This document shows, piece after piece, positions 1 to 64,000 of a DNA stretch of 64,000 bases; the first letter of the stretch is position 1, and each line of letters opens with the position of its first letter. The translations under genes were made by a program, and so were the position numbers. The stretch covers positions 4,285 to 68,284 of the forward strand of contig CALFOM010000095.1 of NCBI GenBank assembly GCA_937919685.1, written 5' to 3'. The stretch comes from an uncultured Phycisphaera sp. Lineage in GTDB: Bacteria > Planctomycetota > Phycisphaerae > Phycisphaerales > SM1A02. The notes below the pieces were generated by a model. It was not told where the DNA came from. It made no database searches and was given only the letters and a program-made list of their open reading frames with translations.

Positions 1-635
1 TCGCCGACGGCTACCACGTCGCGATCGTCAGGCACGGCAGTTCCCCTCGGTACAAAGTCCCGGATGCGGCGAGTCACGTGCGAAAAGCGTTGTGGCACCT
101 TCGTGAGACGGCACCGGAAAGGGGCCTCGATCCGGAACGAATCGGCGCCTTCGGATTCAGTGCTGGCGGACATCTCTCCTTGTATCTGGCGATGCTCGGA
201 GGCGAGGAAGCGACCCCAGAACTCCGCGCCTCCCGACGGGATTCGGATGAGACGAAGGAGATCGCAGCGCCGGTCGCCGCGGTGGTGGTCTGGTATCCAC
301 CGGTGGACATGGTTCGGATCGTGGGTCCCAGCGACTCTTTTCCGGCCCTCGACTTCGACCCGGAACTCGCGCACGAGGTTTCTCCGATCCGGCATGTCGA
401 TACAGGCGATGCGCCCGTGTTGATTCAGCACGGGACGGCCGACCAACTGGTTCCACTCCTTGGAAGCCGGATGATGCTCAACGCTCTGGAGAAGGCCGAC
501 GTCCCCGCCGAACTTGAGATCTACGAAAACGCGGGGCACGGCTTCGCGGGGGATGATGCGACTCGCTCCTCGGAGCGGGCGAAGGCCTGGTTCGATCGAT
601 GGCTTCTCCCGCCGCCCGACTCTCAGTCGCCGTAG
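1..635 (+). CDS. alpha/beta hydrolase (esterase/lipase-type), 5' end cut by the window edge
   Basis: Frame 3 is open from base 3 (ADGYHVAIVRHGSSPRY...) and continues into ORF 78..635. It has the nucleophile elbow GFSAGGH, a late HGTAD and a GHGF His motif, typical of fold-3 alpha/beta hydrolases. Confidence 0.8.
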   Translation, partial: ADGYHVAIVRHGSSPRYKVPDAASHVRKALWHLRETAPERGLDPERIGAFGFSAGGHLSLYLAMLGGEEATPELRASRRDSDETKEIAAPVAAVVVWYPPVDMVRIVGPSDSFPALDFDPELAHEVSPIRHVDTGDAPVLIQHGTADQLVPLLGSRMMLNALEKADVPAELEIYENAGHGFAGDDATRSSERAKAWFDRWLLPPPDSQSP

Positions 636-780
636 CGACCAATCCGGTCGCGGGATCGTCATGGGCCTCGATGAGCGGATGGATGCGGTATGCTCCGTTG
701 CCCACATCGCTGTCGTGGTCGACGTTGCTTCACGGTCGTTCTCATCACCTTTGATCTTCTTTTAGAGCTAAAGGGGTCCA

Positions 781-1230
781 ATGCCTGAACTCGCCACCGC
801 CAATCCGCCCAAAAAGAGCGGCGCTCTCCATTCGTTCAATCTTGTCTTGGTGACCATGTGCGTCATGTCGCTGGTCGCGGTCACCATCATGTTGATCGTC
901 TTGATTTGGAGTGACGCGAACACCGACCTCGCGGCCAGGATGATGTCCACGATCGGACTCCTGCTTTTTGGGAGTCTGTTGGGCTTACTGGTGAATTCGA
1001 TTGCCGGACGATCACTCCACATCCTTCTCGCGAAGATCTGCTGGCTTGCCTCCTGGCTGTGCATCGTCGGTGGCACCGCGATTGGTGTGATCGCGATCTG
1101 GCTGCATGTGGACCACGAGGAGATTCTGCTTCGCACGGTGGGTACCATCGTGGTTCTCTTCATTGCGAGCATGATCGGGATGGCACTGGCCGGCACGCTG
1201 GCGAGTGCGAGCCGTCGGGACGCGGCCTGA
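781..1230 (+). CDS. hypothetical integral membrane protein (about four hydrophobic helices)
   Basis: ATG ORF preceded by AAAGGGG. Long Leu/Ile/Val/Gly-rich segments alternate with short polar loops. No family recognised. Confidence 0.5.
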   Translation: MPELATANPPKKSGALHSFNLVLVTMCVMSLVAVTIMLIVLIWSDANTDLAARMMSTIGLLLFGSLLGLLVNSIAGRSLHILLAKICWLASWLCIVGGTAIGVIAIWLHVDHEEILLRTVGTIVVLFIASMIGMALAGTLASASRRDAA

Positions 1231-1415
1231 TTAGGGGAAAATCCCGGTGAACATGGAGCAGCCAGACCACGACCATCGAAATGCTCGAGGCAAGGCGGGG
1301 GAAACAACCTCCGACCTCGACTCGATGAATGCAGAAACGCATGCGTCCGCTCCACCGACCTCGCTCGATGCGGTGGATTGGATTGCGAATGCCGCCGCCG
1401 TCGAAACCAAGCGTC

Positions 1416-1667
1416 ATGGATCATGTCATCCCCGCGAAGAACATGCCGGCGTTACTCGGTTACTACTTCGGCGTATTCAGCCTTCTCCCGGTGCTGGGGC
1501 TCCTTCTCGGGCCCGCGGCGGTCATTTCTGGAGTCCTGGGGCTTCAGAAGGCTCGTCCAACCGGCGTCGGTAGAGGACACGCGATCACGGCGATCGTGCT
1601 CGGAGGGCTGTTCGGGGGCGTGCAATGGTTGCTCGCCGTGGTAATGGCCGTCACGATAATTGGGTAG
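1416..1667 (+). CDS. DUF4190-like small membrane protein
   Basis: ORF 1329..1667. The internal ATG at 1416 (MDHVIPAKNMPALLGYYFGVFSLLPVLGLLLGPAAVISGVLGLQKA) matches the two-helix DUF4190 pattern. An acidic, protein-like N-terminal piece lies in another frame (1247..~1400), so the start is uncertain and a frameshift is possible. Confidence 0.55.
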   Translation: MDHVIPAKNMPALLGYYFGVFSLLPVLGLLLGPAAVISGVLGLQKARPTGVGRGHAITAIVLGGLFGGVQWLLAVVMAVTIIG

Positions 1668-2274
1668 GCAAACATTGGGATTCTAGGAAACCCAACGGTT
1701 GATGAGCTCGTATACGTTGGACGTCAGACTCTCAAAGAGCCTTTTGATGAAAGGTCGGACGTTGTTCCAGGGGCAATGGAGACGTCTTCCAAGCTGATCG
1801 CGAAGAACGGTGGAACGCACGGGACATTCTTGAATGTCCTGAGAATCGTTGCATCTGATCAAACCCTCACCAAGCCTGGTGACGAAGCGGATCCGCGACC
1901 CAATTCACCAAACCAGTTATCTCTCTCTCCGATCGGGGAACCGGTGGCGGTTCTTCCGCGGGTCTTTCGAGCGAGCCCGGTTCTCCAGAGGTTTCCGGCC
2001 CCTCCGCTCGCATCGCATCCTCGATCGTCGATGGCGTCCGATTCGCAGCAGGATCGGGCGTCATCACTTTCAGAGAGGCGATGTCGTGCCTGGGGCGCCT
2101 AGGCAAGGGTTTGTACAGACCGCGATGGTTGATGTTTCGACCGAGATGGCGGAGTCGTCGAACCGTCGCCGGCGTGTGCGCGGTCTCAAGAGCAGAGGAG
2201 CTCGAGCCCGTATCGGCTTCGGGCGATCCGGACAACACGACTTGAACGCGGATCGGGAAGGCCACGGGTCTAAA

Positions 2275-2311
2275 TCTCTGGAGGTCTCTGGAGGTCTCTG
2301 GAGGTCTCTGG
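2275..2311. repeat. 10-nt tandem repeat GAGGTCTCTG, about 3.7 copies
   Basis: Read directly: tctctg|gaggtctctg|gaggtctctg|gaggtctctg|g. It lies about 70 nt downstream of the stop of the minus-strand gene ending at 2379. Confidence 0.9.
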
Positions 2312-2378
2312 TCATCGGGCAGCCGCCGGGGTTTCCTTCCACGGTGGTCGCTCGGATCGGTTTCGTCCTCTAGATTCT

Positions 2379-5300
2379 TCAGAGCGAGGAGACGTCGACC
2401 GTAATCATCGAGATGCTGCCATCGCGTTCGAAGATCCCGCGTGCGGTCTCGGCGTCGATCGTGTCGCCCTCGATGATCGTAGTGCTTCCCGCCTGATCGG
2501 TCAGGTGGATGCGGGTGAGGCCATCACCTCGTTGATAGACGACCGGGACGCCGCACATCTGGAATCCGAGCCCGGGGGCCGGAATCGAGACGCGTCGGGC
2601 GGGCACTCGATCTCCGGCGGGGATCGACCAGTCTCCGTCGTCCGTGCGCCACTCTTCATCAAGGAGCAGGCTGGGAGCGAATCGGATTTTGCCAGAATCG
2701 AATCGAAGGCCAAGTTCCATTCGCCGGGTGATGAGTTCCTCCTTTACTTGTCCCGTCATTCCCGGTTGCTGGGCGCCGCGATCACCGGGGGTATGCGAGT
2801 AGGCATCGATCGGAAGGGCGCCGAAACGAGCCGCGGATCGCCGGAATCCCAGCCCGTCGCGGATGCGGTGGTACGAAAGATGAAGACGCTCGACCAGTTC
2901 TGCGGGGTCATCGGCATCTTCGGCGTGCTCAACGCATTCGCCTGCGGCAACCAGGAGTTTGGAGACCATGTGCCAGTAGGTGCAGCCGATTCCCTCGTAG
3001 CCGTACATGCCTCCGGATCGGCCGGTGAACCGGTGATGGTCGAAGATTCGTTCGTAGAGTTCGATCGTCTCGGTTCGATGAGCGTCTGCCGGACCGGCGA
3101 ACGACGGCTCGGTCTCGAGTTCGTCGAGCACGGCGGCGACGTCGCGCCGATTTCGGAGCGGCGTCGCGAAGCGAACGGTTCCAGCGCCATCGGTCTCGAT
3201 CAGGCGGGTGTCTCCGGATCGTACGAGTCCGGCCAAGAGCAAATTCGCCTTGAGATCCTCGGGGTCCAGGACACCCTTGTCGCAGAGTGGGGGGATGTGG
3301 CGAACCGGATAGAGCAGGAAGGTGTCGTGGTCGGTCCGATGCAGCGATGACCGGAAGAGCCGCTCAAGCAAATCGGCAGATTCGGAGGAATCGAGCGCCC
3401 CCGAGGAAAGAACCGCGACCTGTCCTTCGAGCATCTCGGGGAGATGGTGGACCGTGGCGGTGTCTTGGTCGAAGGCGACAAGGTTGTAACCGTGGTAGAG
3501 CCCGTCTTCCCGCCGGTTTGCCTTGATGGCATGATCAAGCCAAGTGATCGCGATGTCGCAGAGCGAGACCGCCCGCGATCCGCCGCAGGAGTCCGCAGAT
3601 GCCGTGGACGCGAGCCGATGGCGATAGGTCTCGAACGCACCGCCGAGACCGTCGAGAATCGTGCGGCGCTGCCGATCGCCGAGCGATGGATCATCGAGCA
3701 GTGATCGATGTTCATCGAGGATGCCGGTCACCTCGCGCATCCAGTCTGCGACTCGGTCGGTGATCCGGAGGTCGCCCCGGTGATTGGAGAAGAGGGACTT
3801 GAGGACGACGAGGTGTCGGCGGAGGTAACACGCGGTCACCATCGAAAGGCCGAAGCCGGCGAGGGCGTTGTTGGCATCGTTCCACTCTGGACGCTGGGTA
3901 TTCATCCAGATGCCGCCGTCGGGGACGAATGCCGAGAGTTTCGAAAGGACCGGGATCAGAAGCTTCTCGGCGAGCGTGACATGTACGACCTGGCCGTTGG
4001 CGTCGTGGACCAATCGGCCATCGGCGCCGATTCGATCGGCGCGATCGAGTGAGATCGCGTGGGCACGATCGTCAAAGGAGATCGTATTCCGTGGATCGGC
4101 GATGAGATCCGCGTGATCCGCGAGCCGGTAGGGCACATCGGCGTGGGAGAAGATGGAACGATCAAGCCAGGTATCGAGCCTCCCCGGTCCGGTCTGGAGA
4201 GAGAGTTCGAGAAGTCTTGTCAGGTAGCCGATCTGGTGATCACCCCAGTAGCCGATGTTGCTCCAAGGGTTATCCGGTTCAGGGGCCTCCCAGTCGATTC
4301 CTTCGCGGGTGATTCGATACGGGTTGAATCCGTCGGGCGTCGACGCGTTTAGGAACTTCGCGATGACGTGGTCGATCCAACCTGGACTGGAGAATGCGAG
4401 TGCCTCCCAGTTCTGAAAAATGTCCCGCCAGTTTCCTTCGAAAGTGAGCCGCCTCGCACCGTCGGCCTGCTTGACGCGGATGTTGAAGGCGTTCCAGGGG
4501 CGGCTTGGATCACCGTGGCGACGGCCGAACCAGATCGGTAGGTACTCCCAGGCGATTCGCTCCAGATTCGGATCGTCGAAGGACGCGGCTTCTTCGACCA
4601 GAGTGGCGCGGTCGACCCAGGCTTGATCGTCGCGAGACTCAAGCCATGCCCGGTGCAGGAGCGAAGTATCCGCATTGCGCTGGCGACAAAATTCGACCCA
4701 GTCCCGCCACGGAAGGTTGACGCCGTCGACGAAGACACCGCCGCGCATGTCATTGAAGAGGGTGTTGGTTCGGTGGTGGGCGTCGAGAATCGAATCACCG
4801 CTGCACTGCATGCCGTCGGTGTCCACGAGAATCGCGTCGATGGCTCTAGTGGTCTCGTCGATCTCGGCGGCGAGCTCGACGGCAAGGTTCGTTTCCGATT
4901 CCAATCGGCGATGCAGATCGGCAACCTGGGCCTGCGTGCGCCGGACGTCACTGACGATCGACCAGGTGGCGGACTCGTTGGGACTCAACGAGAGGGCGGA
5001 ATGGAGCAGGTACGCCGAGGAATGCCCCTTCAGCAGCGAGGTCGGTATGAAGATTCCTTCTCGAGCGAACGACTCGATCGCCTGCGAAGACAACGAGACC
5101 GTGCCGCCGGGGAGACCGGTCGACCAGACGGTCGTCGCATGGAGCGACTCCGCGGGTTCGGCCCGATCGCTCAACGCTGATTCCATGGAGATCGTGGCGA
5201 GTCTGGAGTCGATCGATTGCTCGGCCCGCGTGTAGGCATTGACGAGGCAACTCATGGTCTGCATCACACCGAGGCCGGCACCGCCCGCGACGAGTTCTCG

Positions 5301-5792
5301 AAGCCCGTCGACCACCTCGAAGTCGAGGGTCGTCGGCCCCGTACCCTCGCGTTCCAGAGTGACCGTTCGGACGAACCCCGAAGCCTCGCTGAATGCCCAC
5401 CATGCGCGGATTCGGAGTCCTATGACGGGATTCGTTTCCTCGAACACGATTCGGTCGCCGGATATGGAGCGAGCAAGATTCCGCGTGATGCCGTGTGTTG
5501 GTCGAGCGGAGAACGGCTCCCAGAGTGCGTCGCCGACGCGGATGCCAGTCCACGGCCCGGAGAAGGCATGGGCTTGGTGGATCAGGTCGTCGGTTCGATA
5601 TGGAAAGAGACAGTTGCCGTTGTTCACCCGGCCGGCGGTGAGCCCACCGTTGGAAGAGATGTAGAGCCAGTGGTCTGAGGGGCTCACCACCGTCAAGAGA
5701 AACGGCGGCATGCGATCGATGTCGGGGACGCGGTAGCACGCGACGCCGTCGATTTCGCAAAGCCCTTCGGTACGCATGGTTCCGGTGTTCAT
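2379..5792 (-). CDS. large (1137 aa) GH94-like / (alpha/alpha)6 glycoside-phosphorylase-superfamily protein; exact activity unknown
   Basis: ORF 2379..6074. The start is taken at the ATG at 5792 (MNTGTMRTEG...) because the upstream 94 codons are Arg/Asp-rich junk reaching toward the preceding gene. Motifs GNWRDIFQNWEAL and RPEWNDANNALAG resemble the G(F/Y)RDxxQD and DWNDxxN motifs of cellobiose/chitobiose-phosphorylase-type catalytic domains (recalled from memory). Confidence 0.7.
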   Translation of the reverse strand: MNTGTMRTEGLCEIDGVACYRVPDIDRMPPFLLTVVSPSDHWLYISSNGGLTAGRVNNGNCLFPYRTDDLIHQAHAFSGPWTGIRVGDALWEPFSARPTHGITRNLARSISGDRIVFEETNPVIGLRIRAWWAFSEASGFVRTVTLEREGTGPTTLDFEVVDGLRELVAGGAGLGVMQTMSCLVNAYTRAEQSIDSRLATISMESALSDRAEPAESLHATTVWSTGLPGGTVSLSSQAIESFAREGIFIPTSLLKGHSSAYLLHSALSLSPNESATWSIVSDVRRTQAQVADLHRRLESETNLAVELAAEIDETTRAIDAILVDTDGMQCSGDSILDAHHRTNTLFNDMRGGVFVDGVNLPWRDWVEFCRQRNADTSLLHRAWLESRDDQAWVDRATLVEEAASFDDPNLERIAWEYLPIWFGRRHGDPSRPWNAFNIRVKQADGARRLTFEGNWRDIFQNWEALAFSSPGWIDHVIAKFLNASTPDGFNPYRITREGIDWEAPEPDNPWSNIGYWGDHQIGYLTRLLELSLQTGPGRLDTWLDRSIFSHADVPYRLADHADLIADPRNTISFDDRAHAISLDRADRIGADGRLVHDANGQVVHVTLAEKLLIPVLSKLSAFVPDGGIWMNTQRPEWNDANNALAGFGLSMVTACYLRRHLVVLKSLFSNHRGDLRITDRVADWMREVTGILDEHRSLLDDPSLGDRQRRTILDGLGGAFETYRHRLASTASADSCGGSRAVSLCDIAITWLDHAIKANRREDGLYHGYNLVAFDQDTATVHHLPEMLEGQVAVLSSGALDSSESADLLERLFRSSLHRTDHDTFLLYPVRHIPPLCDKGVLDPEDLKANLLLAGLVRSGDTRLIETDGAGTVRFATPLRNRRDVAAVLDELETEPSFAGPADAHRTETIELYERIFDHHRFTGRSGGMYGYEGIGCTYWHMVSKLLVAAGECVEHAEDADDPAELVERLHLSYHRIRDGLGFRRSAARFGALPIDAYSHTPGDRGAQQPGMTGQVKEELITRRMELGLRFDSGKIRFAPSLLLDEEWRTDDGDWSIPAGDRVPARRVSIPAPGLGFQMCGVPVVYQRGDGLTRIHLTDQAGSTTIIEGDTIDAETARGIFERDGSISMITVDVSSL

Positions 5793-5908
5793 CGATTCTT
5801 CCGAGGAATGGAGACGATTGCGAAGTGTATCAGCGGCAGAACGCCGATCGTCAACGCTTTCTCGGAGGTCGATGTCGAGATTCCGTGCCGGTCGAGCCCG
5901 ATCGGGGC

Positions 5909-6964
5909 TCAGTTTGGAATCGTCACGCTCTTCCCGTCGGCGGATGCGGAATTCATGATTGCGTCGATCACTTTTTGCGTCGAGTGGGACATCGCTCCCC
6001 AGCCTGGCTGGAGAGGGGTCGCACCCCGCGCGATCTCGGAGAAGGTTCGCATCATCTCGACCTCCTGGATGCAATCCGGGGTGACGAGTCGTTCGATTTG
6101 CCGCTCGTGTATGAGGTCCTTCTCGGTGAGCCTCGACTCGGTCTCGAGATGAAGGCAGGCTTCCGTTGGACTTCCGATCACGAAGTCATCCATTCGCATC
6201 GTTCCGGTGGGCCCGCAGATCTCGACCCACTGACGGAGGGGGTGAACGAACGAACAGCTCAGGAAGGCATGGCGGTCTTCGTCGACTCCCGAAAAATCCA
6301 TCTCGGCACTTGTGTGTATCGGGACGCCGTTGTGCAGCCGATGGTGTCTGGCTCGGACCGCGTCGGGCATGGCGTCCATCGTTTCGAGGATGATCCGAAC
6401 CGAATACCAGGCGAGATCGCCGACGCAGCCAAGCGGCTCCGTCGATACGTCTCCGCGAATGTCCTGTGCAAAGAACGAATCATCCCCTCGAAAACTGAAT
6501 GCGCTGGTGATCAGATTCGGTTCTTTGCCGATGTCGGAGAGGCGGGACTTCAGCAGCTGCATCCGCGCGTGGTGCATGAACATGACGCCATCCATGAATT
6601 GCACGCCGGCATCCCTGCAGGCTTCGATCATCGCCTCGACGTCCGACGCGTTTGGTGCGACCGGCTTCTCGCAGAGGACATGCTTGCCGGCTCCCGCCGC
6701 GCGAATCGTCCATTCGCGGTGCAGGGTGGTGGGAAGGGGGATGTAGACGGCATCGACGTCGGGATCCTCCAGGAGCGCCTCGTAACTTCCGTAGGCTCGA
6801 TCTACCCGATGCTCGCTTGCAAAAGCCGTCGCCTTGGCGAGGTCTCGACTCGCGATCGCCAATGGATGTGCGTTCTCCGCGAGGTGCATCGCGCGAACGT
6901 TCTTCCTGGCGATCGACGCGGCTCCCAGCACTCCCCAACGACAGACTTTCTCAGGTTGATTCAT
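5909..6964 (-). CDS. Gfo/Idh/MocA family NAD(P)-dependent oxidoreductase
   Basis: Start MNQPEKVCRWGVLGAASIARK (Rossmann GxxGxxxIA). It also has YIPLPTTLH and the EKP motif (HVLCEKPVA). The start at 6964 follows AAAGG. Confidence 0.85.
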   Translation of the reverse strand: MNQPEKVCRWGVLGAASIARKNVRAMHLAENAHPLAIASRDLAKATAFASEHRVDRAYGSYEALLEDPDVDAVYIPLPTTLHREWTIRAAGAGKHVLCEKPVAPNASDVEAMIEACRDAGVQFMDGVMFMHHARMQLLKSRLSDIGKEPNLITSAFSFRGDDSFFAQDIRGDVSTEPLGCVGDLAWYSVRIILETMDAMPDAVRARHHRLHNGVPIHTSAEMDFSGVDEDRHAFLSCSFVHPLRQWVEICGPTGTMRMDDFVIGSPTEACLHLETESRLTEKDLIHERQIERLVTPDCIQEVEMMRTFSEIARGATPLQPGWGAMSHSTQKVIDAIMNSASADGKSVTIPN

Positions 6965-7047
6965 GTTTCGAACCTTTCGGTTGTTGGGAACGAGGTGATC
7001 GGATCGGGAGTCACGAACCAAGTCATGGATTTCGACCTCCCGCGGGA

Positions 7048-8175
7048 TCAATCGGTCGTGACGACCCGCATCCTGGTGACATCAGTGGCGCCTGGCTGGG
7101 CCGGATCGCGAGGCGGCGGCATCTGGACCAGTTGGGCATCGAGATGCATCGGCCTCCGCAGGTTGACGCGGACCTCGCCGCTCCCGTTGGCTTCCAGGCG
7201 AGCGGCCACGCGAGGCGGGACCGGTTCGGCAAGCCCGGGAGGAATACGGCGGGTGTATCGAACTGCGAGCACCGCGGTCTCCGCAACTCCGGTCGCCTCC
7301 AGCGCCGCCTGATCCACACTGGAGAGGGTCCAGGTCATGACCGTCTCGATCGGCGTTCCTTGCTCGAGGTTCGTCCAGCGGCTGGTCCAAGATGCTCCGA
7401 CGCCGACCGGTTGGTTCGGAATCACGGGTTCCGCAAGTCGCAGGATCGACGTGAGCCGCTCGACCTCGAAGATGTTTCGAGGACTGGCGGTCTCCAATCG
7501 GATCTGGATGCTGGTCGGGACCAGTCCGTAGCCCGAGAAATTCTGGGAGATCGCGGCGCCCGCGCATCGGGAGGCCGCGTTGTCCTGAACCCGTGCGTAG
7601 GCTCTGGCTCGTTCGATCACGGCGCCATTCGGCGCAAATGGCGATTTGATGGCGGTTCCGGTTGCACGGTTTTGGTCGGACTTCTCTTCGGCCTTGTCCG
7701 TCGCGGACTTCTTCGGTGGCTCGCGATCGGCATCGTTGATCGTCGCTTCGGGAATGCCCTCGGGCCTGATCATGAAGAGTCTTGCCGCTCCATTGAGCAC
7801 GCGCCATCGGGCTAAAGGCGTCGCGGAATCCTCGCTCGCCCGGATCTGTCCCTGAATCGTCCAGAATCGTTCGATTGGCGGACGCGACGTATTCACGAGA
7901 ACTGCCTTCGCGTCCTCTTTCAGATCGATGCCGTTCTCCAGCAATGTCGGAACGGTCCGAGAGGTTACCTGCAGCGTGCTCGCAGCATTACTCGGATCAA
8001 ACCATCGCAAGATGATCGGGCGGCCTTCGCCAAGATCGGTGACGGTCACGGACGGAATCAGATCACGTTCGATCTTGGTCGCCTGGGCAAAGATCGGCGA
8101 TGTAAAGAGTCCGACGGAAAGAATACCGATGGGGAATCGACGGATGGCAGACTTGAGATGGGTCATGTGGTTCAT
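7048..8175 (-). CDS. hypothetical secreted protein
   Basis: ORF 7048..8247. The likely start is MNHMTHLKSAIRRFPIGILSVGLFTSPIFAQA, a signal-peptide-like N-terminus (alternative ATG at 8166). No family recognised. Confidence 0.55.
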   Translation of the reverse strand: MNHMTHLKSAIRRFPIGILSVGLFTSPIFAQATKIERDLIPSVTVTDLGEGRPIILRWFDPSNAASTLQVTSRTVPTLLENGIDLKEDAKAVLVNTSRPPIERFWTIQGQIRASEDSATPLARWRVLNGAARLFMIRPEGIPEATINDADREPPKKSATDKAEEKSDQNRATGTAIKSPFAPNGAVIERARAYARVQDNAASRCAGAAISQNFSGYGLVPTSIQIRLETASPRNIFEVERLTSILRLAEPVIPNQPVGVGASWTSRWTNLEQGTPIETVMTWTLSSVDQAALEATGVAETAVLAVRYTRRIPPGLAEPVPPRVAARLEANGSGEVRVNLRRPMHLDAQLVQMPPPRDPAQPGATDVTRMRVVTTD

Positions 8176-8277
8176 GATGGAGAGGATGAACGAATTCGCC
8201 GTCGGAAACAAGTGAGATACCACTTTTCGCCGTTCTCGAAGACTCACTGCACCTCATCGGGGACGTTGGCTCTTCGG

Positions 8278-8952
8278 TCAAAACGGCGGGGCCGACCGGA
8301 ACGACATCGGAGAGGCATTGCCAGGATGCGTGAAGTCGAGTCTGGAGGCATGGAGGCAGAGCCGGGTCACTGAGGAGCGGAGTGGTTCGGGAGCGTAGAG
8401 GTCATCACCTAGAATGGGATGTCCGATCGACTTGAGATGAAGTCTGAGTTGGTGGCTTCGTCCAGTCAGAGGAGTGAGTTCGAGTCGCGTGATCGGCATT
8501 CGAGGATCGGCTGCGGAGGCGGCGAGCACGTCGTCCAGATCTCCGATCTCTCCGCGGCTCGTCACGATCCATTTCGTGAGGCTCGGCTTCCCGTGTTCGA
8601 AGTCGACCATCTGCCGCGGAGCATCGTCGAGATCCTTCCGAATCGGGAGATCGATCTCGCCGGCATCGAGGTGTAGGTGCCCACCGACCAGCGCGTGATA
8701 CAACTTTCGAGTCTCTCGGTCCTGAAACTGTCGGCTCAGTTCCCGGTGTGATTCGGCATCGCGACCCATCACGATCACCCCACTGGTGTCCCGATCGAGC
8801 CGATGGACGATGCGAGCTTCCGGATAGGTCGCATTCACGCGACTTGCGAGACAATCCGCCTTCTCCGGTCCGATGCCCGGCACGGAGAGCAAACCGGTCG
8901 GTTTATCGAGGACGATCAGCCGGTCATCGAGGTGGAGAACGGGTGGCAGCAC
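8278..8952 (-). CDS. RluA-family pseudouridine synthase
   Basis: It has LIVLDKPTGLLSVPG, the catalytic HRLDRDTSG motif, and GRSHQLRLHL near the C-terminus. The start codon is GTG. Confidence 0.85.
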   Translation of the reverse strand: MLPPVLHLDDRLIVLDKPTGLLSVPGIGPEKADCLASRVNATYPEARIVHRLDRDTSGVIVMGRDAESHRELSRQFQDRETRKLYHALVGGHLHLDAGEIDLPIRKDLDDAPRQMVDFEHGKPSLTKWIVTSRGEIGDLDDVLAASAADPRMPITRLELTPLTGRSHQLRLHLKSIGHPILGDDLYAPEPLRSSVTRLCLHASRLDFTHPGNASPMSFRSAPPF

Positions 8953-9045
8953 TGGAAAAACACCGGATCGAGGAAAGGGAAGCCCTTGAAAAACGGGAAA
9001 CGCATCGAGAGGACCGATAGACTAGGGACTTCCGTCCGGCGCGTG

Positions 9046-10332
9046 ATGAATCCCACCCCGGATCGTCCGACCGGCATCGATCTTCGCCGCCGTCGTGGAG
9101 CCTTCAGCGACATGTCTTCATCTTCCATGGTTCCTGCCTGCGTTCTCTCTCTCGCGGTCTTTTCAACTTTGCAGTCGATGGCGCAGTCGCCGGAAGGCGC
9201 CGGGTCGGCAGACTGGAAGACCGAGGAAGCGGTGTTCCTCGATGATCCGGTCCAATTGACCTTTCATGACCGGTTCCTCAAGGCGGGGGAATCCTACTTC
9301 TCGCCCGACGGGAATAAGGTCATCTTTCAAGCAGTCGAGCAGACCTCCGAGATGACGCCCGACGACTTCTATGCGATGTTCGTGGCCGACACCGTTCGAG
9401 ATGAATCCGGAAAGACTCGATCTCTCGAGAACATCCGAAAGATCTCACCCGAAGGCTCGGCCAACACCTGTGGTTGGTTCCATCCCATCGATCCGAACAT
9501 CGTCATCTTCGGAACCACGATGTCGGCGCCGACCGAGAACACGCCGCCCGGATACCAGCGGGGGAGTGGTCGATACCGTTGGATGTTCCCCCCTGAGATG
9601 CGGATCGTCGCGGCAGATCTCCGCACCGCCGACGGAACCGCTGGCACCCTGGATCCATTGGTGGGAGATGGAACGTCGTATACCGCCGAAGGAAGTTTCT
9701 CGCCGGACGGGCGGTTTCTTCTTTACACCTCACTCGAAAGTGGACAGGGCGACATCTTCATCAAGGACCTCGCGACCGGGAAAATCACGACCTTGATCGA
9801 AAAGCCCGGCTACGACGGCGGGCCGTTCTTCTCGCCGGATGGCCAACGCATCACGTATCGAAGTGACCGACACGCCAACAATCTCCTTCAGGTGTTCGTA
9901 GCGGACCTCGCGTTCGACGAGGGCGGAGCCATCACTGGGGTCGATCGGGAGATCCAGATCACCGATGACGCGAACGTCAACTGGTGTCCGTTCTGGCATC
10001 CCGACGGAAAGCGAATGGTGTTCGCCACGAGCGCGGTGAGCCATCGCAACTATGAGGTGTTTCTGGTGGACGCGGCCCAGGATGACGAGGCCATGCCTCC
10101 GAGTATGAAGTACGGAAGCGGAATGCGGCGCATCACGTTCGGGCCGGCGGCCGACGTGCTTCCTGCCTTCAATGCCGACGGTTCAGAGATGATCTGGACC
10201 TGCAAGCGTGGAGCGAATGAGACGAGCCAGTTGTGGGTGGCTGGATTCATCGCGGATCTCGCATCTCCGAGTGCGATGCCGGCGGGGGCCTACGGTCGAC
10301 CGTCCTCGGAGAAGGGAACTGGCGAGAAGTGA
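9046..10332 (+). CDS. TolB-like periplasmic beta-propeller protein (PD40 repeats)
   Basis: ORF 8803..10332. Likely starts are the ATG at 9046 or 9112, ahead of a signal-like MVPACVLSLAVFSTLQSMAQS. Repeated FSPDG/WHPDG/FNADG blades are present (FSPDGNKVIF, FSPDGRFLLY, FFSPDGQRITY, WHPDGKRMVF, FNADGSEMIW). Confidence 0.75.
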   Translation: MNPTPDRPTGIDLRRRRGAFSDMSSSSMVPACVLSLAVFSTLQSMAQSPEGAGSADWKTEEAVFLDDPVQLTFHDRFLKAGESYFSPDGNKVIFQAVEQTSEMTPDDFYAMFVADTVRDESGKTRSLENIRKISPEGSANTCGWFHPIDPNIVIFGTTMSAPTENTPPGYQRGSGRYRWMFPPEMRIVAADLRTADGTAGTLDPLVGDGTSYTAEGSFSPDGRFLLYTSLESGQGDIFIKDLATGKITTLIEKPGYDGGPFFSPDGQRITYRSDRHANNLLQVFVADLAFDEGGAITGVDREIQITDDANVNWCPFWHPDGKRMVFATSAVSHRNYEVFLVDAAQDDEAMPPSMKYGSGMRRITFGPAADVLPAFNADGSEMIWTCKRGANETSQLWVAGFIADLASPSAMPAGAYGRPSSEKGTGEK

Positions 10333-12032
10333 GTTCGGTCATCGACGATCGCAGATATCTCGTTCCGTTCCGGTCTGCACTTCTGCCTCAGCTCTTCGCC
10401 GATGTTCTGGTGATCGGAAGCGGCGTCGCCGGTCTGCGTGCGGCGATGGTCGCCGCCGATGCCGGAAAAGATGTGGTCGTCCTCTCCAAGCGCGAGGCAT
10501 CGCTTTCATCGACGACCTGGGCGCAGGGTGGAATCGCGGCGGCGATGGACGCGGCGGATCATCCGGATGCTCACGCGTCCGACACGCTGGAGGCGGGTGC
10601 GGGACTGTGCGACCCTGTGATGGTCGACTTGCTCTGTCGGTCCGCTCCGGCCGAGATGGAGCAACTGCTTCGGTGGGGAATGCGATTCGACCGCACGAGT
10701 AACGGCTCTTTGAGCCTTGGTCGTGAAGGCGGGCACCGGCACAACCGGATCCTTCACACCGACGGAGCCGCCACCGGCGTCGCGTTGTCTTCGTGTCTGC
10801 TGGCGCAGGCGGCTGCCCGGCAGACGCTGCGAATCTTCGAGCATTGCACGGCGATCGATCTTCTGACCGCGGAGAACGCTCCCGGAGCACCGGTGACCGG
10901 CGTTCTCACCCATCACCCGCGATACGGCCTTCAGGTCATTTGGGCTGGTGCGGTGGTGCTCGCCGGCGGTGGAGCCGGACGGCTCTTTCGAGAGACGACC
11001 AATCCCTCGACCGCGACCGGCGAATCGATGGCGATGGCGTTCCGTGCCGGCGGGTTGGTGGCGGACACGGAATTCGTCCAGTTCCATCCGACGACGCTCT
11101 ATATCGCAGGATCGGTTCGGGCGCTGATGAGCGAAGCAGTTCGCGGCGAGGGGGGTCGTCTCGTCGATCGACGTGGCCGTCCTGTGATGGCGGGCGTGCA
11201 CGAACTCGGTGATCTTGCACCTCGTGACGTCGTGACGGCAAGGATCTCCCAGGTGCTCGCCGAGACCGGCGACCCCTGCGTGTACCTCGATACTTCGAAC
11301 GTCGCAGGCGGGTTCTCAAAACGCTTTCCCAATCTCGCGAAATCACTGGCCGAATTCGAAATCGACCCCGAGACCACGCCGGTGCCAGTGCATCCCGCGG
11401 CGCATTACACGATCGGCGGCGTGGTGACCGACGAGAACGGCATGACCTCGGTTCCCGGGCTCTTCGCATGCGGCGAAGTCGCCGCGACCGGGATTCACGG
11501 GGCCAATCGACTGGCGAGCAATTCCCTGCTCGAAGGTCTGGTGTTTGGCGCCCGTGCAGGAGCGGCTGCGATCTCGATCGACGACCCCGGGCATCGACCG
11601 AAGCTCATTGCGGAGGCCCCACGGGGACGGGCGGGGGAGCTCGACCTGATCGACGTCCGCGCGAGTCTTCGGAGTTCGATGTGGCGAAACGTCGGGATTG
11701 AAAGAGATGGCGACAAACTCCGGGATGCACTCGAGATGATCGACTTCTGGGGTCGGTACTGTCTCGATAAGACCTTCGACGACCCCGATGGCTGGCGGAT
11801 CCAGGGCATGCTCGCGGCGGCGAGACTCGTGGTCCGAGGCGCCCTTGCCCGCGAGGAAAGCCGCGGAACGCATCGACGATCGGATCACCCGAAGGCCGAG
11901 GATCGATTCAAGGTCCGGTTTGCGTGGCGTCAAGGCCGCGCCGAACCCGAATTGCTTCCGATCTGCAGATCGATGCCCGATGACGTGGCACCGTCGCGGG
12001 CCAACACGAACGCGGCGGCGATCTCCGAATGA
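10329..12032 (+). CDS. nadB: L-aspartate oxidase
   Basis: FAD-binding VLVIGSGVAGLRAA, WAQGGIAAA, HTDGAATG, the RGEGG motif, and the C-terminal ESRGTHRRSDHP. The GTG at 10329 overlaps the TolB-like stop (GTGA). Confidence 0.9.
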   Translation: MSSVIDDRRYLVPFRSALLPQLFADVLVIGSGVAGLRAAMVAADAGKDVVVLSKREASLSSTTWAQGGIAAAMDAADHPDAHASDTLEAGAGLCDPVMVDLLCRSAPAEMEQLLRWGMRFDRTSNGSLSLGREGGHRHNRILHTDGAATGVALSSCLLAQAAARQTLRIFEHCTAIDLLTAENAPGAPVTGVLTHHPRYGLQVIWAGAVVLAGGGAGRLFRETTNPSTATGESMAMAFRAGGLVADTEFVQFHPTTLYIAGSVRALMSEAVRGEGGRLVDRRGRPVMAGVHELGDLAPRDVVTARISQVLAETGDPCVYLDTSNVAGGFSKRFPNLAKSLAEFEIDPETTPVPVHPAAHYTIGGVVTDENGMTSVPGLFACGEVAATGIHGANRLASNSLLEGLVFGARAGAAAISIDDPGHRPKLIAEAPRGRAGELDLIDVRASLRSSMWRNVGIERDGDKLRDALEMIDFWGRYCLDKTFDDPDGWRIQGMLAAARLVVRGALAREESRGTHRRSDHPKAEDRFKVRFAWRQGRAEPELLPICRSMPDDVAPSRANTNAAAISE

Positions 12033-12781
12033 TCGAGTTGAGCCGACCATCCCGAACGATCCTGCTCGTCGTTCTCGCGATCAGCGCGATGATCGCGATG
12101 ATCGCGATGGGGTGCGAGCCGGTCGTGACGGAGTATCACCGGAGGTCGAGTTTCTACCGGATGGCAAGCGACGTGGAACTGGTCGACGAGTACGTCGACG
12201 GGCAGGGGCGACGAGTGGTGTTCATCGAAGACGGCCTGCTGCCGAGCGAACAGGCGAAGCATGACGAGGAAGCCGCGGCGAGGGTTGAAGCCAAGAAGGC
12301 CAACCGTGCCCGACTCAGATCGGAAGCGATCCGTGCCGGAAAACCGATTCCCCCAGAAGCGATGGAGCCGGGACCCCCGAAGAAGTTCCTCGCCCGCCAG
12401 ATCCTTGATGACGGAGAGGTCATCATGCAGGCCCTGCTCCCTGACCACGTGCTTGCGAACACCATGTCTTCGTTGCGAAGCCAGCAGTATCTGGAGCTTT
12501 GGGATCAGATGGTCGCGGAGTCGACGAAGCGTGACTATCAGGCCCAGGGACTCGATGTCGATGACTTCGTTCGATTCTGCGTCCAGAATCGGTCGGAGCT
12601 CATGATGACGTTGAATCGAATGAGCTTCGGCTATTACGGCGGATCAGATGTGATCATCGAACGGCTGTCGGACCTGTCGGTCCGGCTTCGGTTTGCGCCG
12701 CAGATCGGCTCGCAGTTTAAGTTCCGAGAGGTGTTCATCTCTCAGGAGCGAGATGGCATGAAACTCGCCGGAATCCACTGA
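12029..12781 (+). CDS. hypothetical lipoprotein
   Basis: The ATG overlaps the nadB stop (ATGA). The N-terminus LLVVLAISAMIAMIAMGC has a lipobox-like AMGC. No family recognised. Confidence 0.6.
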   Translation: MIELSRPSRTILLVVLAISAMIAMIAMGCEPVVTEYHRRSSFYRMASDVELVDEYVDGQGRRVVFIEDGLLPSEQAKHDEEAAARVEAKKANRARLRSEAIRAGKPIPPEAMEPGPPKKFLARQILDDGEVIMQALLPDHVLANTMSSLRSQQYLELWDQMVAESTKRDYQAQGLDVDDFVRFCVQNRSELMMTLNRMSFGYYGGSDVIIERLSDLSVRLRFAPQIGSQFKFREVFISQERDGMKLAGIH

Positions 12782-12802
12782 GTCATCCGCCGGTGGCGCA
12801 GG

Positions 12803-13330
12803 TCAGGACGGGGTCGATGAAAAAGCGACCCGGCAGAGTCGCCGAAGTCCCAGTTCGACTTGATGTCGCAATTCCGGATAGATGAGAATCGCGATCTCTC
12901 CCGGTCGCGGTCCGATGGGGTCCGGTTGAACGGTCTCGGGACGCTGGTTCGGACGGTCCTTCCGAAGTGAGATTTCGATCACTCGAGTTGGTTTGTCCTT
13001 GGGATCAAAAGGCCAGGCGAGCTCGAGAGCACGAAGAAACTCTGGCCGTTGGGAACATCCGGTTCGGCCGCGGAAAGCCGCGTGACAGAATGGGGCGGTG
13101 AACCCTCGATCTGGAGGGTTCGTGACTCTCCCGAGCAGCCAAGCAGGCTGATGCCGTGTCGGGCCGCGGGAGATGCCCATGCGAATCCGACGACCAGCAT
13201 GACCAGACATCCCGCTGCGGTGAATCGGCTTGACCAGATTGGAATTGGATTGGTCGAGATGGTGATCGTGCTCTCTGGGGTGTCTCGCATCGGCGAATGG
13301 CCCGGTTGTTGAAAACGTCGTTTTCGTCAT
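12803..13330 (-). CDS. candidate hypothetical protein (176 aa)
   Basis: This is the lower part of ORF 12803..13897. The ATG at 13330 is preceded by CGGAGAAACGA (GGAG with a 6-nt spacer). The C-terminal half looks protein-like (RPEFLRALELAWPFDPKDKPTRVIEISLRKDRP...). No homolog recognised. Confidence 0.35.
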   Translation of the reverse strand: MTKTTFSTTGPFADARHPREHDHHLDQSNSNLVKPIHRSGMSGHAGRRIRMGISRGPTRHQPAWLLGRVTNPPDRGFTAPFCHAAFRGRTGCSQRPEFLRALELAWPFDPKDKPTRVIEISLRKDRPNQRPETVQPDPIGPRPGEIAILIYPELRHQVELGLRRLCRVAFSSTPS

Positions 13331-13546
13331 TCGTTTCTCCGAATATCGTCCTCTGCCGGTTTCATTCTCGAAAGGACTTCGGTGGTGATTGGGGAAGACA
13401 CCCCAGTCGGGCGAGCGGTCCTTGGATGTCGGATGTCGGTGGTCGCGGGAGGGATCGCGCCACGCCACGGCGACGGTTCTCGATTGGCGGGAATCGGCTG
13501 GGCGGTGAGCGGTCTCCCGCATTCGATGCCGGGTACCAAGGAAATC

Positions 13547-13578
13547 GCGGCGGAACGTCGATTGGGACGTTCCGCCGC
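13547..13578 (-). terminator. hairpin about 30 nt downstream of the clpC stop (putative terminator)
   Basis: Perfect 13-bp stem GCGGCGGAACGTC / GACGTTCCGCCGC with a 6-nt loop. On the minus strand it is followed only by GATTTCC, a weak U-tract. Confidence 0.5.
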
Positions 13579-13607
13579 GATGGCGTTCGAATGAATGTTG
13601 ATCCAAC

Positions 13608-16166
<2,559 letters not shown>

Positions 16167-16361
16167 GGGAATCTCCGGTTTGGCTGGCAGAACGCCAATC
16201 ACCCTCATGGTACGCGCGACCTGAAAGTTTGGTCGCCCGTTCCTCGAATGGCGGCAACCTCCGTGCCGGAACCACTCGTACTCCTTGCATCGGCCCTGAA
16301 AGTACGCGGATCGACCAGATATCTGGAATCGGCGCCATGAATCTGGCCGTATGGTGCAGTC

Positions 16362-17837
16362 GTGAAGATTCTGTTTCCTGCCATCCTGACGGTCTGGATT
16401 GCCCTCACCTGCAGGAGTGGTGCGGCGGCATCATTCGATTTTCGGCTCTTCGAGGGTGCGGAGCGGGGTGATTCGAATGATCCCCGGGCTGCTCAAAGCG
16501 AGGGAATCAACCAAATCGATCAGGCGGACGCCACACTTCCCGATGGCCAGGTGACTCTTGAGTCGCCGTTTCCACTTCGAATTCGGGATCTGGAAGGTAC
16601 GACGCATTCCGGCAGGGTGACGCAGTTCGATGACCGGGGCCTTTCGGGAGAGATCGGGACCATTCCTTGGGTCGATCTCGCACCCGCGGATCGGTTTCGG
16701 ATCGGCCAAGAGGCCCTTCGAAAGAGTCGTCGGCATGATGCCGCGGGCCTTGGATGGCTCTTGTTCATGCTGCGCAGTACCGACTCTGGTGATTTCTCTG
16801 ACCGGGCCGAGAAGCTCCTTCGAGCCAAAGCCGGCGTCGACGCGGATCGGATCATCGCCGCGGCGGAGACGAGAGCGCAAGAAGTGCGCGTCAAGGCGGC
16901 GCAGGTTCTCTCGGCGGCGGAAACGGCGAAGCTCAAGCAGGGTCGACCACATCTGCATTCGGCATCCGTGGCGGCATGGCCGGTGCCGGATCCGATTCGA
17001 CAGAGTTCATTGGCCGAGCAACTCCGTGTCAAAGGCGAATCCGCTGCCGAAGGTCTTGGGCTACAAGGTGTCCGAACTACGTCGACGGTGGTGCTCGGAT
17101 TGGATTCCTTGGAGGCGCTGGCGCGGGACGGCGTCGCGTTTGACCGCTTGACGAGTGAGATCGCGCCGCGTCTCGGCTTGATGCCAGGACGCAATCCGTT
17201 TCCTGGCGCCCTGCTGGTGATGGAAGTCACCGATCACGACACCCTCCGGCTCATGGCGGGCACGATCTTCGATCACCAGGCTCCTCTCGATGATGATTCG
17301 ATTCTCTTCCCGACCGACGATGGGCCGTTCGTCATCATGGCGATGCCCGACCCGAGTCGGATCGCGGCGATCTCAGAGGCCATGTCCGGCGGAAATCCGC
17401 TCGAGATGCTTCGTTCCCTCGAGCGAGCACGAATCGTGGCGAGAGCCTGTCTGGTTCATGCCCACACTCGGCGGGCGCTCCCGGCCTGGTTGGTCGAGGG
17501 CATCGCGGAGTACATTGCTTCGACCTCGGTCGCAGAGGCGCCGATCGATTCGATCCGTCGCCGGCGGGCGTTGCGTTCGATGCGAAGCGGGCAACATCCC
17601 GGTTGGATCATTGGGCTCGATGGGAATGACCAAGGCTTTGATCTCGATGGTCTGGCGCGTGATGTCGCCTACGTTCTGGTCACCCGTTTGTTTGAGACCG
17701 ACCCGGGACTTCCGGCCGGTCTGATCAACGATCTCAAGAACGGCATGACGCCTGACCAGTCATTCCGTCGTCGAATGGGTGGCTCGATCGCCGCCTGGTT
17801 TGACGACAGTGCCGACTGGTTCCGATACAACGATTGA
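16362..17837 (+). CDS. secreted DUF1570 / peptidase-MA-like protein, probably catalytically degenerate
   Basis: GTG start and signal peptide MKILFPAILTVWIALTCRSGAAA. The C-terminal LVHAHTRRALPAWLVEGIAEYIAS resembles the HExxH...WLxEGxAEY arrangement, but the Glu is missing. Confidence 0.6.
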   Translation: MKILFPAILTVWIALTCRSGAAASFDFRLFEGAERGDSNDPRAAQSEGINQIDQADATLPDGQVTLESPFPLRIRDLEGTTHSGRVTQFDDRGLSGEIGTIPWVDLAPADRFRIGQEALRKSRRHDAAGLGWLLFMLRSTDSGDFSDRAEKLLRAKAGVDADRIIAAAETRAQEVRVKAAQVLSAAETAKLKQGRPHLHSASVAAWPVPDPIRQSSLAEQLRVKGESAAEGLGLQGVRTTSTVVLGLDSLEALARDGVAFDRLTSEIAPRLGLMPGRNPFPGALLVMEVTDHDTLRLMAGTIFDHQAPLDDDSILFPTDDGPFVIMAMPDPSRIAAISEAMSGGNPLEMLRSLERARIVARACLVHAHTRRALPAWLVEGIAEYIASTSVAEAPIDSIRRRRALRSMRSGQHPGWIIGLDGNDQGFDLDGLARDVAYVLVTRLFETDPGLPAGLINDLKNGMTPDQSFRRRMGGSIAAWFDDSADWFRYND

Positions 17838-19220
17838 CCGCGGCGGAACAATGATCAAGGTCGCGAAGAATGCTGCGGCGGCGAGCGCGAGGGCGAGGAG
17901 GTAGCTCGCGGTGACGCCCGGGGCGTAATTCGTCATGTCGGTGCCACCCAGCGCCTTGATCATGGTGGCGGAGACGACCACTGCGATATTCCCGCTCATG
18001 ATGAGCACCGTGAGCATCGAGCCACTGGCGAGGCCGACGTTGTTCTCGGGAATCGTCGCGATGCCTCCAGCCTGTGACATGGACCAGCCCCAAGAACATC
18101 CGAATCCGACGACGAGAAGGCCGATCGCGAGCCAGGGCGAGACGTCCGACATCCAGAAGATGACGCACGCCGCGGTCTGAATCGCCGTGGCGAAGAGCAG
18201 CATGAGCCGGGTGCCGATCCGGCGCTGAAGGACCGGCCCGAGAAAACCTGCGGCGGCGACCGGTACGCTCAAGTAGAGGAACTGGAAGCCTGCGGTCATC
18301 GGGTCTTCCTTGCGGACTTCCTGCAGGTACAGGGTGGTGGCGAAGATCAGGATGCACCAGCACGAGTTGCTCAGGCTGCCGCCCGTAAGGTAGCCCGCGA
18401 AGGTTCGATTCCCGAGAAGTCGGAGGTCGACGAGGGGCGTCTCCTGTCTGAGCTCGTGCCATGCGAACACCGCTAGGCTGAGAACGCCGCCGGCGATGAT
18501 GGAGAGTGACGTGGCGAGCGCCTGATCAGCGAGCCCGGCGACACCGATCGAGAGTCCGCCGATTCCGGTGGTCAGCAAGACGATGCCGATGAAATCGACG
18601 CGACCAGTCTTGGCATCCGGGTTCTTACTTTCTTTCGAGAGAATGAACACCAGGATGAACGCGACCGCCGAAATCGGCGGATTGATCAGGAAGACCCATC
18701 GCCAGTCGATCAGTTCGGTGAAGATGCCGCCGACTACGGGGCCGATCGCCATGCCCAGCGTCGCGACCCCAGTGAGAATCGACATGGTCTTCGGCAATTG
18801 TGATTGCGGCGTCGCCGCGCCGACCACCGCCGTCGACAGCGGAAACAGCAGCCCGGCGCCGATGCCCAACGCGATTCGCGAGACGACCAACTCGATGACC
18901 GAATTCGCCAGGCCGACCCAGACCGAGACGGCGCCGAACAGCACGATGCCCAACAGCAGGAGTCGCTTCCGACCGAACCGATCCCCAAGGGGGCCTGCGA
19001 TCGCGAGCACCACGGAGAATGAGAGGATGTACCCAGTGATCACCCACTGCAGGCTGTCCGCCGAGACGTTGAAGTCCGACGCCATGCGAGGGAGCGCGAT
19101 CGCCGTCGCGGTGTAGTCGATCACCACGAGCATCTGGGCCATGCCTGCAGCGATGATGAGCGCGAGGCCGGACATCGAGGAACGTATGCCTGACGGATCG
19201 TCAGTTTGGCGTTGGGTCAT
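17760..19220 (-). CDS. MFS transporter, DHA2 (EmrB/QacA-like) type, paralog 2
   Basis: ORF 17760..19292. The ATG at 19220 overlaps the stop of the upstream paralog (ATGA). It has LGDRFGRKRLLLLG (MFS motif A) and many hydrophobic helices. Confidence 0.85.
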   Translation of the reverse strand: MTQRQTDDPSGIRSSMSGLALIIAAGMAQMLVVIDYTATAIALPRMASDFNVSADSLQWVITGYILSFSVVLAIAGPLGDRFGRKRLLLLGIVLFGAVSVWVGLANSVIELVVSRIALGIGAGLLFPLSTAVVGAATPQSQLPKTMSILTGVATLGMAIGPVVGGIFTELIDWRWVFLINPPISAVAFILVFILSKESKNPDAKTGRVDFIGIVLLTTGIGGLSIGVAGLADQALATSLSIIAGGVLSLAVFAWHELRQETPLVDLRLLGNRTFAGYLTGGSLSNSCWCILIFATTLYLQEVRKEDPMTAGFQFLYLSVPVAAAGFLGPVLQRRIGTRLMLLFATAIQTAACVIFWMSDVSPWLAIGLLVVGFGCSWGWSMSQAGGIATIPENNVGLASGSMLTVLIMSGNIAVVVSATMIKALGGTDMTNYAPGVTASYLLALALAAAAFFATLIIVPPRSIVVSEPVGTVVKPGGDRATHSTTE

Positions 19221-20626
19221 GACGTCGTCCTCACAGGGTGCCTGCGCGGCACGATCAGGAATGCGGCGACGAATCCGATCGCCGCGAGACAAAGGGCGAA
19301 TAGAAAACTAGCGGCGACCCCTGGGCCATAGTCGATCGCCGAAGGACCACCGAGTTCCTTGATCATCGTCGCAGAAACAACCATCGCCACGTTTCGACTC
19401 ATGATCAGGACCGTCATCATCGAACCGCTTGCAAGGCCGAGATTGGCCTCGGGGATCGTGGCGATGCCGCCCGCTTGCGACATCGACCAGCCCCAGGAAC
19501 ATCCAAAGCCAACCATGAGAAGGCCCACGGCGAGCCATGGCGATACGTCCGACATCCACAAGAGGCTGCATGCCGCGGTCTGAATAGCCAGGGCGAGCAA
19601 CAGCATGGATCGCGTGCTGGTATGTCGTTGGAGGACGGGGCCGAGGAATCCGGCGATCGCGACTGGAATACTCAGGTACAGGAACTGGAAGCCGGCGGAC
19701 ATCGCGTCCTCCTTTTGGACTTCCTGAAGATAGAGCGTGGTGGCGAAGACCAAAACTCCCCAGCACCCATTGCTCAGACTCCCGCCGATCAGGTACCCGA
19801 CGAAGGTTCGGTTTCCGAGTAATCGAATATCGATCAGGGGAGATCGGTATCGGAGTTCGTGCCATCCGAACAAAATCAGGGTGACGCAACTCGCAAGAAT
19901 GATCGAGACCGATGTCACCATCGAGTGGTCCGCAAGATCCGCCAAACCGATGGAAAGCCCGCTGATTCCGATGATCAGGAGCAGAATGCCGACGACATCG
20001 ATGCGTCCCGTATCGGCATCTGGGTTACGGCTTTCGTTGGCAAGAAAGATGATGAGGAAAAACGCGATGGCGGCGATGGGAAGGTTGATAAAGAACACCC
20101 ATCGCCAGTCGATTAACTCGGTGAACACCCCTCCGACCACGGGGCCGAGGGCCATGCCGATCGTCGCCACGCCAGTGAGGAGCGACATCACCTTGGGTAG
20201 TTCTTCTCGCTTCCAACTCGCCGCGACCACGGCCACGGAAAGCGGAAAAATGATTCCGCCCCCGACGCCGAGGGCGACCCGCGCGATGATGAGCGTGAAG
20301 GCCGAGCCGGCAAGGCCGACCCAAGCCGAAACGCCGGCGAACAAGATGATTCCGAGAAGGAGGAGTCGCTTCCGGCCGAATCGATCTCCCAAGGATCCGG
20401 CGATCGCCAGGGTGATCGAGAACGAAATGATGTAGCCGGTTAACACCCACTGAAGGCTGTCGGCGGAGACTTTGAAATCCTCGGCCATCCGCGGCAGCGC
20501 GATCGCCGTCGCGGAGAAGTCGATCATCACCAGCATTTGGGACATGCCAGCGGCGACGATGAGGGCTAGTTTGGAGAACCGCGATGGTTCCTTCGTCGCG
20601 GAAGACTCACTTGTACCGCCGCTCAC
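19217..20626 (-). CDS. MFS transporter, DHA2 (EmrB/QacA-like) type, paralog 1
   Basis: The GTG start overlaps the ABC ATPase stop (GTGA). By eye it is collinear and roughly two-thirds identical with the downstream paralog, sharing the same LGDRFGRKRLLLLG and WRWVF motifs. Confidence 0.85.
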   Translation of the reverse strand: MSGGTSESSATKEPSRFSKLALIVAAGMSQMLVMIDFSATAIALPRMAEDFKVSADSLQWVLTGYIISFSITLAIAGSLGDRFGRKRLLLLGIILFAGVSAWVGLAGSAFTLIIARVALGVGGGIIFPLSVAVVAASWKREELPKVMSLLTGVATIGMALGPVVGGVFTELIDWRWVFFINLPIAAIAFFLIIFLANESRNPDADTGRIDVVGILLLIIGISGLSIGLADLADHSMVTSVSIILASCVTLILFGWHELRYRSPLIDIRLLGNRTFVGYLIGGSLSNGCWGVLVFATTLYLQEVQKEDAMSAGFQFLYLSIPVAIAGFLGPVLQRHTSTRSMLLLALAIQTAACSLLWMSDVSPWLAVGLLMVGFGCSWGWSMSQAGGIATIPEANLGLASGSMMTVLIMSRNVAMVVSATMIKELGGPSAIDYGPGVAASFLFALCLAAIGFVAAFLIVPRRHPVRTTS

Positions 20627-21564
20627 GCCCTCGACTCCACCACTCGTCCATCCTCGAGTCGGACGATCCGATCCGCATATTCGGCGACTGCGGGATCATG
20701 GGTGACCATGACGATGGTCAGACCCGCATCGTGCCGCTTTTTGAGTAGGTCGAGGATGTCTCTCCCCGTCGTGGCGTCGAGATTTCCAGTTGGTTCATCG
20801 GCCATCAGAATGCTGGGTTCGCTCGCAAGCGCGCGGGCGATCGCGGTTCGTTGTCGCTCACCGCCCGAGAGTTGGCTCGGTCGATGACGAAGCCGATGGC
20901 CGAGCCCGAATTCTTCGAGCGTGTGACGCGAGATTGCGGCTTGCGGTCCGTGGCGGAGCCGCGAGCGTTCCGCAAGCACCTGTCCGAGTTGGAAGAGCAC
21001 CACGCCGATGGCGGCGCCGAGCACGCCACAGGTCAAGGCCAGCAGTGCGATCTTGGATGGGGTGGGGGCATCAGCGGTGGGGAGAATCTCGACACCGAAG
21101 GTCGAGCCTACGGCGGCACCGACGCCACCGCCGATCACCGCGGCCAAGAGCGGCAACGTCGCGGAGAACCAGCGGTTGGGTACGAGGCAAGGAAGCATCG
21201 CGTTCTCGAGCACCGAGAGTTCGGGGAGCAGATGGTAGAACTGGAAAACGAAGCCGACGCTTCGGTTCCGGTAGGTATTCAGTTCGGCGCCGCCGAAGTC
21301 GCTGACCCGTCGGCCTTCGAAGCGGATCATGCCACCGTCGCGATCGGGTCGGTCAAGTCCACCAAGCAGATGGAGCAGGGTGCTCTTGCCGCTCCCGCTG
21401 GCGCCAAGAATCGCGATCCACTCGCCGGATCGAACTTCGATGGATGCATCCTTGAGAACCAGCACCGGGACTCGACCCATTCGATACGTCTTGCGCAATT
21501 CGCTCGCGACGAGCACGGGCTCGCGGGCGGCGTCTGAGGAAGATTGGTCGTGAGAGGCGTTCAT
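20623..21564 (-). CDS. ABC transporter ATP-binding protein (LolD/MacB type) with an internal double hydrophobic insertion
   Basis: ORF 20623..21948. The ATG at 21564 overlaps the permease stop (ATGA). Walker A GASGSGKST, Q-loop FQFYHLLP, signature LSGGERQR, Walker B ILMADEPTGNLD and H-loop VTHD are all present. About 70 extra residues sit between ENAMLPCLVP and EEFGLGHRLRHRPSQ. Confidence 0.85.
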   Translation of the reverse strand: MNASHDQSSSDAAREPVLVASELRKTYRMGRVPVLVLKDASIEVRSGEWIAILGASGSGKSTLLHLLGGLDRPDRDGGMIRFEGRRVSDFGGAELNTYRNRSVGFVFQFYHLLPELSVLENAMLPCLVPNRWFSATLPLLAAVIGGGVGAAVGSTFGVEILPTADAPTPSKIALLALTCGVLGAAIGVVLFQLGQVLAERSRLRHGPQAAISRHTLEEFGLGHRLRHRPSQLSGGERQRTAIARALASEPSILMADEPTGNLDATTGRDILDLLKKRHDAGLTIVMVTHDPAVAEYADRIVRLEDGRVVESRA

Positions 21565-23261
21565 TCGTATCGAAGTGCTTTGACGGGGTCGGTGTCTGCG
21601 GCCTTGGCGGCGGGAATCGCGGCCCCGAGGACGCTGAAGACGATGGCGCCAGCCATCGTGAGGATGGCGCTGGACCAATCGACCTGATTGGGGATGGAAT
21701 TGAAGTAATAGACCGCGGGATCCCACATCAGGAATCCCTGGTGAAGAAGCAGGGCCGTACCGACGCCGGACAGAAGCAGGGCGCCGACGATCGACAGGAG
21801 GGTGCGAAGCATGCCGCCGCGCAGGCCGGCGTGGATCGCGGTGGCCAACATGACGGCCGCCAGTGAGAACGCGGTGATCCAGGTCCAACCGGGGGCCGGT
21901 TCGCCCATGGCTTCGTGGATGGCGTTGATGTTGACGACCACGGTCCAACCCAGCAGAGCGCCGAGGACCGCGCCGACGAGACCGATCACCAGGCCGTAGG
22001 CGAGAAAGACCCCGAGCACGCCTGGTCGCGAGGCTCCGATCGCCCGAAGGATGCCGATGTCTCGCGTCTTCTCGTGGACGATCGACCAGAAGATGGAGAG
22101 CACGAGGCCCGCGCAGACGAGATAGACGATCGAGAACAGGATCCGCATCAACTCGCGTTCCTTCTCGACCGGGCCGATGAGATCACGCAACTGCTCCCGC
22201 CAGGTGCGGATACCCACGAAGGCTTGGTCGGGCGGGCGGATGGTCATGGCGTCTTCGTCGTCGATTCTCGCGGCGAATGCGGCGTAGGCGAGATTGACGG
22301 CATCACGCAACGCTTCGGGCGAGACGCCGTCGGCCGCGCGGACCAGGACCATCTGCACCCGCGCGGGATAGGTTCCGATGCGTTCCAATTCGCCGGTCTC
22401 GTCGAGCAGTCGAGTGTCGTAGATCGGGGCGGCTTCGAGGCCGAGCATGCGTTGGCCGGTCTCCAGCCCGATCATCGCCCGGCGGGAGTCGATCTGATAG
22501 ACGCCAGACTGGAATTCGTTGGCGACATCGAATCGTCGGTTGTCCGGTTTTTCGAGGGCGCCGCTCGTTGAGATCGGGATGAGGGTGATCTCGACATCTC
22601 GGAACGGCATCCAGAACGCCGGCGCCTTCACCTCGTAGGAGCCGTCCATCCTTCGGACTTTTGCGGCGGAGTCGATTTCGACACCGAGGATGACGCCCGG
22701 ATCACCGCCAGCGGATCCGGGGTCGAGTCGCGGCAACTCGTCGAAGACTGGAATCTCCAGACCGTTCATGTCTTCGGCGAATTTCCGCACTTCCGGCGGA
22801 GTGTCCGTCCAGACCAGACTGTCCTTGAAATCGACGACCTGATCGAAACTCGCGGGATCGATTCCCCACACCTGGACGCCTTCGGTTCGGTTCCCGTAAG
22901 GAAGTTTCAAGAGTCCGAAGCTCTCGACTACCGGCGTCGCCGCCAGGGCTTCCGGGCGTGACTCAATCTCCTCGATCAACAGGTCGTAGTGAGGGATGCC
23001 CGGATCGGCGTACCGGATGATGACGTCGCCCATCAAGGTCCGGCCCGAATTCAGCAGCATGTCGAGAAACCCCGACATGACGCTTACCACGATGATCACC
23101 AGGCCGACGCAGAGGGCGACGGCGGCCACCGCGATGAGGGGAATGATCCGGCTGCCGAGGTATCGATTGGCGAGGAGCGGTTGGTACACGAGGATCTGGA
23201 CTCGCGGGAGGCGGAAGCGTAGGGAATCAGGTCGCGGGTGGCCTGACTTCGTCGACATCAT
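21561..23261 (-). CDS. ABC transporter permease, FtsX/LolC-E/MacB family
   Basis: The order is an N-terminal TM, a roughly 300-aa periplasmic domain, then a C-terminal FtsX domain (TRDIGILRAIGASRPGVLGVFL ... AAIPAAKAADTDPVKALRYE). There are extra hydrophobic segments before the last TM. Confidence 0.8.
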   Translation of the reverse strand: MMSTKSGHPRPDSLRFRLPRVQILVYQPLLANRYLGSRIIPLIAVAAVALCVGLVIIVVSVMSGFLDMLLNSGRTLMGDVIIRYADPGIPHYDLLIEEIESRPEALAATPVVESFGLLKLPYGNRTEGVQVWGIDPASFDQVVDFKDSLVWTDTPPEVRKFAEDMNGLEIPVFDELPRLDPGSAGGDPGVILGVEIDSAAKVRRMDGSYEVKAPAFWMPFRDVEITLIPISTSGALEKPDNRRFDVANEFQSGVYQIDSRRAMIGLETGQRMLGLEAAPIYDTRLLDETGELERIGTYPARVQMVLVRAADGVSPEALRDAVNLAYAAFAARIDDEDAMTIRPPDQAFVGIRTWREQLRDLIGPVEKERELMRILFSIVYLVCAGLVLSIFWSIVHEKTRDIGILRAIGASRPGVLGVFLAYGLVIGLVGAVLGALLGWTVVVNINAIHEAMGEPAPGWTWITAFSLAAVMLATAIHAGLRGGMLRTLLSIVGALLLSGVGTALLLHQGFLMWDPAVYYFNSIPNQVDWSSAILTMAGAIVFSVLGAAIPAAKAADTDPVKALRYE

Positions 23262-24018
23262 CCTCGATCGGACGGCTTCGTGTCGCGATGCCGAACTCGA
23301 TCAGCAGATCGGGCGGTGTGCCGATGTCGATGATCTTGATTCTCCCCGTCCAGGCGACGGAATCCGGGTTCAACATGCCGAGCTTCGGTGCGACCATGGT
23401 CGCAGTCACATCAGCCCGGATACAGGGCCCCAGCGGTCTTCCGGTGTCGGCATCCAGTCCGCTGGGGACATCGACCGCGACGATTGTCGCCGCGCTCTGG
23501 TTGATGAAGTCGACGAGTGCCTCGGCCTCTCTTCCGATCAGGGGTCGGTTCAATCCAGTGCCGAAGACCGCATCGACCACGAGGGTGTTTTGGAGATCTG
23601 GCCAGGATTCGGGTTCCGTCGGTCTCGAGGGGTCGGGTTTGCCTCCGACCAAAGAAGTGGAGGAGCGAACCGGAAGGCCCATCTCCAAGACGATTCGTTG
23701 GTTGATGGCGGCATCAGTCCCCGCTCGGGAGCATCCCGTGGTGACGATTCTGACCTTGATGCCACGATTGGCGAGCAGACGAGCGACCGCCCATCCATCG
23801 CCGCCGTTGTTTCCAGTGCCACAGACGATGGTGACTGCCGCGAGGTCGGCGTCGATCCGAACCTGTTCGACGAGATGGGCGATCCCGATCGCGGCATGCT
23901 CCATCAGGAGGATCCCCGGCATCCCCAGCCGTTGGATCGCGGTCGCATCGAGCAGCCGAGCGGCGGCTCGATCGAGCACCAAATCAAACTCAGGCGGATA
24001 TTCCGAAGTCCCGGCCAT
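23227..24018 (-). CDS. NAD(P)H-hydrate epimerase (YjeF N-terminal domain only)
   Basis: This is the lower part of ORF 23227..24705. The start is MAGTSEYPPEFDL at 24018. Motifs include CGTGNNGGDGWAVARLL, DAVFGTGL and VDVPSGLDADTG. Its 3' end overlaps the permease start by 35 nt. Confidence 0.8.
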   Translation of the reverse strand: MAGTSEYPPEFDLVLDRAAARLLDATAIQRLGMPGILLMEHAAIGIAHLVEQVRIDADLAAVTIVCGTGNNGGDGWAVARLLANRGIKVRIVTTGCSRAGTDAAINQRIVLEMGLPVRSSTSLVGGKPDPSRPTEPESWPDLQNTLVVDAVFGTGLNRPLIGREAEALVDFINQSAATIVAVDVPSGLDADTGRPLGPCIRADVTATMVAPKLGMLNPDSVAWTGRIKIIDIGTPPDLLIEFGIATRSRPIEDDVDEVRPPAT

Positions 24019-24096
24019 CGGTGGATTGTATGGGACGCGGCTTCGAGGCCATCGGTCGACCCGACGATCCGTGTGGACTCGTACCATGCGAGACCC

Positions 24097-25299
24097 ATGT
24101 CCCTCGTGATCAGCGTCACCACCATCGTCTTCGCGGTACTCGCCGCCGCCACTGCCATCTACTGGGGGTTCGTCTTCGGTCGTCTGGTGCGGCTCTCTCG
24201 CCATACTCCCGAGCTTCGCGATGGACTTCAGCTGGCCGTCGTCGACGAGATGGTCTCGATCATCGTCCCGGCGCATGATGAGGCGCGGGTGATCGATCGC
24301 ATGGTCAGGTCGATGCGGTCCCAGGAAGACATGAAGATCGAGTTGATCGTGGTGCTCGATCGCTGCACGGACGACACGTTCGACCGGCTTACCGCGGCGG
24401 CTGACGGGGATCCACGTGTTCGAATCGTCGTGAATGACGCGTGCCCCGAAGGATGGGCGGGCAAGTGCAATGCGGCGGCGGTCGGCGCGGCCGAAGCGAC
24501 CGGCGATTGGGTTCTGTTCACCGACGCCGATGTGCATTTCGATCCGGGAGTGGTGCGGGCTGCGGTTTCGATCGCCGCCGAGAACAAGGTCGACCTGCTG
24601 AGCGCCTATACAAGGCTCACCTCCGGGCACTGGTGGGAGATCATCGTCCAGCCGCCCGCGGCGATCACGCTCCTGCGGATGTTTCCGCCGGATCGCGTCA
24701 ACCATGAAGAGCGACCTCGATCCTTCGCCAACGGGCAGTTCATGTTGTTCCGTCGCGAGTCATACGACCGACTCGGAGGGCATGCCGTCGTGAAGGACGA
24801 TCTGCTCGAGGACCTGGCCTTCGCAAAGGCGGTTCATCGCACCGGTGGACGGGTGCGCGTGGTCCACTCCGACACCATGATCCAAACCAGCATGTACGAA
24901 TCGCTCGAAGATCTTCTCTCGGGTTGGCGACGCATTTTCATCGAGTCTTGCCATCGCAACATCGGACGATTGAATCGAAACGTGATCCGCGTCGCTGGTG
25001 CCGGGCTCGGGCCAGTCGCGTCGCTGTTCGGCGTGCTTATGGGGTTCCTCTCGCTCGGGCAGGATGAATACTGGATCGGGATCGCGGGAATCGCCGGAGG
25101 GGTCTCTGGGGTCGCAATTTCGGGGATGACGCTCGCGGTGATCTTCGGGCGAGGCGGCATGCCTCGAATCGGGATTCTAGGATGGCCGATCGGTTGTCTT
25201 TTGGTTGCCGGAACGTTGCGTCGAGGCGCGGTTGACCTGGCGAAGGGGCGTCCGATTCGATGGGGCGGGCGTGAGTATGTCATCGAACCGGGCGGTTAG
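24097..25299 (+). CDS. family 2 glycosyltransferase with C-terminal membrane helices
   Basis: This is the C-terminal 400 aa of ORF 22996..25299. The start is MSLVISVTTIVFAVL at 24097. Motifs include VSIIVPAHDE, FTDADV (DxD) and NGQFMLFRRESYDRLGGH. Confidence 0.8.
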   Translation: MSLVISVTTIVFAVLAAATAIYWGFVFGRLVRLSRHTPELRDGLQLAVVDEMVSIIVPAHDEARVIDRMVRSMRSQEDMKIELIVVLDRCTDDTFDRLTAAADGDPRVRIVVNDACPEGWAGKCNAAAVGAAEATGDWVLFTDADVHFDPGVVRAAVSIAAENKVDLLSAYTRLTSGHWWEIIVQPPAAITLLRMFPPDRVNHEERPRSFANGQFMLFRRESYDRLGGHAVVKDDLLEDLAFAKAVHRTGGRVRVVHSDTMIQTSMYESLEDLLSGWRRIFIESCHRNIGRLNRNVIRVAGAGLGPVASLFGVLMGFLSLGQDEYWIGIAGIAGGVSGVAISGMTLAVIFGRGGMPRIGILGWPIGCLLVAGTLRRGAVDLAKGRPIRWGGREYVIEPGG

Positions 25300-25368
25300 A
25301 CGCGACCCGGCACCGGGTATCACGATTCTCGAATCTTCTTGAGCATTCAACTTCGAACGGAGCCTGAC

Positions 25369-26157
25369 GTGAAAATTCTGCTGACCAACGACGACGGCAT
25401 CGAGGCTCCCGGCATCCGCGCCCTCCACCGGGCCCTTCAGGGGCTCGGCGACGTCACGACCATCGCGCCGTATACCGTCCAATCAGCGACGAGCCATGGC
25501 GTCACCTTCCACGAACCGCTCATGGCTCACACCACGACCATGGAAGACGGCTCCGTCGGGCACGCCATCGACGGAAGGCCGGCGGATTGCGTGAAGGTCG
25601 CGTTGCGTTCGCTCTGGGCCGAGTTGCATGGTGAGGGAACGCGTCCGGACATCACGATCTCCGGGATGAACAGTGGTGCGAACGTCGGCATCAACATCAT
25701 CTATTCCGGTACCGTCGCCGCGGCCGTCGAGAGCGCCTTTCTCGGTGTCCCCTCGATCGCGGTGAGCCTGCATCTCGGTGACCGCACTCGGATCTTCTAC
25801 GACCGAGCCGCGGAGATCGCCCGCGAGGCGATCGATCTGATCTTGGCGCATCCACTTGATCCCCATGCGGTCATCAATGTGAACGTCCCGCGAACCGAGG
25901 TTGCCGACGCGCCGATGCCGCCGATCAGGGTCTGTGCGATGAACACCGCAGCCTCGGACGACGATTACGAAAAGCGAGCCAGTCCCGGCGGGCAGTCTTA
26001 CTACTGGGCCGCGGGGAACGGCATGGCGTTTATGCACACACATCCGGAGACGGACGTCGAGTTTCTGATGGACGGCTGCGTGACGGTGACGCCGATCGAA
26101 TTCGATTTGACCGACCATCCGAGGTTGCAGACTTGGCGAGAACGACTCGAAGGCTGA
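25369..26157 (+). CDS. surE: 5'/3'-nucleotidase SurE
   Basis: VKILLTNDDGIEAPGIRAL, SGMNSGANVG and YSGTVAAA. The GTG at 25369 follows GGAG with a 6-nt spacer (the ORF track starts at the TTG at 25339). Confidence 0.88.
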   Translation: MKILLTNDDGIEAPGIRALHRALQGLGDVTTIAPYTVQSATSHGVTFHEPLMAHTTTMEDGSVGHAIDGRPADCVKVALRSLWAELHGEGTRPDITISGMNSGANVGINIIYSGTVAAAVESAFLGVPSIAVSLHLGDRTRIFYDRAAEIAREAIDLILAHPLDPHAVINVNVPRTEVADAPMPPIRVCAMNTAASDDDYEKRASPGGQSYYWAAGNGMAFMHTHPETDVEFLMDGCVTVTPIEFDLTDHPRLQTWRERLEG

Positions 26158-26188
26158 GCGGGCTCGATTCAGGATCGGAGACGTGAGT

Positions 26189-27367
26189 TCAGTTCAGGAG
26201 CAGTTGCAACTCGATCGTCACGGTCTCATCGCCGGTCAATTCTGTCAGTCGCTTCCCACTGGCCCGCCAGCGGAAGAGCATGTCTGTCAGATTCTCATCA
26301 AGTCTGTCTTCCCCACTCTTGACCACCAGACGTGCTCGGATGGGTTTTCCGGTCCGGTCGAACTCAATCCGAGCCACCGGATTGAAACTGGGCTGGTAGC
26401 TGAGCCAGGAGACGAGAGGAATGTTCGGCCGACGCGTTCGGATGTTCAGGCCCTGCGCGGCAAGGGGTTTCCCCTGCTTCCACTCCGAGGCCGGCACCCT
26501 GGTCAGGCTGGTCGCCTCGGCATCCTTGTCCGCTTCGTTTCCTGGTTCTTCAGAGGGCTCGCCTGGACCGTCGCCTTTGCCATCGCCGTCGCCGTCGGAT
26601 TCCGCGGGTTCGGGTTGCGGCTCCGGAGACGGTTGGGGTGTCGGAGTTGGTTCGGGGGAGGGCTTCGGCGCAGGATCCGGGGATGGCTCCGGGGTCGGAT
26701 TCTCTTCGGTCGGTGATTCTGGTGTGACGTCTTCCGTTGAGTCTTCTTCCGTTTTGTCTTCGTTCGTATCGTCCTTGGTCGTCGACTGCTCATCAGGAGT
26801 GGTGGTCGGATCGGGCGTGGCTTCGGTGTCTGAGGTACTGGACTCCTCGATCGTCTTCGAGTCGACGGGTTCCGGTTCCACTGTGGGTTGGATCTTCTCA
26901 TCGAGGAGAACCTCCGGATCGATGAGGATCTCAGGCAACTCCGTTTCGGGACTCGGGATCGTCATGGCCGGCGCCGCCGCAGAGGGCTGAGCGGATAACG
27001 GGATCGCGGGTGCGGCCGCTCGAGCGACCGCGGCGGACGGGTTGCTGGCAGCAGGGCTTCCGCCGCCCCCGGATCGCGGCGACGTGCTCATCGCGGCCTG
27101 TTCGACTTCCGACAGTCGGGCGAGATGTTCGACGTATTCTTCGTAGCCGATCCAAGTGAGGGTCTCGGCGTCACTCTCGTCGATGCCGAGCGGTTCGGCC
27201 GCCGTCTCTTCATCCTCCTGCTCGGTCGGGATTTCATGGTTGATCGCCTGAGACTGCCCGGTCGCGGTCGAGGCCCACAGGAAGATCGCAACGGCGATGG
27301 CATGCAAGAGTATCGACAGCAAGACCGCGGTCGGAACAGGGAGTGAATCTCTCGTAGCTCGGTGCAC
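26189..27367 (-). CDS. TonB-like energy-transducer protein
   Basis: The order is an N-terminal TM anchor (AVLLSILLHAIAVAIFLWA), a long Pro/Glu/Thr/Ser-rich spacer (PEPSPDPAPKPSPEPTPTPQPSPEPQPEP), and a C-terminal domain resembling TonB_C (ARIEFDRTGKPIRARLVVKSGEDRLDENLTDMLFRWR). The start codon is GTG. Confidence 0.65.
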   Translation of the reverse strand: MHRATRDSLPVPTAVLLSILLHAIAVAIFLWASTATGQSQAINHEIPTEQEDEETAAEPLGIDESDAETLTWIGYEEYVEHLARLSEVEQAAMSTSPRSGGGGSPAASNPSAAVARAAAPAIPLSAQPSAAAPAMTIPSPETELPEILIDPEVLLDEKIQPTVEPEPVDSKTIEESSTSDTEATPDPTTTPDEQSTTKDDTNEDKTEEDSTEDVTPESPTEENPTPEPSPDPAPKPSPEPTPTPQPSPEPQPEPAESDGDGDGKGDGPGEPSEEPGNEADKDAEATSLTRVPASEWKQGKPLAAQGLNIRTRRPNIPLVSWLSYQPSFNPVARIEFDRTGKPIRARLVVKSGEDRLDENLTDMLFRWRASGKRLTELTGDETVTIELQLLLN

Positions 27368-27685
27368 GAGGGAATGGTAGTTCAGGTGGATCGGGGGGGC
27401 CTCTGGATCGGCGAGCAGCCGCGGCGTTCCAGAGCTCCGACGGCACGGGATGGCTCGTGGAGGATGTCGGCTGGGCGGGACGAAACTCGCCTCTGGTCGT
27501 TCATTTGCGAGGAATTCGATGATCGGAACAGTGGAACGGACCAGCGTGTCGAAGTCGGGTTTTCGAAGAAAAGAACTCTAAAAAGGCGGGGGCCGGAGGC
27601 ACGAAAAGAAATCGCCAGATTCCGGGTCTCGTTGCCTCAAACCAAAAAAAGTGTCAATCGATCGAGAACCAGAGGTCGACCAGCG

Positions 27686-28180
27686 TCAATTCTCGGACGG
27701 CGTGTCGACGACCCGACCGACCATGCGGATCGGGATCTTGGCGAGTCGAAGCTGATTCCAGAGTTCCAGCAGCACCGGGATGCGATCGGTGGGGCCGACT
27801 TCGTCGGCGACCGCGAGGTAGAGGACGGTCTCCGGGTCGTCTTCGAGCGCCGCTTGAAGGGTGGGGACCACGGCTTCGAGGGTGATGGGTTCTCGATCCA
27901 GGAACATTCCGCCGCTGCCGTCGAGTGCGAGGGTTCGGGCCGGTGGCGGCGCGGCATTGGTGACCACCGCACCGGCTTCAAGGGGCTTGAGCTCAAGCGG
28001 TATGAGCTCGATCCGGTCCATGAGGACCATCGCATAGATGAAGAAGGTGAGCAGCAGGAATACCACATCGATCAGTGGCGTCAGCTCGACTCGAAAAGGC
28101 TGCTCGCTGCGACGCAGCCTCACCTTGCGGACTGGACCATCCGAAGCTGCGGTGGCGTTATGGATCGCGTCCTGGGTCAC
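27686..28180 (-). CDS. exbD: ExbD/TolR-family biopolymer transport protein
   Basis: ELTPLIDVVFLLLTFFIYAMVL TM motif, followed by a periplasmic domain (VLYLAVADEVGPTDRIPVLLELW). The GTG start overlaps the STAS stop (GTGA at 28177-28180). Confidence 0.8.
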   Translation of the reverse strand: MTQDAIHNATAASDGPVRKVRLRRSEQPFRVELTPLIDVVFLLLTFFIYAMVLMDRIELIPLELKPLEAGAVVTNAAPPPARTLALDGSGGMFLDREPITLEAVVPTLQAALEDDPETVLYLAVADEVGPTDRIPVLLELWNQLRLAKIPIRMVGRVVDTPSEN

Positions 28181-28527
28181 GCTTCAAGTTGGAGCGACGC
28201 GATCGCGGTGGCGGTGGCGTCATGGAATTCGAAGAGCTTGTCGAGCCCGGTCACGAGAATAACGCCCCAGACCTGATCGCGGACCGAGCAGATTCGCAGT
28301 CGGGCGCCACTGGCCGTGAGCCGCTTTCGAAGCCGAAGGAGTTGGGCGATGTTCGACGAATTGAGATAGTCGACTTCGGACAGATTGACGACCACGTCCG
28401 GCATGCCGCGGGATCCCTGCTCAGCATCTTCGACGATGGTCATCAGCGAGGACATGTCGTCGCTGAAGGTTGGTTCCTCGCCGGTTTCGGCAAGGATGAT
28501 TGTTTCGGACCATTCGTTGAGACTCAT
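28177..28527 (-). CDS. STAS-domain protein (SpoIIAA-like anti-sigma-factor antagonist)
   Basis: VVVNLSEVDYLNSSNIAQLLRLRKRL...RLRICSVRDQVWGVILVTGLDKLFEFH matches the STAS fold pattern, including the conserved Ser position. The ATG follows GGAGAGAG. It starts 18 nt after the gyrA stop. Confidence 0.8.
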   Translation of the reverse strand: MSLNEWSETIILAETGEEPTFSDDMSSLMTIVEDAEQGSRGMPDVVVNLSEVDYLNSSNIAQLLRLRKRLTASGARLRICSVRDQVWGVILVTGLDKLFEFHDATATAIASLQLEA

Positions 28528-28545
28528 GGGAACTCTCTCCAGAGA

Positions 28546-31245
28546 TCAGGTTGTAGCTTCCGGTTCCACGGTGGATTCTTCTTCGGGCTCCGCCGGAGTC
28601 GTCGCGCAATCGATGAGTCGGTCGTCGGTCTTGAGTTTGACGACTCGGACGCCCTGGGTGTTGCGGCCGAGCCGTGACACTTCGGCGGCCGAGGTCCGGA
28701 TCATCATGCCCCCTGAGGAGATGAACATCAGGTTGTCTTCGTCGGTCACGCGCCTCACCGTGACCACGCGTCCGTTCCGGCCGGCAGTCTTGATGTCGAT
28801 ACGACCCTTTCCGCCGCGGCTCTGCGGTCGGGCCCCGTCTTCGGCTTGAACCAGATACTCCTGCAACGCCGTTCGCTTCCCGTATCCGTTGACGGTGACG
28901 GTGAGCAGGTCCGTGTCATCTTCGGCTCGTACCAGGCCGACGACTTCGTCGCTACTGGCGAGTTCGATGCCCTTCACGCCGGCGGCGGCGCGGCCCATCA
29001 CCCGAGCGTCATTCTCGTTGAAACGAATGGCCATGCCGTTCGCGGTGGCGAGCAGGACATGGTCGTCGCCTCTCGTGAGTTCGACTCCAACCAGTCGATC
29101 GCCTTCGTTGAGGTTGAGCGCGATGATGCCGCTGCGGTTGACGTTTCGGAAGTCCTTCAGCGAGGTTCGCTTCACTCGGCCGGCCTGGGTCGCAAAGAAG
29201 AGGTAGTCCTCGCTCTTCTCGAAGTCCGCGATGGGGAGGAAGAACCTGGCGGATTCGCCTTCCTTGAGATCGAGCACATTGGCGATCGAGCGGCCCTTGC
29301 TGGTCCGGCCGGCTTCGGGGATCTGCCAAACCCGGATCTTGAACACCCGCCCGGTGTTCGTAAAGCAGAGAAGGTCATGGTGCGTGCTCGCCGTGAAGAC
29401 GTGCTCGATAAAGTCGCCTTCGCGCGAGTCGCCGCCCCTGATGCCGACGCCACCGCGTCCCTGCTGGCGATAGGTCGCGACGGGAAGTCGCTTGATCCAG
29501 CCGCCGTGGGTGATGGTGACCGCGACGCGATGCTCCTGGATGAGTTCTTCCATCTCGAAGCCTTCGGCTTCGCCATCCTCGATCACCGTTCGTCGGGGGT
29601 CCGCGAACTTCTCGCGAATCTCGAGACAGTCGGCGCGGATCAGGTCGAGGATGATGCGTTCGCTGCCAAGAATCTTTTCGTAGCCCTCGATCTCTTCGTG
29701 GATCGCGCGGAGATCGGCGGCGAGTTTCTCGATTTCGAGGCCGGTCAATTGGATCAATCGGAGGGCGCCGATCGCTTCCGCCTGAACCTTGGTGAGGAGG
29801 GCGCCGACCCCGCCATTCACCTCGCGGTTCGCGGCGTCAAGCAGACGCTGCGGGATGAGCGGTGCGAAGGCATGATCCCGGGGGATCTGGAAGCGACGTT
29901 CCATCAGTCGCTCGATGGCCTCTTCCCGAGTCCGGCTTGCTCGGATGAGCCGAATGACCTCGTCGATGTCACAGACCGCGAAGATGAGACCCTCGAGCCT
30001 GTGGGCCTGCTGGCGGGCCTGTCGAACTAGGAATTCCGTCCGTCTTCGGATGACGTCGCGACGGTGGTCGATCCAGTAGTCGATGAGCGATCGAAGGTCG
30101 AGCGTTCGCGGTTGACTGTTCACCAAGGCGATGTTGATGATCGAGAACGTCGACTGGAGCGGCGTGTGCTGATAAAGCTGTCGCTCGACGACGTCGGGGT
30201 TGCCGCCCTTTTTGAGCACCACCAAGATCCTGGTGCGGGCGTCGCGACCGGAGTGGTTCCGGACGTCGGAGATCTCCGAGATCTTCCCGGACTTCGCGGC
30301 GTCGACGATCTTCTCGATCAGGCTGCTCTGATTCACCTGGTAGGGAATCTCTTCGATGATGAGGACGTCCCGACCGTTTTGGATCTCTTGCCGCACGCGT
30401 CCACGGACCATGATCCGTCCGCGACCGGTGGTGTACGCCTGGGCGATGCCCTGACGTCCCACAATGACGCCTCCGGTCGGAAAGTCCGGTCCCGGAACGG
30501 CCTGTAGCAGTTCGGCAGTCGAGAGATCCGGGTTGTCGATTATCTGAATGACGGCGTCGCAGATCTCGCCGGCATTGTGCGGCGGCATCGAACTGGCCAT
30601 GCCGACCGCGATGCCGCTCGACCCGTTGACCAGCAGGCAGGGAAACTTGGCCGGGAGGACGGTCGGCTCCATGAGCCGTTCGTCGTAGTTGGCCTTTTGG
30701 TCGACGGTCTCGAACTTGATGTCCTCGAGCATGGCGACCGCGGCGGCAGTCATGCGGGCCTCCGTGTATCGCATCGCGGCGGGGGGATCGCCTTCGATGG
30801 AGCCGAAGTTGCCTTGCTTGTCGATCAGGAGGCAGCGGGTCTTCCAGTTCTGGCCGAGATTGACCAGCGTCGGATAGATCACCGACTCGCCGTGCGGGTG
30901 GTAGTTACCCGAGGTGTCGCCGGCGATCTTCGCGCACTTGATGTGCTTTCGTCCCGGCGAAAGATTCAGGTCGTGCATCGCCACAAGAATGCGGCGCTGT
31001 GAAGGCTTGAGACCGTCACGGACATCGGGCAGCGCCCGATCCATGATGGTGCTCATCGCGTACGTCAGATAGGAATCATGAAGTTCGCGTTCGATCTCTA
31101 GGTTGACGACGCGCCCAACCGCGGCGTGAGGCGGTGCGACGATGTTCGACTCCGAATCAGCCGGTAGGCCGTTCGACTGAGCCTCGTCCGAGGTGCCATC
31201 ATTCTTCGGATCTTCTGAATCCGGGGTGATCGAGTCTTCACTCAT
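28546..31245 (-). CDS. gyrA: DNA gyrase subunit A
   Basis: [42 protein letters not shown] and C-terminal beta-pinwheel repeats. The start is the ATG at 31245 or 31302. Confidence 0.95.
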
Positions 31246-31403
31246 GCGGGTCTTCGAATCCCTCTGTAAATCCGTTGAATTCGCGCTCTCGTATCCTTCC
31301 AACGAAGGCCAAGAGGAGAAATTCCTGAGCCTCGGATTCTACCTGAAACAAGCCCCTGACGTGGTCGCCGAAGGCCTATGAAACGGGCATTCGAGGTGCG
31401 ATT

Positions 31404-32087
31404 TCAAGGGGCGGGATCGGTCGGCGGAGCCGTCTCTTCGAGCGGGGAGAGCATCACCACGTACTCCATGTTTCCGGGGATGCCTCTTCGTTTCGCCGTC
31501 TTGCCGCCGACCAGGGGCGATGCGGTCAAACCGAGGACCCTGGCACCGAGATCCGCCATCGAATCAAGAACCTCCTGGAGAACGCGAGGAGCATGTTCCT
31601 GCGGGAGGAACCCCTTCTCCAGAAGTCCCTGATCTTCCTTTCGAACCTCGTAGTGGGGCTTGACGAGACTCACGATCCGTCGCGCACCGGACGGATTCAG
31701 CCATCGCAGTGCCGCGGGCACCGCCAGTCGTTGCGGTGTCCACGCCAGGTCCATCACCACGAGGTCGACGCCTTCTTCCGGCGGATCAGCATGCAATGCA
31801 TTGGTTCGTTCGCGGACCTCAACTCGAGGGTCCTGTCGCAACGGCCAGGCCAGGACGCCGCGTCCGGTCTCGACGGCGACCACGCTGGCCGCGCCGCGTT
31901 GCAGGAGGCAGTCCGTAAACCCGCCGACATTCGCGCCGAAGTCGGCACAGCGGAACCCGCGAACGTCGAGTTCGAATTCTTCGAGGCCGTGTTCGATCTT
32001 GAGACCCGCCCGGCTGGCGAATTTTTTTTCCGCTCCTCGAGGGGTTCCGCCCTCGCGTGGATCGCCCGGCAACGACGGTTCAGCCAT
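31404..32087 (-). CDS. tlyA: TlyA-like rRNA 2'-O-methyltransferase (no S4 domain)
   Basis: ASRAGLKIEHGLEEF...CADFGANVGGFTDCLLQRGAASVVAVETGRGVLAWPLRQDPRVEVRERTN matches the TlyA/FtsJ-like core. Confidence 0.8.
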   Translation of the reverse strand: MAEPSLPGDPREGGTPRGAEKKFASRAGLKIEHGLEEFELDVRGFRCADFGANVGGFTDCLLQRGAASVVAVETGRGVLAWPLRQDPRVEVRERTNALHADPPEEGVDLVVMDLAWTPQRLAVPAALRWLNPSGARRIVSLVKPHYEVRKEDQGLLEKGFLPQEHAPRVLQEVLDSMADLGARVLGLTASPLVGGKTAKRRGIPGNMEYVVMLSPLEETAPPTDPAP

Positions 32088-32970
32088 CGGGCGATTCCGA
32101 CTTGCTCATCGAAGAGAGTGATGCGGCCGCATCACCGTCGATGCCGACGATCGCGATACCTGCGGCATCGGCGGCGGCGAGGACCTTCGGACGGTCGGCG
32201 AGGATGACTTGGCCAGCGCCCACTGCGATGCAGGAGCAGCCAGCCAAGGCGGCGTTCCGGATGGTGATTTCGCCGATTGTTGGGACGTCCGATCGGGTGT
32301 CGTGATTGGGCGATGACGTCTTCAAGAGAGTCCATCCTCCTCGGGGGCAGAGTGTGCCGGTGCGGGCGATCATCGCATCGGTTCCTTCAAGCGCCTCCAC
32401 GCTGATCACGTCCCGTTGACGAACCGCAATGGCCTGTCCGATGTCGAGTTCGCTCGCCTTCTTCAGCAGGGACCAACCGAAGATGACATCACCGATTTCG
32501 GCAGCCGTGGGCTGGCGCGAGGTATTGACCCCGACGGTGGCGAGATGATCTTGAAGATAGGTAGTGGAGTCCACGAGATTGAGTCCGCGTTCGGCCAGAT
32601 CGTCGGCGAGGATTCGAAGGAGTGTGGCGGAGCGACGATCGAACCGCAACCTCCGGTACCAGAGGTCAAAGACGTAAAAGTCGGGAATCTTCTGGAGCAT
32701 CTCGAACTTGAAGCGACGCCGATGCATCACGTTCTTGCCGACTCGTCCGATGAGAATCGCATCTTCGCATCCCGCGCGTCGCGCCGCTCGTGCCCATCCG
32801 GTCGGTCGAAGGAAACTGACGGACCGGAATTCATCGCACGCGTCGGGGAAGGCGTCGTCGTACATGCCGCGAAGACCGAGCCCGATCACCCGACGGCCCG
32901 CGGCCCGTGCCCCGATGGCGGTGAGGCGAGGGAGGTCTCCCTGTCCGGCGATGATTGCAGTAGCGGGCAT
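32080..32970 (-). CDS. lpxI: UDP-2,3-diacylglucosamine diphosphatase LpxI (DUF1009)
   Basis: IAGQGDLP N-terminus, DIGQAIAVRQRDVISVEALEGTDAMI, and DVPTIGEITI. There is an 8-nt overlap with the downstream tlyA-like gene. Confidence 0.8.
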   Translation of the reverse strand: MPATAIIAGQGDLPRLTAIGARAAGRRVIGLGLRGMYDDAFPDACDEFRSVSFLRPTGWARAARRAGCEDAILIGRVGKNVMHRRRFKFEMLQKIPDFYVFDLWYRRLRFDRRSATLLRILADDLAERGLNLVDSTTYLQDHLATVGVNTSRQPTAAEIGDVIFGWSLLKKASELDIGQAIAVRQRDVISVEALEGTDAMIARTGTLCPRGGWTLLKTSSPNHDTRSDVPTIGEITIRNAALAGCSCIAVGAGQVILADRPKVLAAADAAGIAIVGIDGDAAASLSSMSKSESPDG

Positions 32971-33032
32971 AGATGAAAGGGTAGCGAAGCGACGGTGGAC
33001 GGCGCGGCGCTGGGGTCGCGCGAACCGCTGAA

Positions 33033-33629
33033 TCAGCTCTCCAACTGGCCCAGCGGGGGAATGAGATCGGCTTGGGTGAGTCCATGGCCCCGATCCTCCG
33101 CGAGGGCGTGAAGGACCGCGATCGCGTCGCGATCGATCGAAAGGAGCTGCCGGATGGCAGGTCGAATGAACTTTTGTTCGATGCCGTGGTCGATCATCGC
33201 CAGCAGGGGGTCGAAGTAGCCGTGATCGTTGACGATTCCCACCGGCTTGTCGTGCTCGGCGAGGACTCGTCCGACCAGAGTCTCGAAGAACTCTTCATAG
33301 GTCCCCAGTCCTCCGGGAAGCACGAGAAACGCGTCGCCTCGTTCCACCATAATCCGCTTGCGATCCCGCATCGTCTCCACGGTGATGAGTTCGGTGCAGC
33401 CTTCAAAGGCGACTTCCAAACCGGCGAGATAATGCGTGATCACGCCGACGACTTCTCCGCCAGCCGAGGCGCATGCGCGGGCTACATCGCCCATCAGTCC
33501 GGTCGACCCGCCGCCGTAGACGAGGGTGAGGCCACGAGCGGCGAGTTCCCGGCCGACCACTTCGGCGGTCCGGGTGAAATGGGAGTCGAGCGATGCGGAA
33601 CTCGAACAGTAGATCGTCACGGATTTCAT
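33033..33629 (-). CDS. LOG-family (TIGR00730) nucleotide phosphoribohydrolase
   Basis: This is the C-terminal 198 aa of ORF 33033..34550. The start is MKSVTIYCSSS. Motifs include LVYGGGSTGLMG and the PGGLGTYEEFFE motif. Confidence 0.85.
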   Translation of the reverse strand: MKSVTIYCSSSASLDSHFTRTAEVVGRELAARGLTLVYGGGSTGLMGDVARACASAGGEVVGVITHYLAGLEVAFEGCTELITVETMRDRKRIMVERGDAFLVLPGGLGTYEEFFETLVGRVLAEHDKPVGIVNDHGYFDPLLAMIDHGIEQKFIRPAIRQLLSIDRDAIAVLHALAEDRGHGLTQADLIPPLGQLES

Positions 33630-33690
33630 GATGCGACAGCGTACCCTGCCCATGGTCGGGGGACGAGCGACTGTCCTCGAGGCGGATACC

Positions 33691-34836
33691 ATGAGTCCGA
33701 TGCTCGGACCGACCCTGTTTTCAATCCCTTTCGGCTTCCTGATCGCGATGCCTCTCACGGCCTTGCTGGTTCGGGTGGGACGTCGCACCGGAGCGCTCGA
33801 TTCCGGCGGCACCGCGGGGCACCGGAAGCAACTGCGCCCAATTCCCAACATCGGGGGCATCGCGATCGCAGTCGCCACCCTCGGGCCGTTGCTGCTGGGT
33901 CTTCTCGTGCTCACCTTCGCGCCCGCGCTGATCGATTCGATCGACTTCGGTAATGCCTCGATCAGCACTTTTGCGGATCGGCTGGGTTCGGAGCGAACGG
34001 CCTGGTGGACGATTCTTCTCGGCGGCCTGGTGATGCACGTGGTCGGGGTGTACGACGACCGTCGGGCACTGGGGCCGCTTACCAAGTTCATCGCGCAACT
34101 CATTGTGGCAACGGTGGTCGTCGTGGTGGGAGAGCTAAGGCTCTTCACGGCCCTCGATCTCTTCGGTGGCGCCGGCGTCGCGTTGTCCGCGACGTTGACG
34201 GTCGCCTGGATCGTGATGATCTGCAATGCGATGAACTTTCTCGACAACATGGACGGGTTGGCCGGCGGGGTCGCCGCGATCGCGGCCGCGATCTTCATGG
34301 CAGCCACCATCATCAATGGACAGTGGTTCACCGCGAGTGCCTTCGGACTGCTCTGCGGCGGTTTGATGGGATTTCTCATCTTCAATGTTCCGCCGGCCCG
34401 GATTTTTCTTGGTGATGGCGGTTCGCTGCTGGTCGGCTGGCTGCTCGCGACGCTCACCATTCGAACCACTTTTGTCGATACCGCCGACCCCGACTTTGCG
34501 CTCGGGAGCGCCTGGTACGGCGTGCTGATGCCGGTCGTGGTGTTGGCCATTCCGATCTACGACCTGGTGACGGTCAGCCTGATTCGGATTCGGCAGGGGC
34601 GGAGCCCGCTGGTCGGCGACCAGCAGCATCTCTCCCATCGTCTGGTTGGACTCGGCCTGTCGAGAAGATCGGCGGTGCTGGTGATCTGGGCACTGTCCGC
34701 GGCCACCGGCGTCGGAGGCATCGTTCTAGGAAGTGTGGAACCCTGGCAGGCCGTGATGGTCGGGGCCCAGACGGCAGCCATTCTGCTTGTGCTCGGTCTG
34801 CTGGAAGCGGGCGCTCGTCACCGAGGTCGCGAGTGA
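33691..34836 (+). CDS. GT4 polyprenyl-phosphate N-acetylhexosamine-1-phosphate transferase (WecA/MraY family)
   Basis: ORF 33628..34836, ATG at 33691. Motifs include VYDDRRALGP, NAMNFLDNMDGLAGG and FLGDGGS. It has multiple TM helices. Confidence 0.85.
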   Translation: MSPMLGPTLFSIPFGFLIAMPLTALLVRVGRRTGALDSGGTAGHRKQLRPIPNIGGIAIAVATLGPLLLGLLVLTFAPALIDSIDFGNASISTFADRLGSERTAWWTILLGGLVMHVVGVYDDRRALGPLTKFIAQLIVATVVVVVGELRLFTALDLFGGAGVALSATLTVAWIVMICNAMNFLDNMDGLAGGVAAIAAAIFMAATIINGQWFTASAFGLLCGGLMGFLIFNVPPARIFLGDGGSLLVGWLLATLTIRTTFVDTADPDFALGSAWYGVLMPVVVLAIPIYDLVTVSLIRIRQGRSPLVGDQQHLSHRLVGLGLSRRSAVLVIWALSAATGVGGIVLGSVEPWQAVMVGAQTAAILLVLGLLEAGARHRGRE

Positions 34837-37091
34837 TGGAAGCGGCGAGGTCCGATCGTTTGATCGAGCTCGACTCGGTCGAGGATTCGACGGCCTCGGA
34901 GGCCACCGATCTAAGGCTCGCCTTCCTCCTGACGGCCATCGTCCTGCTCCGCCTGCTGCTTCCGATCACGCCGGATCGAATCTTCGATGTCGACCCAGGG
35001 CAGGTCGCCGGGCCGATGTCAGCGATGGGACCGGCGGCCGCCACCCTGCTGGATGCGCTGCTGATCGGACTGTCTGCGATCACCTTCTGGTCGGTTGGGC
35101 GACGGCGGGGGATCGATCTCAAACTCATCGTCCTCCTCTCCCTGCCGCTTCCGGTGCTTGCCTGGCATTCCCACGGAGATTTCCTGCAGACCTGGCGGGC
35201 CCTCGACTGGTTCGCGGCCGCGACGACCGGTGTGGCGCTCGGTCATCTGGTCGCGGTTCGTCGGGTTCGAGTCGTGGTGCTCGCGATGCTGCTGGGCGGC
35301 ATCGTGGTGATGGCAGGTCGAGGCGTGCATCAGGTGGCGATCGAGCATGCCGAGACGGTCTCGTTCTTCGACGCCAATCAGGCCGACATTCTGGCGGCGC
35401 GGGGTTGGCTTGAGGATTCGCCCGCCGCGTTGGCGTTCGAGCGCCGACTTCGGCAGCCGGAAGCGACCGGTTGGATTGGATTCTCAAACATCTTCAGCGG
35501 ATTCGCGGCCGCTGGATGCATCGGACTTTTGAGCGTTGTGGTCGTCTCTCGGCGGAGAGGGCATGAGGCAGGAGGCCCGGTACTGCTGGGACTGGCCGCG
35601 CTCACCATGGCCGTGCTGGTCGGCGTGAATGGTTCGAAAGGTGCGATCGCGGCGGGGGCCCTAGGACTAATCGTGATGTGGCTTCTCTTTGGTTCTTTTG
35701 GCTCGAAGTTTCGCGCCCGACCGGGTGTGATTATTTTAGCCGCGAGCGTGGCCGCATTCTTCGCCGTCCTTCTGCGGGGTTGGCTACCGGAGTCCTTTCT
35801 CGGTGATCGAAGCCTTCTCTTTCGGTGGCACTACTTCCAAGGGGCGTGGGGGATGCTCACGTCCTCACCGCTGGTCGGCGTGGGACCGGATGGATTCCAG
35901 GATGCGTATCTCCAACTGAAACCACCCCGCAGCCCCGAGGATGTGGCAAGTGCGCATTCGATGGGCGTTGACTGGCTTGCGTCGATGGGCGTGGTCGGCA
36001 TCGCGTGGATCATCGCGGCATGTCGACTGGTTCTTCAGCCCACGGATTCGACCACGGAGGATGAGCCCCCAGTGACGGCCGGCTTCGTCTGGACGGCGAG
36101 TTGGCGGATCGCGGTTGTGGTGGGCGGTCTGGGATTGTTCGCGATCCAGTGGTTCGTGGAAGCGCCGCTCGAAGTCGATGGGGTACTTCTCCGTGTGGTC
36201 GCCATCACGATGGGGATTTTCGTCGGTGTGGTGGTCATCGGTCTGCTTGCCGACGTTTCCGGGTCGATGGTCCGGGCCGTCGCGGTGGCCGCGGCGGTGG
36301 TGATCGCGGCACAGGCGCAGATCGAAATGCTCTTCTGGCAGAGTGGTTCAGCGGCGTTCTGCTGGGCCTTCCTCGCGGTCGCCGGCGGCGCCCGATCGAT
36401 CCGGGGGACCACGAGATCGAACGTGCGATCGTCGATTCGGATTCCGATCGTGGCGGCGTGCTTCGCCTTGCTGGCGATCGTGTCGTTATTCGCAGCTCTC
36501 CGCATCGGAATCGCCGACGCCCAGGTACGCAGATCCGTGGCGGACCTGCATCGCACGTTCGATGACGACCGACCTCTGCCTTCGGCGTCGGACCGTCGAG
36601 TCGCTGCGTTGGGGCTTTCTGCGGGCATCGTCGAGGACGGCGACTGGAACGACGATCGTCGAATCCGCGGCGCGATCCAACAGTTCATGGCCGCCGGTGA
36701 ACCTGCAGACGTCGCGGAGGCGCTGAGAATCGCCGACGCCTGGTCCACGGCACGACCGGGTCCGCTGTCGAGTGCGGTGCGTGCCTCGATACTCCAGGTC
36801 CTTGCGAGTGGTTCTGCCGACGCGGAGTCGGACGAAAAGGCGCTGGTGGCCATTGATGCCGCGATCGAGTTCGATCCCTGGGATCCCGCATGGCGAATCG
36901 CCCGCGCGGAGCGGCTCGCCGATCTGCAACGGTGCGACGAGGCGATGCTGGCCGTCGCCTCTGCTCGAATGCTCGACGAGCAGCGTGCACTCGACCCGAT
37001 CGTTCGGCTGGGTACGGAGGAACGACGACGCCTTGACGCGGTTGGCGTCAGATGTCGAGCTCGCGGGTCGGACGACGCGTCCGTCGATTGA
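34836..37091 (+). CDS. O-antigen-ligase-like (Wzy_C) polytopic membrane protein with a C-terminal TPR-like domain
   Basis: GTG/ATG at 34833/34836 overlaps the GT4 stop. It has at least 10 hydrophobic helices and GVGPDGFQDAYLQLKPP...AHSMGVDWLASMGVVG, the Wzy_C-type loop. The C-terminal roughly 200 aa are helical-repeat-like. Confidence 0.7.
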   Translation: MEAARSDRLIELDSVEDSTASEATDLRLAFLLTAIVLLRLLLPITPDRIFDVDPGQVAGPMSAMGPAAATLLDALLIGLSAITFWSVGRRRGIDLKLIVLLSLPLPVLAWHSHGDFLQTWRALDWFAAATTGVALGHLVAVRRVRVVVLAMLLGGIVVMAGRGVHQVAIEHAETVSFFDANQADILAARGWLEDSPAALAFERRLRQPEATGWIGFSNIFSGFAAAGCIGLLSVVVVSRRRGHEAGGPVLLGLAALTMAVLVGVNGSKGAIAAGALGLIVMWLLFGSFGSKFRARPGVIILAASVAAFFAVLLRGWLPESFLGDRSLLFRWHYFQGAWGMLTSSPLVGVGPDGFQDAYLQLKPPRSPEDVASAHSMGVDWLASMGVVGIAWIIAACRLVLQPTDSTTEDEPPVTAGFVWTASWRIAVVVGGLGLFAIQWFVEAPLEVDGVLLRVVAITMGIFVGVVVIGLLADVSGSMVRAVAVAAAVVIAAQAQIEMLFWQSGSAAFCWAFLAVAGGARSIRGTTRSNVRSSIRIPIVAACFALLAIVSLFAALRIGIADAQVRRSVADLHRTFDDDRPLPSASDRRVAALGLSAGIVEDGDWNDDRRIRGAIQQFMAAGEPADVAEALRIADAWSTARPGPLSSAVRASILQVLASGSADAESDEKALVAIDAAIEFDPWDPAWRIARAERLADLQRCDEAMLAVASARMLDEQRALDPIVRLGTEERRRLDAVGVRCRARGSDDASVD

Positions 37092-37132
37092 CGAGGTAGG
37101 TTCTTCGGGAGGCTTGCTCCCTGGGGCGCGAT

Positions 37133-37456
37133 TCACTCGTCGACCGGGAGCAGGATCTCGCCGACGGTGCGGCTGAACGTGACGCCTCGACTCGGGGGGA
37201 ATCGCTTGGCCCCCTCATCGCGGAGACCGGGTGCGTGATGCTCAAGGTATCGCTCGAACGCCGCCCGATCCGGGAATCGATATCGAACCGTGATGGTTTT
37301 CTCGTCTTCCTCCGGCTCGCTCCAATGGACGACTTCTGCTCGGTCACCGCCACCCGCCAGCACCGCCTGCATGTGGCCGTATCGGAGCCAATACACGAAT
37401 TCTTCGGCAACGTCGTTGTCTTCGAATCGCGCGGTGACCGTGTAGGCGATGGGCAT
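37133..37456 (-). CDS. DUF4286-like small protein
   Basis: MPIAYTVTARFEDNDVAEEFVYWLRYGHMQAVLAGG...TVRYRFPDRAAFERYLEHHAPGLR resembles the DUF4286 pattern. Confidence 0.55.
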   Translation of the reverse strand: MPIAYTVTARFEDNDVAEEFVYWLRYGHMQAVLAGGGDRAEVVHWSEPEEDEKTITVRYRFPDRAAFERYLEHHAPGLRDEGAKRFPPSRGVTFSRTVGEILLPVDE

Positions 37457-37562
37457 CGCAGGATGATCGGGTATCCGCCGGTCGGTTCGCTCGCCATCGA
37501 ACGGTCATCAACAGAGACGGAGTTCGAGACCTTCGGGTTCGCAGGCTCTCTCCCGGCTCAGG

Positions 37563-39530
37563 TCATCGCCCTTGCTCGGCTTCTGCGATCGCCTCCAGCA
37601 CTTGGCTTGGCGTGTAGGCATCGCTCTTCCAGATCTCTTCGCCGTTTCGGCCGTAGACGACGAGGAGGGGAATCGTGCGACGGCCGGCTTCGATCAGCTT
37701 CGCCTGTCCGTCGGGATTGTCCCCGGTGAGGTCGATCTTCATAGGGATGACGTCGGCCCTTTTGAGTTGGGCGACCACATCGTCGTCGGCCAGCACGGTT
37801 GCTTCGAGGGTCTTGCAGTTCAAGCACCACTCCGCGGTGAAGTCGAGCACGATCACCTTGTCTTCAGCGACGGCGGTCGCGAAACGTTCGGGCGTGTAGT
37901 AGACCCAGTCGATCGGACCCTTTGCGGTCATGGTCAGGCCGATCAGCACCGAAAGCGTGGTGATGAACCCGCCGACGACGGTAAAGATGATTCGGGGCAC
38001 CGCCTTCTTGGTGAGCTGAAATGTCTTGAGCAGGAGCCACAGCCCTGCGGCGGTTCCGGCCGCGGCGACGAACCACCAATAAACGTGCGACGGCGGTTCG
38101 TTTGGTTGGATCGTGAGGCCGGCGAACCCGCTGCCGATGAAGTAGATCCCCGCCGCCAGCAGCAACAGGCCCATCACCTGCTTGACGACTTCGCTGGCAG
38201 CGCCGGTTCTCGGCATGCTCTTTACCAACCTGGGGAAGGCGCTCAGGATCAGGTACGGCACCGCCATTCCCGTCCCGATCGACGCGAACACGATCAATAC
38301 GGTTCCAGGTGACTGGGTGGTCGCCCACGCGGCAGCAGCGCCCATGAGCGGCGCGGTGCACGGGGTGGAGAGCACGGCGGTCATGATGCCGAAGAGGAAG
38401 GAACCGGTCAGTGTGTCGTGTCGGGTTTGGACCGCGTAGAAGCGGTTTGGAAGATTGATGGTGAAGAAGCCTGCCATCCCGATCGCCATCACCGCGATGA
38501 CCACGCCGACGGTGATCGTGAAGATCGGATACTGGAAGAGCTGGCTGATCGACTGGAAGCTCTTCACGCCGGCGATGAGTCCGCCGAGGAACATCCAGAA
38601 AAAGACCACGCCTAGCGACATCGAGAAGCCAAGTGCGAAACAGCGGCGTCGGTTATCCGCGACGGCGCTGAGTCCCATGATCTTCAAGGGAATCACCGGA
38701 AGCACGCAGGGGGTGAAGTTCAGAAAGAGCCCGCCGATCCCTGCGACCAACAGCAGGAGCAGGAACCCGCCGCCTCCCGCGACATCCACGGTGAAGGCGA
38801 ATCCGAACACGTCAAACTCGATGACCTCGGGGGCGGTCTCTCCGCCGCGAATCTTCGCGAAGACCGTCGGGTCGAAGGCATCGAAGACCGGATTTTCTTC
38901 GTTGCTGGTTCCGCTTCCGCCCGTCGCAACGATCTCCAGCGAACCAGTCACCACCATGTCGACGGGCGCCATGCAGAGCTGGTCATCACAGGTTTGGAAC
39001 GTCAGGTTCAGAGAGACGTCGTAGGTTCCGACGGCGGCGGAGGGATCGACGGTCAGTGGGACCAAGATGGCGACCCGGCCTTCGAAGACGCCGTAGTCCT
39101 TCGGGCCATCGCCCAGATCCGCGGTCGCGCCGTGGATCTCCGGCCAGGTCGCGAACCCGGTATGGAGGGCGAAAGGGGTGACGGCGTCGGCGGGTACCGC
39201 GATCTCGGTCCGAATGGCGCCGTCGAACTCCGCGAATCCTCCGCCGATGGGTCCCGGTCCCGGCCAGAGATGCCAGCCATTATCGATCTCGAGCACCACG
39301 GCCACAACGACGTCGCTCCCCGGCGTTACCGCCGTCTTGGAGAGCAGGATCCCGGGGGTCACTCGATCTCTGGAGTCGTTGAACTCGGATTCCCCGCCGC
39401 CGTCGAATCCGAAGTCGAATTGGGCCTCCGCCCGCTGGCTGAACGCCAGCACAGGGAGGATCACGAGGAGGGTGAAGGCCCGCTGGATGGCAGATTGGAT
39501 GGTGCTCGAGGTTCTCATATCGTTGCTCAT
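37563..39530 (-). CDS. dsbD: thiol:disulfide interchange protein DsbD-like
   Basis: The order is a signal peptide, an N-terminal periplasmic domain, a central DsbD TM core (FTPCVLPVIPLK ... STPCTAPLMG), and a C-terminal thioredoxin domain (DFTAEWCLNCK). The start is ambiguous (GTG at 39554, ATG at 39530 or 39518). Confidence 0.85.
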   Translation of the reverse strand: MSNDMRTSSTIQSAIQRAFTLLVILPVLAFSQRAEAQFDFGFDGGGESEFNDSRDRVTPGILLSKTAVTPGSDVVVAVVLEIDNGWHLWPGPGPIGGGFAEFDGAIRTEIAVPADAVTPFALHTGFATWPEIHGATADLGDGPKDYGVFEGRVAILVPLTVDPSAAVGTYDVSLNLTFQTCDDQLCMAPVDMVVTGSLEIVATGGSGTSNEENPVFDAFDPTVFAKIRGGETAPEVIEFDVFGFAFTVDVAGGGGFLLLLLVAGIGGLFLNFTPCVLPVIPLKIMGLSAVADNRRRCFALGFSMSLGVVFFWMFLGGLIAGVKSFQSISQLFQYPIFTITVGVVIAVMAIGMAGFFTINLPNRFYAVQTRHDTLTGSFLFGIMTAVLSTPCTAPLMGAAAAWATTQSPGTVLIVFASIGTGMAVPYLILSAFPRLVKSMPRTGAASEVVKQVMGLLLLAAGIYFIGSGFAGLTIQPNEPPSHVYWWFVAAAGTAAGLWLLLKTFQLTKKAVPRIIFTVVGGFITTLSVLIGLTMTAKGPIDWVYYTPERFATAVAEDKVIVLDFTAEWCLNCKTLEATVLADDDVVAQLKRADVIPMKIDLTGDNPDGQAKLIEAGRRTIPLLVVYGRNGEEIWKSDAYTPSQVLEAIAEAEQGR

Positions 39531-39799
39531 GGTAGTTCGGAGGTCGCGTACCACGTCGCGGGTAAGACGGAAGGGATCCTGAAATCACGATTGGTGGGCC
39601 ACGTCCAGATAACTCATGTGGAGGCCCAAGCTTGCCGGGAGACTCTGAGCGAATCTGACGTCTTAGGTGATTCTCCCGAGGTCTCGCCTCAAGCCTAATC
39701 GGACGGCCTGCCGATGACTGAAGGGTTGCGGTGCGGTTCATTGGGGTCGGCAGGAGGCCGAATCTTGATTTTCAGCCCGCCGCCGGAGAAGTCCAAGCC

Positions 39800-40855
39800 A
39801 TGTCCGATGCCGAGATGCTCGATCAGAATGAAGTCGACGTATTGCTTGATGCCGTCGAGTCCGGCGATCTGAAGGATGATCAACCCCCGGCGCGGATCTT
39901 CTCTCGGTTCCGCCGCGATCATGAGAAGGTCGAGATCCGGGTCTATGACTTCAAGAGGCCGGAGCGGATCGGCAAGGGCCAGATGCGGACCCTTCGGACG
40001 CTCCATGAGGCCTTCGCGCGAGGATTCGGGGCCCAGATGTCCGGGTTTCTTCGGTCGATCGTGGAAGTTCGCGTCGCCAGCGCCGAGCAGATGACCTATG
40101 CCGAGTTCATCGGCAGCCTGCCCAATCCAACCTGTTTCACGCTGCTGGACTGCCCACCGCTTGGTGGCCAGATTTGCATGGAGGTCAGCCCGCTGGTGGT
40201 CTTTCCATTGGTGGAGCGACTTCTCGGCGGGACCAACCAGAACCTCCTGATCCCGCAGCGTCCGTTGACTGGTATCGAGACTCGGCTGATGCGACGCGTG
40301 CTCGATCTAGGGATGAACGCACTCACCGAGGCCTGGTCCGGTGTCCGGCAGATCGACTTTGGCGTCGCGGCCATGGAGTCCAATCCGCAACTCGTGGAGA
40401 TCGTCCCCCCAAACGAAGTGGTCGTGATGATCGGATTCGAGATCCGGCTGGGAAGTCGCGTCGGCGATGGCGTTGGAACCATGAGCCTCTGCATTCCCTA
40501 CAACGTCATCGAGCCGGTGATGGACGACCTCAGCACCGAGAATTGGTTCGTGGCAGGAAACGGCAGGATCCGTGAAGCCGAGGATGCCATCGTCTCGAAA
40601 CTCCACGATTCGACCGTTCAGATCGAAGCAACGCTCGCCGAGACCTCGATCACCCTGTCGGATCTCGGTCGCCTCGAGGTCGGCGACCTTCTCACCACAG
40701 ATCGCCGGGCGGATCAGCCCGTCCAGGTGAGTGTGGCCGGGCGTCCCAAATTCGAGGCCACCCTCGGCCAGCACCGCGGAATGCGAGCCTTGCGGATCGT
40801 AGATGCCACGAAAGTCAGGAAATCCCAGATTTCGACCCCTTATAGAGCGTCATAA
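39800..40855 (+). CDS. fliM: flagellar motor switch protein FliM
   Basis: ORF 39731..40855, ATG at 39800. Motifs include LDQNEVDVLL, YDFKRPERIGKGQMRTLRTLHEAFARGFGAQMSGFLR, and a C-terminal SpoA-like domain. Confidence 0.85.
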   Translation: MSDAEMLDQNEVDVLLDAVESGDLKDDQPPARIFSRFRRDHEKVEIRVYDFKRPERIGKGQMRTLRTLHEAFARGFGAQMSGFLRSIVEVRVASAEQMTYAEFIGSLPNPTCFTLLDCPPLGGQICMEVSPLVVFPLVERLLGGTNQNLLIPQRPLTGIETRLMRRVLDLGMNALTEAWSGVRQIDFGVAAMESNPQLVEIVPPNEVVVMIGFEIRLGSRVGDGVGTMSLCIPYNVIEPVMDDLSTENWFVAGNGRIREAEDAIVSKLHDSTVQIEATLAETSITLSDLGRLEVGDLLTTDRRADQPVQVSVAGRPKFEATLGQHRGMRALRIVDATKVRKSQISTPYRAS

Positions 40856-41363
40856 CCCGCGGATTCTCCTGAATCGTAGACCATGATGAGCGGGGTGCGG
40901 GTATCCTCCCGGATCGGCCTCGCGTTATCGAGGTCGTGATCCCGTCCGTCGTCCGACGCCGGGTAAGGATGATTCCCGATGCTCGGAAACGCGATTGAAT
41001 TGAGCGCATCGGACCGACACCGCCTCGGGATTCGAGGGTGAGCCAGTTTCTTGGCCATCCCGCTTCCCGTTCCGTCACTGTCGGCGCACGATCAAACCGG
41101 ATTCGCCGGTCCATCGTGGAGGTTCCGATCTCAGACGCTTTGGCGTCCTTGATCGGTTCAGGTTCATCCTTCTTTTCGCTGGAGATCGTCCCCATGAGGT
41201 GACGGTCTTCTACAGGACGGCATCCGATCGCTCGCGATCGGCTCGACGGGCCACGCTCCTTTCATTGGGATGCGTGGCTCGCTTCGTGTGATCGGATCGC
41301 GACCGAGGAACGGGAAGTTGGTGATTCGGCTTACGGGGGGCCGAGATCGATATTGGTTGGTTT

Positions 41364-41381
41364 ATTGATTGATTGATTGAT
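41364..41381. repeat. (ATTG)4 microsatellite placing TGA in all three plus-strand frames, followed by TAA
   Basis: Read directly: attgattgattgattgat-aa. The TGAs at 41366, 41370 and 41374 fall in three different frames. Confidence 0.9.
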
Positions 41382-41412
41382 AACTCATCTCGACAACTCA
41401 AAGGAGAGGCGG

Positions 41413-41442
41413 GTGAAGCCCGTCCGAAGCAGAAAACCATGA
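41413..41442 (+). promoter_or_regulatory. candidate 9-codon uORF (GTG-KPVRSRKP-TGA) translationally coupled to nusA
   Basis: AAGGAGAGG (41401-41409) lies 6 nt upstream of the GTG at 41413. The uORF stop TGA (41440-41442) overlaps the nusA ATG (41439-41441). nusA has no SD of its own (cagaaaacc). Confidence 0.35.
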
Positions 41443-42872
41443 ATCTAGAAACCCTTCGAATCCTCGACTCCATCGCCCGTGATCGAAACATCGATCGAGA
41501 ACTCCTCATCGAGGATCTCGAGCAGGCGATGGTGAGCGCCGCTCGCAAGCACTTCAACTCCCTAGATACCGAAGAGTTTGGCTGCCAGATGGACCGGCTC
41601 AGTGGCGTCATCAGTCTCTGGCGGAACGTCGAAGGCGGCGGCATCGAAGAGATTCCACTCTCGGCGATGGGCCGAATCCCCGCACAAACCGCGAAGCAGG
41701 TGATGATCCAGCGGTTCCGGGAGGACGAGCGAAACAGCCTGCTGGAAGAGTTTGCGAAGCGGCAGGGCGAGGTGGTCACAGGTGCTGCACAGCGATACGA
41801 GGGCGGTGCCCTGGTGGTCCAGGTCGATCGAGCCGAAGGGTTCATGCCTCGGAGTGAACAGATTCCGGGCGAGCAGTTCCACCCGGGAGATCGCGTCCGC
41901 TGTCTGATCCTCGATGTCCGTGATGCGGGCAATCAAGTGAAAATCGTGCTGAGTCGATCGCACCCGGACTTCATCCGCCGGCTCTTCGAGCAGGAGGTTC
42001 CAGAGGTCAGCGAACGCGTCATCGAGATCAAGGCCATGGCTCGGGAGGCGGGATTCCGCACCAAGCTCGCGGTCAGCTCGATCGACTCGAAGGTCGATGC
42101 GGTCGGAGCCTGCGTGGGGGTTCGCGGCAGTCGGATCAGAAACATCGTCGACGAACTCAACGGCGAGAAGATCGACATCGTTCGATGGAACGAATCCAGT
42201 CAGGTTCTCATTGCCAACGCGTTGAAGCCTGCGGAAGTCGAAGAGGTCAGTCTCTGCTTCGAGTTGGGACGAGCCACGATCATCGTTCGCGAGGATCAGT
42301 TGTCTCTCGCGATCGGCAGACGCGGCCAGAACGTCCGCCTTGCGGCGAGATTGACCGGCTGGGACATCGACATCCTCACGCCCGAGGAATTCGCGAAGGG
42401 TCTCGAGAACCTTGAAGTCACCGTGCGTGGCATCGAGGGGATCACGGAAGTGATGCTCGACCGCATGGGTGCCCTTGGCATGATCAGCGTCTTTGACATC
42501 GAAGAGGTCGGGGAAGGCGTGCTCGTGGAAGAGCTCGAACTCACCGACGAATTGGCGGCGACCATCGTGGAACGAGCTGCGGCTCGGGCTCACGAGATCT
42601 CCGAGGAACAGGCGAAGGCCAAGGTGGAAGCGGACGCCAAGGCTGCCGAAGAGCAGTCGGCCGATGCCATTCTCTCGGCAACGGATGCGGATGCGGAATC
42701 GTCCGCCGCGTCGATTCTCGGCGGAGGTCCCGTCGAGTCATCGGCTCCAGCCTCGGTCTCCGACGCGTCACCGGTCGAAACAACCGATGCGGCGGCGGAA
42801 GCCTCCGCTGATGCGTTACTCGGCGCCGGGCCGGCGTCCGAGGATGCCAGCACGACGGACCGGGAGAGCTGA
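41439..42872 (+). CDS. nusA: transcription termination/antitermination factor NusA
   Basis: MNLETLRILDSIARDRNIDRELLIEDLEQAM N-terminus, an S1 domain, two KH domains (GACVGVRGSRIRNIV; AIGRRGQNVRLAARLTGW), HhH repeats and an acidic tail. Confidence 0.92.
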   Translation: MNLETLRILDSIARDRNIDRELLIEDLEQAMVSAARKHFNSLDTEEFGCQMDRLSGVISLWRNVEGGGIEEIPLSAMGRIPAQTAKQVMIQRFREDERNSLLEEFAKRQGEVVTGAAQRYEGGALVVQVDRAEGFMPRSEQIPGEQFHPGDRVRCLILDVRDAGNQVKIVLSRSHPDFIRRLFEQEVPEVSERVIEIKAMAREAGFRTKLAVSSIDSKVDAVGACVGVRGSRIRNIVDELNGEKIDIVRWNESSQVLIANALKPAEVEEVSLCFELGRATIIVREDQLSLAIGRRGQNVRLAARLTGWDIDILTPEEFAKGLENLEVTVRGIEGITEVMLDRMGALGMISVFDIEEVGEGVLVEELELTDELAATIVERAAARAHEISEEQAKAKVEADAKAAEEQSADAILSATDADAESSAASILGGGPVESSAPASVSDASPVETTDAAAEASADALLGAGPASEDASTTDRES

Positions 42873-43022
42873 AAATCCAGTCCCGAAGTAAGACTCGGGG
42901 CTGAAAATGCGTTGGATGGCACCATTCCGAATCAGCGGTGTCGAGTTGGTAAAAAGTGTTCGAGTGATGGATTGACTGACGGTCCGCGGATGTGAAGAAG
43001 AACTATTCGCGAGGAGAACCAT

Positions 43023-45854
43023 GTGTCCAAGAAGAAGACGATCGCCCTGAGAGTGCACACGCTTGCCAAGGAACTTGGGGTGTCCAGCAAGGACATCATC
43101 GCCAAGTGCGTAGCCGAGGACATCCCCGACATCACCAATCACATGTCGGCGGTTTCGGTCGGCCTCTCGCACACCGTGCGAGAGTGGTTCGGCACTGCTG
43201 CAGGGGAGTCGACGGCGGTGGAGACCGCCGCCAAGGTCGACGTCGTGATGGCTAGGGCCAAGGTCAGGAAGTCGACCAAGAAGACGTCCATTGACGACGA
43301 AGGCGATTCGACGACCATGGTCGCCGAGGTGGCAGTCGCCGAACTTCCAGTCGACGAAACAACCATGACAACCATGACGGGCATGACGGGCATGACGGGC
43401 ATGACGGGCATGATGCCGACGAGCGTCGAAGCCGATTCGCCGCCGGAAACCGAGCCGGATCTGCCGTCGATCGTGTCGGACGCGCCGGTTGAACCGGCCG
43501 CGCCTTCGATCGCGGCCTCGACGACCGTAGCACCAGGGACGCCCGGCGAGTCAACGACGCCGATGATGAATGTTCCGACCCGACCGGAGATCATCTTGCC
43601 GGTGGGGCCGAAGCTCGGTCAGCCCACTAAGGTGGCCTTGGCCGGACCGAAGGTCATTCGGGTCGAAAAGCCTGACGAGCTTCCTGCACCTCGGCCTCGC
43701 AGTCAGCAGGGTGGCGGAATGATGTCGAGTGGCGGACCGCGCCGCGGTGGCGGTGCGGGCGAGATGGAGCAGAAGTCGGAGGCGCGTCACGGCGGCGGCG
43801 GACCGGGCGGACCGGGCGGACCGGGTGGACCAGGTGGACCCGGTGCGAAGGGCCGGAGCCCTCGGCGCACCGGCAGCGGTGACGGGCGAACGGGTCGAGC
43901 CGGAACGGGGCTCGGCGAGAAGCAGCCTTTTCAGCCATGGCGTGCTCAGGACTTGGCCGAACGCGATCAGGCCTTGAAGCAATCTCAAGGGTTCTTCAGG
44001 CAACATCGACAGGATCGCATGCGCGGCCGAGGCGGCGGAGGTCTGCGACGCGGTGCGGCGGTCGCGACGAAACCCACTGGTCCCGTCAAGATCTCTGAGC
44101 CGATCATGATTAAGGACCTTTCGGCCGCCACCGGTGTGAAGGGGGCGGAGATTGTGAAGAAGCTCTTCCTCGAAGGCATCCCTGCCACCATCAACTCCGC
44201 GATCGACACCGAACGGGCGATCGAGATCATGATCGAGTACGAGATCGAGTTGCAGGTCGAACAGGCGAAGACCGCTGCCGAGGTGATCGAAGAACGTTTC
44301 AAGACTCGTGAACGCCAAGACGAGCGCCCGCGAAGTCCGATTGTGACGATCCTCGGTCACGTCGATCACGGAAAAACCTCGCTGCTCGACCGGATCCGGA
44401 ATGCCAACGTCGCTTCCGGCGAGGCTGGCGGCATCACGCAGGCCACCAGCGCCTTCCAGGTGCCGGTGACGGCCGGTGAAAAGGAACGCGTCGTCACCTT
44501 CATCGATACGCCCGGTCATGAGGCCTTCACCAACATGCGTGCCCGAGGCGCGAAGGTGACCGACGTCGTGGTGCTCGTCATCGCAGCCGACGACGGAATC
44601 ATGCCGCAGACCGCGGAATCAATCAGTCACGCGAAGGCGGCCGGCGTGACCCTGGTAGTTGCGTTGAACAAGATCGACAAGGCTGAAGCGACCGAAGAGA
44701 ACATCCAGCGAATCTACGGACAACTCGCGGAGCACGAGCTTACTCCCACCGAATGGGGCGGTTCGATCGAAGTCATCAAGACCAGTGCGACCGAAGGCAC
44801 AGGCATCCAGGACCTGCTGGATATTCTCGACTATCAGTCGGACCTGCTCGACCTGAAGGGTGACTTCAAGGGGAATGCTGAAGGAACGGTTCTCGAAGCC
44901 CAGATCGAAGAAGGGCGAGGCCCGGTAGCCCGCATGCTCGTTCAGGAAGGCATGCTCAAGAAGGGCGACTTCATCGTCACGGGCCGCGGCTTCGGACGTG
45001 TGCGGGACATCGTCGATGATCGCGGCAACCGAGTCGAATTCGCTGGTCCGTCCACGCCCGTTGCAATCAGCGGAATCGACCAGTTGCCGGACGCAGGAGA
45101 TCGCTTCTTCGTCGCGAACTCGCTCAAGGAAGCCGAGTCCGCGGCCGAAGAGCGTCGTGGGCTCGAACGAGAACGGGAACTCGCGGCCCCGAAGATCACA
45201 CTCGACAACATCTTCGACCACCTCGAGGAGGGGAAGAAGAAGAATCTGCCACTCGTGGTCAAGGCCGACGTCCAGGGATCCGTCGAAACGCTTCGCGCGG
45301 TTCTCGGAAAGATCGGATCGGAGGAGGTCAAGGTTTCGGTCAAGCATGCCGCAGTCGGGGGAATCAACGAGAGCGACGTCACGCTCGCCGAAGCGACCGG
45401 TGCGATCGTGATCGGATTCAATGTGACGACCACGGCGAAGGCGCGACAGATCGCCGAATCCAAGGGCGTCGACATCCGTCTCTACGACGTCATCTACGAC
45501 GTCACCGACGACGTTCTGAAAGCAGCCTCAGGTCTGCTGGATCCGGAACTGAAACTCGAGGTCCTCGGACATGCCGACGTCAAGGAGGTCTTCAAGGTCT
45601 CCAAGGTTGGTTCCGTTGCTGGTTGCTACGTCACCGACGGCGTGGTGGAGCGAAGTGCTCAGATCCGTGTCACTCGCGACGGCATCGTCGTCGAGAAGGA
45701 CCGACGGCTCAATCAATTGAAGCGATTCAAGGACGATGCCAAGGAGGTCAAGAGCGGTATGGAATGCGGCATGAAGATCGATGGGTACGACGACATCAAG
45801 GTAGGCGACGTTCTGGAGTGTTACAAGACGACCTCCGTGGCCCGGAGCCTTTGA
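43023..45854 (+). CDS. infB: translation initiation factor IF-2
   Basis: The GTG start lies 6 nt after GAGGAG. The N-terminus is VSKKKTIALRVHTLAKELGV. The G-domain has GHVDHGKTSLLD, DTPGH and NKID. The C-terminus has domains III and IV. Confidence 0.95.
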   Translation: MSKKKTIALRVHTLAKELGVSSKDIIAKCVAEDIPDITNHMSAVSVGLSHTVREWFGTAAGESTAVETAAKVDVVMARAKVRKSTKKTSIDDEGDSTTMVAEVAVAELPVDETTMTTMTGMTGMTGMTGMMPTSVEADSPPETEPDLPSIVSDAPVEPAAPSIAASTTVAPGTPGESTTPMMNVPTRPEIILPVGPKLGQPTKVALAGPKVIRVEKPDELPAPRPRSQQGGGMMSSGGPRRGGGAGEMEQKSEARHGGGGPGGPGGPGGPGGPGAKGRSPRRTGSGDGRTGRAGTGLGEKQPFQPWRAQDLAERDQALKQSQGFFRQHRQDRMRGRGGGGLRRGAAVATKPTGPVKISEPIMIKDLSAATGVKGAEIVKKLFLEGIPATINSAIDTERAIEIMIEYEIELQVEQAKTAAEVIEERFKTRERQDERPRSPIVTILGHVDHGKTSLLDRIRNANVASGEAGGITQATSAFQVPVTAGEKERVVTFIDTPGHEAFTNMRARGAKVTDVVVLVIAADDGIMPQTAESISHAKAAGVTLVVALNKIDKAEATEENIQRIYGQLAEHELTPTEWGGSIEVIKTSATEGTGIQDLLDILDYQSDLLDLKGDFKGNAEGTVLEAQIEEGRGPVARMLVQEGMLKKGDFIVTGRGFGRVRDIVDDRGNRVEFAGPSTPVAISGIDQLPDAGDRFFVANSLKEAESAAEERRGLERERELAAPKITLDNIFDHLEEGKKKNLPLVVKADVQGSVETLRAVLGKIGSEEVKVSVKHAAVGGINESDVTLAEATGAIVIGFNVTTTAKARQIAESKGVDIRLYDVIYDVTDDVLKAASGLLDPELKLEVLGHADVKEVFKVSKVGSVAGCYVTDGVVERSAQIRVTRDGIVVEKDRRLNQLKRFKDDAKEVKSGMECGMKIDGYDDIKVGDVLECYKTTSVARSL
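43362..43415 (+). repeat. six in-frame 9-nt units (ACCATGACN / GGCATGACG) inside infB
   Basis: Read directly. They encode TMT-TMT-GMT-GMT-GMT-GMM in the low-complexity N-terminal region. Confidence 0.9.
43800..43844 (+). repeat. five in-frame 9-nt units (GGACCGGGC-like) inside infB
   Basis: Read directly. They encode (GPG)5 within GGGGPGGPGGPGGPGGPGAK. Confidence 0.9.
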
Positions 45855-45863
45855 GACCAGGAT

Positions 45864-46400
45864 ATGGCGAGGCGTCGATTTCAGGAGAACGACCGACAGG
45901 ATCGGGTGCGACCCAAACAGGTTGCGTCGTTGCTGTGCCGTGTCATCCAAGAACGGATCTCCCGGGGATTCGCGGATCCTCGAATTCGAGGGCTCGTTTC
46001 GGTGACGAAGGTCGATCTCTCGGAGAATCTGCAGATCGCCACGATCCTAATCTCCGTGCTTCCCGACAAATACGGGGTTCGCGTCATCGCGGGGCTCAAG
46101 AGCGCCAGCGGCCTCATCAAAAAGACGATCCGGGACGAGACCGCCTTGCGGCGGGTGCCGGAGATTCGTTTCAAGTTGGATGACTCGATCAAGAGTGATG
46201 CCGCATTGGATGCGGCGATCCGTAGCGGAATCGATCCCCTCGAGTGGGATCGGCTCCAGAAAAAGAACGATGAGTCGGACGGGTCGAATCTATCAGGTGA
46301 TTCGACGGGGCAGGACGTTCCTGTCGACGTCGACTTTCCCAGCAACGCTTTCGACGACGACCTCGGTCGTCCGCCGGAAGACCCCGAGGTGACTTCGTGA
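45864..46400 (+). CDS. rbfA: ribosome-binding factor A with a C-terminal extension
   Basis: RVRPKQVASLLCRVIQERISRGFADPRIRGLVSVTKVDLSENLQIATILISV and RRVPEIRFKLDDS are typical of RbfA. About 55 extra acidic residues follow. Confidence 0.85.
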   Translation: MARRRFQENDRQDRVRPKQVASLLCRVIQERISRGFADPRIRGLVSVTKVDLSENLQIATILISVLPDKYGVRVIAGLKSASGLIKKTIRDETALRRVPEIRFKLDDSIKSDAALDAAIRSGIDPLEWDRLQKKNDESDGSNLSGDSTGQDVPVDVDFPSNAFDDDLGRPPEDPEVTS

Positions 46401-47383
46401 AGATCAAATGGGCGAGGCCCGCCAAACTTTCGGCACTCCTGAAGAAGCATCATCCGTCGGCGGAAAAAGGCGATCCTTCAGATGCCTTGGCGCCGGAGGA
46501 TCCGATCTTGGTCCTTATTCACGCTTGGCTCCTCTGGGAGGCCAGCAGTGAGCAGGCCGAGACGGCGATGGCGAGCTTGATGGCGTCGCGGGTCGATGTC
46601 AACGAAATGCGCGTCTCCCTTCCTCACGAACTCGCACCGGCCGTCGGGAAGGGGTACCCGCGTCTGGAAGAACGTCTCACGGGTCTCAAGAAGTCGCTCC
46701 ATTCGATCTATCTTCGACGCCATGAGATTTCTCTGAACTACGTCCGAGAGAAGGGGAAACGCGATGCGAAGGCCGAGATCGAAAGTCTCGACGGCATCAA
46801 TCCCTTCGTCTCAGCTCGGGTGCTTCGGCTCTCATTCGGCGTGCATGCCATGCCGGCTGACGAGCAGCTGTCATTGCTCTTGCACGAACTCGGCGTGATC
46901 GATGAAGCGGTTGAACACGAGATTCTCGCGACCTGGCTTGCCTCCGTAGTGAAGGTTGGCGACGGTCATTCCGCGATTGCGGCATTGCAGGCGGCGGTCG
47001 ATGCCGCCTGGGCCAACGGGACGATGGTCAAACTTGCTGGGAAGCGACGTCCGCCGAAGCCGCCGCAACCGAAGGTCGTCGTGGTGGAAGCGGAGGAAGT
47101 CATCGAGAAGATGAATTCTGCATCAATGAAGAAAGCCGCCGCCCAGACCCCGGTGACCAAGAAGTCTGAGGCCAAGAAGGCAGCTGTCAAGAAGCCTGCG
47201 GCGAAGAAGGCCGCCACGAAGAAGACGGCAGTCAAGAAACCTGTCGCGAAGAAGGCCGGAACGACGAAGTCGCCCACCAAGAAATCCACGACCGAAAAGT
47301 CTGGTGCGAAGAAAGTCGCGAAGAAGACCGCGAAACGCAACACGTCACGACCGATTTCGGTGGCACGGAAGCGGGTTGGCTGA
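46397..47383 (+). CDS. hypothetical protein: EndoIII/HhH-GPD-like N-terminal domain plus histone-H1-like Lys/Ala-rich tail
   Basis: The GTG overlaps the rbfA stop (GTGA). [39 protein letters not shown] resembles an HhH-GPD hairpin. The C-terminal roughly 75 aa are [30 protein letters not shown]-type repeats. Confidence 0.65.
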
Positions 47384-50300
47384 TGTCACTGGTTCGGGAC
47401 GGTCATCGGATCGCGACGAACCGTAGGCGGCGGATCGACTACGGCACCATCGCCACACTCGCTCTGGTGATGCTTCTGGTCTCAGGATGCGTTTTTCCTG
47501 CTTCAGAGCCCCCGCATATTGGACTTGCCACGGCAAGAGACAGCGGGCCGACGAGTGCCCAGGATCGACTTCAAAGCCGGGCGGATGCCGAACGTCTCGC
47601 GACGCCCACCATTCGCCAAGACGTTCCACTGCCACCAGGTCTGGCCTCAGCGGAGGTCATGGAATTACCGTCCATTCGTCCGCTCGAACTGATCGTCGCC
47701 GACCATCTCGACGAGCGGCATGCGAGTGTGGTTCGAGTGGTGGAACCTCGCAGCCCCGTGAATGCAGAAGCGATCCGAGCCTACGTGAGAGGTCGATCGC
47801 TGCTGGTTTCGGGACACCCGGTCGAGGCGATTTCGTTTCTTGAGTCGGCGGTCCGATCCGGCGGAGGAACGACGGGAATGCGGACGCTGGCCGAAGCGTG
47901 TGATGCCGCCGGTCGGGATTCCGATGCCATGGCGATCAGACGTCGGCTCGCGGTGCTGGGCTCGGCCTCCGACGACGATCTTCAACGGCTTTCCAAGGAA
48001 CTCGTTCGACGTCGTCGCATTCAAGAGGCAATCGCGGTCTCGGCGGCGAGGGTGCAAATGGCGCTGGACGAAAAGGACGCTCCGACTTCCGGAGAGGCGG
48101 CGGTTCGACTCGCCGAGTCCTTCGATGCGATGGGTGACTGGGCCACCGCGGCGGAACTGCGGGCCTCGCTGCTCTTCGCGGCGTCGACCGACGCCGCGGT
48201 ACTCGCCGGACTTTCCGAAACAGGATTCGCCGATCTCCACCTACTGGCAGGAGATGATGCGGCGAAAGCCGGTGATGCCATCGTCGCGGACGCTCGCTGG
48301 AGAATCGCGATGGAGCTCGGGGTGATCGATCCTGCGGTGTTGCGGCCACGTGTCCTCTGGTCTTCCGCGGTGCTGGGGAGAGAGGCCACCGTCCAGTGCC
48401 TCCTGCTCGACGCCGCAACCGCCCCGTCGGGTGGGGACCTAGAACTGGCGATCATTCTTCGCGAGCAAGGTCTTCCGATGATCGAACTTTGCCGACTCCT
48501 CGAGGGACGGCTTCGGCGCGACCCACAGGACACTGGCGCGGCCCGCATGCTGGTGCTGCTTGATCCGATCGGGATGGCGAGGCTCTTGAATGATGAGACG
48601 GCAGGGCGGACGTCGGTAGAAACGCGACTCTCGCTGGTTGACGCAGCGCTGGTCGGAGGTCCTTCCACGGCGATTCTGGTGGCAGCCGGGGTCATTGACT
48701 CGATTGAGCTTCTGGATCCGGTGGTTGACCGTCTTATCGAAGGACCGTGGACCGACCTTGAATTGCTGGAGACACTGGTCGGCGAGGAGATCGCCAGATC
48801 CGACGTCGACACGATTTTGGTACGAGCCGAGATCTTCAGGCGTCATGATCGACCGGATCTTGCTCGTTCCGTTTCGGATCAGGCGACGTCGTTGGAGCAA
48901 GACGGCCTTCGTCGGGTGCTGGCCATCAGACTCGCCGCGGATGAGATGGATCCGACATCGATTCTCGTCGTCGAAGATCGCCCTTTCAATGTTCAGGTAG
49001 AAGCCGAGCGCGTCTTGGGTCTGCTCACCGCAGGAGAGCCCGAGATTGCGGTCGAATTCGCCGAGCGTGGGGTTCGTCGATCGCCGACGTCGCCCGAGCT
49101 TCAGGCGGCATTCGGTCGCGCGCTGTCTCTGGTGCGGGGGCGAGAACTCGAAGCAGTGGAAGCCACGGCGCGAGCCATTCGGCTGGGCGATCGACGGTGG
49201 TCGACCCGGATCGACCTCGCGAGTTTCATGCGGCGGGTTCAGACGGAACTGCCGGAAGATTCGGAAGTAAAGCTCGCGATGACCGTGATCGGCGAAGATC
49301 CGGCGTTTCGGCGGTTCGTCGAGGCAGATCAAGCGTTGGCGAATGGAGATGCCGCGGCGGCAGAGCGACTACTTGACGGGATGCTCGAGAACTCAGGAGC
49401 CAAGGAAGAAGTCCTCGTTCGCATGCTTGGCATCTGGAAGTCGCTCGGCCGGAGTGCACAGGGAAAACGGCGGATCGAATCATTGCTGGCCCGGCATCCC
49501 GGGGATCCGATCCTTCTTGACGCCCGCTTCGCCCTCAGTCGAGGCCAGAGAGACCCTCGAGTATTCATCGATGAACTCCGCGCGACGGCGGCGGCGTCGA
49601 TGTCTGGACTTCCGAGTCGTCGGTTGGAGCTGCTGCTTACCGAGTCGGACGTCGATCGATCGGAGTTAGTCGATCTCATTCGGGTTCGGCTCGCCCGCCG
49701 CTCGAACACTCCTGCTCGGTCGATTGATGCATTGGGAATCGCCATTCTGCTCGGCGACTCCGAAGCGATCGATCAGGCCGTTCGTGACTGCAAGGGCATC
49801 GAGGTCGCGACGTTGACGCCACGACTTCGTCGCCGGCTCGCGTCGGTGGCCGCGGCCGTTCCGGAACGCAACGGGGCTGTGTTCGTCGAGCAGATCGCCG
49901 CTTGGAGTGCGGAGAACTCCGAGCCGGTGAATGTCGATGTCGCGGCGGCAATCGTGAGGACCATCGCCTCGAACGGGGACGCACGGCGAACCGTCGGACT
50001 CACGCCCGCACCGGCCTTCTCCTGGCTTGACTCGGACTGGCGTCCAGTTGGCCTCTTGATCTCCGAGACCGATGCCGAAGCGGGGGCCGAATTGCTGGTG
50101 TTCTCGCTCGACGCGCCGGATGCAGGGGCGCCAGCGAACGTCGGTCTGCTTCGGTCGGCGATCGCGACTGGTATCGTCGCGGGCTGGTCGGCCCAACGAA
50201 TTCAAGATCTGCTTGAACGACAGGTTACTGGCGGTGCGCTTCCGGCCGAGGCCTACGGCATGGAAACTGGCGGTCGTCTTGCCCTCGCGGGAGCGTCCGG

Positions 50301-50931
50301 TGATGCGTCACTCCTCGGCCATCGCGAACTTGCCATCGAACTTCTCAACGCTGCAGTTGCCGATTCCGATGTTGATGTGCCGACCTTGAACAACCTTGGC
50401 TTTGCGCTGCTCGAAGGCGATGCATCCGCGGTGCTTCGGGCGACGGAGTTGCTCGAGTCGGCTTATCGCCGTGATCCGACGAGTGCGAGTGTTCTTGATT
50501 CCGTCGGTTGGCTCCGCTATCTCGAGGGCCGCCACGGTCCGGAGGATCCCGACGGCGCTTTAAACCTGATCTCGCGGTCGATAGAGCGGCGCCTGGCCAC
50601 CGGCCGCGCGGTGTCTGGGGAGGTGCTTCTGCATTTCGCGGATGCGGCGTGGCGAGCCGGACGGAAGTCGGATGCCGTCAACGCTTGGAGCCGGATTACC
50701 GAACAGTCGCTGATTCGGGGTGAACTGTCCGGTCGGTTCTCCGCCTATGCCGACTATCAGAAGGAGATTTGGGGCCGGGTGTTCATTCCTCCGGAAACGA
50801 TGCACCAGAACATCGACGGCCGTTGGATCGAGGCGGCGGAACTCAGGTTGCGAGCCATCGCCGAAGACCGACCACCACCCGTCACGCCGACCTTCTCAGA
50901 GCGTGAGGCTGTGCAGAACTCTTCGGAATGA
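47383..50931 (+). CDS. large (1182 aa) TPR/helical-repeat lipoprotein
   Basis: The ATG overlaps the preceding stop (TGATG). The N-terminus IATLALVMLLVSGC has a lipobox. The rest is an Ala/Leu/Arg-rich helical repeat with TPR-like segments near the C-terminus (LNNLGFALLE..., LDSVGWLRYLEG). Confidence 0.7.
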   Translation: MSLVRDGHRIATNRRRRIDYGTIATLALVMLLVSGCVFPASEPPHIGLATARDSGPTSAQDRLQSRADAERLATPTIRQDVPLPPGLASAEVMELPSIRPLELIVADHLDERHASVVRVVEPRSPVNAEAIRAYVRGRSLLVSGHPVEAISFLESAVRSGGGTTGMRTLAEACDAAGRDSDAMAIRRRLAVLGSASDDDLQRLSKELVRRRRIQEAIAVSAARVQMALDEKDAPTSGEAAVRLAESFDAMGDWATAAELRASLLFAASTDAAVLAGLSETGFADLHLLAGDDAAKAGDAIVADARWRIAMELGVIDPAVLRPRVLWSSAVLGREATVQCLLLDAATAPSGGDLELAIILREQGLPMIELCRLLEGRLRRDPQDTGAARMLVLLDPIGMARLLNDETAGRTSVETRLSLVDAALVGGPSTAILVAAGVIDSIELLDPVVDRLIEGPWTDLELLETLVGEEIARSDVDTILVRAEIFRRHDRPDLARSVSDQATSLEQDGLRRVLAIRLAADEMDPTSILVVEDRPFNVQVEAERVLGLLTAGEPEIAVEFAERGVRRSPTSPELQAAFGRALSLVRGRELEAVEATARAIRLGDRRWSTRIDLASFMRRVQTELPEDSEVKLAMTVIGEDPAFRRFVEADQALANGDAAAAERLLDGMLENSGAKEEVLVRMLGIWKSLGRSAQGKRRIESLLARHPGDPILLDARFALSRGQRDPRVFIDELRATAAASMSGLPSRRLELLLTESDVDRSELVDLIRVRLARRSNTPARSIDALGIAILLGDSEAIDQAVRDCKGIEVATLTPRLRRRLASVAAAVPERNGAVFVEQIAAWSAENSEPVNVDVAAAIVRTIASNGDARRTVGLTPAPAFSWLDSDWRPVGLLISETDAEAGAELLVFSLDAPDAGAPANVGLLRSAIATGIVAGWSAQRIQDLLERQVTGGALPAEAYGMETGGRLALAGASGDASLLGHRELAIELLNAAVADSDVDVPTLNNLGFALLEGDASAVLRATELLESAYRRDPTSASVLDSVGWLRYLEGRHGPEDPDGALNLISRSIERRLATGRAVSGEVLLHFADAAWRAGRKSDAVNAWSRITEQSLIRGELSGRFSAYADYQKEIWGRVFIPPETMHQNIDGRWIEAAELRLRAIAEDRPPPVTPTFSEREAVQNSSE

Positions 50932-51004
50932 AGCACAATGAAAGCGGATCCCGGCGTCGTACCCGGAGACCAGAGACGCCGAAGGCAATTTCGAGGACAT
51001 CAAG

Positions 51005-51742
51005 ATGGCCGGTCACAGCAAATGGGCCAATATCAAGCACCGGAAGGCCCGGGTCGATTCGAAGCGAAGCAAGCAATGGAGCAATTGCAGCCGAGCCGTC
51101 GTCGTGGCGGCCAGAGATGGAGGGGGTGACCCGAAGTTCAACACGACGCTTCGATATGCGATCGAGGATGCCAAGGCGGCGAACATGCCCAAGGAAACGA
51201 TTGAAAAGGCGATCAAGAAAGGGTCCGGTGAACTCGACGGCGAGATCTACGAGCCCGCCAGATACGAGGGATATGGTCCGGGCGGAATCGCAATCATCGC
51301 AGACTGTCTTCAGTGCAATTCCAACAAGACCGCGCCGGAGATCCGCGCGATTTTCGCGAAGGGAGGGGGCAACCTCGGTACTCCCAACTCCGTCTCATTC
51401 GGATTCACGCACGAAGGCATTATCTTGATCGCCGCGGCCAATGCGGAGGAAGATTCGGTGATCGAAGCCGCACTCGAGGCCGGAGCCAAGGACGTCGAGA
51501 CGGAGGATGGGCTCATCTCCGTCACGACCGATCCGTCTGGATTCCTGGACGTCAAGGACGCCCTGACGGCGGCGGGATTCGAGCTGGAACAGGCGGAAAT
51601 CACCTTCACGCCCGAAACCACGGTCTCCCTGACGGTCGAAAAGGCAAGGAGTTTCCTCCGGTTTATCGAAACCTTGGAGGATCAGGATGACGTCCAGAAC
51701 GTCTATCACAACGCCGAGATTCCGGACGAGGCGTACGATTGA
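51005..51742 (+). CDS. yebC: YebC/PmpR-family DNA-binding transcriptional regulator
   Basis: MAGHSKWANIKHRKARVDSKRSK...DPKFNTTLRYAIEDAKAANMPKETIEKAIKKG is near-consensus. Confidence 0.92.
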   Translation: MAGHSKWANIKHRKARVDSKRSKQWSNCSRAVVVAARDGGGDPKFNTTLRYAIEDAKAANMPKETIEKAIKKGSGELDGEIYEPARYEGYGPGGIAIIADCLQCNSNKTAPEIRAIFAKGGGNLGTPNSVSFGFTHEGIILIAAANAEEDSVIEAALEAGAKDVETEDGLISVTTDPSGFLDVKDALTAAGFELEQAEITFTPETTVSLTVEKARSFLRFIETLEDQDDVQNVYHNAEIPDEAYD

Positions 51743-52080
51743 ACCAGCGTTCGGTCGGACTCCACGGCAATCTGCGTCGGGAGTGGGTCGAGATTTCGGG
51801 CCGAGTGCAGGGCGTTGGATTTCGAGCATTTGTGGTCGATTTCGCATCGATTCGGCCGGTGGCGGGCTGGGTTCGCAACGAGCCGGGAGGCACGGTTCTG
51901 ATGCTGCTGGAGGCCCTAGAAAGGGACCTGGATGCCTTCATCGAGGCGATTTCTCTGGAACGCAACGGCGATATCACTCAGGTTCAGCGAAGAGAGGTGC
52001 AGGCGATGGACCTCGAAAAAGGCCCTTCAGGACCTCTCACAGGCTTCTCCGTCAAGTTCGACCGCCTTCCGGGCCGATGA
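51739..52080 (+). CDS. acylphosphatase
   Basis: VEISGRVQGVGFRAFV and GWVRNEPGGTV motifs. It has only a TTG start, overlapping the yebC stop (TTGA). Confidence 0.7.
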   Translation: MNQRSVGLHGNLRREWVEISGRVQGVGFRAFVVDFASIRPVAGWVRNEPGGTVLMLLEALERDLDAFIEAISLERNGDITQVQRREVQAMDLEKGPSGPLTGFSVKFDRLPGR

Positions 52081-52129
52081 GGGACGTGCGGGGCCAGATT
52101 CCGGACCCCACCGAAGGACTTCGATCGAC

Positions 52130-52669
52130 ATGCACTCAATCCGAATCACGCTCTTTCTCACCGTCGGCCTGCTCTTCGCCGGCTGTAGCAGTCGGACTGC
52201 GACGTTTCCCGGTTTCAGCGACCCTGAAGTATGGAACGCGATGGTGACGGTCGCGAAGAACCCCGAATACAACGACTGGTTCGTGTTCGAGAACGAGGTT
52301 TGGACGGATCGACCATCCGGGGAGATCGAAGTTCATCGTTTCCTCCGCCGCGATCTCGTCCGAGTTGGGCAGGATCCCGAACGGCAGGAAGAACGATGGA
52401 AGTTCCAGATCGCCTTCCAGCACACGGATCCGCCGACCATCATGTTCTCCGCGCGACAGGTCAAGGTGCCCGCGCATCTCTGGCGCGAGGCCGACCGTTA
52501 CTTCGCAGACATGCGAAGCATCCTCGGTATCGACCCCGAAGCCGGAACCGAAGAGATCGAAATCATCGATCTGGAGATCACCGAGGTCGAAGTCGATCCG
52601 GCGGACGCAGAGGCCTCCGGTGATGCGGTGGAAGTCGACCTTGAGTTCATCGAGTTGGACGGTCGCTGA
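52130..52669 (+). CDS. hypothetical lipoprotein with an acidic C-terminal tail
   Basis: This is the internal ATG of ORF 51932..52669. The start is MHSIRITLFLTVGLLFAGC (lipobox). No family recognised. Confidence 0.6.
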   Translation: MHSIRITLFLTVGLLFAGCSSRTATFPGFSDPEVWNAMVTVAKNPEYNDWFVFENEVWTDRPSGEIEVHRFLRRDLVRVGQDPERQEERWKFQIAFQHTDPPTIMFSARQVKVPAHLWREADRYFADMRSILGIDPEAGTEEIEIIDLEITEVEVDPADAEASGDAVEVDLEFIELDGR

Positions 52670-52851
52670 GCCACTCCGAGGATACGGTCATCGCCACATC
52701 GTCAAACCGCCCAGACGAGCCGGTCGCTTCCGCCGAGTCGTCTCCGAACGTCATTCCAGCGTTAGATGCTTCCGAGCGACGTGAACTCCGTCCGATCGGG
52801 ATCCTTGCAGTCTGTTGGGTCCTGCTTCCTGCGGCGGGAGGATTCATCCTT

Positions 52852-53514
52852 TTGGCGAATCTGGGGGCTGCTTCCGATGCGCTCGATGCCATCAGGACGT
52901 CCTTTGGAATCATCGCCGCACTGCTGATCTTCGCAGCGTTCTTCGCAAGCACCTCAGGTCTTGGACTGCTACCGACCTATGCCCAGGCCATTCTCGCCGG
53001 CTGGGCCTTCGGAACGACGCTCGGAACTGCGGGCGCCATCTTGGGAATCCTGTTCGGCGCCGCGCTCGGCTTCGGATTGGCAAGGTTGATCTCCGGACCG
53101 GCGATCGAGGGAATCATCAGCAAAAGACCGGTGGTGGCGGCGGTCCGAAGCGCGGTGATCGGAAGCGGTTTTCTGCGGGCCACCTACATCGTCGGGCTGC
53201 TTCGCCTGAGTCCCAACAGTCCCTTCGCATTGTCGAATCTAGCGCTCGGCGGCGCCCGCACTCCGGCGGCGGCCTACTTACTCGGAACGATGCTTGGCAT
53301 GCTTCCCCGAACCGCGGTCGCGGCCGGAATCGCCGCTGCTGCTGCGGCCGATGGAAGTGAGGGGCTCTCCGAGGTCGTGGCACAGAAAGGCTGGCTGATG
53401 ACCATCTCGGGCGTTCTCGTACTCGTGGCCGCGATCATGATCATCGGGGCCATCGGCAAGCGGGCGTTGAAGCGGGCACTCAAGGATCAGGCGGACGCTG
53501 CGGCGTCGAGTTGA
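52852..53514 (+). CDS. TVP38/TMEM64 (DedA-related) family membrane protein; the true start is probably upstream
   Basis: LLPTYAQAILAGWAFG...LRLSPNSPFALSNLALG...MLGMLPRT match the family pattern. The first canonical start is the TTG at 52852, but the frame is open from 52645 and encodes a further TM helix. Confidence 0.72.
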   Translation: MANLGAASDALDAIRTSFGIIAALLIFAAFFASTSGLGLLPTYAQAILAGWAFGTTLGTAGAILGILFGAALGFGLARLISGPAIEGIISKRPVVAAVRSAVIGSGFLRATYIVGLLRLSPNSPFALSNLALGGARTPAAAYLLGTMLGMLPRTAVAAGIAAAAAADGSEGLSEVVAQKGWLMTISGVLVLVAAIMIIGAIGKRALKRALKDQADAAASS

Positions 53515-53873
53515 CGTCTGAGCCTTCGCTGGAGTACCCCACCGGGACCTTGTTCCCGTGACAGTTCCAACAATCGCGTCGCTTCAAGAAGGTCCGCTCG
53601 CGAGGACTCGACGCTTCGCGACCGCAGACTCGCGCGGTAGGCCAGGCAGAGTCCGACTTCGGCGGTCAGTTCCGAGTCGCGAGTCTCGATCTCGAGGATG
53701 GCGCGGCCGATCGCAATTGTCTTGTCGAGACGTCGAAGGATATCGGTGTCCTCGCTCGGCACGCGTCCCGTCTCGATCATCTCAGCACGAGTGGCGATGG
53801 CGACTTCTGTCAGGTACCGGTCAGCCCGGATCGCGAGTCGCGGCATCGTCGCGGCAAACAAGCGAAGGAACAC
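53487..53873 (-). CDS. hypothetical helical protein
   Basis: The ORF has a GTG at 53873 and an ATG (MPRLAIRADRYL) at 53846. Composition is helical Arg/Leu/Glu-rich. It converges on and overlaps the TVP38 gene end by 28 nt. No family recognised. Confidence 0.4.
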   Translation of the reverse strand: MFLRLFAATMPRLAIRADRYLTEVAIATRAEMIETGRVPSEDTDILRRLDKTIAIGRAILEIETRDSELTAEVGLCLAYRASLRSRSVESSRADLLEATRLLELSREQGPGGVLQRRLRRQLDAAASA

Positions 53874-53885
53874 CTTAAACGGGCG

Positions 53886-54224
53886 TCAGCGCTGTGGTCT
53901 GAATCTCGGTGGGATCGTGGGCGGGGTCGATGGTCGCGTCCAAGGCGCGGAACGTTCGTCGAGGAGAGTCTTCAAATCCTCATGGAGTGTTTCGTGCTCG
54001 CCGCACTCGGTGCGAACGAACGTCGGTCGTTCGTGCTCAGGGAAGTCCATCGCCGCGAGCAAGGCTGGCGGACGCGCCGGGCACGCGAGCCAAGATGACC
54101 GGCCTGCAGGGACGTTCTTGATGTTTCCGACATGGCATCCGTGGTTCAGAGACCGGCCGCAGCCATGGCCCTCCGCGCCGGAGTGGTTGGACTTGTCCGC
54201 CGCTGGCGTCGTTGAAAAAAACAC
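53886..54224 (-). CDS. candidate Cys/His-rich small protein
   Basis: The ORF starts at GTG. It has HSGAEGHGCGRSLNHGCH and TECGEHETLHEDLKTLLDE. The last roughly 20 codons look off-frame (PSTPPTIPPRFRPQR). Coding status is uncertain. Confidence 0.25.
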   Translation of the reverse strand: MFFSTTPAADKSNHSGAEGHGCGRSLNHGCHVGNIKNVPAGRSSWLACPARPPALLAAMDFPEHERPTFVRTECGEHETLHEDLKTLLDERSAPWTRPSTPPTIPPRFRPQR

Positions 54225-54318
54225 ATTCGAAACCGACTCAACACAGTTGCCTCAAGTGAACAAAAATCGCCTCTCGCCAACAAGGGCGGAAGCGGTTGTT
54301 TCGTTCAAGAGACCGCAA

Positions 54319-54948
54319 TCACGCGCCGCCGCCAGCCTTGATGGCGGCAAGTCGAACGGCCTCTCCGGTTCGAGAGGCGTTGATCACGGGTTGCGGCATG
54401 GCCCCCAGAGGCTCAAAGAGCAATCCGAGGTCGCCTCCGTTGGCAGATGCCGTCACCGTTTAGGTCGCTGCTCTCGGTGCCCCAGTCCGCCAAGAGAATT
54501 CCGAGGTCACCACCGTTCACGCCGCCATCACCGTTGAAGTCGCCAGGACACGGATTGACCACCACGATTGCCGGCAGGAAGGACGTGTCGGACTGGTCTT
54601 CGAAAATGGTGTTGATCTGTATGACCTTGACCCAGAGATCACTCCCGATCCTGATCGAGGTCGGAACCGTCCAGGCGTAGGTGTGCATCGCGCCCAACTC
54701 GATGTCGCCCCGGGGGAAGGTCGACGGTGATCGGAATGAAGATCCCATTGGACCCCGTCGTGCTGTATGTCATAGATCTCCCACCTCAGAGTCTTGTGGC
54801 TCTGGCCGATCTCCCATTCGATCGCGAACGAACCACCTGAAGGCAGTTCTTCACCACCGTTTGGCGATCGGAGGAAGATGTGCGCCGTGGCGCTCGCGGT
54901 GAATATCGCTGCGGCAAGACACGCGAGGGTGGTGGGGATCAATCTCAT
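54319..54948 (-). pseudogene. frameshifted secreted protein: signal peptide, Kre9/KNH-like Ig-type domain, two dockerin-like DxNGDG repeats
   Basis: ORFs 54517..54948 and 54413..54748 are successive pieces of one reading. A short third-frame segment (GIFIPITVDLPPG) lies between them. A further shift after DLNGDGI restores ANGGDLGLLF...AIKAGGGA-stop at 54319. Confidence 0.55.
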
Positions 54949-55148
54949 CGGACGGTCTCCGGTCCTTTTGAGGGTTCGGCGGCGTATCGATCAGCGGCCG
55001 ATACTCGAATTGGGGCGATCTTCGATACAAGCCATCGTCTGGTCTTGAGAAGCAGCGATTGCGTTCTTCTTCGATGATGACGGGCTTGGGACCTGATTGG
55101 ACGTTACGGCGGTGCAGCGGTCGGTCATCTCTTGGGATGAGTGAACAG

Positions 55149-55373
55149 TCAGAACGTCCATGGGCCCTTCAGAGAGAGAAGAAGGCCGGAATCCTGGGAA
55201 TCTACGATTCGATCTCCCAAAGGGTCCTGTGGGCAGTCGCCGCACGGGCACCAGGCACTCATCATGATTCCGATGTCGTATCCATTCGCGATGCCGTCGC
55301 CGTTGAAGTCGGCCTGCTCGGTGAGCCTCGATTCGAGGCCATTTTGAACGAAGCGGATTCCCAACTCCATCAA
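55149..55373 (-). pseudogene. stand-alone fragment with two dockerin-like repeats (probable gene remnant)
   Basis: ADFNGDGIANGYDIGIMMSAW and GDRIVDSQDSGLLLSLKGPW. There is no signal peptide, no upstream domain and no SD. It sits in a roughly 960-bp stretch without convincing coding. Confidence 0.35.
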
Positions 55374-55500
55374 AGACCGTGTAGATCCGGAATTACCTTC
55401 CGGGGCATTGGCGAAAGGAGTCGGTCTGTGGGGTGATGAACGGCGATTGACGCCTGCTTCCGGGGAGTTGGTCAGGCCTGATCAGCCTATCAACGCCGCC

Positions 55501-55530
55501 GAAAAAAATACCCCCGGCCGGAGCCGGGGG
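55501..55530 (-). terminator. intrinsic terminator on the minus strand with no annotated gene upstream of it
   Basis: 8-bp GC stem CCCCCGGC/GCCGGGGG with a 4-nt loop (55511-55530). On the minus strand TATTTTTTTC follows immediately (complement of 55501-55510). Confidence 0.6.
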
Positions 55531-55912
55531 CGGAGGGAGGGAAAAGGGCTGATTGAAGCCGACTCGAACCGGAAGGGAATCCAGATCGAACCGGAGGAGC
55601 CAGCGCCTCAGATTGACTGAAGCACTGAATTGGTGGGTTTCGGAATACCTGATTCGAAGAACAGGCCGACCGATCACCATCTCTCCTTCACGATGCTCGG
55701 ACGCATCGCTGTCCTGAATATCGCACATCGCCGATCGAAAGCAAGGAAAAGGTGCTCGGAAATGGGTTTTTTTCGGTCTTGGCGTCATGATTCACACCAT
55801 TTGGTTCGATTCTCTACCGGCCACACACCCGCTCTGGGCCGTCGCTGAAGGCCTGATTGCAGGTCGGGGTGCTACAATTTCGAGTTCCGTTTTCCTCTCA
55901 CAGGAGCATTCC

Positions 55913-57184
55913 ATGTTCGGACAGATTCACCACGGTTCCGCCGCCCGATGCACGCGATTCGTTCGTCAAGGGGCTTCTTTGGTGATTGCCGCGGGTCTCT
56001 CCGCGGGGCTCTCCGCGGTCATGGGATGCGATCGACCGGTCTCACCGGCGCCGGAGACCACTCCGACCGCACAAGACACGGTTCAGCGCGCCAAGCCTGC
56101 TCGTGAGTCCGGGCCGGAACTTCCCACCGCTCGGACCCTCGCGGATCTACCCCTCGGCTCGACTGGCACCTTGACGGACTCACCGCCGGTTCGGGTGGTC
56201 CCACCGATGCTCGACTTCGGCTTCATCGCCCCTAACCAGGACGCGAACGGGTCGGTCAAGATCTTCAACACCGGCACCGAGCCATTGATGATTCTCGCTG
56301 CCGAACCCTCCTGCAAGTGCACCACATTAAATGACATCTCCGGTACCGTGATTCCTCCTGGCGGAAGCGTCGATCTTGAGGCGAAACTCGATGGCGCATC
56401 GAACACCGGCCCGAAGACTGCGTCGATCAAAGTTCTCTTCGATGGATATTCCGTGGTCCATGTGGTCGATCTGAAGGCGGAGATCGCCCTTCCGATTCGG
56501 GCCATTCCGCCTCATATCAACGCGGTGCGAAATCAGAATCGGCAAGGACGAATCGTGGTCGAGTCGATTGACGGAGAGCCGTTCTCGATCTGTTCGATTC
56601 ACGGTCTTCCGCCCACCTTCCTCGGTTTTGATAAAGCCACCGACACCCCCCGAAGCCAGTACATCCTCACCTACGACCTCGACACGATCCCCACGCCTTA
56701 CCCGCGTTACCTCGTCATCGAGACCGATCGGCCGGACACCCCGATGGTCGACGTCTATCTCCGCCATGAGACGACGCTTCCGAAGCCGAATCGCAATCTA
56801 CGTATGTTCGGCGGATTTCGGTTTCCGCTGGGGTTGATCAAGCAGGGTGGACACGCTGACCTCGAAGTCACCTTTGATACGGTTGCTCAACCGATCGCTA
56901 CGGTGATCAGCGAGACTTCCGACTGTCGAGCCGAACTACTCGGCACCCGGACTGAGGAATCGGATAAGGGACTGATTACGACCCTGATGATTCGCGTGAC
57001 GCCGGCATCAGACTACGTGGGCGTCCTTTATGCCCCGCTGTCGGCCATGACGACCGGTGGTGAGGTCGCCTCGTTCAACGTCTTCGGGATCGTCTCGCCG
57101 GACGGCGAGCCGTGCGTCGGGCCGACGGTCGAACCCGTCTCGCCGGCGACCGCCGGTGAAGCGACCGTGAAACCAGTCGGTTGA
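55913..57184 (+). CDS. DUF1573-domain lipoprotein
   Basis: This is the internal ATG of ORF 55787..57184, preceded by AGGAG. The N-terminus is LVIAAGLSAGLSAVMGC (lipobox). LDFGFIAPNQDANGSVKIFNTGTEPLMILAAEPSCKCT matches the DUF1573 pattern. Confidence 0.75.
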   Translation: MFGQIHHGSAARCTRFVRQGASLVIAAGLSAGLSAVMGCDRPVSPAPETTPTAQDTVQRAKPARESGPELPTARTLADLPLGSTGTLTDSPPVRVVPPMLDFGFIAPNQDANGSVKIFNTGTEPLMILAAEPSCKCTTLNDISGTVIPPGGSVDLEAKLDGASNTGPKTASIKVLFDGYSVVHVVDLKAEIALPIRAIPPHINAVRNQNRQGRIVVESIDGEPFSICSIHGLPPTFLGFDKATDTPRSQYILTYDLDTIPTPYPRYLVIETDRPDTPMVDVYLRHETTLPKPNRNLRMFGGFRFPLGLIKQGGHADLEVTFDTVAQPIATVISETSDCRAELLGTRTEESDKGLITTLMIRVTPASDYVGVLYAPLSAMTTGGEVASFNVFGIVSPDGEPCVGPTVEPVSPATAGEATVKPVG

Positions 57185-57222
57185 TCTTCTGATTTGACCG
57201 CGACTCGCTCGAAGGAAATTCC

Positions 57223-57260
57223 AGGACCGTTCGCATTTGAATGCGAACGGTCCTTTTCTT
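57223..57260 (+). terminator. rho-independent terminator between convergent genes
   Basis: Perfect 14-bp stem AGGACCGTTCGCAT/ATGCGAACGGTCCT with loop TTGA, followed by TTTCTT. Confidence 0.8.
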
Positions 57261-57299
57261 CGTGCTTCTTTTCCGCCGGTCCGAACCGAACCACGGTGA

Positions 57300-58169
57300 T
57301 CAGAAGCCGAGCGGATTGAGCATGCGGAAGCCGGCGACGAGGAGCAAGGCGATGAAACAGATTCGAATCGTCATGAGCGGAAGCCGATGAACCAGTCTGG
57401 CGCCGATCCAACTTCCGAGAATCGCGGTTGGCACGATGGCCAAGGCGATTCCGATCGACTGGGTCGCCGAGAGTGAAGCACCGTCGGGACCCGAGAGCTC
57501 ACTCAAAGTGAGGTTTTTGTAGATGGCTCCGATCATCGCCATCGGAATGGTGACCGCGGCGGCAATCGCGATCGAATTTCGAAGCGGGAGTCGCGCGGCG
57601 AAGCGAAGTCCGGGGACCGCGATCGTTCCACCTCCGATACCAAGCAATCCGCCTAGGAATCCCATCACGCCGCCGATGCCGGCGAGAATCGGAAGCGACG
57701 TTCTTGGCTCGCCGGCGTCGCCTTCGGCCGACGTCGAATTCCGCTTGGTTGCTTCTCGTCGCAACTTCCCGTTCCGCCATATCCGAAACGTCTCGGTTGC
57801 GGCGAGCAGCAGGAGAAGCCCCCCGAAAAGGCGTTCGAGGATGGTTGCGTCGAGTTGATTGCTGGCACCGACCCCCAACAGAACGAAGAGGACCGCTGCC
57901 GGAACGACTCTTCGGACGAGACGAAAGTCGATGGCACCGGCGCGATGGTGGGCAAGCGTGGCAGTTCCTGAAACGAAGACGTTCAGAATCATGGCCGCGG
58001 CCTGATAGATCTGTTGGTCCGGCGCGATGATGAGCGAAGCTGCTGGAATAAAGACGGTCGATCCGCCGATGCCCAGAAGCCCGCCGATCAGCCCGGCGAT
58101 CAGTCCGATGCCGGCGAATGATGCCATCTCAAGAAGGGCCATCGCAGGAGTGTACGCCGACTGATGCAT
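57300..58169 (-). CDS. TauE/SafE-family sulfite/anion exporter
   Basis: ORF 57300..58238, ATG at 58169 (alternative at 58142). Repeated GxxGGLLGIGGG motifs (GLIGGLLGIGGS; GFLGGLLGIGGGT) and about 8 TM helices. Confidence 0.8.
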   Translation of the reverse strand: MHQSAYTPAMALLEMASFAGIGLIAGLIGGLLGIGGSTVFIPAASLIIAPDQQIYQAAAMILNVFVSGTATLAHHRAGAIDFRLVRRVVPAAVLFVLLGVGASNQLDATILERLFGGLLLLLAATETFRIWRNGKLRREATKRNSTSAEGDAGEPRTSLPILAGIGGVMGFLGGLLGIGGGTIAVPGLRFAARLPLRNSIAIAAAVTIPMAMIGAIYKNLTLSELSGPDGASLSATQSIGIALAIVPTAILGSWIGARLVHRLPLMTIRICFIALLLVAGFRMLNPLGF

Positions 58170-58342
58170 CGGGTCGTAACGATCACGCGGAGTAGGAGGG
58201 CCTGAATGAGGAAGAGATCGCCAATCGAGGGAGATCAAGTTGCTCCCGGCCAGACCTCAGCCACTCTGGAGGTTCGCAAGGCTCGGGATTACTCGGGCGC
58301 GAGCCAACCTGCTGCTGACGGAAACGTCGGGAAGAATCCAAC

Positions 58343-58855
58343 ATGCGAAGATCCGGGTCCATCACGACGTTTCTAGGTGCGGTTTTGCTCATCGCGACCT
58401 CCATGCTTCGAGGCAGTGGTATCAAACCCGTCGCGGCGGCGACCGTCGTCCCGCTCGCGGATACCACCCTCACGCCTCGATTCCATGACGGAAGGCCGAT
58501 CCTTCCGGTGAAATCACTCCGGATGCGGGTGACCGCGTACAGCCCCGATTATCGATCGTGCGGTGATCAGGCCGATGGGATCACCGCCAGTGGTTACTCG
58601 GTGCACACCAATGGTGGCCGACTCGTGGCCGCGGATCGTCGATTATTCAAATTCGGCGAGCTCGTATCCATTCCGGGCTACGCCGCCGAGCATGTCGTTC
58701 CAGTGCTGGATCGCGGCGGCGCGATCAAAGGCGATCGAATCGACGTCCTCTACCCGACTCATGAGAGAGCGATGCAGTGGGGGGTCAAGTATCTCGTCGT
58801 GACGGTCTGGGCGTACGCCGATGGCGAACCGATCGGATTCAAGCGACCTCGATGA
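58343..58855 (+). CDS. 3D-domain (MltA/RlpA-like double-psi beta-barrel) secreted protein
   Basis: It has a signal anchor, then RMRVTAYSPDYRSCGDQADGITASGYSV...VAADRRLFKFGELVSIPGY...VLDRGGAIKGDRIDVLY. Confidence 0.8.
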   Translation: MRRSGSITTFLGAVLLIATSMLRGSGIKPVAAATVVPLADTTLTPRFHDGRPILPVKSLRMRVTAYSPDYRSCGDQADGITASGYSVHTNGGRLVAADRRLFKFGELVSIPGYAAEHVVPVLDRGGAIKGDRIDVLYPTHERAMQWGVKYLVVTVWAYADGEPIGFKRPR

Positions 58856-58921
58856 ATCATCACTCGAGGCGGTGAGACGGGGTGCTGGCGTTTCCGCCCG
58901 CTTCAGAGAACGAGCCGTTTT

Positions 58922-60454
58922 GTGGCCTACCCTCCGTTGGTGATCAGTCGTGTTTCGAGTTTCGTCCTCCAAGGCGGCCGCGCCGAATCTTGTCACATCG
59001 AAGTCGATCTCTCCGGTCATGGACTTCCGACGATGGGAATCGTGGGCCTGCCCGACGCCGCGGTTCGGGAGTCGGCCGAGCGGGTTCGAACCGCGGTTCG
59101 GAACGCAGGATTCACCTGGCCCAGATCCCGACTGACCGTCAACTTGGCTCCTGCGGATCTTCGGAAGGAAGGACCGGTGTACGACCTGCCGATCGCGGCG
59201 GGTGTTCTCGCGTGTTCCGGAGGAATCCGGTCGGAGGCGGACGGTGGTCGGAGAATCGAATCGTGGCCGATGGCCGGCGAGCTCGCCCTCGATGGATCGG
59301 TCCGGCCGATCAAGGGCATCGTGGCGCTCGCCGAGTTGGCGGCTCGAACCGGTGCAGAGGGATTGATCGTCGCCGCGGCGTCGGTTGAGGAAGTACGGCT
59401 CGTCTCGGATCTGCCGGTCATCGGCATCGAACATCTCCGAGACCTTGCGAAGTTTCTCGACGGCGAGGAACCGATGAAAGCGATCCACCATGAATCGGCG
59501 GCTTTCTCGCCGGTCGCGTTGCCGTCGATCACCGTGGACCTTGCCGAGATTCGGGGTCAATCCAACGCCAAGCGGGCGATGGAGATCGCAGCGGTGGGCC
59601 GTCACAACGTGCTGTTGATCGGCCCGCCTGGTTGCGGAAAAACGATGTTGGCGCGAGCATTGGCTGATCTTCTTCCGCCACTGGAGCGCGCGGAGGCGAT
59701 CGAGCGTCAGACGATTCGCGCCGCTGCGGGATTACCGTTCGAGGTTGAGGGGTTCCATCGGCCGCCATTCCGATCACCCCACCACACCTGCAGTCCGGCA
59801 GCCTTGGTCGGCGGTGGTTCGTCGCCTCGCCCGGGCGAGGTGAGTCTCGCCCACCATGGCGTCCTGATGTTGGACGAACTTCCGGAGTTCTCCAAGGCAT
59901 CGATCGATGCGCTTCGAGAACCGCTCGAGGACGGCGTGGTGACCATTTCTCGAGTGGCGGGTTGCACGCGTTTTCCTGCTCGCTCGATCGTGGTCGGCGC
60001 CATGAACGCCACCAGAGAAGGTGGAGGGATACCTGGGGGTGCCGGGGCCGCGGAGCGTCGATATCTCGGCCGTATCGGCGGACCGATCCTCGATCGATTC
60101 GATCTTCATGTGCCGATGACGCCGTTGCCGATCCGCAGGTTTCTCGAGGGTCCGGACGGTGTCACGACCGCCGTGGTCCGCGAGCGGGTCTGTCTCGCAC
60201 GGGCCTTCGGTGCCCGGCGAGGGTCAGGTCCGAACGCCAGTCTCGCCGGAGCAGCGTTGAAGCAGGCTTGCGGAATGTCGGCGGAAGTCCTCGAGAATCT
60301 TGTTTCGATCGTTGAGGAGCTGGGTCTGAGTGCACGGGCGTTCGACCGAATTCGGCGGCTTTCGCGATCGATCGCCGATCTCGAAGAAACAGCCGTCGTT
60401 GAACCCCACCATCTCATTGAGGCAGTCTCGTTTCGAGTATTGGATCGAGTCTGA
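58922..60454 (+). CDS. comM: YifB/ComM-family Mg-chelatase-like AAA+ ATPase
   Basis: GLPTMGIVGLPDAAVRESAERVRTAV, Walker A LLIGPPGCGKTM, GVLMLDELPEF, and a C-terminal Mg_chelatase_C domain. The GTG start is uncertain (58922 or 58940). Confidence 0.9.
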   Translation: MAYPPLVISRVSSFVLQGGRAESCHIEVDLSGHGLPTMGIVGLPDAAVRESAERVRTAVRNAGFTWPRSRLTVNLAPADLRKEGPVYDLPIAAGVLACSGGIRSEADGGRRIESWPMAGELALDGSVRPIKGIVALAELAARTGAEGLIVAAASVEEVRLVSDLPVIGIEHLRDLAKFLDGEEPMKAIHHESAAFSPVALPSITVDLAEIRGQSNAKRAMEIAAVGRHNVLLIGPPGCGKTMLARALADLLPPLERAEAIERQTIRAAAGLPFEVEGFHRPPFRSPHHTCSPAALVGGGSSPRPGEVSLAHHGVLMLDELPEFSKASIDALREPLEDGVVTISRVAGCTRFPARSIVVGAMNATREGGGIPGGAGAAERRYLGRIGGPILDRFDLHVPMTPLPIRRFLEGPDGVTTAVVRERVCLARAFGARRGSGPNASLAGAALKQACGMSAEVLENLVSIVEELGLSARAFDRIRRLSRSIADLEETAVVEPHHLIEAVSFRVLDRV

Positions 60455-60530
60455 CGTTTCCGAGTCGAGGGTCGTTCTCGATCGGCGACCACCGACATCT
60501 GCGAATCGCGGTGCGTATGCTCCGTGTCCC

Positions 60531-62129
60531 ATGATGGATCGCCGATCAACCTCGCCTCCGGACCTCCAGTCAGACGGGTCGGGGATCCGTGAAGTATGGG
60601 CACAGGCCTGGCCGACGGTCGTGACCATGACGAGTTACACGGTCATGGGTTTCATCGATGCAGTGATGGTCGCTCGGATCGGACCGTTGGAGGTTGCGGC
60701 GCAGGGAAACGGCGGCATCTGGTCCTTCAATCCCATCGCCTTTGTGTTCGGTGTGCTCACGGTAGTGAATACCTTCGTCGCGCAGAACGTCGGCGCCGGT
60801 CATCGAGATCGCACTGCGAAGTACGCATGGGCTGGAATCTGGCTCTCAGTCGCGGCATGGCTCTTTCTGCTCCTTCCGTGGGCGCTGCTGTTACCGGTGG
60901 GGTTCAAGGCCGCGGGCCACTCGCCCAAGTTGATCGAACTTGAGTCGAATTACGCGCAGATTCTCCTTGTGGGTGGCGTGCTCCTGGTCACCGGCAAGGC
61001 GCTGAGCCATTGGTTCTTCGGATATCAGCGGCCGGGAGTGATCACGACCTCCGCGATCCTCGCGAACATCGTCAACATCGTTGCGAATGCGATTCTGATC
61101 TTTGGAGAAGCCGGAATTCCCGAACTGGGCATTCCAGGAATCCCCGGAACGCCTGCGCTCGGCCTCGCCGGCGCGGCGATCGGAACGGTCATCGGAACCG
61201 CCGTCGAGGTGCTGGTCCCATTGGTCGTGTTCCTCGGGCCGGGCCTCGCCCGTGAAGTCGACAGTCGTGCCAACTGGCGTCCGGATCTCGGGGCCATGCG
61301 AGATCTTCTACGACTCGGCTGGCCCTCGGCGGTGCAGTTTGGAAACGAGATGATCTGCTGGGCGATCTTCGTCACGGTTCTCATTGGGCGTTTCGGTACC
61401 GATCACCTCACGGCGGCATGGGCAGTCATTCGTTACATGCATCTGAGTTTCATGCCGGCGGTCGGATTTTCGGTGGCCACCACCTCGCTGGTCGGCAAGT
61501 GGATCGGGGCGGGGCGTCCGGATTTGGCGGTCAACCGGGCGAGGATCGCATTGGGGCTCGCAGTCGGATACATGTCCGTCTGCGCCATCGGCTTCCTCAT
61601 TTTTCGAGGATCGTTGGTGGGCGTATTCGTAGACGGCGACGTCACGGAGGAATCAAAAGCCGCGATCCTCTCGATCGGCGCCACGATGCTGATCTGGGCG
61701 GCCGTCTTCCAGACCATGGATGCCGTCGGCATCGTCTATTCAGGTGCCCTTCGCGGCGCTGGCGATACGGTCTGGCCGGGCGTGGTTACCGCGATTCTCG
61801 GATGGACGCTCCTGGTCGGGCTCGGGGCGGCGATGGTCGAGTTCTTTCCGGGTCTTTCGTCGATGGGCCCATGGATCGGTGCCACGGCCTACATCCTCGT
61901 CTACGGGGTGGTGATGGGGGTGAGATTCGAGCGGGGGCGGTGGCGACAGATCCGGCTGGTCACCGAAGATCGCCCCAAAATCGCGGTTCACCTTCCTTTG
62001 GGGCCTGCCGCACCCGCCATGGATGCCGCCTCTTCCTATCGAGACATCATCGATGATTCGATTGGCCAGTCGTCCCGAGGCGTCAAGCCGGGAATCGCTG
62101 AGGTTGAGCGGAATCGGCGGGGCGAGTAG
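60531..62129 (+). CDS. MATE-family efflux transporter
   Basis: This is the internal ATG of ORF 60330..62129. The start is MMDRRSTSPP...IREVWAQAWPTVVTMTSYTVMGFIDAVMVARIGPLEVAA, the MATE N-terminal signature. It has 12 hydrophobic helices and GALRGAGDT. Confidence 0.85.
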   Translation: MMDRRSTSPPDLQSDGSGIREVWAQAWPTVVTMTSYTVMGFIDAVMVARIGPLEVAAQGNGGIWSFNPIAFVFGVLTVVNTFVAQNVGAGHRDRTAKYAWAGIWLSVAAWLFLLLPWALLLPVGFKAAGHSPKLIELESNYAQILLVGGVLLVTGKALSHWFFGYQRPGVITTSAILANIVNIVANAILIFGEAGIPELGIPGIPGTPALGLAGAAIGTVIGTAVEVLVPLVVFLGPGLAREVDSRANWRPDLGAMRDLLRLGWPSAVQFGNEMICWAIFVTVLIGRFGTDHLTAAWAVIRYMHLSFMPAVGFSVATTSLVGKWIGAGRPDLAVNRARIALGLAVGYMSVCAIGFLIFRGSLVGVFVDGDVTEESKAAILSIGATMLIWAAVFQTMDAVGIVYSGALRGAGDTVWPGVVTAILGWTLLVGLGAAMVEFFPGLSSMGPWIGATAYILVYGVVMGVRFERGRWRQIRLVTEDRPKIAVHLPLGPAAPAMDAASSYRDIIDDSIGQSSRGVKPGIAEVERNRRGE

Positions 62130-62181
62130 AATCCGGGACTCGCCGGTTCGCGAGACCTTTTTTCACCGGAGATTCCAGATC

Positions 62182-63102
62182 ATGCCCGAAGGACTCGACA
62201 CCGTCATCGGAGGCAGCGCGATTGACGAAGCGCGGGCCGACGCGGTCTTTAAGCAGGGACTCGACTACGAGGCCCAAGGTGACCGAACCAGCGCGATCGC
62301 CGCTTTTCGCGAAGCGGTGTCCCATGGCAAGAAGTCACAGCACCTCCATCGACTTGCCTACCTTCTCGATCTGGTCGGCGAGGAGGATGAAGCAGTGCAG
62401 ATGTACGAAACGGCTCGAGATTCGGGGCCGCCGCGACTGCAGAGCCTGATCAACCTCGCGATCCTCTATGAGGATCGGTGTGAGTTCAGCAAGGCGGAGT
62501 ACATCCTGAACCAAGTGATCGAGAGCGAGCCCAACGAGCCACGGGCGCGGTTGTTCCTCAAGGATGTCCAGGCATCCCGAGGGATGTACTACGACGATGA
62601 TGCCGATCGCTCCTCGACTCGCCACGACGCGATTCTTGACATCCCCGTCACGGATTTCGAACTCTCCGTCCGAGCCCGGAACTGCCTCAAGAAGATGCAG
62701 ATTCGAACGCTCCGCGATCTGGTCCGGGTCGGCGAGTCGGAACTGAACAGTTACAAGAACGTTGGCGACACCACGGTCACCGAGATCAAGCAGATGCTCG
62801 CGAGCAAGGGGCTTCGGCTCGGCCAAGATACCGCCGGTGGTCCGCGACTTCGGCCCGAGGACATCGAGGAACTTCATAGCCGCGGGATCACCGATCAGAT
62901 CCTCAACAAGCCGATCTCGGTCCTTGACCTCTCGGTCAGAGCGAGAAAGGCACTCCAGATGCTCGGCGTTCTTTCGCTCGGCGAACTGGCGGCAAGAACC
63001 GAGGCGGAATTGCTCGGCGTCAAGAATTTCGGTCAGACCAGTCTGGACGAAATCAAGGAACGGCTCGTCGACCACGAACTCTCGCTGAAGACGCTCGAGT
63101 GA
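62182..63102 (+). CDS. TPR domain fused to two RNA-polymerase alpha-subunit C-terminal-domain (alpha-CTD) repeats
   Basis: This is the internal ATG of ORF 62023..63102. The N-terminus is TPR-like. Two copies of the alpha-CTD HhH pattern follow: ILDIPVTDFELSVRARNCLKKMQIRTLRDLV...ELNSYKNVGDTTVTEIKQMLASKGLRLG, and PISVLDLSVRARKALQMLGVLSLGELA...ELLGVKNFGQTSLDEIKERL. Confidence 0.75.
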   Translation: MPEGLDTVIGGSAIDEARADAVFKQGLDYEAQGDRTSAIAAFREAVSHGKKSQHLHRLAYLLDLVGEEDEAVQMYETARDSGPPRLQSLINLAILYEDRCEFSKAEYILNQVIESEPNEPRARLFLKDVQASRGMYYDDDADRSSTRHDAILDIPVTDFELSVRARNCLKKMQIRTLRDLVRVGESELNSYKNVGDTTVTEIKQMLASKGLRLGQDTAGGPRLRPEDIEELHSRGITDQILNKPISVLDLSVRARKALQMLGVLSLGELAARTEAELLGVKNFGQTSLDEIKERLVDHELSLKTLE

Positions 63103-63150
63103 GCCCATCGGCCCCCCCCTTGCGGGAGCCGATCGATCGATGTTCATCCA

Positions 63151-63184
63151 CCGCCCGCCCCGAGAGGGGTGGGCGGTTTTCGCT
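63151..63184 (+). terminator. rho-independent terminator
   Basis: 11-bp stem CCGCCCGCCCC/GGGGTGGGCGG (one G-U pair) with loop GAGA, followed by TTTTCGCTT. Confidence 0.8.
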
Positions 63185-63271
63185 TGGCACCGCTTCGAGG
63201 CGTACACTGAGATCGGTGGAATCCGGGCAAGATGCCACTTTTGCGGTGAGCGGGCCGGGTAGAGGACTCTA

Positions 63272-64000
63272 TTGACTCAGGCTTCATTCCAGAACGACGG
63301 ATTCCCGGTTCCAGCGGCTCACATCAGCCGTCGATCAGCGTTCTTCGCGCTGGCATTGCCGGCGATGATCCCGTTGGCCTGTTCTCGGTACGAAGTTGGC
63401 AACAATGAAGTGACCACGACGGCGCCCGTGGCGGCATCCCCGATGAGGGAGCTCCCGCGGGATCTTCGGCCATTTCCACCGATCTCCGAGCCGCTGGTTC
63501 GAATCAAGGTCGCCGATGTCCGTCGATCGGAAGTCGAATTTGGAGGGGTGGGGCAGCGGCTCTGGATCACTGCTCCTGGAACCGACGTCCCGGGAAGGGC
63601 ATGTCGGGGTCCGGTGCGTATGCGTCGAACGCAGGCGGGGTGGTCGGTTCGATGGTCGTCGGGGGGGCGTGGCGGAGCCGCAACGTTCAAGACGACCGGG
63701 TCGATCGCGATGGCGACGATGGATCGAAAAGATTCGGGAATCGAATTCGAAGGCCGTCGGTTGTTGGGCACCATTTTCGTCGAGCCGATCCGCGATACCG
63801 AGGGTCGAACCGAGTACGACGTGATCTGCCATCTCCCTATGGAGTCGTACCTTCCCGGTGTGTTGGAAAAAGAACTGTTTCCGTCCTGGCGCCCAGCGAC
63901 GTTCGAGGCCCAAGCGATCGCGGCGCGGTCCTTCGCGGTCTGCGAGCGAGCCTTCTGGATCCGCCGTCGACACTATGACCTCGTCGCCGGTCAGGCGAGC
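63272..64000 (+). CDS. SpoIID/LytB-domain protein, 3' end cut by the window edge
   Basis: Frame 2 is open from the stop at 63260 to the window end and is not in the ORF track. The TTG at 63272 (or ATG at 63365) precedes ISRRSAFFALALPAMIPLAC, a Tat-like RR plus lipobox. LPMESYLPGVLEKELFPSWRPATFEAQAIAARSFAV is the SpoIID signature. Confidence 0.75.
   Translation, partial: MTQASFQNDGFPVPAAHISRRSAFFALALPAMIPLACSRYEVGNNEVTTTAPVAASPMRELPRDLRPFPPISEPLVRIKVADVRRSEVEFGGVGQRLWITAPGTDVPGRACRGPVRMRRTQAGWSVRWSSGGRGGAATFKTTGSIAMATMDRKDSGIEFEGRRLLGTIFVEPIRDTEGRTEYDVICHLPMESYLPGVLEKELFPSWRPATFEAQAIAARSFAVCERAFWIRRRHYDLVAGQAS

Follow-up and report, generated by a model that had tools for sequence, protein, structure and literature searches.

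A two-gene ABC transporter locus from a marine, uncultured Phycisphaera sp. (Phycisphaerales; GCA_937919685.1, contig CALFOM010000095.1) raises the question of whether both of its subunits, the ATPase and the permease, carry an additional membrane hairpin, and in what kind of transporter. A sequence-only reading of the window, the 64-kb stretch at contig positions 4,285 to 68,284 analysed here, had proposed such paired hairpins. The genes concerned are the following.

23227-24033, (-) strand: YjeF_N (NAD(P)H-hydrate epimerase-like) gene, upstream; Pfam YjeF_N, E = 1.5e-39
21561-23261, (-) strand: longest permease ORF, 566 aa from the first ATG at 23261
21561-23189, (-) strand: LolF/LolCE-type FtsX permease, 542 aa from GTG at 23189
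20623-21564, (-) strand: LolD-type ABC ATPase, 313 aa; Pfam ABC_tran, NCBIfam LolD
17760-20626, (-) strand: pair of MFS_1 transporter genes in tandem, immediately downstream; Pfam MFS_1, E about 1e-56

Since homologs of the permease begin at MYQPLL, translation probably starts at the GTG at 23189; permease residues are given in the 566-aa numbering unless the 542-aa numbering is stated. The ATPase start overlaps the permease stop by 4 bp (ATGA, read directly in the sequence), and the order permease then ATPase is kept in 74 related loci. The genes lolF and lolD are typically arranged in this way, the stop of the one overlapping the start of the other (PMC11784454), and the two genes form a lolF-lolD-type operon. 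The first MFS_1 start likewise overlaps the ATPase stop (GTGA, read directly), and the tandem MFS_1 genes are probably co-transcribed with the pair. In tblastn searches covering 80 loci, an MFS neighbour was found only in the closest relatives, in single copy; the MFS_1 genes are no conserved part of the transporter system. The neighbouring genes are YjeF_N, MFS, GT2 and SurE, the chromosomal context of the pair is housekeeping, and the NBD is encoded as a separate gene. At the locus we found neither an adaptor gene of the membrane-fusion (MacA/DevB) type adjacent to the pair nor a gene for a TolC partner. The pair lacks the make-up of a MacAB-TolC-type tripartite efflux pump: the adjacent adaptor gene is absent and the NBD is not fused to the permease.

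The catalytic motifs of the ATPase, described as intact in the sequence-only reading, were all read in the translation (GASGSGKST, aa 54-62; FQFYHLLP, 107-114; LSGGERQR, 232-239; ILMADE, 252-257; VTHD, 287-290; PF00005 E = 7.4e-30), and the Walker A, Q-loop, signature, Walker B and H-loop residues are invariant in 110 homologs. NCBIfam LolD (TIGR02211) is its top family, in a two-piece match of 226.7 bits against a cut-off of 307.75; the LolD equivalog NF008639 gives 196.7 bits, under the cut-off of 360. By phmmer against solved structures, the top PDB matches are LolD chains (E about 1e-54). The permease matches Pfam FtsX and MacB_PCD, and its top family is NCBIfam lolCE (TIGR02212), matched in three stretches at 166.7 bits, with a cut-off of 362.45; its top PDB matches by sequence are LolF and LolE. 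Foldseek gave TM-scores on target of 0.84-0.92 between the ATPase and the NBDs of LolD and MacB, while the best permease matches were LolE 9rlc_E and 9rld_E (TM-score on target 0.77-0.79, E about 1e-21 to 1e-20).

The closest matches in both sequence and fold are thus LolDF of Acinetobacter (9w35, 9w36, 9w37) and LolCDE of E. coli (7arh, 7mdx, 9rlc). As in LolDF, a single permease gene is followed by lolD with all ABC motifs. The AlphaFold2 plan of the permease follows both systems, with an elbow helix, TM1, a large periplasmic domain of the Sabre/Porter type, TM2 with its neck tryptophan, a coupling helix, TM3, the shoulder, TM4 and a C-terminal helix. The tryptophan, W354, never varies in the family and corresponds to LolF W253 in the alignment, and no gap interrupts the match between the EKTRDIGILRA coupling region and LolF 296-306. 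MacB, the founding type VII transporter (5lil, 5lj9), shares the NBD fold (TM-score on target about 0.86) and the FtsX core of four helices, in which TM3 and TM4 are the outer pair and a short 'shoulder' connects them; its NBD, however, is soluble and N-terminally fused, and its shoulder is a short loop. From these comparisons, the pair is most likely a lolF-lolD-type (type VII, MacB-fold) ABC transporter, with lipoprotein as the putative substrate.

We consider it unlikely that the pair is another MacB-superfamily transporter that does not release lipoproteins, and whose own substrate or partner would explain the extra helices, with the hairpins themselves remaining real. Such a transporter would account for the scores under the curated Lol cut-offs, for a periplasmic domain about 100 residues larger than that of LolC, LolE or LolF, for a LolA-binding hook that was not identified in the permease (the region matching it is variable, with many indels in the family alignment) and for the two MFS genes translationally coupled downstream. 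Against it, Lol proteins top every search, the shoulder-loop motif described below is conserved together with the TM2 tryptophan, and the gene order is typical of lolF-lolD; the lack of an adjacent MacA/DevB-type adaptor gene, the confinement of the MFS neighbour to the closest relatives and the housekeeping context also speak for a Lol system.

Both subunits differ from LolDF and LolCDE by an insertion: the permease has a hairpin of about 54 residues in its shoulder/door-bar segment, giving a predicted 6 TM helices rather than 4, and LolD has one of about 71 residues in its helical subdomain. The permease elements are listed first.

22041-22067, (-) strand: coupling helix, before TM3, aa 399-407; AlphaFold2 H375-383 (542-aa numbering)
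21933-22028, (-) strand: TM3, aa 412-443; AlphaFold2 helix H388-419 (542-aa numbering)
21714-21920, (-) strand: insert, TM3-TM4 shoulder/'door-bar' segment, aa 448-516; phmmer against 9w37_A LolF and 7arh_E LolE
21819-21890, (-) strand: extra helix TMa, predicted periplasm to cytoplasm, aa 458-481; AlphaFold2 H434-457 (542-aa numbering), pLDDT 91-97; KD (Kyte-Doolittle 19-residue maximum) 1.81
21744-21812, (-) strand: extra helix TMb, predicted cytoplasm to periplasm, aa 484-506; AlphaFold2 H460-482 (542-aa numbering), pLDDT 91-96
21678-21743, (-) strand: retained shoulder loop H507-x-G-x-L-x-WDPxVYYF, aa 507-528; aligned to 7arh_E residues 360-411

LolF residues 346 and 362 align with permease residues 447 and 517, leaving 69 residues here against 15 in LolF. 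The hairpin is preceded by the shoulder helix and followed by the shoulder loop, and the EKTRDIG-to-WDPxVYY spacing is 116 (116-118) in 76 of 76 scorable related loci. TMb has a KD of 2.28 and a Hessa sum of -0.98, and the canonical four TM helices of the same permease have KD values of 2.1-3.1. The RGxxLR loop after TMa is basic, with a mean K+R of 1.44 against D+E of 0.06 over 86 permeases. The WDPxVYYF loop that follows the hairpin aligns with the LolE shoulder loop (FL..DIYFIDF), and H507, G509, W513, D514, P515, V517, Y518, Y519 and F520 are invariant columns in the permease family. The LolE shoulder between TM3 and TM4, including its loop, binds lipoprotein acyl chains (PMC8333309); the permease hairpin would probably enlarge or buttress the lateral-gate and shoulder region.

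The ATPase elements lie within the following coordinates.

20938-21180, (-) strand: insert, aa 129-209; phmmer against solved LolD
21088-21171, (-) strand: hairpin helix 1, aa 132-159; AlphaFold2 pLDDT 77-95; Gly-rich
21061-21087, (-) strand: hairpin turn ILPTADAPT, predicted periplasmic, aa 160-168; non-helical in the AlphaFold2 model
20950-21060, (-) strand: hairpin helix 2, aa 169-205; AlphaFold2; hydrophobic core aa 170-196

In phmmer alignments to solved structures, residues 112 and 123 of Acinetobacter LolD correspond to residues 128 and 210 of the ATPase, so that 81 residues replace 10. The insert lies between the post-Q-loop helix (SVLENAMLPC) and the pre-signature helix; the hairpin prolongs the two helices that flank the 10-residue helical-subdomain loop, 18 residues past the Q-loop glutamine. 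The Q-loop-to-signature spacing is 125, whereas orthologs that share the syntenic position but lack the insert have 52-60. Orthology of these ATPases follows from the YjeF_N-permease-ATPase synteny, which tblastn recovered among the 80 loci both with and without the insert.

The insertions described in the sequence-only reading (about 70 residues at approx. 20965-21177 and about 55 at approx. 21723-21887) are therefore real and slightly wider than drawn, each with two hydrophobic segments as stated. Profile searches, which it had suggested for delimiting them, break at these points: the Pfam FtsX match stops at the permease insert, and the NCBIfam matches to LolD and lolCE split at the two inserts. 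Both inserts were also rightly described as extra, being absent from solved LolD, LolC, LolE, LolF and MacB.

Conservation within a clade held for both inserts, but their pairing did not. All 76 scorable Phycisphaerales loci have the permease hairpin; that of the ATPase occurs in 24 of 74, nested within that set, and is missing from the other 50, about two thirds. In the scored loci an ATPase hairpin was never seen without a permease hairpin, an absence that is uninformative because every recovered permease has one. By its distribution, the ATPase hairpin appears to be a later or more restricted addition than the permease hairpin, and the ATPases that bear it belong to a mostly marine subclade.

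We favour, with slightly better than even confidence, a LolDF-like transporter that has a 6-TM permease and, in the mostly marine subclade, a membrane-anchored NBD, the two transmembrane hairpins being lineage-specific. The permease hairpin would have arisen first, or would at least be more widespread, with the NBD hairpin added in a subset of lineages. If both hairpins span the inner membrane, as we infer, 6 TM helices per permease and 2 per ATPase would give 16 in a LolD2F2 complex. The LolD Q-loop contacts the elbow helix and the coupling helix (PMC13575116), and the ATPase insertion site would adjoin the Q-loop groove that touches the coupling helix and the membrane-surface elbow helix. 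From such a site the NBD hairpin would enter the bilayer at the TMD periphery, beside TM3, TM4 and the extra permease helices, a placement drawn from the published description of the Q-loop region. It may thus keep the helical subdomain permanently anchored to the membrane part. It could also couple the rotation of this subdomain, driven by ATP, through an additional mechanical connection to the peripheral helices on which the lipoprotein-binding shoulder loop is mounted.

A hairpin within the NBD combined with a 6-TM Lol-type permease was not found in the literature or among solved structures. Within the MacB superfamily, the BceAB, YbbP and ADOP-type FtsX permeases (8-10 TM) likewise exceed four TM helices. 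These proteins owe their additional helices to a duplicated FtsX module, with linker helices besides, unlike the permease here, in which the extra helices form a hairpin within the TM3-TM4 shoulder of one module. In the TagGH teichoic-acid exporter of B. subtilis, too, the NBD is a subunit of its own and is anchored in the membrane (PMC11466899). In TagH, however, a single C-terminal TM helix leads to an extracellular domain, whereas the hairpin here lies inside the NBD fold with both ends predicted to be cytoplasmic; TagGH is, moreover, a type V transporter and the present pair type VII.

The ATPase hairpin might instead be transmembrane but independent of the permease hairpin, as a plain membrane anchor for LolD or as a docking site, either for a third partner in the membrane or, by way of its glycine-zipper face, for complexes to cluster; we rate this as rather improbable. 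The roughly 50 of 74 genomes with only the permease hairpin point in its direction, since there the permease hairpin serves a purpose by itself. So does the absence of a clear interface signal among permease residues that differ between loci with and without a hairpin-bearing ATPase. In helix 1, G145 is kept in 92%, G149 in 89% and G153 in 80% of 90 ATPase sequences, and Gly183 is conserved along with them. Tightly packed TM helices typically show such GxxxGxxxG spacing; as a motif of helix-helix packing in general, it would suit independence as well. The uninformative nesting noted above weighs nominally against it, and the insertion site beside the coupling groove would place the hairpin at the TMD periphery in any case.

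A transmembrane ATPase hairpin, as in the reading we favour, has to be set against an insert that does not span the membrane, namely a hydrophobic or amphipathic arm lying on the cytoplasmic surface, re-entrant, or packed on cytoplasmic parts of the permease. Helix 1 is Gly/Ala-rich and its hydrophobicity is marginal (KD 1.75, Hessa sum about +3.3). A small second clade (L023, L032, L051) has Ala/Gly-rich inserts that are less hydrophobic still and often score as a single segment, and the related ATPases P0113, P0116 and P0252 have at this site a single hydrophobic stretch, some 20 residues long, possible only as a surface or re-entrant element. Each hairpin helix nevertheless contains an unbroken run of 26-27 apolar residues, enough to cross a bilayer, and helix 2 reaches a KD of 2.55 (Hessa sum -1.83); the hydrophobicity of the hairpin helices is comparable to that of bona fide TM helices of the permease. 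Two segments are found at KD >= 1.6 in 75 of 89 insert-bearing ATPases and at KD >= 1.3 in 88 of 89. The turn holds conserved prolines and acidic residues (K+R 0.34 against D+E 1.83 in 90 sequences), which would be unfavourable in the membrane core, and basic residues occupy both cytoplasmic flanks, helix 2 continuing into ERSRLRHG (C-terminal flank K+R 3.6 against D+E 1.3). Across 90 ATPases and 86 permeases the charges follow this positive-inside pattern, and by sequence the charge asymmetry of both hairpins is that expected for membrane insertion with the remainder of each protein on its normal side. The AlphaFold2 models show confident helical hairpins (pLDDT about 77-97; mean 87.5 for that of the ATPase) of bilayer-spanning length, in line with the membrane-like character first proposed, and a non-spanning insert is accordingly quite doubtful.

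That the inserts are assembly, frameshift or gene-calling artefacts is hardly credible, and misassembly is excluded, because they are in frame and recur across independent assemblies, the permease insert in every scorable locus and the ATPase insert in 24 species-level genomes that were assembled independently and in about 90 protein clusters (ENA, JGI, NCBI, Logan), with high synonymous and low non-synonymous divergence. For the ATPase hairpin, dN/dS is 0.03-0.08 against the closest relatives (dS 0.6-0.8), which indicates strong purifying selection on this insert; both hairpins are conserved and appear to be under purifying selection, the dN/dS figure being that of the ATPase insert.

The permease and ATPase genes lie on the minus strand, with the ATG of the ATPase overlapping the permease stop codon as ATGA. 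Since nearly all permease homologs begin at the position of GTG 23189 (MYQPLL), this codon is the likely start, giving a protein of 542 aa; starting from ATG 23261, the first in the longest ORF, the permease gene would share 35 nt with the 3' end of the YjeF_N gene upstream. Pfam searches matched the ATPase to ABC_tran and the permease to FtsX and MacB_PCD. The best NCBIfam families were LolD for the ATPase (TIGR02211, 226.7 bits) and lolCE for the permease (TIGR02212, 166.7 bits), both below the curated cut-off and matching in pieces. Every ABC motif listed in the sequence-only reading is present in the translation, bearing out its claim that the catalytic motifs are intact.

That reading had also described extra segments in both proteins, and these were confirmed and delimited by alignment to solved structures. 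Residues 3-112 and 123-221 of Acinetobacter LolD align with residues 17-128 and 210-307 of the ATPase, leaving 81 residues where Acinetobacter LolD has 10. LolF residues 251-346 align without gaps with permease residues 352-447, and 362-411 with 517-566, leaving 69 residues where LolF has 15; the Pfam FtsX model ceases to match at this insert, in agreement with the alignment.

The gene pair and its two inserts (permease residues in 566-aa numbering)
21561-23261, minus strand: permease, longest ORF, 566 aa from the first ATG
20623-21564, minus strand: ATPase, 313 aa, downstream of the permease
20938-21180, minus strand: ATPase insert, aa 129-209, from alignment to solved LolD
21714-21920, minus strand: permease insert, aa 448-516, from alignment to LolF

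Insert-bearing ATPase homologs of 300-330 aa were recovered from ENA, JGI, NCBI and Logan as about 90 clusters (clustered at 90% identity), reaching down to about 50% identity, and this recurrence across independent assemblies excludes misassembly or another artefact as the source of the inserts. The spacing from Q-loop to signature in these homologs is 113-139 residues, with a mode of 125. Two segments with a Kyte-Doolittle value of at least 1.6 are present in 75 of 89 insert-bearing ATPases, and two with at least 1.3 in 88 of the 89. The majority-residue frequency is 0.43 in the insert versus 0.77 in the NBD core. In comparisons with the four closest genomes, the ATPase hairpin has a dN/dS of 0.03-0.08 at a dS of 0.6-0.8, similar to that of the core (0.03-0.06), which indicates purifying selection; values for the more distant L004-L013, affected by saturation and by an indel ahead of the Q-loop, were set aside as unreliable.

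Both inserts were modelled as helix pairs. The AlphaFold2 model of the ATPase (110-sequence alignment, mean pLDDT 87.5) retains an intact canonical NBD, in which the insert folds into a pair of long helices, 132-159 and 169-205, with a turn of nine residues between them, at a pLDDT of 77-95 for the block. The permease model (86 sequences, mean pLDDT 84.9) runs in the order elbow helix, TM1, periplasmic domain, TM2, coupling helix, TM3, short shoulder helix, extra helices, loop and TM4, and the extra helices span residues 434-457 and 460-482 in 542-aa numbering, with a pLDDT of 91-97. Foldseek superposed the permease on LolE with a TM-score of 0.77-0.79 on the target, and the ATPase NBD on those of MacB and LolD with 0.84-0.92 on the target. 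On the query the NBD score drops to about 0.64, as would follow if these targets lack a counterpart of the insert of about 70 residues.

The hydrophobicity of the helices was compared using the Kyte-Doolittle scale (19-residue window) and a summed Hessa scale. Kyte-Doolittle maxima are 1.75 and 2.55 for the two ATPase segments and 1.81 and 2.28 for those of the permease insert, against 2.1-3.1 for the four canonical TM helices of the permease. The corresponding Hessa values are about +3.3 and -1.8, +1.8 and -1.0, and -3.4 to +0.3. By these measures helix 1 of the ATPase hairpin is borderline; the remaining three qualify as ordinary TM segments.

Charged residues are distributed asymmetrically around both hairpins. 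Among 90 ATPases, K+R versus D+E is 1.68 versus 0.04 in the N-flank, 0.34 versus 1.83 in the turn and 3.6 versus 1.3 in the C-flank; among 86 permeases, the values are 0.40 versus 1.77, 1.44 versus 0.06 and 0.59 versus 1.13, respectively. Both patterns agree with the positive-inside rule, given the only topologies in which the remainder of each protein stays on its usual side, namely a predicted in-out-in course for the ATPase hairpin and out-in-out for that of the permease. Conserved glycines are also present in the ATPase hairpin at positions 145, 149, 153 and 183, a pattern typical of tightly packed TM helices. The proposal that the inserts are membrane-like hairpins is thus upheld as regards the two modelled helices in each and their charge asymmetry, and weakened for helix 1 of the ATPase by its marginal hydrophobicity.

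Inhibitor-resistance mutations map to the shoulder or door-bar segment of LolCDE and LolDF, which makes up their lateral gate and the pocket for lipoprotein acyl chains, and the permease hairpin interrupts this segment. In these transporters TM3 and TM4 lie outside the TM1/TM2 core, and the shoulder between them extends to the lateral gate and provides the principal hydrophobic contact for the acyl chains of the lipoprotein; changing a single residue of the LolE shoulder loop can abolish Lpp binding (PMC8333309, PMC13575116, PMC5985334). The permease keeps an invariant shoulder loop, in which H-x-G-x-L-x-WDPxVYYF aligns with FL..DIYFIDF of LolE, and the hairpin is located directly ahead of it, after a short helix (NINAIHEA). 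The position of the hairpin within this segment is thus relevant to the organisation of substrate entry in Planctomycetota.

The ATPase insert begins 18 residues past the Q-loop glutamine, after the short helix SVLENAMLPC. Crosslinking work on MalK reportedly showed that the positions immediately following the equivalent helix are turned towards the membrane subunits. The Q-loop region of LolD touches the coupling helix and the membrane-surface elbow helix of LolF (PMC13575116). Together these contacts place the insertion point on the membrane-proximal face of the NBD, from which we infer that the hairpin would pass into the bilayer at the TMD periphery, close to TM3, TM4 and the extra helices. 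Permease residue 417 (393 in 542-aa numbering; window positions about 22011-22013), located where TM3 ends on the cytoplasmic side, is Trp in 42 of 45 partners of insert-less ATPases and also in a small hairpin-bearing clade, and Gly in all 17 of a large hairpin-bearing clade, a comparison confounded by phylogeny. The change from Trp to Gly might create space for the ATPase hairpin, or it may simply mark the clade.

Scanning one genome per species identified 274 genomes with a permease relative, and the best 80 loci were retrieved. Their labels are mostly Phycisphaerales, Phycisphaerae or Planctomycetota. Several others with Phycisphaerales-type loci (including L047, L061, L072, L076, L077 and L078) are MAGs labelled Chitinophaga, Bifidobacterium, Candidatus Kuenenia, Isosphaeraceae or Singulisphaera, probably through taxonomy-label or binning errors in public records. 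The EKTRDIG-to-WDPxVYY spacing, which reports the permease insert, is 116-118 in 76 of 76 scorable loci among these best 80, making the permease hairpin a family-wide feature. For the ATPase in the same set, a spacing of 121-131 was measured in 24 loci and one of 52-60 in another 50. The synteny YjeF_N-permease-ATPase is common to loci with and without the ATPase insert, identifying the two kinds of ATPase as orthologs. The ATPase hairpin is therefore limited to a subset nested within the permease-hairpin family, and the two hairpins seen in the sequence-only reading are not an obligate pair, since the permease insert is found in every scorable locus, whereas the ATPase insert is present in 24 and absent from 50.

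In a neighbour-joining tree of the permeases, the hairpin-bearing subset comprises the large clade (L001-L022) and the separate small clade (L023, L032, L051). An HMM built from the large clade alone did not detect the small-clade inserts above shuffled controls. With this separation, a single gain followed by rapid divergence and losses is indistinguishable from repeated gains at one site, and either may account for the insert. Three ATPases of 254-276 aa (P0113, P0116 and P0252) have one hydrophobic stretch of about 20 residues at the hairpin site, e.g. WYWYLLAAAGLLPAFILEE, and could represent a precursor or a remnant of the full hairpin. By record titles, the large-clade hairpin genomes come from ocean surveys (TMED, ALOHA, FRAM, ANT, SP, MED) and many insert-less orthologs have a lake or sediment origin (Baikal, Zurich, Mendota, Kivu, Lac Pavin, Loclat), suggesting a possible split between marine and freshwater.

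An exhaustive search of the protein representatives with ATPase aa 100-240 found only the full-length P0049 and two fragments matching through the insert, and of 150 matches screened for a long Q-loop-to-signature spacing only one was a short intermediate. This search, which is blind to non-homologous inserts, revealed no independent lineage with such an ATPase insert. The top match of the insert-region search, P0241 (a Gly/Ala-rich repeat protein of 5007 aa), was discarded as compositional, with 35 stretches matching the Gly/Ala-rich helix. Among all ORFs of at least 40 aa in the 80 loci and the window, the hairpin HMM matched only insert-bearing ATPases, apart from weak compositional matches to permease TM pairs, so that an origin of the hairpin through fusion of lolD with an adjacent gene for a small membrane protein found no support there and was set aside. 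A common origin of the two inserts was likewise rejected (BLASTP of one against the other, E = 4.4).

For a marine Phycisphaerales clade, we give even chances to a model in which the NBD is an integral membrane protein, the putative hairpin of its helical subdomain joining the transmembrane assembly, packing on the two extra helices of a six-TM FtsX permease and carrying ATP-driven subdomain rotation straight into the bilayer, in addition to its transmission by the coupling helix. We read the transporter as a LolDF-like extractor in which the peripheral TM layer is widened and, in the hairpin-bearing clade, the helical subdomain of the ATPase would be anchored in the membrane. Membrane association of LolD would then likely be obligatory and stoichiometric, and ATP-dependent rotation of the helical subdomain restricted or re-routed, possibly with a direct mechanical link to the helices bearing the shoulder loop. 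We speculate that the short periplasmic turn and glycine-rich helix 1 make for a small hairpin whose insertion might not require translocation of a long segment.

It is also plausible that the ATPase hairpin is an anchor or partner-docking element independent of the permease hairpin, as the latter works by itself in the majority of genomes. A surface or re-entrant element that does not span the membrane is possible, especially for the weakly hydrophobic inserts of the small clade. The substrate of the transporter may itself be non-Lol, in line with the sub-threshold family scores, the larger periplasmic domain and a LolA-recruiting hook that was not identified in the permease; against this, the pair has no adjacent adaptor gene and lies in a housekeeping chromosome context (ClpB/ClpC-like, GyrA, SurE, a TolB-like PD40 protein and glycosyltransferases).

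The ABC nucleotide-binding domain is the textbook soluble motor, contacting its membrane partner solely through the coupling helices, and its helical subdomain lines the coupling groove and rotates when ATP binds. In the superfamily, permeases with 8-10 TM helices result from module duplication. In a full-text literature search, with thin coverage of subscription journals, neither an ABC NBD containing a TM hairpin nor a six-TM version of a single FtsX module was encountered. The nearest precedent of a membrane-anchored NBD subunit is TagH, in which a single helix is added at the C-terminus (PMC11466899). A natural NBD whose helical subdomain contains a TM hairpin would represent a novel design for an ABC transporter and, if the integral-membrane reading is true, a new architecture with 16 TM helices per complex, four of them from the ATPases. 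Orthologs with and without the hairpin at one locus offer a natural comparison for the freedom needed by the helical subdomain, and the hairpin raises a question of biogenesis, namely membrane insertion from the middle of a cytoplasmic domain. These points chiefly concern ABC-transporter mechanists and students of envelope biogenesis in Planctomycetota, a process that is poorly known.

Downstream of the ATPase, the first of two tandem MFS_1 genes has a GTG start overlapping the ATPase stop (GTGA). The closest relatives (L001-L009, L014) apparently have one MFS gene there and more distant ones none, so the tandem duplication in the window appears recent. Several long ORFs have no Pfam match, one of them encoding 1231 aa; the 491-aa ORF at 16362 has a signal-peptide-like N-terminus, and the 392-aa ORF at 26189 contains a long low-complexity region rich in Pro/Glu/Thr.

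Other genes and ORFs in the window
17760-20626, minus strand: tandem pair of paralogous genes for MFS_1 transporters (469 and 510 aa), after the ATPase
16362-17837, plus strand: long ORF without Pfam match
2379-6074, minus strand: long ORF without Pfam match
7048-8247, minus strand: long ORF without Pfam match
26189-27367, minus strand: long ORF without Pfam match
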